This document shows positions 1-64,000 of a stretch of DNA of 64,000 nucleotides, one piece after another. The DNA comes from Pocillopora damicornis (Eukaryota): NCBI RefSeq assembly GCF_003704095.1, contig NW_020845647.1, forward strand, positions 496,001-560,000, written 5' to 3'. Within the stretch, counting starts at the first letter, position 1, and the number at the start of each line of letters is the position of its first letter. A program made the position numbers and the translations under genes. The notes under the pieces were generated by a model. The model was not told the origin of the DNA. It saw only the letters and a list, made by a program, of their open reading frames with translations, and ran no database searches.

Positions 1-2
1 AT

Positions 3-1571
3 TTCAATTGTTCAGGAAACAAATCCAGTGATTCTGATATACCAGCTTGTGAGGCAAATCTCACTTTGAATAACATTGTCACCAAGATCCGAAGCTCATT
101 TGTTTCGTACGTCATTGATGCGGTATATGCCCTTGCATATGCCGTGGACAGTATCTACAACTGTTCAACAACAAATGAAGCTGACTGTCCTTCAGTTAAA
201 CCGTTTGTAAAAGGAAGTGATGTACAGAAGTCCCTCAGGAATGTCAGTTTCCCCGGAGTGACTGGCAGAATTCGATTTGACAGTTCCGGGGATCCTTTAT
301 CCGCCTCGTATGACATCATCAGCTTCCAGCGTGTCTCAACCATTGGAACACCTCACAGAAAGGTTTTGGTGGGATGCTGGGACAAAGAAACTACACCAAA
401 GCTTCGTTTGAACGAGTCCTCTTTGCACTGGGGTTCCCTTCTCAATAATCTTTCCGTTCCAGCCTCATTCTGTGCACGCGAATGTTCCCCTGGCACCATG
501 AAGTCACCCACTACACCATGCTGCTGGGAATGCATAACGTGTCCACAGGGAACCATCAGCGCCGGTAACGGATCAAGTTCTTGTACGGAATGTCAGCCCG
601 AGACCAAACCAAATGATAAGCGCACAGAATGCGAGGATTTAACGGTCATCAATATCTCACTGATGAGTCCCACTGGAGTTAGTATTATTGCGATAACGTC
701 TATCGGTGTACTCTTCTTACTTCTTACACTATCGGTCTACGTTAAATTCTATAATACTCCAGTTGTGAAGGCATCTAGCAGAGAAATGAGCTTCCTGTTG
801 CTCTTTGGTATTATGACACTTTTTGCCCTCGCTGTCCTTGAGTTGGTAGAGCCGAGTCAAGCATTGTGCTACATCGTGTACGTTGGGCGTTATTTTGCAC
901 TGAATCTTTGCGTAACAGTACTCTTCTTGAAAACGATGCGAATTACAAGTGTTTTTCAGGTAGACAAAGTAGCAGAACTATTTACACCGTGTTTTAAGAC
1001 GATACAAAGGCAGACCATGACAATCATATTTATGAATTCAGTCGCTTTATCCCTAATAGCACTGTGGATGATGTTTGATCCTCCAAGACGCGAGAAACTC
1101 ATCCGTCCAGACGAATACATTTTTCTTGTGTGCAAACCTTTTGGCTTTAACACCGGCTTTTCGCTTTTCCTCGCTGTCTGCTCTTACACATCAACCGTGG
1201 CTCTCCTCTGCACCTATTATGCTTTCAAAGCCAGGGACATCCCCGAGAACTTCAACGAAACAAAGTACATTGGATTCTCCATGTACATTCTCCTGCTTTC
1301 ATCAATAGCATATTACCCTGTGGTGTTCAATTTTGAGAGCTGGTATGTGACTCTAGTGGCATGTTCAACGACGTTAGTAACCTCATTTGGGTTACTGATC
1401 TGCATGTACGGTCCCAAGATGTATATCGTTGTCTTGCAACCACAGCGGAACACTCTAGAAAGTGTACGTTCGCAAGTGTCTCAATATTCGTTTCACAAAT
1501 CGCGATCTCAAATATGGGCAGCATCCACGTCTGTTGGGAGTTTAAGCAATGTCCTTAGCAAGTCCACATAG
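3..1571 (+). CDS. Class C GPCR (CaSR/metabotropic glutamate receptor-like), 5' end outside window
   Basis: Frame is open from position 3 (FNCSGNK...), so the TTG start at 66 is not the real start. Contains the end of the Venus flytrap domain (YVIDAVYALAYA, FPGVTGRIRFDSSGD), the nine-cysteine domain (CARECSPG...CCWECITCPQG...CTEC) and a 7TM region with TPVVKASSRE and KARDIPENFNETKYIGFSM. No intron in the visible part. AATAAA at 2011. Confidence 0.93.
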   Translation, partial: FNCSGNKSSDSDIPACEANLTLNNIVTKIRSSFVSYVIDAVYALAYAVDSIYNCSTTNEADCPSVKPFVKGSDVQKSLRNVSFPGVTGRIRFDSSGDPLSASYDIISFQRVSTIGTPHRKVLVGCWDKETTPKLRLNESSLHWGSLLNNLSVPASFCARECSPGTMKSPTTPCCWECITCPQGTISAGNGSSSCTECQPETKPNDKRTECEDLTVINISLMSPTGVSIIAITSIGVLFLLLTLSVYVKFYNTPVVKASSREMSFLLLFGIMTLFALAVLELVEPSQALCYIVYVGRYFALNLCVTVLFLKTMRITSVFQVDKVAELFTPCFKTIQRQTMTIIFMNSVALSLIALWMMFDPPRREKLIRPDEYIFLVCKPFGFNTGFSLFLAVCSYTSTVALLCTYYAFKARDIPENFNETKYIGFSMYILLLSSIAYYPVVFNFESWYVTLVACSTTLVTSFGLLICMYGPKMYIVVLQPQRNTLESVRSQVSQYSFHKSRSQIWAASTSVGSLSNVLSKST

Positions 1572-2279
1572 ACGGAAATCTCCTACATATCAACTATTAT
1601 GGGAGAATCGTAAACGAAATAACTAGTGGGTTCAAAAGTCATCTTCATGACAAGAACGGCGTGCGTAAAACTTGACGACTTTGACTAAATCTTCCTAACA
1701 CAGGGGCTTCCGAGTAAAATATGAACAGCATGGATCCGTGTGAGGGAGAGTGGGGAAGAGGAATGGCGGACACTGATGACATTTCAGCAGACAAACTTAC
1801 TAACAGTTCTCTCAAATATTGGAAGCTAAGTAGCAAATGCCTTCATCCATGGTGAATATGTCTGTAGTGAAATGTGTTGCATAACATTAATGCTGTAAAG
1901 ACATTTCTTATTATTCAATCGTATTGTAAATTTTATCTTAAGTTATTGTATTGAAAGTGAAAAAAAAAAATCACACGGACTTTTTAGTGAAGATACTAGC
2001 TTGATGATTGAATAAAGGACAGTTGAATTAGACTGAGCAATGAGGGAAGCCAATTGATCTGTGATTATTCTACAAACTACGTCTCTCTAGTTACACGGTC
2101 ACAGTTCACTCGAAGAAAGATAACGCATCATAAAATGAGGGTGGATTCTACAGCAATTCTACTCTGTTTATTTCATTGAAAGACCGGCGAATTTTGTTCT
2201 GTTCATGTCAGCAATTACATTTCTAATTAACACTTAAAAGTTAAGCTGCAAAGTAGTCTTTTTTAGGACTACTGACCTA

Positions 2280-2575
2280 TTTAGCCAATAGGCTCCACGT
2301 GACCGCGCGTCTGCTAACTAATAGATCACAGATGACGTCAAAATGACGTAAGGTAAAAATAAAACCGTGGCATACAAGGTGCAGCTGAGTGTGTCTCTGA
2401 TATTCTTACCACGTCTTCTGTGATCCGTAAGTGTACAGACCCATGGCAACAAGGAATCAATTTGTTTACATAACAATGGAGTAAAAATTGTGAATGGTGA
2501 CGTCATCCGTGCGTCCGTTCTCTAATAGATCATAAGTAAAAGTCCAAATGCGCGTGTTATTCAGCTTATTATACA
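2280..2575. repeat. Interspersed repeat with internal inverted and direct repeats
   Basis: GATCACAGATGACGT vs ACGTCTTCTGTGATC (inverted), and two copies of CTAATAGATCA. CpG-rich island between convergent 3' ends. Confidence 0.5.
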
Positions 2576-2911
2576 GATCATCCGACTTCTGACTCAATTA
2601 CTTACCTTTTATAAATGAAATATTAAGATTAAAAGACACTGTTTTACATCACTTCAAATGATATCGAAAACTAATATTTGGTCAAATCTGTACGACTGAT
2701 TACATGCGTATCCCAATATGAACTTGTGTTATCATCATCCTGATTATTGAAACGTTATTTGTTTAACTTAAAATCCAATTGGCTAAGCTTTAAAATGACA
2801 TCAAAGAAAATCGTTTCAATTCTATCAGCATCAAAAATGCATCAACTGCATTTCCTTGGTTTCGATGACTGTCCTCTTCATGGAGGCGGCACTTTCTCGA
2901 AAAGCGTTCCT

Positions 2912-5900
2912 TTAATTAACAGGCGCATTCCACGTGAAAGGAGGTCCCGGTAGGTCATTTTCCTTGCTGTAGACAGCACACTTTTTAAAATCACAAGGCT
3001 TTGTGTACCAAGCATATCGTATTCCTTGCACAGACATCTCATGGGGGCAGTCCCCAGTTACGTGCACTGAGCTGAAGTCGCTTGAGACAATCTTGGCCTG
3101 AGTGATTTCGGATTGGCCAGGCAACGCGCAGTAGAACTATAGACAAATAATGTAGTTATGAGTTTGACATGAAAGCACGTTACCAGAATGTACTTACCAA
3201 TCAAGTGAAGAAACACATGGTTAAGGGTGTGGCCAACTTGGTAAACATGATAAATTACTGAACAACGTCGGGAAATAGAATTGACGAGTTACCTCGAATC
3301 CGTGGTCTGACCGCAGTTCAATTCCTCCTAAACCCACACTTTCGTGATGATATTTCACCGTCGCAATCCATGTTGTGTTAGACTTTGCTGGAGCGGTAAT
3401 TATAACATCAGATACAATTGGCCCAGAATAGTACACATCCAGATCCCCGTAGGCAACTGCTCGTCCGGCAAGTGCTAAACGATACCCAACGTCTTGTTTA
3501 TCATTTGGGTGGACACTGCCATATGGTGACGAGGCGTTTCCCAAATCCATCGCCACAGCCATGAATACGTTAGTTTCCCTGAGATTCGGCACATAGCCAT
3601 AATTGGCAGTTTGAGCCCATCGAATGACAGGAAATCCATCTGCAATGGTTGAGTCATTTCCATTGGCTGACAACTTGGGGTTTAAAACGAAAAACATTTT
3701 TTTCAAACTCTCTGCAAATGATCCCTCAATTTTAAAAACCAAGCAAAAAAATTGGGATCAATGTCAGCACCTACTCCTCCCTTTAACTAACAACAGTCAA
3801 CTGATAACAAAGTAGGGTTAATGTTGGGTCAGGGGAGGGGTAAGTGCACAGTTGTTAAGAGACTTTCATTGATCCAAAAATTGTTTTCATTACTTACTTG
3901 AACAAATCCAAAAGGAAATTCAGGGTCTGTGAGGTCGTCAGTTCCATAGAACCATTTGGATCGCCAGTCATCAATCATTGCAGGAAATGTACAGTTGTAA
4001 TTATATGGAGCTCCAGCATTTGCTTCACCTTGATACCAAATTGCTCCATATATGGTCATGTTCAGAAATGGATGGATCATTGCATTGTACAACACAGAGT
4101 GTGACTGGGGCCCCTTGAATGACTCATCTTCAGGCAACAAGTATCTTAAAAAAAGGCAACATGATTTTTAAAAGGTGATTTTAAAAATTCTACATTAGTA
4201 TTGAGTGTTTGCTTCTGGTAACAAATAATTCCTTTCCCTTTACACTCCCAGGTCCCAGGTCCCTAGCATTTACACCTTTCAGTAGGGCTAATCACAACAG
4301 TGAGCACATCATATACCTAACCACCTCATCAAAAAATATAGCTTGCCAACCATTAGCATGTGCAAAACCTGATCAGGTTATAAACTGATCTTGCAGTACA
4401 AAAGTTTGAAAATAAATAAGTTAGAAGTTAGTATGTCAAGGTTGTCAGCACCAGTATGTTCAAGAATCCAGGCACAAATCCTGGAAAAGTAATAGATAGT
4501 AAACTTTTTGTACTATATAAAACTGTTACTAAAGTATCATCATCTTGGTCCAGCATGCACAGTTAATTCTATGAGTGATTCTTTACCACAACCAAAAGTC
4601 TGCAGCACACTGAAAAACCTATCTCCCAAGGGACTTACAAGTTGTCTACTTTGTTGCCAGTTACATTGCATTTTCGCAAGGCATCTGGTGAGGACCAAGC
4701 TTCCACTGGCGTGCCTCCCCAGTCAGTGGCAACTAAACCTAATGGTCTCTTAAACTGGTCATAAAGGTTCTTGCCATAAAACCAACAGACAGCTGAGAAA
4801 TATTTCCAAGTACCTCCATTGACAGTTTCTTGGAGAAAAAAAAATAGTATGACAATTTACTAAATAAATAATTAGGTGTACTCGCTTTCAGAAAAGTGGT
4901 TTAATGGTTGTGTTAGTTTAAGTTTTGAACATCAAATTCTGAAACTGGCATCTGGTTTTGTTTTATATCATTTCATGTTTGATTCCCAATCTTAGCATAT
5001 TGTTATTGTTAATACTGTTACTTTATTGCCATTACTGTTACTAGAACCATTTTTGAGATGATTGCCATTTTTTTATTGATTTGATACCAACTAATGCATC
5101 ACTGTCAAAATGGAAATTGCCTTACCAGATGAAGCAACACTCCATGGCTGTTCAACTTCCTTAAGCTCATATAAAGGCGTTTCAGATTCAATAAGACTTG
5201 CAGTAAATAATCTGATTTCTGGATAATTGTCTGCCTCTTTGGATGCCTCTGAAGCATTGATTGCCTAAAATTATTCAGAGACAAGTACACCTAGCATAAA
5301 ATTTTACATAATATTTAAACTGAGCATGAACTGATATTTTACTAAGGAGGAAAATCTGCAAACTGGTCATAAAAAAAACTGTGCATGAGCCTTCCATGGC
5401 CAACTTTTTGTAATTTTCCTATCATTGACAAGTTAAGATTGACTGGGTCCCCCTTGACTGAGAGCCGAATGGATTGAGTGCAAGAAAACTTCAGAGTTAC
5501 AATGTCTTGTACTTGATGTTGTCCACTAAGATGATTCTTTTCTTTCTTGTCTTGAAGATCACCACAGGACAGTGCATGTGATCTATAAACAATAGGACAC
5601 AAAGACAGGCATACAGATATGCCTGTCTTTAGAGCAAGCCTACACCGTCAACTCTGCACATGTATAAGATGCACCACCAACCCACCCCCAAGAAAAAATC
5701 TGAGCATATTGACCCCAATTCCATCCCTTCTCCCCCAACCAGTAAAACCTGTTTTACAGGACAAAGAGAGATTCTCTTTGCATGAATCTTACAGAGTTGG
5801 AATTGAAAAACAGAACTTGGAAGATGGGTGTCTAACATAGAGAGAAATTAACAAAAGCCAGATCATGATCTAACTCCTGATTACCATCTATGATACGATG

Positions 5901-7860
5901 ACAAAATGCAATAATAACCTTGTTGTTCTTGTTCACTACAAATAAGATACTTTGGTAATTTATCAAATGAATTGGTCGCATAAATTGGCTATTGCAAAAT
6001 ATTTTAAAGCTGTTTCAAGCATTAGCCCTTTGGGTTACAAGTGTGTTTATATGCAGAAAATGGAGCTATGCTTTTGTTGGGAACATGTTCCCATAATAAA
6101 ATCCAATTATCATGTTATACTACTCCCATTACTACAAATAACAGTTACACACAAGAATTGAGTCCTAATTGCTTTCTACTCCATAAACCTGGATTTATGA
6201 AAAATTAAAAGGTTTAAAAGCTACTGAAAATTTAAATCTGGAGAAATTTGGTTTATATCCCCACATTAATTGACCTAAAATTAGTTTTTGATTGTCCTGT
6301 CTCAGTCACTCCATAAGAACTGAAGTTGCTAAAACAAACACACAAAATCTTAAGTTCTCTTAACTGAGTTGGAGATTAAACAAAGAGTAAAAAAGGCCAG
6401 TAAGGTTTTTTTTTTCTTCGTCCAATAGATGCTGGACAGCAAGTGTAGAAGAGACGGTATAAATTAATTTGGTGACTGTCTGGGTCATCTAACCACATGA
6501 TCAAGAGCAGGTACTGGTTTAGTGCTTTAGTACATAAGCATTTACCTGAGACACTGTAAACTGCATGTTGCTCTGTCCACTACACACCCAAACATCACCA
6601 AACAAAACATCCTCTAAAGTTATTGTCTTCATGACATTGTCCACTTTTGAAGTAGCAGTAATGTTATAGGGTCCACCGGCACCACGAGAATCTAAAGTCA
6701 CCTTCCATACTCCTGATCCTTCAGGACCTTCAAAAGGAGTAGGCATATTAAAAAAGAGAGAGTGAATAAAAGGCAGCTCTAGTGGCAGCACTTTCAATAT
6801 CTTTCATGTTAGACTTGGTCATTAACTGCAAAGTTCAGCAAATAAAAATTAGGAAGAAAGGTACACTCATTTGAGGAAACAAGGGACACAAGCTCTGCCC
6901 TCCCCCTCCATTCCTCATCAGAGCAAATCCTGATAAAGCAGTCCTTAATTATGTCATTAAAAATATTCTTTACCTAAATAACCTACATTGATAACCTACA
7001 TTACCTTGTTTTTCTTATTTTCTACAAATAACCAAAATACTATTCTTAAAAAAATAGCCTACATTTAATGGACCATCCCTAATACCAAGAAGACACTAAA
7101 TCTCCAACCCAGAGGACAAACAACATACACCACCACTCTATAGTGAGCACTCGTGTGATTAAGTGACAGACAGGAGACAGACAGACTCTCCGGTCATGTG
7201 ATATCCTTATTAGAGAGGTTTTACTGTGCATTATGTGTTCACCTTCTAATTATAAACGAAATGTCTGAGGGGAAAAAATCATATGCAGTATTGCATTTTC
7301 GTAAATCAAAAGAGTTAGTAGGCTTGAACCTCAACCCTAAGCATTCCCAAAACGTGAATCACACAAAAAAAAAACCAACAACAGTTTTGAAGGTACAACA
7401 TCATAGAATACTGAGATGCAACTATTTGGGGCTAGATTGAAGGTTCTATCTGTTTCCCCCTCGCTCGTCCCCTCTTTATCAAATTACTTCAGAACTATCC
7501 GTTCCCCTTCATCGGGGAGGTTGCTGACCATAAAAGAAACTTCAATCGGAAATTCACAACTAACTACAGAACACTTTACCCTCAGCTGTACCCAGGGAAT
7601 TTAATTTGCTCACCTTTCACTACTTCCGTCGTTTGAACTTCACCTCCCAACTTGACATCAACTGTTTGTCCTATTTCACCGAATCCCCATACCACTGCAC
7701 TAAAAGGTTTCATCTGCAGAACCATATGATCACCATATATGTTGGCAAAACGGAAAACACTTTCCAGTTTAACCATTTTGCTGAAAGCACAGACGTTTGA
7801 AGTGAAAAACGTCGCCTCCAAAACTAGAAAAATCGTACAAAACTTTGACACAAACATCAT
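2912..7860 (-). CDS. SIAE: Sialate O-acetylesterase (SGNH hydrolase), 7 exons
   Basis: Exons (minus): 7860-7614, 6727-6546, 5264-5126, 4828-4639, 4144-3898, 3673-3293, 3136-2912; all GT-AG and phase-consistent. Signal peptide, FANIYGDHMVLQ, GDVWVCSGQSNM (catalytic Ser), WGGTPVEAW, LYNAMIHP, IWYQGEAN, D...SVHPNDKQDVGYRL (catalytic His). Confidence 0.95.
3755..3875. mobile_element. Short MITE in SIAE intron 5
   Basis: Terminal inverted repeats GGATCAATG...CATTGATCC with internal CACCTACTCCTCCC / GGGGAGGGGTAAGTG symmetry. Confidence 0.55.
5950..6090. repeat. Degenerate copy of the Penelope-like repeat also at 43080-43260 and 63725-63990
   Basis: Shares TAAATTGGC...AAAGCTG...GCATTAGCCCTTTG and TTTATATGCAGAAA.TGGAGCTA.GCT blocks with the 63.7-kb copy. 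Confidence 0.6.
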
Positions 7861-8242
7861 AAAACCCAAGACGTGGTAATAAATACCGAAAGTTCTTAGA
7901 ACTATGTGAAACTGCGTGGTGGTCTCGTGACTACAGTACCTTTTCTTTGTCACATAATTTAAAATAAAGAAGTGGTTATTAAATATTGAAAGTAGACCAA
8001 TATCAGACACTTTTGTGATGATTTATTTATGTATGTACAAAGAACACTAGCTAAGTCAATTTTTTTTTCGTCTTGCAACATTGGAACTTAAAAATTTGGG
8101 TCTGGGTCTCCCTCCATTAACTATGGTTTCACCTACTGGGCTTAAATTTCCGAGTGATGTACTGCGTGACTGCGTGACATCAGCAGTATCCACGCTTTTC
8201 AGCGGTGTTCACCATTTTCCAATACGGGACTTTGTTTTATTC

Positions 8243-8255
8243 GTTTCTAGGCAAC
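8243..8255. promoter_or_regulatory. RFX X-box in the SIAE/GAS8 bidirectional promoter
   Basis: GTTTCTAGGCAAC fits the X-box palindrome, about 90 bp upstream of the ATG of a motile-cilia gene. Confidence 0.65.
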
Positions 8256-8343
8256 ACCTTATCTTGTTCGGTGGAAAAACTACTGCATTCTGTGTTTGTC
8301 GGAAAGTACCGTTGTTTTATAGCAAAAATCCGAGTTGTTCATC

Positions 8344-11300
8344 ATGGTAGGTGGCAGTTGATCACTATTCTATTTGAAAGATGGGTAAAGTTACGGTATA
8401 TTTTGAATCACTTCATAATTATTCACAATAACAGTTTACGGCACAAGTTGGTGAAAGGACACTAGATGAGCCAGTAGATATTTGCCTCTTATTCAAGACA
8501 TTATAAAACCATTACACTTGGTAGCAGTTGATCTAAGCAAGCTCTAATGAGTTTCTCAAAGAATATATTTCATAAAAGCTTGGTTTTAAAGGAAAATTTC
8601 CTTCAATAGCGATTTCGCAAAACGTATGTTTCACACTTAATTGTTCCATTTCTATGTGTATTTCAGAGAAAAACTTCTTGCACACTTTCAAAGATATGTT
8701 GAAAGTTACCTTAAAATGATTGAATTTATTTGATATTTACTCTGTAATGTGATGCAGGGTAGCATCAGCTTTGCTAGCTTTTGTTATATTTTGGACTGCA
8801 AGTCATTGTTAGTCATTAGTTTAAGTTCAATGACTGTGTGAATAAATGAAAATCATATTATCATATAACCTTAATCTGTAGTTCACATACATAATTTTCA
8901 TGTATTCACGGTCATTGATTCATCACTTCACAGGCTTCTTGCAAACCAACATAATAACAAGCTCTCAGTTGGCTTGTTAGTTCATTTGGTAGAACTGGTC
9001 ATGGGTTCAAATCCAGTACAGGCCTGGATTGTTTCAGGCCTTATTTACACTTCTGCTTAAGATTGCTTTTATTTTCATAAGGTTAATTTTGTGGACTTTT
9101 ATGACATTTATTTTATATTTTACATTATGGTATCAGGATCCACTTTAGTGAAATCTTGCTTTAGATATTGGGACGATTATTTGTATTGGCAGGAACTAAA
9201 TGTGTTAAACTTCAAATCAATTCCCTTTCTTTCACTAGCTATCCCTTGTGTTTATGATATGTAATTAGCCAATCAGCAAATTCATATAATTTTAACAAGC
9301 TTGTAAAAACCAACTTACTCATCTATACTTTAATTTTTCCACTAAATTCAATGGAACCATAGTCTCATTGGCTATTTTGGTAATGTAACAGAAAAAGGTG
9401 ATAATTCGATAGTGTGGGAAAATTATGTCAGTAAATAATCATGAAGGTATCAGTGGGGGGTGGGAAAGGTTTGATACATGACACATGAATTTAACACAAA
9501 GGCAAGATAAGATGAGATGTGAAGTTTTCTCTTTACTTTTAAATATCATGTTACGTGCAATACTAGTTAAACTGTATGTATGCATGAATTTTTTTAAAAA
9601 TTCATGTGAGAAACATAATCAGATACTCCTTGGCACCCTTTTAAGTGATCTATACTTTGACACAAAGTACTCATACATGTATGTTCAAGAGATTTCCTCT
9701 TTGTTACATCAATAGCCTCCCAAAAAGAAAAGTGGGAAGAAGAAGGGGAAAAAGAAATCTGCCAAGTCCAAGACACCTACAATAGTAGATGGGATTAGCA
9801 CAGAAGAGATGAGCAAAGAACAGTTGGAAGAACACATTGTGAGATTACGAGAGGAATTAGATAGGGAACGTGAAGAACGCAATTACTTTCAACTGGAACG
9901 AGATAAAGTGAATACTTTTTGGGAAATCACAAAACGACAGCTTGAGGAAAGGAAGGCAGAGCTGCGTAACAAAGATAGAGAAATGGAGGAGGCAGAGGAA
10001 AGACACCAAGTGGAAATTAAAGTTTACAAACAGAAAGTGAAACATTTATTGTATGAACACCAGAACAACATTGCAGAACTTAAAGCTGAGAGTAAGCAAC
10101 TTAAGATACACATTAAAAGTTCTTCACTTCGAGACTCACAAAATCAAAACATAATATGCTTTAAGCTATAATCAGTCATTGTTAGTGTATTTTGCTTGGT
10201 CTAGTTCTTGTGAACCACACTTAGTACACTCAACTGACAATTACAGTTCACTTAATTTTGATGATGACTTCTGCTCAGGTTGTCGAAACCTCAGTCACTT
10301 CTACCAATAACAGTCCTCCAGACTTACCTTCACACTGACAGTCAGACTATACCATCTCATGTCACCTCTGAGTTAAAACCATCCATTGAATGCTAAAGTC
10401 TATCTAAAACTTCTGTTGGTGTTTTTTCTAATGGCACTACATGTATGTTGGTGAGCAATGTAGTGAGAAAACCTTCATTGATCAGGTTTTTTGTTGTGTT
10501 AGAAAGAAGAGCTGTTTCTGATGCAGTAGATTTCCCAGTTTATTTATAGAGATTTTAGTGACAGTATAATAATTTTTGAAAATCACAAAGTTAACCAGCT
10601 CTTTGTTAAAACATTTTAAAAACAGTTTTTCATCATCATCTCCTGCTACTTTTATCAATAGGTGCTGTGGCGTTGAAGTTAGCACAAGACGACCACAAAG
10701 GCAATGAGCAAGACTTAAGAAAGGACAAGAGATCTCTCAAGGTACCTGGATATCCCTTCTGAATATTGTTGATTTTAGTGCAAAAAATTGTAGAAGAGTC
10801 TGGGGCTGATGTGACAAGTATTTGACTATTTCTCATGATTGTGAAAAATAGAATAAAATAAAAAGCATTAGTTCACATGTAATTAACCCTTGAACCCCTT
10901 GATGGTGACTAGCATGTAATTTCCCCTTACAGTAGTAATGATCACCAACTAAAATAGCTCTTAATTGTTGAACAAATTCTCCTTGTCAGCACCTTACGGA
11001 ATGTATAAAGAACAGTACAGAGTATGCATACTGCATAAGGGTGTAGAGGTTTAAATGTGTATGGAGAAGTAATCTTTTCTGAAATCAATATAAATCACTA
11101 GTCCTATCAGTGTTTCACTGGGCAGTCTTAACTTTAGAATTTGCAGTTTACCTAAAAACTGGGTGTTAAGACAGTGATGGTCACCAGTTAGATCAAGTGA
11201 GCAGAACAGCCCATCATGGGTGGTAGAGTTCCGATCATTATAGTACTGTCTATGAGGTTTTTCAATGTGAATTGAATCATGTTTCTTTAGGTGGAATTAA

Positions 11301-14300
11301 AAGAACAAGAACTTTCTCATGAAGATGTTGTTAAGAATCTCAAGAAGGTGAGTGTAACAATTGTCTTTTACATATTGGCTCATGTTAATATACAGAAGGT
11401 TTTAGATTTTTTTACCACTGGTGTTTGATTATATATTGTGTCAATCACAAACATATTTTGGAAATTTTTACAGGGTCACGATGAACATGTAACAAAACTC
11501 AGGCAGGATTTTGAGAGACAAGTTAAAGGTGAGTGAAGGGAACTAATTAATAACTCTATGATCTATTTTTTTTTGCTGCATCAAAAGCAAGTTTCTCTAA
11601 TGTTCACTAAGAGGAAAAATGATTGCTTCTTCCTATAAAGATTTTCTCCACAGACAATGCTTGTAATAGGTTGTCAAATATTGTTAAAAGGGTAACAGGA
11701 TGAGAGGGTAAAATATTGTTACAAATTTAAGCTGTTTCAATCTCCTTCTTATAGAAATTGAGTCAAAGTATGACAAGAAAATGAAGGCACTTAGAGAGGA
11801 ACTTGAGCTGAGGAGGAAAACTGAAATACATGAAATTGAAGAGGTTTGATCCTTAATGATTAATAAAGATTACTTATTTTCCTTGTGGCATTTTTGCAAA
11901 GACTATAGTTGTACAATGCAAAAACTAGCATCCACTGCAGATGTTTGAGAAGCATGTATGTAGTCTTGAAATTCACTTAAACTGTACTTAAGTCTGTTAT
12001 GGTATGTTTACAATTGGCTGGGTGCCAAAATCACTCAATCTTCCAATAGCCCTTTGGCAATCTAGAAGCATTGCATAGTTGGCAGGAATAAAATTTTGGT
12101 CACTGGGGAAAAAAAAGTTAAAAGATAATTGAGAGAAAATTAAAGAAAAGGCATGAAACAAAAATGGAATTTAACCTTTGCTAAATTAATGTTTATTTTA
12201 CTTTAGTTTATGTACTATGTAATTAGTAAGTTTAAACAAAACATCAAATAATGAGAACATTACAACTTGTCACTTGACCAGCGAACACGTCCACCAGATT
12301 GATTACTTTCCATGCAAATTCAGTCACCAACTTTTTTTGCACTCACTGTGGCAACCAAAAAGCTTGAGTGGTTTATAAGAAGTATCCTATATGCCTATAG
12401 ACTGATGCTAATAATTGATTTATCTTGTTTGTCCTTGTTTGTAATAATTATACTGTTATATTGCTTTTAGTGCACAAGTGCCTTAATGGCTTGGCACCAA
12501 CTTTTCTATCTGAGCTTTTACACTACCATAATAGTCCACATTTACTTCATTCTAGTTCTCAGAATCTTTTAGCTGTGCCTAGATCCAGGTTAAAGACATA
12601 TGGTGATGGAGCTTTTTCTGTTGACCAGTTCAAGATGCAGTTGAAGACATACTTATTTAAATTGGCTTATGATGTCTAGTTTTTAGTAGTGTTGTTTACT
12701 TAATTTCATTATTATAATAGCTATTGGCTTTTGTATTTATAGTTTAACCATTGTTGTACAATGCTTTGAGCAAGTATCAGACACAGTGCTCTAAAAGTGT
12801 TTTATTATTATATCAGCATGTGCCATAAATTGATATTTTTCTTTTTAGCGCAAGAATGGTCAAATCAACACCTTGATGAAGAATCATGAGAAAGCTTTCA
12901 GTGACATCAAGAATTACTACAATGACATAACACTTAATAATCTGGCTCTTATAAATTCCCTCAAGGTAATTTATGAAGCACATATTTTTAGCAGTTACAG
13001 GAAATGTTCATAAGAAAACAAGCTTTGTAATTGGCCAAAACAGCACCAAATTCCATATGGTAAGGAAGGAGGTTGAACTTAAATTATACCAAAACCTCAT
13101 GAAAGGCAACTGACCAAATATTACCTTCCAATAATTTCAAGTAGTACAGTCATAAGGCAATGCCATCAAACTTTCAAATTTAAAATTACCAGGGGGACTT
13201 ACCAGTGTGGTAACTGTCCTTTTCCCACAAAATGATAGAGTGTGACAAGTAAGTAGAAAATCCAGTCAGCTCATCAGTTCTTGTTTATTATTTTTACTAG
13301 GAACAAGTTGAGGAGATGAAAAAGAAGGAAGAGAGAATGGAGAAACAAATGAATGAAATTATGGCAGAGAATAAGAGATTAACAGAACCATTACAGAAAG
13401 CCAGAGAGGAGGTGGAAGAACTTAGAAAACAGGTGAAACTAAGCAACAAATATTATGACCAAAGTATTATAATAGTTTTTCTCAACTTTCAACTTTGTTC
13501 AAGCAGCATCATTATAGATTATTTTTAATTAGTGACAGCTAGAAGAAAAGTCTGAGTTACAGTTGAATAACTAGAAAACAGATGCTGTAGTAACTTTTAA
13601 CACAGCAGTATTGAGGGTGCATTTACATTAGAACTTACAATGTGCAACAAGATTACTTCAGATACAACATTCACTTTGCCACTTTTAAGATAGTTTTAAG
13701 AAGACTGTTTAAAAAGTGCTAAAGATGTCTACAATACCCTTTCTCTATATTCAATGAAAGATGATCTCAGTGAAAATAGAACCACATTGTACAGAGGGGG
13801 AAGGGGTGCAGTTAAGGGCATTACAACAAAAATTTAGTGGCAGTGACAGCTATTTTGTGGCAGATTGTATTGTGGTAAATGACCATTAGTGGTAAAGTAT
13901 TTTGGATAGCAAAATCTGAAGGTCTCATGTTGAATTCCTTGTCAGGGGAGTCGGACTTTTTTCTGCCCCATGTTGTCAAGGGGGTGCAGTGGAGGGCATT
14001 CAGAACAAACCTTTCCAAAGCAGTGAGAACTATATTAATCACAGTTGGCTCCAATTTTACTAGTCATTTTGAGACAAATCTACATGGGTCTACAAATAAT
14101 AGTTATGGTATTTATTAAACAAAAATAATTAGTATTATATTAATAATTTCTTATTTCCTTTTTCTGTAGCTTGCAAACTATGAAAAAGACAAAGCGTCAT
14201 TGGCTGTAAGTATTACTATCATACAAGGAAGGTTTTGCACATCATATGTAGAAAACGATCTATCAGCAGTGACGTAAGAGCAGTCCATACCATTGGTCAG

Positions 14301-16897
14301 ATTGTAACGTATTTAACCTTCACTTAATTGCTGTAGATGTTAATGTTTTCATAAGCATTTGTTGTCTCTTCCCTTTTGTTGAATGTGAACTCAATATTGC
14401 ATGTAAAGAATAATTTACAGCGTAAGGAGAAGGATTGAAGGAAAATAAAAGTGGATGTAGCTTTTCAACCCTTCAAAATTTGTGTAAATTTCGTGGCTTC
14501 CACTAATCTTCATTTGTCGATGTTTTGCACATCGTAGCGCTTAATAAAAATAGGGGTTTAGAATTTTGCAGCTGTTCTTGAAAGAGCTTGGGTTTCTTTA
14601 GTGCAAGATATCTAAGTTGTAAGATGCACGCTAGGGCATAACTTGTTTTCAAAAAAAAGGTTGACGATAAGAGATAATTCTATTTATATATCTTCAATTT
14701 TGTAGAGTGCTAAGGCACGGCTTAAAGTTCAAGAAGAAGAACTAAGGAGTTTACATTGGGAACACGAAGTTCTCCAACAGCGCTTTAGTCAGGTTTGAGA
14801 TCTCATGAATTTAGAATATACGCATTCTTCTCAGAAATGACGACTACAACCCCATCGATAGATGCCAAAATTAGAGTCTTCTTTTGGAAGGAGGAGAGTA
14901 GAGTTTCAAAATACGTGGAAATCTTGGATGGGTTTATTCCCGCTGATGAATTAATGTCGGTTTAACAAAATAAAAATATTCTACATTCAAGACGCCCAAA
15001 GCTTGAGAGGTCCAAAAATTTTTTTCGAAAATGTGATACTCAAAATAATTAACCGGTGCACCAATTAAAAGTACGAGGCCACCTACAAATATGATGAGCT
15101 TGTGAAAAAGAGAGCTGCCTGTCCACGTGCATTTTTGTGCATTTAAAATATGGAAAAGTTTAGAATGTTTCTTCTGTCGTTTAGTCAGTGTAATTAAAAT
15201 GTTCGCAGTGCTTAAACATGATCTGTTTTTGTTTTTTTTCTATGATATAGACACAAAGTGAACGTGACGAGTTGTATGGCAAATTTGTCAAAGCTATACA
15301 TGAGGTTCAACAGAAGAGCAACTTTAAAAACTTGCTTCTTGAGAAGAAACTGACTGCTCTGGCTGATACACTGGAGAAGAAGGTACGCGCAAAAAACATC
15401 AGTGACAAGACATAGTGTATTTGTAGTTTGTTGTCTTCCTTCTAGGAAAACAAAGATCTATAATTGTTTACACCGCTGTCACATTTGTGACTTTTTCTGA
15501 TAGGTGAAAATTTTTCCTGATCACTGCACATCGGTAGAAAGGCACTGGTGGTTTTACTCTCCCTTTGATTTGTTCTTGTCGTTCCCCCGTTTTTATGAAA
15601 CAAATAAAATGATTGTAGTTGAAGTATTTCGAGTCATTTTTGTGACTGAAGATAAAAACTACTGTCGACTTAGACAAGACAACAAAATATTATTTTGGTT
15701 GAGGTGGAAAAAACTTTAAGGGTGCAATAATAAATCCAAAAGGACGGTTTAAACTGCGAACAAAGGACGAACTTAGACAAATATTGGAATTTTAATAATC
15801 CACAGACAGTGTAGTTGGTCCTTGAAAGCTAAGGAGTTATTCCTTGTGTTTCGATGAGTTCATAAAAGTACACCTCTCGTCACATTAATTGTGGTCTACC
15901 CAGCTTACTTTACGAGTTTTTTCACAGGAAGCGCAGCTGAACGAAGTGTTGTCAGCATCCAATTTGGATCCTACTGCTTTAACAGTTGTAACCAGAAAAC
16001 TTGAGGTGAGATTTCCATCAGTCCTCCACCAGCTCCATTAACATCTTATCAAGGTGGTTTGTCCAAGTCCTCCTCCATTGTCTAAAACAAGCTTGCTGCT
16101 CGTGCTGGTGAAATTTTCTTGCCATCTCTACAGAAAATTGTTGGCCTGATTTTTGATAAGTCGTTTGTCTTTTTCTTATTACTTGTTTGCCCTGTTTAAG
16201 AACTTTTTTCGCCTTGTTTTCTTTCAGGATGTTTTAGACTCGAAGAACAGTGCTATCAAAGACTTACAGTACGAATTGGCACGTGTTTGCAAGGTAAAGA
16301 ACATGACTTGTTTAATTTGTTACATAGTTACCTGTAGAACCTTTTTAGCATAGTGCCTCGAAAAGATCAGAGTTGTGTATCTTAAGTACTTACAAAGCCG
16401 CCCTCCTAGAGGAATCAGCGGGTGTCTCGAAGATCTTCTCTCGAAAATCTTTGGTGCCAGGCTCTTCAAAGCTTTCATAAAGCATAGTTCTACAGGTCGC
16501 CTTAAGACAAAAGTTGGTCGCCTGTGGCACCCCAGCCCTGTTAGAGCAGAGCCCTGAAGTCTTAAGCCAAAAGAGGGTTACATGATACATGTTGTCCAGA
16601 ATGGCAAACGGTATCAGGTTTCCTCCTCTCCCTTCCCGGCCACCCTTAACTGGCCGAGAGATCTTATTCGCAGGCTCTTATTTCCCTTGTAGGTGTGATT
16701 GTTATATAAAACTGGAGATTTAATTGAGAATTTTGGTTTTATTTCAGGCTCATAATGATCTCATCCGAACTTACGAAGCAAAGCTCCAGTCGTTCGGAGT
16801 ACCGACCGAAGAACTCGGGTTCAAGCCCCTCGAGAGCAACGTTGGAGGACAACAACTCGGCCGAGGCCCCGCGGGTCTGGTTGCTGCACCAACTTAA
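8344..16897 (+). CDS. GAS8: Dynein regulatory complex subunit 4 / growth arrest-specific 8, 14 exons, 485 aa
   Basis: Exons: 8344-8346 (ATG only, then GTAGGT), 9716-10091, 10662-10741, 11291-11347, 11474-11528, 11755-11843, 12849-12965, 13301-13432, 14170-14205, 14706-14792, 15251-15382, 15928-16005, 16228-16293, 16748-16897. MPPKKK...[17 protein letters not shown]...[19 protein letters not shown]...[17 protein letters not shown]...[15 protein letters not shown] match GAS8. Confidence 0.96.
8860..9065 (+). mobile_element. Degenerate tRNA-derived SINE-like element in GAS8 intron 1
   Basis: A-box-like TAGTTCATTTGGTAGA and B-box-like GGTTCAAATCC, followed by an AGGCCTG...CAGGCCT hairpin; no full cloverleaf. 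Confidence 0.55.
10225..10390 (+). mobile_element. Penelope-like repeat fragment with decayed minimal hammerhead motif
   Basis: TTGATGA-TGAC...GTC-GAAACCTCAGT has the CUGAUGA/stem II/GAAAC-GUC layout with two core substitutions. Confidence 0.5.
10883..11054. mobile_element. TTAA-bounded MITE (piggyBac-like non-autonomous family)
   Basis: TTAACCC...GGTTTAA ends; the interior is the reverse complement of the copies at 34042 and 41137 (ACAAGGAGAATTTGTT core). Confidence 0.65.
12455..12812 (+). mobile_element. 3' fragment of an L2/CR1-type LINE in GAS8 intron 6
   Basis: [21 protein letters not shown]...[18 protein letters not shown]...[10 protein letters not shown] is the typical ORF2 C-terminus, followed by a 3' UTR ending in TTATTATTA. 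Confidence 0.75.
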
Positions 16898-19694
16898 GCT
16901 GAAAGAGCGTTATTCTTCGATTTCGTTCATTTTAATTTCTAAGGGACCATTTTATATTAGTTCTGACACATTTATAACAATTTGTAAATAGAATTCTTGC
17001 TACATATGTAGTTTTTTTTAGAAAACTGTCTAATTTATTTGCATTTTTATCTTGTGCAATTCCGTCCAGGACATTTTGCATAGAAAAACTCATTTTTACG
17101 TTTTCTGGTTTTCTCACTTAAGCTCTTTGATGTACATTTTATATGTTTCTGAAAAATACAGTCAAAGCAGTTTTCAACTAATCTTGATCTAATTAGCATG
17201 TTGTTTTGTTGGGAATTTGGTGTATTTTTCCATGTATAAAATATACTGTTATCCATTCATCCAAGCGACTGAAACGTCAGTTGAGAAAGATTCTCATTCT
17301 AAGTGTATTCCTGTATCAATGACTTGAATTGTGTGTTCTGTGAAAATTATAGCGAAAATTGTCAACTTGGAAGAAATTCTAATTAAAAATATTGATTATT
17401 CTACACTTTCGTTTTCACTAACATCATTAGCGATGGTCGTTTGCCATGCAGTGTTTGTGTTGTGGCGCCAGTTTGTCTGTGCTATTGAAAACGCCCTGTG
17501 CGCTTTAAAATTCAGCTATAGTTCTCTTTTCGTATTCACCATTTGTCGAAATTTTAAGTTCGTGTGCATCTTTTTTTTTATCATAATTGATATAAACTGA
17601 AGAAAGTATTTCTATATTTCAAACTGTTGTTTACGCCAACAAAAGCAGCGAGACCCTATATTGGGCCATTTTGTGGGCTTATTGTTTACCCTGCAAGTAC
17701 TTAACAACTTATTTTAATAATGATGCAATATATCAGTGTTTATATTGGCTGTACACGAAAGCCTTACCGAACCTGCTCCTTTCCTTAAGGTATATACAAA
17801 AACCCCGTGCTGAAATTCCCAGAAAATATATTTTTTTGTACAACCTTCGAGGCAAAGAAATCAAAATGTGTCATGCAGAGACAATCTTGGACTCGCAGCA
17901 AACATTGATATTTATAATATTTGAATTTGAATATTAAAATAAAGTGCTGGCGTTGAGTAGCCCTGTAAGATCGTTCCCGCCACGAAAAAAGAAAAGTAAA
18001 GAAAAACTTCAGTACGCCCCGTTAGAGAAAAGAAGGGTAAAACCATTCTATTTAGATAGACACGCTTGTAAAACTTGCACAGAAAAACCTGGTTTGACTG
18101 AGTCGAGCGGAATGTGAACAAGTGGTTCTTCCATGAGCCGATTAATATTCTGGAAAAAAAAGTGATAGCTCTGACAGACTTTAGTGAAGACAATAGGTGG
18201 CTGTTGTCACCTTTTTTCCTTGAATTAAAGGAAAGTTATTTTGGGATGTTACACAACTGTTCCTCTCAAGTGGTTCTAAAAAAGGTTTCATTTTCGGGTT
18301 TTTAAATAGGAGCTTGAGTCACCATCTATATGAAAGAAACAATCGAAAGACCTCAAAAATCAGATGAAGATGTTATGACTTTCCAGCCATGTGAATATTG
18401 CTTATAATGCATGACTCATTCGGCGTGCCAAACATAATAGACGGCAGTAACTATCGTTTTCCTTCAGACAAATGAGGTTTGAAATGAATTATGAAGTAAA
18501 TGAGGGACAAACAACATGAAATGAATTTGTTTGGATAATGTTTATCGATAATTTTCACAAATTTAACCGCCTGTTAGATCCGCAATATGTATACTTCCGT
18601 TGTGGAAAATTTCTCGTATTTCAGTATCTTTTTCCTATTCAATTTCTCAATAACCTTCAAGGCTTTATTTCCTCACAACGCAGGCATAGTCGGTAAGATT
18701 TGGTTTTCTGATTCAGCTATGCTGCTAAGTTACAAAATCGCCGTCAGCATCAAAGAAAAAGCTGCATCCTTTTTCATGGCGCTGCCAGTGTAAATACTTA
18801 ATAACTTTTGTTCTAAGAAGCAACAACTACTCTGATGATTGATTCTTCCACTCCCCCCCCCTTGCTTAGTCCTGAAGAAGATAAGTTATGCTCTTATCCT
18901 TGGAAGACTTAAAGGTGATAAGATAAATCAAAGTGTCTAAACTGGCTGCTTTTGAACGAAATTGGAATTAGTTCGACAGGTAAAGTCCACACTTCGTTTA
19001 GTTCTTTGTTTTGCTAATCCGTAATTATTCAAACGTGAGCTAGTTTAATAATCACGTGCAAAGTCCGTGGCGCGGCACCAAAGCCGGCAGCACACGGGTT
19101 TTCCACGGACCTTTCACGCAAAGTCCAGACTTTATTTTATACGTAAAAACCTTTTTTATCCTGTCCATGAGAATCGCCGGTGAAGCTCAGGTGTATCTGT
19201 TGCCTTACTTGTAAAAAGATGTTGTTAGTAGAACAGCTCATTCGGAGAAGAAAAAAAAATAAAGGTTCTGCAAACAAATCGAGCTGTTGCGTCTGAAAAT
19301 TTTCGAATCCTCTTCGCATCGTTCTCGCACAGGAATCTACAGAAAAATTATTCTACCTTGGAAGCTTAAAATATGTGTCAATAATAATGGAAATGAATGA
19401 TTTTTAGTTTTACTTCTTATTGGTAATGTTTTTTTCCACCGATTTGAATTTTGTTCGCAGATTTTTGAAATTCACATCCGGTTATTTTCTCGGTCAAGTA
19501 ACAACGCAACACTGCCCTATTGATGACGTTTCGAGTGCGAACAATGAGCTGAAAAGCCAGCTGAAAAGCAAGACAAGCGATCTAGATAAGACAATCGGGA
19601 GAAAGTGAAATATCATGAGGGCAGCAAAAAAATTGCTTGTGCAATAAATTTTAAATTTAGACCTTGGAGTTCATAATTTTCCGCCAGAAGGGCA

Positions 19695-19784
19695 GGGAAA
19701 CCCCAGATGGTTTCCTGTATTGCGCTGATTGGTTGAAGATTTAAACATACTAATCTGATTGGTTCACTCTTTGCCCTCCACGTG
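19695..19784 (+). promoter_or_regulatory. MYLIP proximal promoter motifs
   Basis: kB-type GGGAAACCCC 19695-19704; two reverse CCAAT boxes (CTGATTGG at 19725 and 19755, 30 bp apart); CACGTG 19779-19784. Confidence 0.5.
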
Positions 19785-19944
19785 AACAGGGAATGACCTT
19801 TTGGTTCGAAGTCCATTTCAAACGAAGTTCGTCAAAAAATTTTTGTGCAGAACAACAAGACCTCCGCGGAAGAACACAGCGCAGTCACTTGTGTATCTTA
19901 TTTCTATGGAAAGGTAGCGGGAAATATCAAAACTTCGACACAGA

Positions 19945-22900
19945 ATGCTCTGTTACGTGTCCCTGCCTGACTTTGTCCTTAAAGAGTTCAAAATTCGAGA
20001 TAAAGCGAGAGGACAAGACCTTTTAGAAGAGGTTCGTTGTTTTGTTCTTCTCTGGGCTCAAAGTCCAGTAATTTGCTTTCAAAGTATATTTTCTGATGTA
20101 ACTTTTTTCCTTCGCGTTAACTCGTCATGATTCCCTTACTTCCCTTCCTTAGGTGTGCAAAAGACTTGGGATAATTGAACTAGACTATTTTGGATTACAG
20201 TTCACAGGCCCAAAGGGCGAAACACTTTGGCTTAACACCAGAAATAGAATTCGACGTCAAATCTCTGGTACACCACCGTATCGCCTACAGTTCCGTGTAA
20301 AATTTTTCGTCCAACCACAATACCTACTTCAAGATTCCACCAGGTACAATCTAAAAATGGTTTACGAGTTTGTAAATCGTGGCAATGGTCTTAATCATGA
20401 TTCTCTTTATTATTTTCCTTTGGCGCTATCTTCAACAGTAGTTTACTTGTCATGTTGAGTTGAACGGTGTCAGCTGTACACTCAAATGTTACCATTTTTT
20501 TCTTTGAAGGCATCAGTATTTTCTCCATTTGAAAAACGATTTGGAAGAAGGGAAAATTATCCCAGATCCGGAAAAAGCGGCAGCGGTGTATGCGTTGATC
20601 GCACAAGCAACCATTGGGGACCATGGCGATTCCTACTCTCCGTGTGATTATTGTCAGGCATCAGAAATTGAATCACAGTGGAGCTCAGAGTTTCGTAGCA
20701 GTGTTTCAGAGGAACATGCTAAGCTCAAAGGCGTTCGATCGGCGGCAGCGAAGCAATTTTTCATCAAAGAACTGTCTCTGATGGAAAATTATGGAATAGA
20801 GTATCATCTTGCAAAGAACGAATCAGGAAATACCCTTCACATCGGTGTTGGAAGCGAGGAGATAAAAATCTTTGATGCCGACTTCAACTTTGTTGAAAGG
20901 TAGGTGTTAAGGCTTATTAACTTTTATCATGAACATTCTGGAGTAAAAAGGACCTCTCAGGCTTACGATGGGATCTTTGGAAACAAACAACAGCCCTAGT
21001 GAATTTAAAGCTTTTATTTCATAGCCAATTAAACCCAACTTGTGCCATTAGAATCTATTTGTTGCTACACTGTATATTCGACCTATTTGTTAACAAAACG
21101 TTTACATGTTTTATCCCGTGGTTTCTATTCTAAATCAAGACATTTCCAATGTATAAAGTAAAATTTGAATTGTTCCTTGGGAATGGTTCGTCAAAAGGCC
21201 TGTTTACGCAGCATGTATGCACGAGAGACAAGAAATACCCTTAAGTCATTTCCTCATATCAAGTAAAGATCTAATTTCTTTCGGATATGTAATATGTAAA
21301 CCACAACACGTCTTCATTTGTTTAATATTTTGAGTTTTGTACCTCGATAATCAGTCCCTGCCACTCGTGAAATGATTCTTACTCGAAAGCAATATGTCTG
21401 CCTCAACCTCGACCGTCCATACACCTAAGGTCTCTCTGATTTGTAGAAGAACTGCGAACACTTTTTCAATATGGTACGACTAAGTTTTCAGGAACAAACC
21501 CTATCTATAAGCTACTAATGTGCTATTTCGTGAGTCCTTTAAGGTGAAAGTTCATTCTTATAACAAAGTACATGATGTTTATTGATTAAGTTCACGCGTG
21601 TTGCTTCGAGGCTTGGGAATTTTTGATCAAGAACACCCAGCAAAAATGAACCACTTGTACAATAAAATATATTTTAGGACAAAAAAGCCACTTTATTCTT
21701 ACTCCATTCGCCTAAATTGCTCTCTACTGTACGAAAAAGTGTTTTGATCCGGAGATTGCAATATTTCATTATAGCGTCCGACGTGACCAGTTTGTTTATT
21801 TAGTATCCAGCCAAATGTCATCACATTTAAAATGAGGGCTTTAGCTGACTTTTTTGTTGTTGTCATAACCTTGTTCTAACAGCATCTTTTTCTTTGTATG
21901 TCCTACAAAGTACATGTAGAAGACATTTATTAGGGCATTAAGATCTATATTTAGGAAAAATTGAGTAAGATTTGCATGCGTAAAATTCAACTGTGACCTT
22001 TCAATAAGTGTGACCTTCATTACTATGAGGCAAAGCATCCCACAATTGCACTAGCTAAGTATTCCTAATTTCCAAGTTTTCATTTAGTTTAAAAGCCTAA
22101 GGGAGAATTATCAAAAGTAGATTGTGACGAAAGTGATATTAAAAAATTTACATAATTTTCATGGCTGCAAGCCAAATTGTAAATTTACGTGGACAAAAGG
22201 GAATATTCTTCTGCCAGTTTTTTGCAAGGGGTTTCCTTGTGTTGCCTCTTTCAGAATGATGGATACTGGCAAACGTAAATATGCACTAAGCACAGCAAAA
22301 CCTCAACATTGACTGTGACAGGATTTCTTTATTTTTGCCTTCTGAACCTCAAGAAGAGAATAACTCTTGGAAAAAGCAGATGATGCATTAAATAAAAAGC
22401 TATTGATTAAAACATTACTTTTTTGTGCTAAATCTGATTACCATGAATTGTGCTTGTATGGGAAGCTGTATTTTCCCCTTGTGAGATGGAAAGAATCATT
22501 GAAATACTGTGAAAGAGCTCTGTTAACCACTTAACAAATGACTAGTGACACTTATCTTGATTTTACAATGTCGATCTTGATTTGAATCCATTTGATTTCT
22601 GCTTTGGTTACTTTGCTTTAGCCCTTCAACTTCCAAGATCTGATTGCTTATTCTCTCCTCTAGCTGCTACACATTTTCTTATAAATTAATTCGGAGAATT
22701 TTTTGTCCGATAAAGACAACAACTTCTACCTGATATCTTAAAGTATTGTTAAAACTGTTAGCTGGATAATGTCTTGATTTAGTAGAGAGGAGTTAATTTT
22801 TTATCACTTTTGGGAACTAAAGAGTTAAGTATCATATTAAATTGGTGTAAAATTTTGTAATGATGTTCCATCTTATTTACATGTTAAATCAGTTATTAAG

Positions 22901-23528
22901 TTTTCAAAATTTTACTTTCAGATTTTTGTACAATGGCCTGAAGATGGCAACTCATGTTAAGAACAATCTTCACCTGAAAATTATAGCTGATGATGGTGAA
23001 TCTTTGTTTACATTTCGACTCACCAGTCAGGAAGCTGCCTGTGCTTTGTACAGATCTATTACAGAGTATCATGCATTTTACCGTTGTGAAACTGTTCGTA
23101 ATGCAGTCACTGATCAATTCACACGAGACTTGAAAGAAACCCTGATCTCTTTCTTTGGAGACGAGGAATCAGAGAAAAAGTACATCTTTGATGTACAAAG
23201 GACTTCTAAGGAAGTGTATGATCATTGTCGGAGAGTTTTGTACAAGCGAGGATGTGATCCAATTCAAAATCCCCCTGCAAAGCGTCAAGTTGAATTCAGA
23301 CCTCAGACTGGTGATGCAAAAGTTGCTCAACTTCAAGAACAGTTGACCAAGATGGAGGACTCACTGAAGTGTAAGATCTGCATGGATGCACAGATTGACA
23401 CTGTGTTTTGTCCATGTGGACACATGGTTTCCTGCAATGTCTGTGCAGCAAATATAGAACTATGTCCCATTTGCAGAGCCCAGATCCAGAATGCTCAGCA
23501 TGTGTTCTTTCCAGTCACAGTGAGCTGA
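19945..23528 (+). CDS. MYLIP: E3 ubiquitin ligase MYLIP/IDOL (Dnr1-like), FERM + RING, 4 exons, 424 aa
   Basis: Exons 19945-20031, 20153-20343, 20510-20899, 22922-23528. MLCYVSLPD...[17 protein letters not shown]...WLNTRNRI...FRVKFFV (FERM), [17 protein letters not shown], and a C-terminal C3HC4 RING CKICMD...FCPCGH.V.C..CA.....CPICR. AATAAA near 25079. Confidence 0.95.
22618..22828. mobile_element. TTAA-type MITE, degenerate, in MYLIP intron 3
   Basis: TTAGCCCTTCAACTTCCAAGATC...TGGGAACTAAAGAGTTAA ends, related to the 51970 copy. Confidence 0.55.
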
Positions 23529-26011
23529 AAGTGAGGAGAGGACACCTGAACAGAGTGTTGATATTATTTGACACTTTCTGTCATTTCCAAGAACCTAGAA
23601 CCTACCTCAACATGACACAAAGGAACAACAATTTGTCTAAGAAGACCCTGGTAAAGGAAGAGCACCTTTAACTGGCATTAGTGGATTTCAGAGCAGTCTT
23701 TCTAGCCACTAGTGTAGTGTGTTAGAGTATAAGAACATTTGGATTGGTTTGTGAAGATTAGGGTGAAGAGAGTAATTATGAACAAAAGCAGGAGTATGTA
23801 AAATACTTTCAAGCATTTTGGTTTCAACGGACAGCCTCCAAGGCAGAAGTATTTTTGAAAGAGAGAATAATTTTTAAGGCTTTTAATAACATGATTTGAA
23901 GGAAAGTTGAAAAGATGTATCTATAAGTTGAATTTATAAGTCTCAGAGACTTCTTATCACAAGAAAACAACCAGGGGTCTCAAACTAAAAGTTTGTTATT
24001 AATAAGTTCTAAGTATTTCACTGTTATGAATAGAATCACCATAGTTACTTTACCAGCCTATTTCAAAGTTTTAGAACCTCTCAGGGAAAAGTGACAAAAT
24101 GCATGTGTTTGTAGATTATGAGCAACATGAACAAGTTTTTTTATCTGTTAGAGTGAGCTAGTTGTGAGTTTCATTGGTTTGAGCTGTGTTACTTTTCCTT
24201 TGTTTAGTTTGAGGCTGTGAAGTGTGAACATTTCTTGTGTTAACCTGAATCCAAGTACCTAGCTCAGCATAAGTGTATCTTGATCTGTACAGATAGGATT
24301 GTATATAATATGTACACACTTATTGGACTAAGGTGCATGTATTAATCAGGTTTGGCTTTTTGTGATTGTGGCTAACACACACTATATAGAAAATGAATTG
24401 CTAATGAAATATTTGAGAGAGTAATAATTAAGTACAATTCTTGAATATCATTTCATTACATGGTAATATCACAGTTGCAGTAACATGACACTTAATTTGT
24501 TAATGTTCTTAGCTTTTTAGTCTTAAAAGCATTTGTGCTTCCTGAAGTTTTATTGAGTTGTGGCAAACTTCCCCTGTTGCCTATCATCTTCTATAACTCA
24601 TCTTTCATTTGTTTTCAATCATAAGCAGCAAACCCTATAAACAGTCAAAGGTAATTCGCTCATCACTGATTTTGCAACATGGTACAACAAAATATCTCAT
24701 CATTTTTTATCCAGCACCTTGGGTGCATCATGTTATATTTAAGTTTCTCATTAAGTGCCTATGTTAGGTCTGAAATGTGGTGCAGGTTCAGCACAGTTCA
24801 GCAGATTTTACTTAATGTATGCTAGAGTACCTCAAATGCAACAAATCATTCTTAGATTCCATGTCCTTGTAAGGCTTTTTTCTTGAAAATCTGATATCGT
24901 AATTTTTTATAGACTCTTCAGACTTTCAAAAAATGAGGATTTTTGTTAGGTCTGTATTTTCCCTTTTTGTAGCCCATGGATATTTTGAGATCTTGTTTTT
25001 GTTGTCAAAAAAATACTGCTGGAACTAAAAATGATACTTTTATTTTAAAATAGAAGTTGTAAATAGCTTGATTATTACAATAAAGTAATTAATAGTTATA
25101 CATGTAATGCTCCCTATGTGTCAGTTCTATTTGCTATCATTACATTAGGTTAACTATTTCATTCCCAAGAACTTCTTAATAATTCTCCTTGCCGTCTGCA
25201 ATTCAATTCTTAGGATGTTAGTTTGGGGAATTTGATACTGGGTCAACTGACAATCCCCTAGTGAAACTTTTTCTTTATTCCCATCACTTGACTGCTGGAT
25301 ATTTTTGCGGAAATATATATATCGGACGTCTATACTAAGAAACTTACATAATGGATACGTCAGTCTGCGGGTGGAGTGCGTTCTCACTATTTAAGTACGA
25401 AAGGGGCAAATTCTAAGGCTACAGAATTAAATCTGTGTTTTGGGGACAAAATCCAAAAACAGTATTTTCAGGGGCTTGATAATTAGTATAGGTAATAATA
25501 TGATTTCGAGTGCAATTTGGCGTCAATAAGCACTAGTAATTCTTCAAGATAATTTGTAATTTGCGCTCGTGTCTCAACTTTGTACACATGTCACATGAAG
25601 AATGAACTCGTTTTCAGCTGATCAGAAGTGCGTAAATTTTTTCATGTACATTTCTATGAACAAAATACATTTTGCATTCACAATATTGGTGGCATTTTTG
25701 AAGAAAGATTTTGGTCAGGTGTAGTTGAGGAAACGACAAAACGCGGCCTTGTAAAACTATCTGAGTCCCTATCTGAGTGTACTTTAGGTGTGGTTCTGGC
25801 CAAGCCCCCCTTGGTTGCGCAGAGTTTTTGACATAATGCGCAGAATTTTTGGCATAATTTTTGAACTCTTGTTTGTTTGTTTGCTTGATTTTGAATCAGA
25901 TCGTAGGATTGATTCTTAGACATTCAAGTCCATGGTTCATATCACCTCATTTGTTATGATAAGCAGAGGAAGAGGAAAGGGGAAAACCGAAGGGAAAGGT
26001 TCACTCTTTTA

Positions 26012-26270
26012 GCTCCCTTGCCTTTATTACATCAGAATGAGTTCAAATCGTTGTTCAAATCTACACTCTTACACGCATGCGTAACTGAGCTGTGGCTCTC
26101 CGAGAGGGTGAGGGGAGGTGGGCGGGGAGAGGAGAAAAGTAAAGTTCACTCCCCCACCCCCACCCCCACCCCACCCTCTCGGAGAGCCACAGCTCAGTAA
26201 CGCATGCGTGTAAGAGTGCAGATTTGAACAACGATTTGAACTCATTCTGCTGTAATAAAGGCAACGGAGC
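26012..26270. mobile_element. Foldback MITE with about 100-bp near-perfect terminal inverted repeats
   Basis: 26012-26110 is the reverse complement of about 26172-26270 with few mismatches; flanked by TA on both sides (26010-11, 26271-72); G-rich/C-rich core. Confidence 0.85.
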
Positions 26271-28154
26271 TAAAGAAATGGAGCAAAAATTAAAATCCCT
26301 GTAGGTACTGTTGACATGGTATGACTGAAATAACTAAGACGATGACAGAGTAATTGAATGAAATAGGAGATTGACAAATGTATCACGGATGGGCAGCTGT
26401 GTAAATGGACATATAGATGACATATAAGATGGGGGAAAGTAGAAAGTTGGAGCCGAAATGGCCTAGAAAATACTTTGTTGATTCTGCTACAAAGGAGCTT
26501 ATCATCATAAGTTGTCAAGGAAATGAGAATGTTTTATTAAGGTTATACATCAGCGAACCCGAGGCATACAAAAACTAAGCCTGAAAATGAATCAAGTTAT
26601 TTAATTTTCAGCTCAAGAAAGAATTGAAATCTCGGGCTGTTACTCATCAAGTAGTGAATAATTTTCGTGCCTACTGAAAAAAAAGAAAACTCCCCCACTG
26701 TTTATCACTTGTGATTAACTGATCTCTCCGGTTTTGGAGTAATTCTTTGTTATGTTTATAAACCGTTTGGCAGGACAAAATTAAACCATTGAAAAATAAT
26801 AAGCTTTCTTATCTTGTGAATTTATCATGGCTTTCAAGATTAACATCGAGATCTCGGTGAAATAACAACAATGCTTTTTTTTCTCTCGACTGCGGACGAA
26901 AAAAAAAAAACAGCTCATCGTTGTTTGCTTATGGTCGCCTCATTTTCCAACAAGCTTCAGAGAAAAAACGAAGAATCACATCCAAATAAATCGATTTCTT
27001 AAACAAGCTTGATTTCCACAATCAGCACATTGCGTTTACCGCACAACTACCAATTTGTCTTTTCACTTAGTCCATAGTTCATAGACTTTTTTTATCAGAT
27101 AACAAACTGATTCAGATCAAATATTTATATATAAAAATGGCAGAATATATCACTCTAGGCCTAACTTTTAGTTTGGAATGTCAACAATGACAGCTTCGAA
27201 TTTATAACGGGGACGAGAGAAACAACACAAACGTGGTATTTTCTTATTGATAAAAAAAAAACGGAAAACAGAGTTACTCAACCCGGAACCATATTCAATA
27301 CTACAGCTTTTCTTTTATTTCAAATTATTTCATTTTATTTTCCTATTTTTCTATTCTTTTTTTCAGCAAAACGATCATCAAATTGCTGCTATCTATAAAA
27401 AACAAAGATGTAAAAGAGAACCTTTCTCGTACTACATGGATCCTAATGGTTTCCAAAAATAGTCTCTTTGATCGCTAATACGTGAATTATGTCTGTTTTT
27501 AAAAAAAATTCATTTTCCAACAAAACCAATGCCAAAATCGATTGCTGAAACTTCATTTTCCTGACAGCAAAATCAAAATATCCGGTACTGGGGAAAGAAA
27601 AACACATCAACTACACACGTACACAAATTTTTAATAAATCGTTCAATTCCCGTCCCTTGAAGCTTGTGAAGGAGTCTGATGCTTTAACGCGCTGAAAATG
27701 AAAAGCATACGGTGTTTGTGCGATCCCAAAAATCTTCATATTAGACAGGTGTACCAACAAGTTACGTTAAAAGACAATCGATCACGTGATCACGCATCTG
27801 ATGTTGGCATATAAGCTCCCGCGTTCGCTTATTAAGGCATTATGTTGCTCATGTCCTGAACGACAAATGGGCGCCTATTTCTGAACAAATAATTTTCTTT
27901 TTACGGCGGGCTACCCATTCAGCGAACATTCAACATATTTTGGGGATTTGTCTAATTACACCGTTGGAAGCAGGCCGATCATTTATGGAAAATCATTACT
28001 GTTTCCATCTGTGTGGCGCGCTTAGCGAAACAGAAATTAGCGGTCAAGAAGTCACCTTTGAATCAAATCTTTCCTATACCGTGATCACAATCAACGGCTA
28101 AAACTACATAGCCATAAAAAATATAAAACAGCCCGAAATTAAACCAAAAGGAAA

Positions 28155-30754
28155 ATGGAGGCCGTTCTGATTTCGGGCGCCCAAGGATTAAACAGCGAAG
28201 GACTTGAAGGAGTGGACAGTGGCCGGCGATATCGCCATCACTCGGTCGACGGGCGCCCAAATCCGCCTTCAACATCGCGAGGAAGATTTTCTCCAGAAGG
28301 ACGTCCATCCCTGCGCGGGCGATTTAACAGCGACCTCGGTACAGGCGCCTTCGAACAAGCCGCGAAATATTTACGTCCGGATAAAATATCCGTCTATCCT
28401 CTTTTCGGAGGATCGACGAAAAGAGGAGGAGTTAGAGTTAAAATTAACGTGAGTGGAATGATTTTTGAAACCCTCGAGTCAACGCTTTCGCGCTTTCCAG
28501 ATTCGCTATTGGGGTCACCGATGAAGCGCGAAAAATATTACGACTCAAAGAAGAGAGAATTTTTCTTCGACAGAAATCGAGTTGCATTTGATGCTATTTT
28601 GTATTTCTATCAATCACGCGGAAAACTATTGAGACCCGTCGAGATTGACCGCAAAACTTTTTGCGAGGAAATTCAGTTTTTCGAATTGGGAGAAGACGTT
28701 ATCGAACGTTTCAAAGAAATGGAAATGAACGTGGTAGACCAAGACATTGGTCCTCTACCGGAAAACCCGATTCAAAGGAAGATATGGCAAGTAATGGAGC
28801 TACCACATTCATCACTTCCAGCCCAGATTGTCGCCATTTGGTCAGTAGTTGTGATTTTAGTGTCGATAGTTATATTTTGCATCGAAACACTGCCTCAATT
28901 TAGGGAAAGTCGTAACGATAAGAACTCGGCGCTGTATGGCTTGGAAATTTTCTGCGTTGCTTGGTTTACCTTTGAGTATGTTGTTCGCTTGCTCGCGGCA
29001 CCTCAAAAACTGCGTTTTTTACGCTCGTTTCTGAACATCATTGACCTAGTTGCTATTTTACCCTATTACATTATACTCGGTTTATCTGTGAGTGGTGGCG
29101 ATGAATCCGGTAATACGTCGTACGTAGCCTTTTTCCGCATACTTCGACTAGTGCGAGTTTTCAGAATCTTTAAATTATCCAGACACTATCGCGGTTTGAA
29201 GATCCTTGGCATGACGCTGAGAGCAAGTCTCCGAGAGCTTCTTTTGTTGTCCTTCTTCCTACTCATGGGTGTTATAATATTTTCCAGTGGAGTTTACTAC
29301 GCGGAGAGTGCTAATTTTGGAAGCATCCCCGAAGCATTTTGGTGGTCTGTAGTTACTATGACAACGGTAAGTTTCTGTTCATTTACATTTGTCAATTGCA
29401 TTTCCTCCTATAATTGGAGGATAAGATAGGTCTTTGAAGGCCAGCATTAATGAAATTTCAAAACACTCATAAATGACACCCAATCATGACAACACTTACA
29501 ATCATCAAGTGTTTTTGTTTTTTTCTTTCCTCTTTTTTTATTCTGTTTCATAATCTTTAAATTATCGAAGAAACATGAATCAGTCACAGTTTCAAATTGA
29601 AAGAGCTTAGTACAAATCTAATCTGTTCGTTTCATGAAAAAACACGATATTTGCATATTCACACTCAAGTTTGCATGTAAAAAGTCTGATATAAATTGCA
29701 AGGGAAATACCGAAAAACATGAAGTTTACCCACGATTCCTTAAAAAAAAGAAAATATCTGCCCGAGAACAAAATACTTCACAAAAAAATTGTCATTCATT
29801 ATTAATGCTGAGCATAACTGCCATTTTATTGATTGGTTTTTGTATTGCTCATTAAACATCTCTAATATCAGTTTGACGACATTTGGTATTTCATTCGCAG
29901 AGGTGACGAGAATGTTTATTACATTTTCCAGCTAGTGAAGCGCGTAAAAGAAATTCTAATCATATTTATTATATTTTAGTCTGTACATGACCAGATGGCG
30001 AGCGAAAATAAACAACTCCGCGGGATGACATTGAAAATTTTGAAAAAAATCAAGAGTCGGCTTTGACCAAATTATTTTTACAGAGCACACCGAAATAAAA
30101 TTCTAAACTTCTCGTAAAAGAAAATTTTCAAATAATCAGACTTGCTGTGATTGCTATCACTTCGATATTTAAAGAACCGTACAATCTCGGAAAAGAAGTT
30201 GATTGGCGATAATTTTCAGTCGTTGCTCTGAATGCACTCGACTTTCTCTTTCGCTATACCGAGCGAAAAAGGCTGAAATGAAAAATTTTTATTCAAAATG
30301 GTGCTAATAAAAGCAACATTAATTATTTAAAGGCGGTAGTGTTGCAGAAAATTTCATTCGCGATGCACGGAAGCGTATTCATTTGTGAAAACCAAGCTCG
30401 AGGTCATAAAAAATTAGAGATAGATCTGACTTTGTATGAGCAAGCGTATAATCTGCAGCGAGAAGGAAGAATTATCGATCGCCTTACCGTTTCAAAAGCG
30501 ACCGGAAGATTAAAATATTGTTATTGTATGCTCTTTAGGTTGGATATGGAGATAAAACCCCCACTACCGCATGGGGAAAGGTGATTGGCTCCATGTGCGC
30601 AGTCGCAGGAGTACTCACACTAGCTCTGCCTGTTCCAGTGATTGTATCAAACTTCAGTTATTTCTACAATCTGGATAAAGAGAAGAGAGCGGAGACTAGC
30701 GACTATGAATCTGTTCCTAACACTTCTCAAGAGCGAATGTCTGAATCGCCGTAG
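28155..30754 (+). CDS. Shaker/Kv1-family voltage-gated potassium channel, 2 exons, 475 aa
   Basis: Exons 28155-29366 and 30539-30754. T1 domain ([13 protein letters not shown]...[17 protein letters not shown]), S4 [17 protein letters not shown], pore [10 protein letters not shown]|VGYGD split by the intron, S6 [22 protein letters not shown] at 30838. Confidence 0.95.
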
Positions 30755-33700
30755 ATAGGATCGCCTGGTGTGTTTTCTGCGGATTCACCTGAATTTATTC
30801 CCGTCGAATTTGAAAGAACCGCGGTGTCAACATGCGTAATAAACGAAGGGTTGACATGAACAAACTTGACAATCGACTCCGCAAATATTTTTTTCCTCGA
30901 AGAATCATCCGCTGATCTTTCATCTCACGATTTTTAAAAGAGTTAAAGCCTTGTACACGTTTGGGTTTCACATGGTGAAGCGCTGGCCATGGTGCAAGCG
31001 TACCTTTTAATTTGAGACTCCAAATTGTCTTTGTGGTTTTTTCGATAACGTATGTTAATTGTAGTGAGGCAAAGTAAATCCACTTTTCACGAAATAACCA
31101 GAAAAGAAGCTTGATGGGAGCGTCACCAGTAGTTCCTTCCTTTCCTGTATTTTATCTGATATCAAGGCTTCTTTTCCGTACAGAGCTGGCAAACAAAGCG
31201 AAGATAATCGGTTTATACCACTGGGATATTCCACGATACCTATCAGTTTTGAAATGTTTTCCATGATTTTCCGAGAGATAGCGAACCGCTCTTCATTGAG
31301 CAAATGCAGTCACTAAACCATGTCTTTTCATTTATTCAAATCATGTATAAATTTCTCAGATCACGGAAGACTTTGAATGTACTAAAGAAAAAAAAAATTG
31401 AATTTTCAAAACAGTAAAGCAAAACAGTATCAATACAACCAATTTCAAATCTCTTGCAAAACTGAGATGTGTAAATTACCATTATCGTTTTAATTTTTCT
31501 GGATATGTTGCGCATGAAATAGATAAATTTTGTGCAGTTTCTATAAGTAGAAACAAATTGGTGAAATCGACGAAATCGAACGACTTTCAATCGTTCGATT
31601 TCGACCAAGCGAGGTAAACAGTGCGGTATCCAGTCTTAATCTATTTTCTTGAACAGGTGTCGATTTAGTCCCACAGATTGTATCTCATTGGATGGATGAT
31701 CAGTTCACTTTTTTTCATTCACCATTATTATCTTTTTTTTTCTCTGAGTGAAACACATTGACTTAAGTAAATATTCATAGACAGGGCGAGCTCGGAGCTT
31801 TTGATCGAACGTTCTCTAAAATGAATAATTAAAAGTCATTTGCCGAGCTTTTAAAAATTTCTCAATTATAGAAACTGAATGTTTTCCACTTATTTCACTT
31901 AATTTCATTTTATACTTATTTTCTAACGCGAGCCAAAATGTCCTAATTTGTGAATGTAAGCGAATAATTGAGTGGCGTTTTTCGCAATTCTTAAGTGTGA
32001 AACTGACAAGCTCGGCTTGAAGCAAAGTCATTAGTTCTTAATATTATGTAGCATTTTACACCACATGTAAATCAAACGCAAAAGTTTTGTTTATTTTTTT
32101 TAAACCAGTTTTGGCCTACTGGGTGCTGGTAAACACAGGAGCTTTGAGGAAATCTCCTGGTCAGCTCTGATACTTCATGAATAAGAAATAAGTGCTTAAG
32201 CTTGTGATGGTATTTTGACTAGAAACGAAATATTGTAGAATATTGTAGATCTCGAGAGCGCTTGAGGGTTCTGAAGATAGCAATACAGAAATCCGGCGAC
32301 AACAGCTGGGACTCTATTAGTCCTATTACAAAGCTCAACGGTCTTTTAAATACATTTATACATTCTCAGCAGTTTTCAAGAAATATTAATCGCACCACTT
32401 ATCAATTTTGTTGTAAATTGGGTACATATGTCTAAAATGTTACAATTAACGTGTGAAGTGCGAACGGCTTTCCTTAACTTAAATCACCAATTTTCTATGA
32501 GGCACTAACAAAATTTAAAATTGACAGTCCCCTGAGGACTATGGATTTCGTGCGAATCCTACACAGCGCATTTCCAGTTACGCCGGGCGCGTTTCTTCAT
32601 GAGCTACACCAACGGCCAAATTGATGCGTTTTTTATCATTCCTCATGGCCGTGTTGCAATTACAACTGAGATCAAATCCGTCGCATTTCGATTTTGAAAA
32701 ACCAATGAAGAATATACGTGGTACATTCATACCTCAATCAGCAACATTCAGAAGGAAAGTTGAATTTGATGCGTTGAGAATAAAGATTTATGCTAATGTT
32801 CATTCGTTAGCTTTTATATCTGCAATTAGCCTCTTTACGTGTGTACAAGTATTTTCGCTGATACTCATTCTGAGAATTTTCCATTAAAATACAGTTCAAA
32901 ATCTACCTTGTAGATTTAGCACAAATATTTTCACTGTACAAAAAGAGAATGATTAAATAAATGATCTTATGTATATCCTTCTTGCTGTTGTAAGTTAACA
33001 GAATCAGTTCGCAATCCAGTTTAGTCCTAGGGGATTTATCATTTTTCCGCTGGCAAGTTTCGGGCACCCGAAAGTCAGGGCGTCCCGGAGCTGTAAAAAC
33101 AAGGGCGTCCCAACTTACCTGCTGTTTCCCCGCTCTATGCCTCAAAGAACACACAAAAACTACTAGCTATAAAGGCTTCATAAAGTTCAACCAAACGTCT
33201 TTTTTTTTGCAAAAGAGAGGAGAAGCTTTAGGGATAAGGAGTAGACTCAGAGACTCACAATCCTAACGCTTGTCTTTTATTCCTTTCCCTGGTCTCATCC
33301 GAATTCACTAATCGAACGACAACCAGCTATTTCAACCCAACAGAAGTAGTAAAGGGGTGACAGTTTAGTAGAGGGCCAATCAGGTTGCAGGATTTTCACA
33401 TTCCATTCTGTCCGCCATTGCTGAAACCGAGTGGAGATATGGTTACGAGTCAAATGCCACGTGACGTGATAAGTTGACAATAACAGCACTTTTGTTTCGT
33501 GACAATAAGACTTGACAATGGTAATGGATGTAAAAATTCTGAAATCTGATTGGTAATTCCATAATACTGCATTCTGATAGGCTATCCACTATACTGCCAC
33601 CCTTTACTAACAGAAGTCAGTCTAAACCTTTTAAATTCCATACAGGACTCGCACGTAACCTCCCCTCACAATACCAATACATAAGCATTTCACTGAAAAG

Positions 33701-34041
33701 CACGTGGTAAGAATAAGAACTGATAGACGAGATGATCAGCAGTCTCATCCCAAGGTCTTTGTTCCTCTCACCCACTTAGGGTAGATTGTCTAGATGGCTG
33801 GATATAACATCAAATTCTCCCAAATGAATTGCAAAGAGACGTACAGCAACTGGAAGCTTGGCTAGAAGAGAGAATTATTTATGATGTGGCTGACTCAAAG
33901 AGCGGGCCAGAAGGGACACATCATTTGCCCCGACTGGCTGCCAGAACGGTCAGGATTGGCTCGGGATTTCCCTCTTTGATCCCGCTTAAATTAGAGAGTC
34001 GAAGTACAAGTAAACTGAAATAATCCTGGTAAGAGCTGCAG

Positions 34042-34240
34042 TTAACCCTCTACACTCTAACATCAGTATGTATTTTGCCCATACTGTTCTACATGTATTT
34101 CTTAAATGCTTACAAGGAGAATTTGTTTGACAAGGAACTGCCGGATCATTTCCTTTTTCCTCGTGACCTTCATGTTTGATTCAAGGGTGATATTGTAAGG
34201 AGAAATTAGATGCTTGTTACCGTTAGGTGTTAGAGAATTG
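34042..34240. mobile_element. TTAA-type MITE copy
   Basis: TTAACCCTCTACACTCTAACATCAGTATG...ACAAGGAGAATTTGTTT...GATCATTTCCTTT...AAGGAGAAATTAGATGC; collinear with the 41137 and 52501 copies. Confidence 0.65.
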
Positions 34241-36007
34241 AAGAAATTACATAAAAGAAGCCTGAAAAAAAATTCTGGCTTCGACGGAATGCGATTCCGC
34301 GCCTCTCCACGGGGATGGTGGAATTAAATATATACGACAATTTCGTGACTCCCTTTTTAATAGTTATTTGCGAAACACAGACATTCTGCCTGCAATACAA
34401 ATCTACCACAAACTTATCAGGCTCAGCAACAAAAGCGCTAGGAGACAAAACTTATCAATTCACGAAAACAAGGGAAGACGTGAATTAACAATCTGTTTTC
34501 ATCAAATATTTATACACCGCTTAGTATATTTTAAAAATATTTATCATCACTTTTTTGCTTCTGCACTAAAATTTGAATAATTTTTTTGAGTTTCCAAATT
34601 TTGGATCATTCTCAGAGATGCATTTAAGACTATAAGATGAACACAACATTATAAAACGCCCGAATTTTTTCACCCTGACAGGGCAAACAGAGGTTCCATA
34701 ATGCAGGTATCATTTTCGAAGAGCGTAAAAATATATACTTTTGGAGGATATTTTTATCTTCTCGTATACATGTAGTTTCATTTAGGTAATGCTATATTTA
34801 CTGATTTCATCTCATTTGATAAATGTTAAATTTCTAGGGGACCTAGGATCTTTTCCTTCAGTTTGCAACATCTGTTACCCACAATTTAGCTGTATTCATG
34901 CGTGAAGCTCGAGTTCAGTACAACTCTCCTGACACAAAAAGTAGGAAAAAAAACAGGTAAACACAAGAAGTAGGGGAAAAAACAATAACAGGTAAAATTT
35001 TAGCAGACCTGGATTTCAGTGACAGTGCGAGGTGTCTGTCTCTCAACTTATTCCATTGTGCGAGTTACAGAAATCAGCTTTAGGAAACACTCGTACCGAG
35101 GGGCGAGATATTTCCCACGCACTTCCCCCGCAATGTTATTAATGAACCAAGCAGGTTAAAGAAAGTTGCTCGTTGTCAAGACTCAAATCCAATATATAAT
35201 TTCTTAAATACGTCAGCTTTAAGTGAAACACCCAAGCAAGCCTCATCGAAAGGTTAACGGATATATTTAAAGGCTTTAGACCACCCAGAGACCAGCATCA
35301 TCGCAGGAGAATGAAGATGAGTCATAGCTGATTTCTGTTTCAAGTTTATCATTTGAAATCCGCACTAGTCTTCCTCCATCCTCAAACACCCATTTCCCCA
35401 TGACTTATTTTTATCTTTCTCGTGTTTTTTTAACGTAACAAACTATCATTTATTGCTCTATTTTAAATGGACAGTAGTCATCTCCCTCTCCGAAAAAACA
35501 AAAAAAACAAGTCAAAATGATGCTGTGTATTTGCCTCCACCTTTTTACACCCAATATCTTAATATCAGTTCTTAACAATGACTACTGATTCTTTATCAAA
35601 ATGATACTTCTGAGAATTTGATGTTACATCACTCAATATCTACTCATCACTGATCTGCCAGAAATTCTTTGATATTTTGCGAAGAATTTCCCTTTTTTAG
35701 CCACTCGTGGAAGAGAAGAGTCAGCGCTTTAGTTAAATAATTATATATTGCTTCAACATTTCTTCCCTCCACATTGTTCTTTTCCTTAAATTTTTACCTC
35801 GATTTTAGGAGACATCTCTGAGATTTTTACGAGACGATGTTGGAGGAATCGTAACACATTAACTTATTATTACACGCCGGAATCGCGTGCCAACGAGGAG
35901 TTTAAAAATTACGTCATTTCCTGTGTTCACTTGACCTCCTCTCCCATCAAGCAGTGGATTTGACCTCATAGGAAAAACAAATAGACCCACTTTTACCGGA
36001 AATCTAA

Positions 36008-37051
36008 TCATACAGTTGTTTGAAGAGTAAAAGTTTTCCGAGACGCTGGCGAATCGACTGCAAGTGACTGTTTCTGCATTGTGCGCGCTGTTCGACTCAG
36101 TTCATTTGAACGATTCTTTTGCTCGTGATAAAAGCTGCGGTGTGGAAAAAACAAATTGCGAAGTCCCTTTCTGAAAACCTTGTCCCTTATGGCATAAACA
36201 TAGAAGTTCATACAGCTGTTAGAAACGGCGAGGTATAATCCAATGCGAACCAATCGCGGAGGGAGGTCAGATAACACCGCAAAAAGTTTCCAAACTGACA
36301 CAAGAGTGTACACAGACCAGCAGAGACAAAACATTCCAATTATTATGAGGACAGTTTTTGTTGCTTTGTTTCTTCTCATGGATTGTTCTTTAGTCAAACC
36401 AGGAATCTGCATATTCTGCAACTGCTTCCGCGCAGCTTTGTAGATCATTGAATATGCAAGGATCATAATTAGAACGGGGACAAGAAAACAAACCAACCCC
36501 AAAGAAAGAGCGTACGATTTGTCCCCAAGTCCTTCTCCATTCCAATTTGGCTTGCAAGTGGCAGTACTTCCCTCATATACCAATTGACCCCAACCGAATA
36601 TGGGCGCGATCGCCCAGAAAATAGAATGAAACCAAACCAACGCAATGGTGATAAATGTCCTGCGAGGAGTGACGATTTCTGTGTAACGCAAAGGTCTTGT
36701 AATAAAAAAATATCTGTCAACTGAAATTGCACACAGATTCATCAACGACGCATTCAAAGAAGCGCTTACAATAACCGAGTGTGCGCGGCATAAAGGATTT
36801 CCAAACACCCAAGACTGTTTGATTACACTTGCCATCAATAGAGGGCAATAGATCATTCCGACGAGCAAATCCGCAACGCTCAGATTGCAAAGAAAGAAAT
36901 AATTCGGTTCGTGAAGTTTCGATGTGCGCCATACAACAATTAAGGCGAGAAAATTGCCAATGATAATTCCAATGTTAACGACGCAGAGAAATGCAGCGCT
37001 GATTGCAACTTCAGTGGTAGGAACAAGTGAATCTTGTGAGTCGTTGACCAT
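36008..37051 (-). CDS. Intronless class A GPCR, GPR161/GPR101-like orphan, 347 aa
   Basis: GN (TM1), LSVADLLVG (TM2), WVFGNPLC, ISVDRY, WFHS...PIFGW (as in GPR161), seven hydrophobic helices, helix 8 DKVFRKGL. Confidence 0.9.
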   Translation of the reverse strand: MVNDSQDSLVPTTEVAISAAFLCVVNIGIIIGNFLALIVVWRTSKLHEPNYFFLCNLSVADLLVGMIYCPLLMASVIKQSWVFGNPLCRAHSVIVSASLNASLMNLCAISVDRYFFITRPLRYTEIVTPRRTFITIALVWFHSIFWAIAPIFGWGQLVYEGSTATCKPNWNGEGLGDKSYALSLGLVCFLVPVLIMILAYSMIYKAARKQLQNMQIPGLTKEQSMRRNKATKTVLIIIGMFCLCWSVYTLVSVWKLFAVLSDLPPRLVRIGLYLAVSNSCMNFYVYAIRDKVFRKGLRNLFFPHRSFYHEQKNRSNELSRTARTMQKQSLAVDSPASRKTFTLQTTV

Positions 37052-39851
37052 GATGGCAGCAAAAGCGGTGATGTTCCGTCCGTAACTTGATTCAACTGAG
37101 GGCTATGTAAAGTATTTCGGCGCGGTTGATACGTGACGAGTGACAATCAGAGTTTATCGCCGCACATTCGATACACATTAGTGCTCTCCGAAGCGTATCC
37201 CAACCGGCCGGATAAAACACGTTATGACGACCATTCAGCTGGCTATTGTCACGTCGTTAATACGTTCTTATTTTATAAATAAATAGTGGACGCAACACCC
37301 GTCACTTCTACGTGTGATGATCTCAACTTCAATCAAATAGAAGCGAGCAAAAACACAATAGTCCTCAAAACGAACAATAAAAGCGCAAAATGAAAACTCT
37401 CTGACAAAGTATGGACGATTTTTGTTCAAAATATCCTTGCCGTGTTTTTGAACAATTATGTTAAAAGACACGAATAGCTTTAATGTCAAACTTCTCCGAG
37501 CCACAATGGCATATTCCGTGTCACCGTCCCAAAAGAATTTATCGTCGCTACTAAATACAACTATCTTTTCTGGGAAAACAAAAGTGAAAATCACATCAGA
37601 ATTTTCAACAAAACCAACGTAATGCAAAATTACTTACTCAAAGCAACGAGGGAAAAATTATTTAATCAAATTTTGATGGTATCTTTCATCCTTTCGATTA
37701 CATATTTTTTGAAGAGAAATTCTTAATAATGGCCTAGAAAGGATGTTTAATGAAGCATCTGGCACAAACTCTAGAGAACATGCAAAGAAATATTTACAAT
37801 TCCCGTTTCGCTGAAGTATAAAACAAATAAAATCGAAGTGCACGAAGTCAACAGAATGAATGAATATTTAATTGTTTTTGACAAAAAATTATGCTAAATA
37901 AATGAGTGACCTTGCATTTGATGAAGCGACGGAACACGGACAAGCCACTAAGTAGATAGTAGTTCATTATGAACAACTTTTCGACAAGACGCATTTTTTA
38001 AACTTCTACAACAGATGACAAATAGTTGATAGACTTTCAGTTTTTATCACGCGACAGTTACATTTAAATAGTTGTTCTGGAGAATAGAAATGTAGCTATA
38101 CCGTGGAAGCTTCAAATGAAAACGCATAGTACCAAGGTGTGTCATTAACAACTTTGAATGCAATGTTCTTTGCCAGCTTCACAAACAAATGACCTAGCTT
38201 CTTAAAATTTTCCCAATCATAATTTTCATAACTGCCATTTCACAATGGACACCTTAACAAAGCATTCACTCATTACAATAGAAACACTAACGAAGATTTT
38301 CTGGGACTATCAAACACATATCAACAAACTCCCTCTCTCATGGCGACCTCTATTTTGGGAAGCAGTTTTTTAAACGAGGTATTTTGTGTGCTTAACTGAC
38401 GGGTCCAGCTTAATTTTATTTCGCCAATATAACACCGAAACATTTCAAAAGTTCAATCACGCTAACGCTGTAAACGCACCATAAGCTTTTGGCAACATGC
38501 TGGTCAAATTGTATAAGTACACCATCTTTGTTTTCCCACATAAAAGCACCCAGCACAATTAAAAGTATTGAGTGAAGTATCGAGGACCTTCACACGATAA
38601 TCACAGGAAATGAATGTTACGCATGGGACGCCCTGACGAAAAATCAGAAGCTCGCTTGATTGCGGAAAGACAATAATTTAAAGGAAAATTTGCTGATCTC
38701 CTTTTCCTGTCTTCCGACACCTTTCGTGACTACTAATTTCACACGCATCAAACTGTAATTCGAATCTAACGATTTCCCAAATAAATTACCATTTCTGTCC
38801 TTTTAGCGCGAACCACCCGCAAGTTAGCTTCATTAACATGTCAACTTTAAAACAACTTGCACATTTAATACAAACATATATCTGATAACTCTGTGTTGAA
38901 AGTGCTAAAGTGCGCGTGAGATTTAAAACGTGACTTCTACAAGCGTTTCACCAGAGTGAGTAACGCCGTACGTGATGCATTGGAAATGTTTACATTGAAC
39001 TCACTTGATGTTTTTTTCTTATCTAGAAATTTACTGATATTAGCTCTAGTGTCGTCAAGTTATGCTCTGATGCAATCTGACATAACAACCTAAAAGTTTC
39101 AGTCATTTCCGAGACGATTCCTCCAAGAAACCAAATTGATTTAGTTTACAAGGTCAAGGTTTTTCTGATAAAAAAAGAGCGGAAAATCGACTTGAAATAA
39201 AAACAAACTAATTCTTTGATGGAAATGTTCGTGTTCTAAGTACCATTAGGCAATATTAAAAGCGTCAAAGACGATAAAAGCAGCTTTAAAAATAACATTT
39301 CCTTTTAATCAAACATCGGTTATCAGAGAAATTGAAAATATCGTGATGGCGACGAGATACTGGTCTCACGAAATTAAAATTGAGTTACTTTCCACCTTAA
39401 GAAGGAAAAACAATTGCAAGCCTTGCGAACAATTCCGGTCACTAAGAGCGTTCTCTTAAACGAAAAGAAAAAATAGTGGCCAAAAGAAGCGTAAACCAAA
39501 AGACAAAAACTGAAACAAGCATTTCATTACTTCAGATATTCAGTTTATGATACGGTAGCGGGTTTTATTGCAGCAATAACGATTCAAACAGAAACGTTTT
39601 GCTGCAAAGGGTTATACTTAATATCGATGATACTGCGACATCAAAATATAATTATAAATACCTTCTCTGCTCAATTGTACATACCATTCTTCTGAAACAA
39701 TTTGACAGTTATCGACTTCAAATGCGTAAAATAAAAAAAAAAATTACATAGTAGGCCCTAACACTCATCATTTAAAAAAGAAATATCGACTCTCAGGTCT
39801 TTTATTGACAGGAAAGGTACAAACAGAAAACACACAACTATTTTCAACGGT

Positions 39852-50121
<10,270 letters not shown>

Positions 50122-50128
<7 letters not shown>

Positions 50129-50203
50129 TTTGAAAGCTTTCTTCAGCTATCCATCCAAGCCTTATCACTACGAGCGGCTACTAAGCGTAATTCAAAATGG
50201 CGG
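50122..50203. promoter_or_regulatory. Ultra-compact PRMT5/PYURF bidirectional start region
   Basis: ATGs at 50128 (-) and 50197 (+), 68 bp apart, both in the identical context TTCAAAATGGCGG (YY1/TISU-like). Confidence 0.75.
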
Positions 50204-51570
50204 GAGCTTCGCTTTGGGGAATCACATTCAAGAATATTCCAAAGAAACCAGTTTCTTTCATTCACATCGCATCTTGTCGATGCTTTAGCGTAGGGAAGCA
50301 ACGGAGACATCAAGATAATACCCAGTTCGACCAAAAGTTGTTAAAGATCTTAGTTTGTCCATTGACAAAGAAGCCATTGAGGTGTGTAATTGAATCATTG
50401 CAGTGAAAAGTTAAACTCCCTTCGAGTATAAAGAACCTAGCGGATTAAGAACCTGATGCCAGGAATTTTCCAGTTTAATACCGAACATCAAAAGAACCTG
50501 TTTAGCTAAGTAAGGTCAACCAGGTTCTTATATATGTGGGTTACAGCTTAGTTCAGTTACGTGAAACATTTCAACCAAAGACTTTGACTTTGAGATTTCT
50601 AATAATTGATATTCAAAATTAGTAACAAACTATAACTGCTATTAAAAGTAATATTTTCTCAAACAAAACGAGATCATGTCAAGTACAGACTTTATCTCTT
50701 TCGTACAATTCAAGTCTAATTAAGAACCGACTCAGACTGAAAAAGGTGTAGGTTCTTACACACAAGTTTAATTAATACAATACACGAAGATATGCCAAAC
50801 AAAACTTTTCTCATTACACACCTGGATGTCTATGGCCTCTGGTCCAAGCTTCGTGGAGAAATCCTTCGTTAATATGATAGATGCAGTAGAACCCTGCTAA
50901 CTCAAACTCAGTTAACTTAAACCCCCATGTAACTCAAACAAGATCTGTTTTCCCTTGAAGCCATCTCTTCAGTCATTTACTGTCAACAAGCTGAAACCCT
51001 CACTGACTCAAAGCATTTTTTTGTTTTCCTTGGGGGTTTGAGTTAGCAGGGTTCTACTGAAAATTGCTATATTCTTTGGTTTTTGTTATTGGATGCTTTT
51101 TGGTGTGATGCTGAAGTGTCCTGTATTCAAGTCAAAGAATTATCAAAACTATGTTAGGCCAGAAATTGTTGTGGCCCTCGTCTTTTACATCAGTTGATTA
51201 ATTGCTTATGATTCCCAACCCTTCATTGGTGAGTGCAGGAGCAGGAAGTCAAATACTTGGTTGATCAAACCACAAAGATTTATCAGTTTACCAATCAATA
51301 CAGTCGGCTTAAATTCATGTTAGAAATTCTCTTCCTTTATTCCAAGGAACTCAGGGTAAGAGAGCTGTGATTTAATTTATTGGCAATTTATTTATGGTTG
51401 ATTATTTATTACCCAGGTATGACAATGCAAGAAATGAGCTGATTTCTGATGACATTGGAGTTGCATATTCAATACAAAATGGTATTCCAAATTTAATACC
51501 TCATGATGGACGGCTCATTAAAAAAGACAACACAACATTAAGTGTGAATGAATCAAACCAAGACTCATGA
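50197..51570 (+). CDS. PYURF: Protein preY, mitochondrial (Trm112-like), 2 exons, 112 aa
   Basis: Exons 50197-50381 and 51417-51570 (phase 2). A basic presequence-like N-terminus, then FDQKLLKILVCPLTKKPLR|YDNARNELISDDIGVAYSIQNGIPNLIPHDGR. Confidence 0.92.
50884..51059. mobile_element. Pogo/Tigger-like MITE in PYURF intron
   Basis: Perfect 24-bp terminal inverted repeats CAGTAGAACCCTGCTAACTCAAAC / GTTTGAGTTAGCAGGGTTCTACTG. Confidence 0.8.
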
Positions 51571-51969
51571 AATCATTATCACTGAAGAAAAATTAGTTCT
51601 GGTACTCAAGTACCATAATTTTGCTGATATGTGTATATTTATATAAATTTAACATTTTGTACTGTCTGATCATTAGAAAGACCAATTTCTGTCTATTAGT
51701 TTGTCAACATCCAGGGTGTTCTTACATATACTGATGCCTTTGGTTAGAGTTGAGAGGAACGGAATTCGTTTTTCAAATCAATCTTACAAAGTGAAATATA
51801 TTAAAGAGAATTTGGTATTACATTTGATGTGATAAGCAGAGTGAAAGTTTTCCTCTGTAGCCTTGTTAATCCTCACAATCTTGCAGGATGGCAATTTTTT
51901 TACATTGCAGAAACATATTTTTGGGGTTTAAGAAGACTGAAATTTCTGACGACTAAGTTTGAAAGTCTC

Positions 51970-52181
51970 TTTACCCTTTAAGTCCCACTAGTGACCAAGA
52001 CAGAATTTCTCCTTACATTATCAGTACAATATCAAGCAGACAAGCAATGAGACTAAAGAAAAATATCAATTAAGGGATTATTTGTTGATCCAATTCCAAA
52101 TTCTCCAAACTAACATCACAAATTTTTTAGCAGACAGTAAGCAGAATATTACTCATGAAATCTTGGGAGTTAAAGGGTTAA
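51970..52181. mobile_element. TTAA-type MITE
   Basis: TTTACCCTTTAAGTCCCA...TGGGAGTTAAAGGGTTAA inverted ends. Confidence 0.7.
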
Positions 52182-52500
52182 GACACAGAACATTACATAA
52201 CAAGAGAGGAAACAATATTTTTAAAATTTTATTAGTTGTTTGGTCATATAATAGTGTTATACTGTACAGTGTAAATAATCTTTATTGAACTATTTTGAGT
52301 TAATTCAAGCACAAAAAAATATGAAGTGACATATAAGCTGCATGCAGAATTGGTTACCAAAATAAAGGAAAAAATTTGTTGCAGAAATTTATTGTGCAGT
52401 ATTTTTTAATAAAGGATTTTTTTTTCAGTTAAGGACAAAGATCTAAAAAATTTCAACTGTGAAAGATTCCCATGCTACACAGCAGCCATAAAAGCTTTTG

Positions 52501-52706
52501 TAACCTTCTATAACCTATGATCAGATCTATATTCTCCACACTCCTCTTCTTACATTTCCATTGGTACTGACAAGGAGAATTTGTTTATCAATCAAAGCTT
52601 CTTAAGTTGGTGATCATTTCCTTTATTCTCCTGATTTAAATGAAGATTTAGCAGTATTATGGTGAGGAGAAATTAGACTCTGGTCACTCAGGATTTCAAG
52701 GGTTAA
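52501..52706. mobile_element. TTAA-type MITE
   Basis: TAACCTT...CTGACAAGGAGAATTTGTTT...GGAGAAATTAGA...AAGGGTTAA; same family as 34042 and 41137. Confidence 0.65.
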
Positions 52707-52821
52707 GAAAAAATAGAAATTGCTTATCAAATGAACATAGTATGTTTGCATGGCAACAATACTTGCCGCCATTTGTAGGAGATAGCAGAGAGAGAGAGGT
52801 TGGAACTAATTTAACTCTGAT

Positions 52822-55800
52822 TTAACTTCTAGTGAAGTCATCTGCCAATATATCATCAAGATGTGCAATATAGTTGATAGCATACTTCAGTATTTTTATC
52901 TTTGGTAGCTTTGTGTCACATTGATACCCTGGAATCAACTGTCTGAGATCTTGGTAAGCACTATTCAATTGTGCAACTCTCCTACGCTCATGCTCATTTG
53001 CTAAGAGCCTGTTCAGTTTTGTCCTTTGCCTACCCTTCATTTGATAATCCTCCTTTCCTTGCTTCCAGTCTTCCTCTTCTTCAGCTAGAACAAAATCATT
53101 GCTGTAAGTTCTTGGCCGGCGAGATGTCACTACCCTTGTGTTATATGGCTTTGTGTTACTGTCCCTGGATCCCTTCTTTGATTTTGTCTGTGGTATCTTT
53201 TTTGCTTCATGGTTAGATGCTTTTCTTTTAACCTCTGCAGATTGTTTTTTGTGCTTTTTGTGGTTGGTCAACCCATCTTTTTCTTGACAAGTTTGTTCAA
53301 ACTCTTCATATTTATTAGTTTTTCTTTGGGAGAGTAGAACATCACCACACACAATAGTCTCTGACTCTGGGGACTCTTGTTTAATTTTTTCTCTAGGAGG
53401 TGAATCATCAAGCTTTGTTTTTTCCGTAGTAGAATCCATCCCAGTTTTATGTTCATGATTTAAACTCTTTTTACTGTCCTCCTTTGTCAACATGTCATTG
53501 CTTTTAACAGGTGTCAGTTTTATTTTCTTTGTTGGAAGTTCTTTCCTGATTTCATCTTTATCCTCCTTCAAAGCAGCATTTGGAAACACCTCTACTTCTT
53601 CTGTCTTAACAAATTTTGGGTTGTTCTCTAATCTCACACCAAACATGGTACTGCAGTTACCAACATGAACTGAGGTTAAGTTGTCATCTACCTTATCATT
53701 TTCTTCTATTATATGAACATCAAGTCTTTCCACTGGACAGGACAATGGTTTGGAACTAAATGGACCAAATTGATGTGAGAAAATCCCATTACAGCCACTG
53801 TCATAATTCATGTTCCTATGCCATAGAGGTACTTGCAGTTGTGTAACATTTGTGAGAAATTTTTGGGATGTCAAACAGCACAAACAACTCGAAGGTTCTC
53901 CAAGTTTTCCGTGAAAATACCCACAACAATGAGTATTGACACACTCAGAGGCACATTTAACCCAAGCTTCTGGTGTTTCTGGGAAAGTTCCTGGTCTGTT
54001 TAACAAGCATGCAGCATTTGTGTGATCCCAGTGGTGTTTTCTTCCCAGTGTGTTGTAAGGAAAATGTTGTGGATGAAATTGCGTGGTCTGACAGGAAGGT
54101 ACAAATTTTTCTTTCTCTTCTGAGCTGTTGGAAGGATCTCGGGTTTTTTCAGTGACATCTGGGGGGTCAAAATAAAATATATTTATAAATGATTGTGTAA
54201 CTTCTCTGTATGAAACTCATGATTCCAACAAGATTTTAAAAAATTATAGATTTTGAACAAGAGGCTGGGTCTTAACATTATTAGTCATTAATTGATGTTT
54301 CCCTGGAAATTGTTTCACCATTATCAGAGGATACTCAATTCCAAATAGTCCCTCAGACCTGGAAAATTCCTTTTCTAGATTTATTTCAATGTTATTTTTC
54401 TCTCCTACAATTATTATTGAGTTTAACTTTATTATTTCTTGTTTGGCACAGATGCTCATTTTATTTGCTTAACTTAATTTTTGCCCTGATTACCCTATGT
54501 GTTAAGAGTGAATTTCCCATTATGCACGCACTGTGTGCCTACAAGGGCGTGCCTAGATGGGGGAGGGCGTGGTCTAGGCGTGATGGGAGTTGCTGAGAAT
54601 TCAGTTCCTGCAACATTTCTCTGCAATTTCTTTCTTCCCAATAAGTAGGAGGAACCTGACACAAATTAACACGACTCTTGTAAGATCCAATTTTTGCAAA
54701 ATGCTATGACTACCAAACATTTATCTAAATCGCAAAAAACTTTTTAAATCGATTATTGGACTCTCTTCGATCTTTGATAATCAACTTTTTGGTGGTAACC
54801 TTGAATGTATTTGAAGTATTCTTATCTCGTACCCAGATTCTACTGTGTACCTGTAACTGAAATGTAGACTTGGCTGTGGAAGGCTTGGGGTATCCTTATC
54901 ACAAAGAGGGTCTCAATGGGGTTAACCGTAAGTCATAAAAAAAAGTTAACCGTAAAAGAAAATTATAGTAACCGTAAGCCGTAAAATGGCCACAATTTTA
55001 ACCGTTTGCCGTAAAAGCCATCACACTTTTGCGACCCTCCACAAAGCTAAGGATATGTCAACCTGGTTCCGTGATCACAGTGATGCGCGAAACATACTTT
55101 GCGTTCCCTAGCGTGAAAAAGAAACCACAGCTGCATGCGTACGAATTGAGCGATACGGGCGTGTTTTCAAACATCCGTAATCGTTCTTTTTTCCTTTGAA
55201 CAAGTCAATCAGGTGGAGGATCAAGGCAATAGAGGATTTAATTAAACTACGAAAAAAACCTGCCCTTGAAAAAAATTTGAGAGGTTTTCTTTTTTTTCCT
55301 TTTCAATTCCCTGGTATGAACAGCAATCCTCTGAAATCGATTGTTAATCTGGCACCGGGTCAAAACAGAAGATATTAAACATCTTCAACAGAACAGGATA
55401 AGAAATTTTTTGCTTTGCAGGCGGTCGGAAATTGTTTTTGAATGTAGCATATGCAAATCTCACTGTACAAACAACACACAGGTACATGATAAGGTCGCCA
55501 GAGAAATTTACTCTTATCGGAGATGATTTCCATCGATCGCCTGTCTCGTATTTTTACGAGGCTACAGTTACAATTGAAGGTAGTCCTGGTAATCTAACGC
55601 TATCGCCGGGTCTGAGGTTTTCTGAATTTAACCTTTTCCTAAAAAAAAACTTTCACTTCTCGATCATGAAATCTAAACATCAGATATTAATAACTTAATT
55701 CTTCGACAAAATATATTTGAAAAAAAAAAAGATTGCCCGTCTTGCTGCTGGTTAGAAGTGCATATAAATGAGTTTTAAAAAAATCTGAGATCGCTTCTTC

Positions 55801-58394
55801 AGAGAAAGTCTAACCATTATGATCAACATGTTATTGGCAACTCAACACACGCGAGATTTCCTGTAATGAAAACAGCTTCTTAGAATACCAGATGGAAATA
55901 AAACGCCGGCAGGGTGAACTGTAAGACGAACCATCTGGACGAAGCAGTTCTCTATTGTTCTTTTACTGTGAATACTGAACTGGTTTGGGTTTTAGAGGCC
56001 AATTGTCTGCCTAAACGACTTGTTAACTAATAGCAATAAAAAGATTTGGTTGCTTAAAGAACCCATTTCAATACCAGAAAGCCATTTAAAATGCGGATAA
56101 AAACCCAGCTGTTTTCGTTTGTAGTTCCTTATCAAAAAATATAAAATTCTTGTCATTGTTGATCAATGGCTGTTTTCACTGACCCAGTTCACCTTTTAAA
56201 CCGATGCGGCATCGGAGATCACACGAAAAATCGATTTTCCATCTGTTATAGCATCGTTTCCCTGTGCCTACTTAAAACGCTTTGTGCGTTCAAACAATCT
56301 ACGAATTAGAAGAAGGAACACGTTCACAGTAAGAATGGTTTCCCAGTAGCACAGTTGTTGCAGCCTGTCTTCCCAAATGTGAAGAAAAATCGGATTTTTT
56401 TCCCTTGACTTTTCGCTCTTAACATGAATACAATATGACATGTTAAACCCATCTTTTAAAAAATTTCCCTTTATTGGTGACTTTCCACAATCTTTCAAAA
56501 CTTGAATAGTACGTTGAGGAAAACAACGAGAAAGTTCCTTTCACAATGCGTCATTGGATGAAATTCAACATGAGAAACAACACCGCTTTCTGAGTGATTC
56601 AATAAAATATTTTTTATTGTTTAATAAAGCCTAAGCATGAACATCTGTTCAGATAAGAATACATCTTCAACGGCCAACAAAAATTATTTATTTTGCATTT
56701 AAATTTTCCTTGGAAGAAAGAAACACCTATGTTTTCCGGTCAAAATTGAACAGGTTTTCTCAGAAAATATTGACGAAAATTGTCACTGTGATAAAACCCC
56801 TTTGCAATTCTTATCTTCGAAGGTTTTGGACAATTTTGAGTCAAGGTTTTCGAGTAAATGTCATCTATTGAAAACTTAAATTAACATAGCAAATAAAACA
56901 TTGTCATTCAATCGTATTTCTCCGATGTCCTCTTCATTTGAAAACGAAAATTTGCTTTTATTCCATTACCAACATCATTAGCAAGCTCCTTAATGTCTAT
57001 CCTTGGTACATTAACATATCATAAATACGAGGTAAAAGTCGCAAAGCGTTGATTTTTACAACGTTTACTCGAAATTTGTGTTTATCATTCAACACATAAC
57101 AAATCTCGCAGAAAAGAAATACACACACAGCGGCGCGTATTCACTGATACTGAACTGTCCGCGAATAAATTTCATATCTATTCGCTTTTCCGATAGATAT
57201 TTTTTAGAAAAATCCCGCGGTAAAAGGCGTGAGCCAGGATACTGGGTAGCTGTCGCCGTTGATATCGACACCATTGCACTCGAATTTCATCCCATTTTAT
57301 TAAAATTTGTGCCTTTTTCGATTGTTGCCGCTAGAAAACACATGTCACTGTAGAGCAGTGTTGCTTCGAGCCGAGCCGCGGGCATACAACCCCCTGCATG
57401 GTCCATTTAATATTTCCCGCGCAACTTACCGCTTTAATTTTTTTTCTTGTCGCGAAAGTCCCGCTCGGTTTATTAACAAATTTAGACGCTTTTTCGCTCA
57501 GCAATTTCGGAAATTCTGTCTTCCTTTGGACTACTTTTTCTCGGCTTCTTTTTGTTGCTATTTATGGGACTACAATTCAATCCCTCCATGAACAGCTGTG
57601 AAATTAAGGTTTCATCTGTTTACAGAACCGTTTTAATTTATGGCTAAATTCATAAAACAACATTTCCATTGCTTTTCGCGTTGAAGTTGCTAGGGATCAA
57701 TCATTTCTAGCGATCGAGGGCTCTAGTTTTTTGTTTTATTTTTCGCAAAAATAGAATGCCGAATTTCACACAATGTCGACTCTCTTATTGTAGCTGTGAG
57801 ATTTAAAATAGAAAATAACCACCGGGTCCGGCGCATTTTGAAAACATCTGCCAAACGTCTCCCAGGTGTGTGTATATTAAAATTACTGTTACTTGCAAAA
57901 GTGCTAATAAGAAAACCACCGTCCTGAAGATTTCTAGAAAATCTAAAAATCACTTTCAGTGCCTAGCAAACCGTATAAATGCCCGTTTTCTGGGGTGCAA
58001 AACCATGGATGAATATCACACAAATATGGTCTGGTACTTTAACTGATGAAATTTCCCCAATAGAGGGAAATAATGACAGCGTAGGCAAGTCGGAAAACTT
58101 GAATTAATTAAAGCAATCCCTTCTCTTGAAGTACAATCCTACCAGAATTGCGAGGCTTTGGTGATTTCACATCGTATCACCGGGTGGACGTTAAAATTGA
58201 GAAGCCGACCGTGCATGTTGACATTTGAACTATCCCAATCGACCGACCAAGAACTGCGAACTGTATATCTTCGTTCGAGAACACGTGTGGATTTAAGAGA
58301 GAAAATAGTCAAGTTGACTCGCTAACTTACCGGAATCGAGCGTGGAATTTGCATCGGCGCTCTTTCGTCTTTTCACAAGAAACGAGCGAGGCAT
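52822..58394 (-). CDS. Group A bHLH transcription factor with N-terminal SNAG motif, 2 exons, 466 aa
   Basis: Exon 1, 58394-58331, encodes MPRSFLVKRRKSADANSTLDS plus G|GTAAGT (phase 1). Exon 2, 54158-52822, follows TTTTATTTTGACCCCCCAG| and is open with phase 1 (G+AT=Asp). C-terminal bHLH RLLANEHERRRVAQLNSAYQDLRQLIP...KLPKIKILKYAINYIAHLDDIL (about 53010-52846). The ORF-track start at 54006 is a TTG. The bHLH exon is near certain; the join is inferred. Confidence 0.85.
54906..55039. mobile_element. 134-bp MITE with 6-bp target-site duplication
   Basis: Inverted ends GAGGGTCTCAA / TTGCGACCCTC, flanked by CACAAA at 54900-54905 and 55040-55045; internal AACCGTAA repeats. Confidence 0.75.
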
Positions 58395-58499
58395 GATCGC
58401 CGGCGAGAATAAACTTGTGGGCCTTATTGACGACCCGTCTCTAGCACAGCTTGCTTCAATCTTGGTTACAGACGATAGCGCTCAGAATTCAAGGTCTTC

Positions 58500-58561
58500 G
58501 ACGTCAGATATAAATAAACTCACGGAGCCTCACTTTGACACATGGGACCAGCAACTTCCGG
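58500..58561 (-). promoter_or_regulatory. Candidate core promoter of the SNAG exon
   Basis: Minus strand: ETS-type CCGGAAGT (58561-58554), TATA-like TATTTATA (about 58516-58509), TGACGT; no ATG between this and the SNAG ATG. Confidence 0.5.
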
Positions 58562-59247
58562 TTGGGGGTTCAAGTCCTGTTGCTTAAATCTTAACTTCGA
58601 GCGTTCAAAAGGAAAAGGACTTAAAGAGGATAAAAATTCCCAATCTCCAATTGTTTATTTTCGTGCTTACCGTTGATATCGTTCCTAATCGTTTTTTTAT
58701 TTTCGCATGAAAAGGGGCTACGTGAATACATTACGCGAACCGGAACCGGAAATTTACAACAGACAGTTTCATTTCCTGTCATTGTACTGCATGGTAAGCG
58801 GGAATTGCAAAACAGAAAAATAAAAATAAAAAATACGAACAGACAAAAACAAAATTAAGAGAGAAGAAAAGAATCTTTTGGATAAATAGAAATGTTTGCA
58901 CAGTTTCCTACGCGAATTTGAAGTCGAAATAAATGCACAAACTTCGGGAAAAAAAAAAGCAAGGGCGACCTCCCAAGTTTCCCACGTTGATCAGTTTTTT
59001 TTTGGTAAGCTTATTTTCGGTTCAACAATAAAGCGTGTGTATCTGTTAGTAAACATGGATTGGAGAGTACACCTGTTTTCACGAGAATTTCCTTTCACGT
59101 TTGTTGTAAACTGCAAACATGAGATGTTGGAGTTCACTGATTAATTTTGAACTGAGAATCAATGATGATCATTTATTACTACTCTACTCTGCAGTCTAAT
59201 TCTAACTTGGTACTTCTGCTTTCCTGAGCCTAGTCATGATAATGTGT

Positions 59248-60049
59248 CTATTTCCGGTAATTATAAGTGTTCCAGTCTTCAAAGCGGTGCCTCTTCGCTT
59301 TCAATCTTGTGTCTTCATCATACTCTCTTGGCTGGTTATATCCGCGAATATCCTTTGGGGCATCACCTTATGATCGAGGACAAAGAAAGGGTCACTATAC
59401 GAAAGACTTGTTCCCAGTCTCCTATCTTTTACCAAGGAGTCTTGTACTCAGACATCCCACGGTCGTGTTGTTGGGGAGAGTAATTTAGGGATCTGAAAAC
59501 GAAATTAGCGGGTGCCTCAGTGCTATCTGGTGAACTTGAGCTCTCTTTGAAAAGTTCTTACCGAAAAACTTTGATACAATTCGGTTGGTGTGGTTGAGTC
59601 GAATTTGTTATTCATTACAGTGACTGACTTTTCCCTTCGTAACAACTCCGGTTTTCTCCTCGTTTATAAATTACGTAGAACGGTTTATTTTTTTCAATTT
59701 TTTTAATTTACTTGTCTACTTATGGGCCTCATAATTCAACCTTTGTTTATATTATTCTCTCAGCAGTTTTTCGTTCGGAAAACAATTCATTTCAGTTTTC
59801 GGTTTTAATGAACATTTTGGCGAGTTTTCGTGTTTCAGGTGAACGCAAGAGAATGTAAACTGCAGTTTATAATCTCTTGTGTGTCCCTCCTTGATAAGAA
59901 ATACGTTCCCAAAGTAAAACAATGAACGGAACGAACAGTTTACCTTCTGGCTGGCCCACTTGGTTATTCCCCATATGAAACGCTTCAGAATAAGAAATAT
60001 ACACCGTGGCAGCGATAAACAATATAACAAGGGCTTTAAATTGCTGCAT
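59248..60049 (-). CDS. Small secreted peptide precursor, 2 exons, 74 aa (predicted)
   Basis: Exon 60049-59944 encodes signal peptide MQQFKALVILFIAATVYISYSEA then FHMGNNQVGQPE, with donor G|GTAAAC. Exon 59366-59248 follows a pyrimidine tract and AAG acceptor and encodes GDAPKDIRGYNQPREYDEDTRLKAKRHRFEDWNTYNYRK*. AATAAA about 70 nt after the stop (59177-59172). Confidence 0.6.
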
Positions 60050-62667
60050 CTTCTAAGAAAAAGCTATCTAAAGAAAAATCCACACAGAGTTGTCGAATCT
60101 TGATCAAGGAATGTTTTGAACAAAACTTATTCCTCCGTTTTTATCTGAGGCTGTCAGGAAAACCGGCAAAGGAAACATGTGTTGTGCAAGAAGGAGATGG
60201 GACAGAGCTGCCGGTTTCTTTGTGATAAGAAGCCAGCATCCACAACCACAGCCTAAAAATCAGCTGGATGCTTCCTTAAAGGAAAGTCCTTCCGTCATTT
60301 TATCATAAAAAAACTGATACCAAGCTGATTTTAATCCATTTTGAGTCATGTAGCATTTAGAGATCATTGCAAGCTGTTCACTCAACGTTTCTGGATCGAC
60401 AGAATAGCTTTTACTATTTTTTTAATACTAAATTAGCGATCTCAGCATAAGAATATCAGATACTCAAAGATTCAGCAGGCATTTTTTCGTGAGTCGAATT
60501 AACTCCACACTTAAACAATTATTGTTTGAGTGTTGGAGACAAAGGAATTCGATCCTCAAAAAATTTAGCACTCTCTCTCTCACAATTTAAAGTCAAGTCC
60601 ATCCCTTGTTTTTCCCGTCATTTTGATGATACTCTCCCAAGTTTAAACAAGTTGACCTTGAAAATATACTCTGTGTAATCCTGAGCACTAAGAAACAACA
60701 ATCATACATACATATTCAAAATTATCTTTATTGTTTGCGAATTCTCAGGTTGAACGCGAACTAAATGACACGGTCAACCTGTACATATATTAAGCGGTCA
60801 CCTCGTCACTCCCCGGGGTGACCGCTTAGTAAACCCATAGAGATCCTCCTGAAAGAAGTATCCACTTGGCTAACAGACGGCCGGCTCCCACACAACCATA
60901 TGACATGTAACATATTACCTGATAACAAAATATTTATCAAGTGAAAAATATATGGGTTATATCCTAAATGGTCCAGATAAGTTCATATCACTCCTGCCGG
61001 TCCGATATGGATCTGCATCCATTTAGATATCGCATTTAATTCTCAATAATGGATGATTCATAAACAATTAAAGTGACAGAGCCACTTGCCAAACGGACAC
61101 CAGGCATATTTAAACTGTATCTCAAGTATATTTTAATACTTTTGCACTTGTCTGAGTTAAGTTTTATCTTTGTTAGTAGAGTTTCTTTTTTTATTACCCA
61201 GGTAGAAAAGTTACCCAATGTGACAATTTCTCTAATCAAAGGGTCATCCTATAACGTTACCGCTTTTAGCTTTTTTTGCGTTTGAAACTTTTGTATCGGT
61301 TTTGATCAGTCTTAGCCTCGTGTGACCTAATGAACAACATACTCCTACCACTCTATTTGATGAAAGCTCTCAGAAGTCTTATGTAACAACATAACACTAC
61401 CACGGAAAAGGGCAATATAGTTTTACTGCTGCATTTGTGCAAGGATATGGCCACTTTAAAGACAGAAAGACACAACGAATGCACAGGTCGTGTGGCCATT
61501 TTGCCGGGAAATATTCAATTCCTCGTTTTTAAGCATAAAGCGTGATAAGTGGCGCGCAGGAATTTGAGAGAACGCGAGAAAAACTTGTAAATCACGAGCT
61601 ATAAGCGAGTGATTAATAAGCTTTTCGAGTACGTTGAACCAAACGCATTCATAATCACGAAGTATTTTAAGCTCTTTTCCTGGAACTGCATAGGGTAAGG
61701 CTGCAACGAGTTATTAAGTTCGTTGTTTGAATTAACCGAGGTCCTTTTTCAAATTTGGGTCGATCCTTCATGCAAATTCGAATTAAGTCGGTTGGCAATT
61801 CGTGAAAAGTTCGGCGTCTAAACGGCGCCTTGCTTCCTGCATGCTACCATGAATATCAATTTTTCTCTCATCATCCACAGGTAGAGTACAAATATGATAA
61901 TTTATTTGCGATGTTCTTGGTGAAAGGTACTCTGAGTGCAATAAATAGGTATATCGCAACGTGAATAGTTAGCCCAAAAACTGTGAGTAATAATTCCGTA
62001 TATGCCTCTCTCGTTATGACGATATATTTCTCCTTTTGGAGGAAAGTGAAAAATTGTTACAAACTCTGCGAAACAACACACGCCTCCGCCAAACGTTTTG
62101 AAGACGCGCGCAGATTTACGACTTCGAGGACGTACCAGTCACCTGAACCACATTTGTATTAGCTTTTTAATCTACATGACATCTTTTCAATTTATACCCC
62201 ATGCTCGCGAGTAATTGGTACTAATAAAGGCAGGCGGAGGAGTTCTGTTTGTTGGTCGATCCGTGCCGTTTGGCTGGCCAGAAGAAATGGGGTAAGTTTC
62301 GTTTGTTTGGCTGGCCAAAAGAAAACTGGCACTAGTTACCATTCTCCCTCCTGTGAGAATATTTAAAATGCTACGATTTGGACTACTTAAGTTCCTCAAA
62401 CTTTGAGAATCAAATTATGCGTAATTTCTCGAGTGTGTTTGTAAGCTATTAGGCGCCTGAATCACAGGACGTTATGAATTCCTTAAGGTGAGTGGCCCAT
62501 TCCTCCAAGATAATTGAAAATAATGTTTTAGATGGCGCGATTGTCGAAAGTTTGTCTTGAGCTCATGCAATTGCGGCGTAGAGAATGTAATATTTACCTT
62601 TGCCTGTCTATAGCAGTTTTAGCCTCAGTGTACTTGATGATGATAAACCTGTAATTGTTGGTCTTCT

Positions 62668-62668
62668 G

Positions 62669-62699
<31 letters not shown>

Positions 62700-62717
62700 G
62701 TAGATAGATAGATAGAT
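62668..62717. repeat. (TAGA)n microsatellite, probably the tail of the adjacent LINE
   Basis: About 12 TAGA units with one TAGG. Confidence 0.9.
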
Positions 62718-63625
62718 TATCTATATTTACCTACAGACATCAGCCATAAAAACATTCAAATATATAAACATGCATTAAATGGATAAGATACCATAAAAAC
62801 TATACTTAAAGCACATATCTAACTAAAGCTGCTTTCCATGAATGCCATGCCGGAACGTACTTCTTTAATTAAAAGCTTAAATAATCCAAGGGACTCTGCT
62901 TGTCATATGTCATGAGGAAGTCTGTTACAAAGAGTGGCGCCACTACAGCTAAAGCTATTTATGTAATAGTTTGTGTGCGGCTAAGGAACATTAAACTTAT
63001 TCTCAGAGTCTCTTAGGTTATACGCAGTTTCTCGCCTTTCAAATTTGGAACATAAATAATCTGGGGTTTAAAACCATGCAGAGACTTATAAACCATTGTG
63101 GCTCTTTGTATTTGCTGCTGGGAAGCTAGGTTTTTCCTGCTCAGGAGCTCAAACAAGTGACCAGCATTGGCGTCATAATTTGAATAAGTCAAAACATGGG
63201 CTGCTCTGTTTTGTGTCTTCTGTACCTTTTTCTGCAAAGTTATCCCGCAGTTTCCCCAAACAATATTACAATAGTCAAAATGTGGCTCAATCAGAGCTTG
63301 ATATATTAGAAGCAAAGTCGCTTGAGGGACAAGGTGCCTTATTCATTTTATAGCCCCAATGCCAGAAGCAACTTTCTTTGTTAGTTTATCAATGTGACTG
63401 CTCCAGTTAAGTTTGTTGTCAATGATCACTCCGAGTAATTTTGCAGTGGTGACCTGGCTAACTTGATTGTCTTAAATTGTGATCGTCAGAGAAACTGCAA
63501 GAGTACTTAATCTCTGCCTTGAACTGATGAGCATAAACTTGGTATTAGTCATATTTAGCATAAGTTTGTTTGCTCTCAACCAATTGAGAATACAACTGAA
63601 GATTGTCTACACGATCACCTGCATA
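62718..63625 (-). mobile_element. 5'-truncated, frameshifted CR1/L2-type LINE (ORF2 3' end)
   Basis: Translates in pieces to KLLGVIIDNKLNWSSHIDKLTKKVASGIGAIK...LLIYQALIEPHFDYCNIVWGNCG...KTQNRAA...MVYKSLHG...FSCSGATL, with stops and frameshifts. Confidence 0.85.
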
Positions 63626-63724
63626 TGTAAGGTGGGTGTTGTCGACATCACAAAGTGTGGATTGAAATTGACCAAATGTATGAGCAGTCTGTGGAAAAGT
63701 TGCTCTTTTTTTTCTATTTTACAC

Positions 63725-64000
63725 CAGTTCAGGTAATTTAGTGCTAACAACTGTGTTGAAAACGTAAATTGGCCACCGTAAAGAGTTAAAATAGCTGATG
63801 TTTTGAGCATTAGCCCTTTGTCAGAGCAATTGGAGGAATTGTGGGTTGTGTGTGGGTTTATATGCAGAAAGTGGAGCTACGCTATTGGTGGGAATATGGT
63901 GACAAGAAAACAGGAATAAATTAGTTGAATGAAAAGCACTCGTTGATTCCATGGGGATTAAGGGTGCCAATTTGGAAGATAAATTTTTATTATAGTGTTT
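63725..64000 (-). mobile_element. Penelope-like repeat with decayed hammerhead motif
   Basis: Minus strand GCTCTGACAAAGGGCTAATGCTCAAAACATCAGC is the 43.17-kb motif with four CpG-to-CpA/TpG changes; the flank is shared with the 5950-6090 copy. Confidence 0.65.

What the first reader, a model, noticed from the sequence alone, without database searches (positions are those of the whole stretch)
52822..58394. SNAG-bHLH fusion: a Snail/Gfi-type LSD1-recruiting motif on a bHLH transcription factor
Seen: a 64-nt exon below the ORF-track threshold encodes MPRSFLVKRRK from the first ATG downstream of a TATA-like and ETS-bearing promoter, and ends in a consensus G|GTAAGT donor in phase 1. The large bHLH exon has no nearby in-frame ATG and begins at a phase-1 acceptor (54158); joining them gives an uninterrupted 466-aa protein. 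I see no zinc-finger or homeobox exon in the intervening 4172 bp. Known: SNAG (MPRSFLVK) must be at the extreme N-terminus, mimics the histone H3 tail and docks in LSD1/KDM1A-CoREST. It is described on C2H2 factors (Snail, Scratch, Gfi1, Insm, Ovol) and Gsx homeoproteins, whereas bHLH repressors normally use WRPW/Groucho or Sin3 motifs. I know no described SNAG-bHLH, but cannot search. Inference: exon shuffling produced a dimeric E-box-binding repressor (ERRR intact, atypical ANEHE basic region) that could pull E-proteins into an LSD1 complex and converge on the same CANNTG sites as Snail.
Basis: partly seen in the sequence, partly recalled or inferred. Interest (0 to 1): 0.92.

Follow-up and report, generated by a model that had tools for sequence, protein, structure and literature searches.

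The report
Conserved cnidarian SNAG-motif bHLH gene
A coral gene really does splice a tiny first exon encoding the Snail/Gfi-type "SNAG" repressor hook (MPRSFLVK) onto a bHLH DNA-binding factor; this undescribed combination is conserved across corals and sea anemones and appears in some jellyfish-lineage relatives, so it is a candidate recruiter of the LSD1-CoREST chromatin silencer.

Summary
On the minus strand, a 64-nt coding exon (58394-58331, MPRSFLVKRRKSADANSTLDS, phase-1 G|GTAAGT donor) joins exon 2 (54158-52825), which ends in a Pfam HLH domain. Transcript contigs from four RNA studies carry exactly this junction.

- **Same architecture elsewhere:** annotated proteins of Pocillopora meandrina (466 aa, 98% identical), Montipora, Desmophyllum and Nematostella have it. 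So do four unnamed genomic loci, each with an upstream MPRSFLVK exon ending in phase 1.
- **Family limits:** a profile search of 1.84 billion proteins gives 14 representatives, then generic bHLHs.
- **Sister clade (96/86 support):** the medusozoan "Atl1" group. Hydractinia isoform X1 starts MPKSFLLRRK and another locus has MPRTFLVKK, both in phase 1. Clytia shows no such exon within 10 kb.
- **Prior record:** the Nematostella orthologue was catalogued in 2007 as the orphan bHLH "Nem22 ?(Hand)". I found no paper describing a SNAG-bHLH.

LSD1 binding, repression and E-box binding remain inference. Residues 2-7 equal PRSFLV, a hexapeptide sufficient for LSD1 binding. The basic region is atypical (ANEHERRR) but invariant. 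The fusion is ancient, not a recent coral event. I rate it a new variant of a known kind, of moderately high interest.

The parts
58395..58500 (-). 5' UTR (minimum extent). The transcription start is not resolved.
   Evidence: Spliced contigs reach 58465 (X5) and 58461 (X9). The X13 contig reaches 58500 and runs over the end of the laid stretch. An in-frame stop lies 29 codons before the ATG.
58331..58394 (-). Coding exon 1, 64 nt: MPRSFLVKRRKSADANSTLDS plus the first base of a split codon. This is the SNAG motif. The donor is G|GTAAGT, phase 1.
   Evidence: The same N-terminus is in P0001, P0028, P0029 and P0031. Upstream exons of loci L003, L007, L008 and L009 also encode it.
54159..58330 (-). 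Intron 1, 4172 nt, GT..AG.
   Evidence: The joint 54158<->58331 appears in contigs of 4 RNA runs from 4 studies.
58217..58287 (-). Conserved block at the start of intron 1. It holds the E-box-type sequences CACGTG (58287-58282) and CAAATG(TCAAC) (58227-58217).
   Evidence: The alignment of window, L008 and L009 keeps ACACGTG and AAATGTCA while the flanks diverge. A regulatory role is inferred only.
52825..54158 (-). Coding exon 2, with a phase-1 acceptor (ccccccag|AT). It encodes 444 residues plus the split codon. The stop TAA is at 52824-52822.
   Evidence: Contiguous RNA contigs cover 52700-54158.
53857..54012 (-). Cys/His-rich stretch (CLLNRPG...HCCGYFHGK...SSCLCCLTS). The CxCC here corresponds to the CxCxxC motifs of anemone-type and Atl1-type relatives.
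   Evidence: Alignment A1 has C113 nearly invariant. AF2 predicts no fold here (pLDDT<50).
53134..53145 (-). Invariant YNTR motif, within KPYNTRxxTSRPRTYSxDFV upstream of the bHLH.
   Evidence: Y360, N361, T362 and R363 are invariant in 14 sequences. Its function is unknown.
52858..53010 (-). bHLH domain: basic region NRLLANEHERRRV, helix 1, loop GYQCDTKLP, helix 2.
   Evidence: Pfam PF00010 at 61.2 bits. AF2 predicts helices 402-429 and 441-464. The nearest solved structures are TAL1, NeuroD1 and Twist1, E about 1e-8.
52700..52821 (-). 3' UTR (minimum extent).
   Evidence: RNA contigs are continuous from exon 2 to at least 52700.

Best explanation
This is a real two-exon gene of a Pocillopora-type coral. 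It encodes a 466-aa transcription factor with three parts:
- a SNAG motif at the extreme N-terminus (MPRSFLVKRRK);
- a long, mostly disordered and poorly conserved linker, which carries a Cys-rich patch and an invariant YNTR motif;
- a C-terminal group-A bHLH domain.

It belongs to a sharply delimited cnidarian bHLH family (Nematostella 'Nem22'). The medusozoan sister group of that family is the Atl1 clade. The SNAG exon is ancestral to the anthozoan family and probably to both clades.

Proposed mechanism (inferred):
1. After removal of the initiator Met, the free Pro-Arg-Ser-Phe-Leu-Val N-terminus mimics the histone H3 tail and docks in the catalytic cleft of Lsd1/KDM1A in the Lsd1-CoREST-HDAC complex.
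2. The bHLH dimer binds E-box-type sites.
3. The protein therefore acts as a sequence-specific repressor that brings H3K4 demethylase and deacetylase activity to its targets.

What is shown: gene structure, transcription, splice junction, conservation and phylogenetic position. What is inferred: Lsd1 binding, repression, DNA specificity and dimer partner.

The confidence of 0.58 is for the whole statement including the inferred mechanism. The gene model and architecture alone I put at about 0.97, and conservation across Anthozoa with an Atl1 sister clade at about 0.8.
For: Gene model:
- The sequence fits the model.
- The exact splice joint is present in 4 RNA runs of 4 studies.
- A 466-aa NCBI protein of P. 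meandrina is 98% identical and has the same start.

Conservation of the architecture:
- MPRSFLVKR plus the same bHLH occurs in annotated proteins of Montipora, Desmophyllum and Nematostella.
- All 4 unnamed genomic loci tested have an MPRSFLVK(R)(R/Q)(K/R) exon 3-7 kb upstream on the same strand. Each ends in a phase-1 GT donor.
- The rest of the N-terminal 350 residues is only about 26-50% identical, so the motif is under strong selection.

Family bounds and sister clade:
- The profile search gives 14 representatives at E<=1e-47, then a gap to about 1e-12.
- In the careful tree the family has 97/97 support, the Atl1 clade 100/97, and the two together form an exclusive clade at 96/86.
- The CxCxxC motif is shared by the family and Atl1 and is absent from 120 other bHLH hits.
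- Hydractinia isoform X1 starts MPKSFLLRRK on a phase-1 exon.
- Locus L020 has an MPRTFLVKK exon with a phase-compatible acceptor.

Mechanism plausibility:
- Residues 2-7 are identical to PRSFLV. That hexapeptide suffices to bind LSD1, with P1 and R2 crucial. SNAIL1 and INSM1 SNAG peptides bind with Ki about 0.2 uM (PMC5453194).
- A vertebrate-like Lsd1-CoREST-HDAC complex exists in Nematostella (PMC9400249).
- Hydrozoan Atl1-type proteins carry an Eh1-like FxVDxLL motif. By my recollection of the Eh1 consensus, this points to co-repressor recruitment in the wider clade.
Against: - No binding, repression or DNA-binding data exist for any member.
- The basic region has His at position 8 and Glu at position 7 (ANEHERRR) where group A normally has Arg at position 8, so canonical E-box binding is not assured.
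- Clytia (L024) and a related locus (L025) show no SNAG-like exon within 10 kb. Hydractinia also has an isoform without it. The motif is therefore dispensable in part of the clade.
- The published NvLsd1 IP-MS text and the held supplements mention no HLH protein.
- SNAG motifs also bind other partners in vertebrates.
- The tree rests on 66 columns, and the bootstrap had not fully converged.
Confidence: 0.58

Rival explanations
1. The gene and architecture are as above, but the conserved N-terminal MPRSFLVK serves another purpose. It could dock other SNAG partners, act as a nuclear or nucleolar targeting element, or act as a stability element. The protein would then work as an ordinary group-A bHLH activator together with an E-protein.
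For: - NvSNAIL work links the SNAG region to nucleolar localisation rather than nuclear import (PMC4507178).
- Most group-A bHLHs are activators (established knowledge).
- No HLH protein is mentioned in the NvLsd1 interactome text or the held supplements.
Against: - The motif is identical over 8 residues to Gfi/Snail-type SNAG, including the PRSFLV hexapeptide that suffices for LSD1 binding.
- It sits at the obligatory extreme N-terminus in every orthologue.
- The planula-stage IP could simply miss a rare, cell-type-restricted factor.
Confidence: 0.2
2. The protein is a non-DNA-binding or altered-specificity HLH. It sequesters E-proteins or other bHLHs (Id-like titration), and the SNAG adds repression only when tethered through partners.
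For: The basic region is atypical, with His8 and Glu7 in ANEHERRR. ID proteins appear among the weaker PDB hits.
Against: - E9 and R10-R12 are intact.
- The whole basic region, plus the upstream basic run (GRQRTKLNR), is invariant across >14 divergent sequences. That argues for a constrained DNA-contacting surface.
- The best PDB hits are DNA-binding group-A factors: TAL1, NeuroD1 and Twist1.
Confidence: 0.12
3. Gene-model artefact: the SNAG exon belongs to a neighbouring or nested Snail/Gfi-type zinc-finger gene, and the bHLH exon starts at its internal Met.
For: None remains. Only ORF-style calls (Logan/ENA) start the protein at internal Mets, and a hydrozoan isoform X2 lacks the exon.
Against: - The exact junction is present in 4 independent RNA data sets, and no alternative joint leaves exon 1.
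- 115 codons of open frame lie upstream of the first internal ATG.
- There is no zinc-finger ORF in the intron.
- The same exon pair occurs in 8 other anthozoan-type records.
Confidence: 0.02

Closest known systems
SNAG-domain zinc-finger repressors (Snail/Slug, Scratch, Gfi1/1b, Insm1)
   Same: - The extreme N-terminal motif MPRSFLVK is identical and includes the LSD1-binding hexapeptide PRSFLV.
- In this same genome the Gfi-like gene (L006) and a second C2H2 gene (L004) also encode the motif on a short first coding exon ending in phase 1. The Gfi-like exon also has 64 coding nt.
   Different: The DNA-binding domain is a dimeric bHLH rather than C2H2 fingers. There are no zinc fingers anywhere in the transcript.
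Nematostella vectensis 'Nem22' (jgi|Nemve1|199398), orphan bHLH '? (Hand)' of Simionato et al. 2007
   Same: It is the orthologue. The bHLH domain is nearly identical, and the full-length NCBI protein P0031 starts MPRSFLVKRGK.
   Different: It was catalogued by bHLH domain only. The SNAG motif and full-length architecture are not mentioned in that catalogue.
Medusozoan Atl1 (Podocoryna carnea Atonal-like 1, AAQ75377; Hydractinia LOC130662751; Clytia homologue)
   Same: - Its bHLH forms the sister clade (96/86).
- It has the same long N-terminal region with a C-terminal bHLH.
- It shares the CxCxxC motif.
- A SNAG-like phase-1 first exon is present in Hydractinia X1 and in L020.
   Different: - The basic region is ANLLERRRVAELN.
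- It has an extra conserved C-terminal tail (DPLIQKCREHM..KIF).
- Hydrozoans carry an Eh1-like motif.
- The SNAG is variant (MPKSFLLRR), optional as an isoform, or not found (Clytia).
Hand family bHLH
   Same: It shares the loop and helix-2 signature DTKL(S/P)KIK(T/I)LK. Hand-like proteins are among the best non-family hits.
   Different: - The gene does not group with Hand in the trees.
- The genome has better Hand-like loci on contig C2150.
- Nematostella has a separate Hand, Nem21.
- The protein ends right after helix 2 and has no Hand-type C-terminal tail.
bHLH repressors using other co-repressor motifs (Hes/Hey WRPW-Groucho)
   Same: The logic is the same: a short linear co-repressor-docking motif appended to a bHLH.
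   Different: The motif differs (N-terminal H3-tail mimic versus C-terminal WRPW). The presumed co-repressor differs (Lsd1-CoREST versus Groucho). The bHLH group differs (A versus E).

Membership tests
SNAG-motif repressors | The motif lies at the extreme N-terminus, directly after the initiator Met, with Pro at position 2. | tested here: met
   The ATG at 58394 is the first in-frame ATG after a stop 29 codons upstream. The protein starts MPRSF.
SNAG-motif repressors | Core sequence P-R-S-F-L-V-[KR]. | tested here: met
   Residues 2-8 are PRSFLVK. They match the PRSFLV hexapeptide reported as sufficient for LSD1 binding (PMC5453194).
SNAG-motif repressors | The motif is conserved in orthologues. 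| tested here: met
   It is present in 4 annotated proteins and 4 genomic loci of the anthozoan family, and in 2 loci of the sister clade. It was not found in Clytia or L025.
SNAG-motif repressors | Binds LSD1/KDM1A-CoREST and represses transcription. | not testable with these tools
   No cnidarian LSD1 sequence could be obtained for a complex prediction. No experimental data were found.
Classical Snail/Gfi (SNAG) zinc-finger family | C-terminal C2H2 zinc-finger DNA-binding domain. | tested here: not met
   Pfam finds only HLH in exon 2. There is no zinc-finger ORF in the intron. RNA joins exon 1 directly to the bHLH exon.
bHLH superfamily, group A | HLH domain above the Pfam threshold, with two helices. 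| tested here: met
   PF00010 scores 61.2 bits against a cut-off of 20.7. AF2 predicts helices 402-429 and 441-464. The best PDB matches are TAL1, NeuroD1 and Twist1.
bHLH superfamily, group A | Canonical basic region (R8, E9, R10, R12) for E-box binding. | tested here: inconclusive
   E9 and R10-R12 are present. Position 8 is His and position 7 is Glu, both invariant in the family. DNA binding was not tested.
Hand family | Groups with Hand orthologues in phylogeny and is the best Hand-like locus of the genome. | tested here: not met
   It falls in a separate clade. Two better Hand-like loci lie on C2150. Simionato 2007 lists it as '? (Hand)' with low support and names Nem21 as Hand.
Cnidarian Atl1 clade | Atl1-type bHLH (ANLLERRRVAELN) plus a conserved post-bHLH tail. 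| tested here: not met
   It is sister to that clade, not inside it. The window protein ends 10 residues after helix 2 and has no tail.
pearl / amber / peridot bHLH families (Gyoja 2012) | Orthology with the Acropora founders, and the presence of mollusc/annelid (pearl, amber) or cephalochordate/hemichordate (peridot) orthologues. | tested here: inconclusive
   The defining paper is not held. Pearl is group D and amber is NeuroD-like, so both are unlikely. The exhaustive search found no close non-cnidarian relative, which argues against peridot without excluding it.

The most novel reading that the evidence does not exclude
The SNAG-bHLH/Atl1 clade is an ancient, cnidarian-wide, DNA-sequence-specific recruiter of the Lsd1-CoREST-HDAC complex. 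It would be the missing transcription factor that explains the cell-autonomous requirement for Lsd1 in differentiation of the neural and cnidocyte lineage. Its SNAG exon was exchanged with Gfi/Snail-type genes by 5'-exon shuffling before the Anthozoa-Medusozoa split.
Probability: 0.15. Interest if true: 0.85.

Novelty: new variant of a known kind. Interest (0 to 1): 0.62.

Why it matters
SNAG is the textbook LSD1-CoREST hook. Finding it fixed for several hundred million years on a bHLH factor has three consequences:
- The hook is a portable module that evolution attached to a second major class of DNA-binding domain.
- It provides a concrete, testable candidate for how Lsd1-CoREST is targeted in cnidarians. 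The complex is conserved there and is needed for cnidocyte differentiation (PMC9400249, PMC8786827), but no recruiting factor is known.
- It gives an identity to an 'orphan' bHLH family (Nem22, Atl1) that domain-only surveys could not classify.

Within the clade, SNAG is lost or optional and an Eh1-like motif is present in hydrozoans. That makes the clade a natural experiment in the swapping of co-repressor motifs.

Tried and rejected
- **Joined 466-aa model:** Exons were searched by reference, and the database protein P0001 (98% identical) served as the full-length stand-in.
- **Short-query homology search:** the 130-aa C-terminal piece found only one fragment. No short bilaterian bHLH shares words with it.
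- **Earlier scan notes:** none for this place.
- **Rfam and tRNA scans of the intron:** nothing. The high-depth spot at 54904-55024 is a dispersed repeat.
- **AF2 of the full-length protein with a 14-row alignment:** only the bHLH is confident, and no fold appears for the Cys-rich region. No fold search was therefore run.
- **Complex prediction with LSD1:** not run. No cnidarian LSD1 protein could be obtained.
- **SNAG exon in other medusozoan loci:** none within 10 kb in Clytia (L024) or L025. The Tara metagenome contigs of the P0066 group (L017-L019) have only 1.2-2 kb upstream, so they are uninformative.
- **Taxon names for the ENA/Logan records:** not obtainable.
- **Gyoja 2012 (pearl/amber/peridot):** not held.
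- **NvLsd1 IP-MS paper and held supplements:** no HLH protein mentioned.
- **Hand orthology:** rejected.
- **Gene-model artefact:** rejected.

Full report
**1. Observation**

On the minus strand the sequence reads ...gcgatcATGcctcgctcgtttcttgtgaaaagacgaaag...gattccG|gtaagt.
- The ATG is at 58394 and the last exon base is at 58331, giving 64 nt. The translation is MPRSFLVKRRKSADANSTLDS plus one base.
- In the same frame a stop lies 29 codons upstream with no ATG in between. The protein therefore begins Met-Pro-Arg.
- The large exon begins after ttttgaccccccag at 54158. Read from 54156, it is open for 444 codons to the TAA at 52824-52822.
- That frame is closed by TGA at 54219-54217, and the first internal ATG is about 116 codons in. 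An upstream coding exon in phase 1 is therefore needed.
- Pfam finds one domain, HLH, at 61.2 bits against a cut-off of 20.7, at the C-terminus.
- ORFs inside the intron show nothing like a zinc finger or homeobox.

**2. Is the junction real?**

One public-run search found RNA libraries from ten studies that hold parts of the stretch. I laid four runs from four studies on 52700-58500.
- Each contains a contig with the joint 54158<->58331 (skips 4172; CT..AC on the + strand, i.e. GT..AG). The shorter side has 135, 30, 62 and 131 nt.
- No other joint leaves exon 1.
- Spliced contigs reach 58465 and 58461. One contig runs beyond 58500, so the 5' UTR is at least about 70-100 nt.
- These are contigs, not reads, so the transcription start, the strand and the expression level are not shown.

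**3. Orthologues**

Exon 2 by reference found 41 proteins.
- The best is a 466-aa 'unnamed protein product' of Pocillopora meandrina. It is 98% identical and starts MPRSFLVKRRKSADAKSTLDSD. The genome is therefore a close Pocillopora relative (234.35 Mb in 4393 contigs).
- All four proteins from eukaryote-style NCBI annotations begin MPRSFLVKR and end in the same bHLH: Pocillopora, Montipora capricornis, Desmophyllum pertusum and Nematostella vectensis.
- The other hits are ORF-style calls from Logan/ENA contigs and start at internal or spurious Mets.
- I fetched four long genomic contigs behind such calls (L003, L007, L008, L009). All four have an MPRSFLVK(R)(R/Q)(K/R) exon 3.3-7 kb upstream on the same strand. 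Each ends after 17-23 codons in a phase-1 GT donor.
- In the alignment, the SNAG motif, a Cys-rich patch, an invariant YNTR motif and the bHLH are conserved. The remaining roughly 300 residues are not.
- AF2 predicts only the two bHLH helices with confidence.

**4. Limits of the family and its relatives**

A profile of 14 members was scored against 1.84 billion representative proteins.
- It gives 14 family representatives at E<=1e-47 (plus P0044, an N-terminal fragment, at 2e-23). A gap then follows to generic bHLHs at about 1e-12. The family is sharply bounded.
- The ESM Atlas places the Nematostella protein in a 51-member cluster whose known taxa are Cnidaria.
- The best outside hits are Hand-like proteins and a group that includes Podocoryna carnea 'Atl1' and Hydractinia symbiolongicarpus LOC130662751.
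- Hydractinia isoform X1 starts MPKSFLLRRKREEN. Its first exon ends in a phase-1 donor. Isoform X2 lacks that exon.
- Another Atl1-type locus (L020) has an MPRTFLVKK exon 2 kb upstream with a phase-1 donor and a phase-compatible acceptor.
- Clytia hemisphaerica (L024) and L025 have no such exon within 10 kb.

bHLH-domain trees agree with this grouping.
- The quick tree (163 rows) makes the anthozoan family (SH-aLRT 92) sister to the Atl1 clade, with the joint node at 81.
- The careful tree (94 rows) gives 97/97 for the family, 100/97 for Atl1, and 96/86 for an exclusive clade of the two.
- Caveat: the trees rest on 66 columns, and the bootstrap was not fully converged.

Independent support comes from short motifs.
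- A CxCxxC motif occurs one to three times in anemone-type members, in some other unnamed anthozoan-type members, and in every full-length Atl1-type protein. It occurs in 0 of 120 other bHLH hits. In Pocillopora it is reduced to CxCC.
- Hydrozoan Atl1-type proteins additionally carry an FxVDxLL motif. From my knowledge of the Eh1/Groucho-binding consensus (FSIDNIL) it looks like a second co-repressor motif. This is a lead, not a test.

**5. What is it not?**

- It is not the Hand orthologue. The genome has two better Hand-like loci, and the trees separate them.
- Simionato et al. 2007 list the Nematostella orthologue as 'Nem22 ? (Hand)', 'with low statistical support', next to a bona fide Hand, Nem21.
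- Pearl is group D, and amber is NeuroD-like with mollusc and annelid orthologues. Neither fits.
- Peridot is said to have cephalochordate and hemichordate orthologues. It could not be tested because the defining paper is not held. No non-cnidarian close relative appeared in the exhaustive search.

**6. Mechanism**

Shown: a transcribed, conserved protein with an exposed N-terminal MPRSFLVK and a C-terminal group-A bHLH.

Supporting the proposed mechanism, but not shown for this protein:
- The review PMC5453194 reports that the first nine SNAG residues occupy the LSD1 catalytic cavity as an H3-tail mimic.
- It also reports that the hexapeptide PRSFLV suffices (Ki 28 uM) with P1 and R2 crucial, and that SNAIL1 and INSM1 SNAG peptides bind at about 0.2 uM.
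- Residues 2-7 here are PRSFLV.
- A vertebrate-like Lsd1-CoREST-HDAC1/2 complex exists in Nematostella (PMC9400249). NvLsd1 is required cell-autonomously for cnidocyte differentiation (PMC8786827).

I therefore commit to a SNAG-dependent, Lsd1-CoREST-recruiting bHLH repressor as the most likely mode of action, at about 0.55-0.6.

Unknowns:
- DNA specificity. His8 and Glu7 in ANEHERRR are atypical but invariant.
- The dimer partner.
- The target cell type.

Podocoryna Atl1 is reported as upregulated in transdifferentiating cells (PMC8156412). The original 2004 paper is not held.

**7. Origin**

The genome holds only three exact ATG-MPRSFLVK exons. They belong to this gene, a Gfi-like six-finger gene (L006) and a second gene with eight C2H2 fingers (L004).
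- All three are short first coding exons ending in a phase-1 donor.
- The Gfi-like exon has the same 64 coding nt.
It does not exclude convergence.
- Either way the event is ancient: at least the common ancestor of Scleractinia and Actiniaria, and probably of Anthozoa and Medusozoa.

**8. Novelty and verdict**

- Ten literature searches found no description of a SNAG motif on a bHLH (among them). The library lacks most subscription papers.
- The proteins exist in databases as 'uncharacterised' or 'predicted'.
- The bHLH domain alone was catalogued in 2007, and an Atl1 fragment was described in 2004.
- The finding is a real, conserved, undescribed domain combination, a new variant of a known kind, with a clear and testable mechanistic hypothesis.
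- Interest is 0.62.

Noticed in passing
window 54904-55024 (inside intron 1): RNA contigs pile up here (depth up to 74) with many loose ends. The stretch, rich in aaccgtaa units, is a dispersed repeat with 46 scored matches out of 307 candidates across the genome. It is not an Rfam family or a tRNA.
   Followed up: yes
window 58287-58282 and 58227-58217 (start of intron 1); L008, L009: The E-box-type sequences CACGTG and CAAATG(TCAAC) are conserved at the same positions after the exon-1 donor in the window, L008 and (in part) L009, while neighbouring intron sequence diverges. They could form an intronic enhancer or an autoregulatory site.
   Followed up: partly
window about 58400-58500: In run X1 the depth over the 5' UTR and promoter-proximal stretch (about 29-44) is several-fold higher than over exon 2 (7.4). 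The responsible contig was not listed. It could be an overlapping or antisense transcript or a repeat.
   Followed up: no
window 58543-58520 (minus strand): A short upstream ORF (ATG TGT CAA AGT GAG GCT CCG TGA) would lie in the 5' UTR if transcripts start upstream of about 58545, as one contig that runs past 58500 suggests.
   Followed up: no
window 50197-50406 and 51394-51570 (+ strand): These ORFs look like Trm112-type exons (…LLKILVCPLTKKPLR…, …GIPNLIP…), convergent with the bHLH gene. Locus L009 also has a (weak) Trm112p call convergent downstream of its bHLH gene, which suggests conserved synteny.
   Followed up: no
L003 17167-17877, L007 12848-13639, L008 19432-20148: A CSRNP_N-domain gene lies a few kb downstream of the SNAG-bHLH gene in three unnamed cnidarian-type contigs. 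I did not check whether the window has it too.
   Followed up: no
L004 (G000:C1653:109870-109893, minus) and L006 (G000:C3420:14507-14530, plus): These are the only other exact MPRSFLVK start exons in the genome. They belong to an 8-finger C2H2 gene and a Gfi-like 6-finger gene. Both SNAG exons end in phase-1 donors, and the Gfi-like exon is also 64 coding nt long.
   Followed up: partly
P0053, P0063/P0200, P0066, P0068, P0071, P0083, P0084, P0129, P0207-P0209, P0211 (hydrozoan Atl1-type proteins): These proteins carry a conserved Eh1-like motif (NSFHVDNLLAE, RFDVDSLLAE or FSVDKLLSE) near the N-terminus. The motif is absent from the anthozoan family. Clytia-type genes keep it but show no SNAG exon within 10 kb, which hints at co-repressor-motif turnover within the clade.
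   Followed up: partly
L021 (G000:C1417:423501-423731): The best SWIRM-domain hit in the genome sits in a MYSM1-like ORF (SWIRM followed by a JAMM/MPN-like exon), not in LSD1. The LSD1 locus itself was not pinned down.
   Followed up: no
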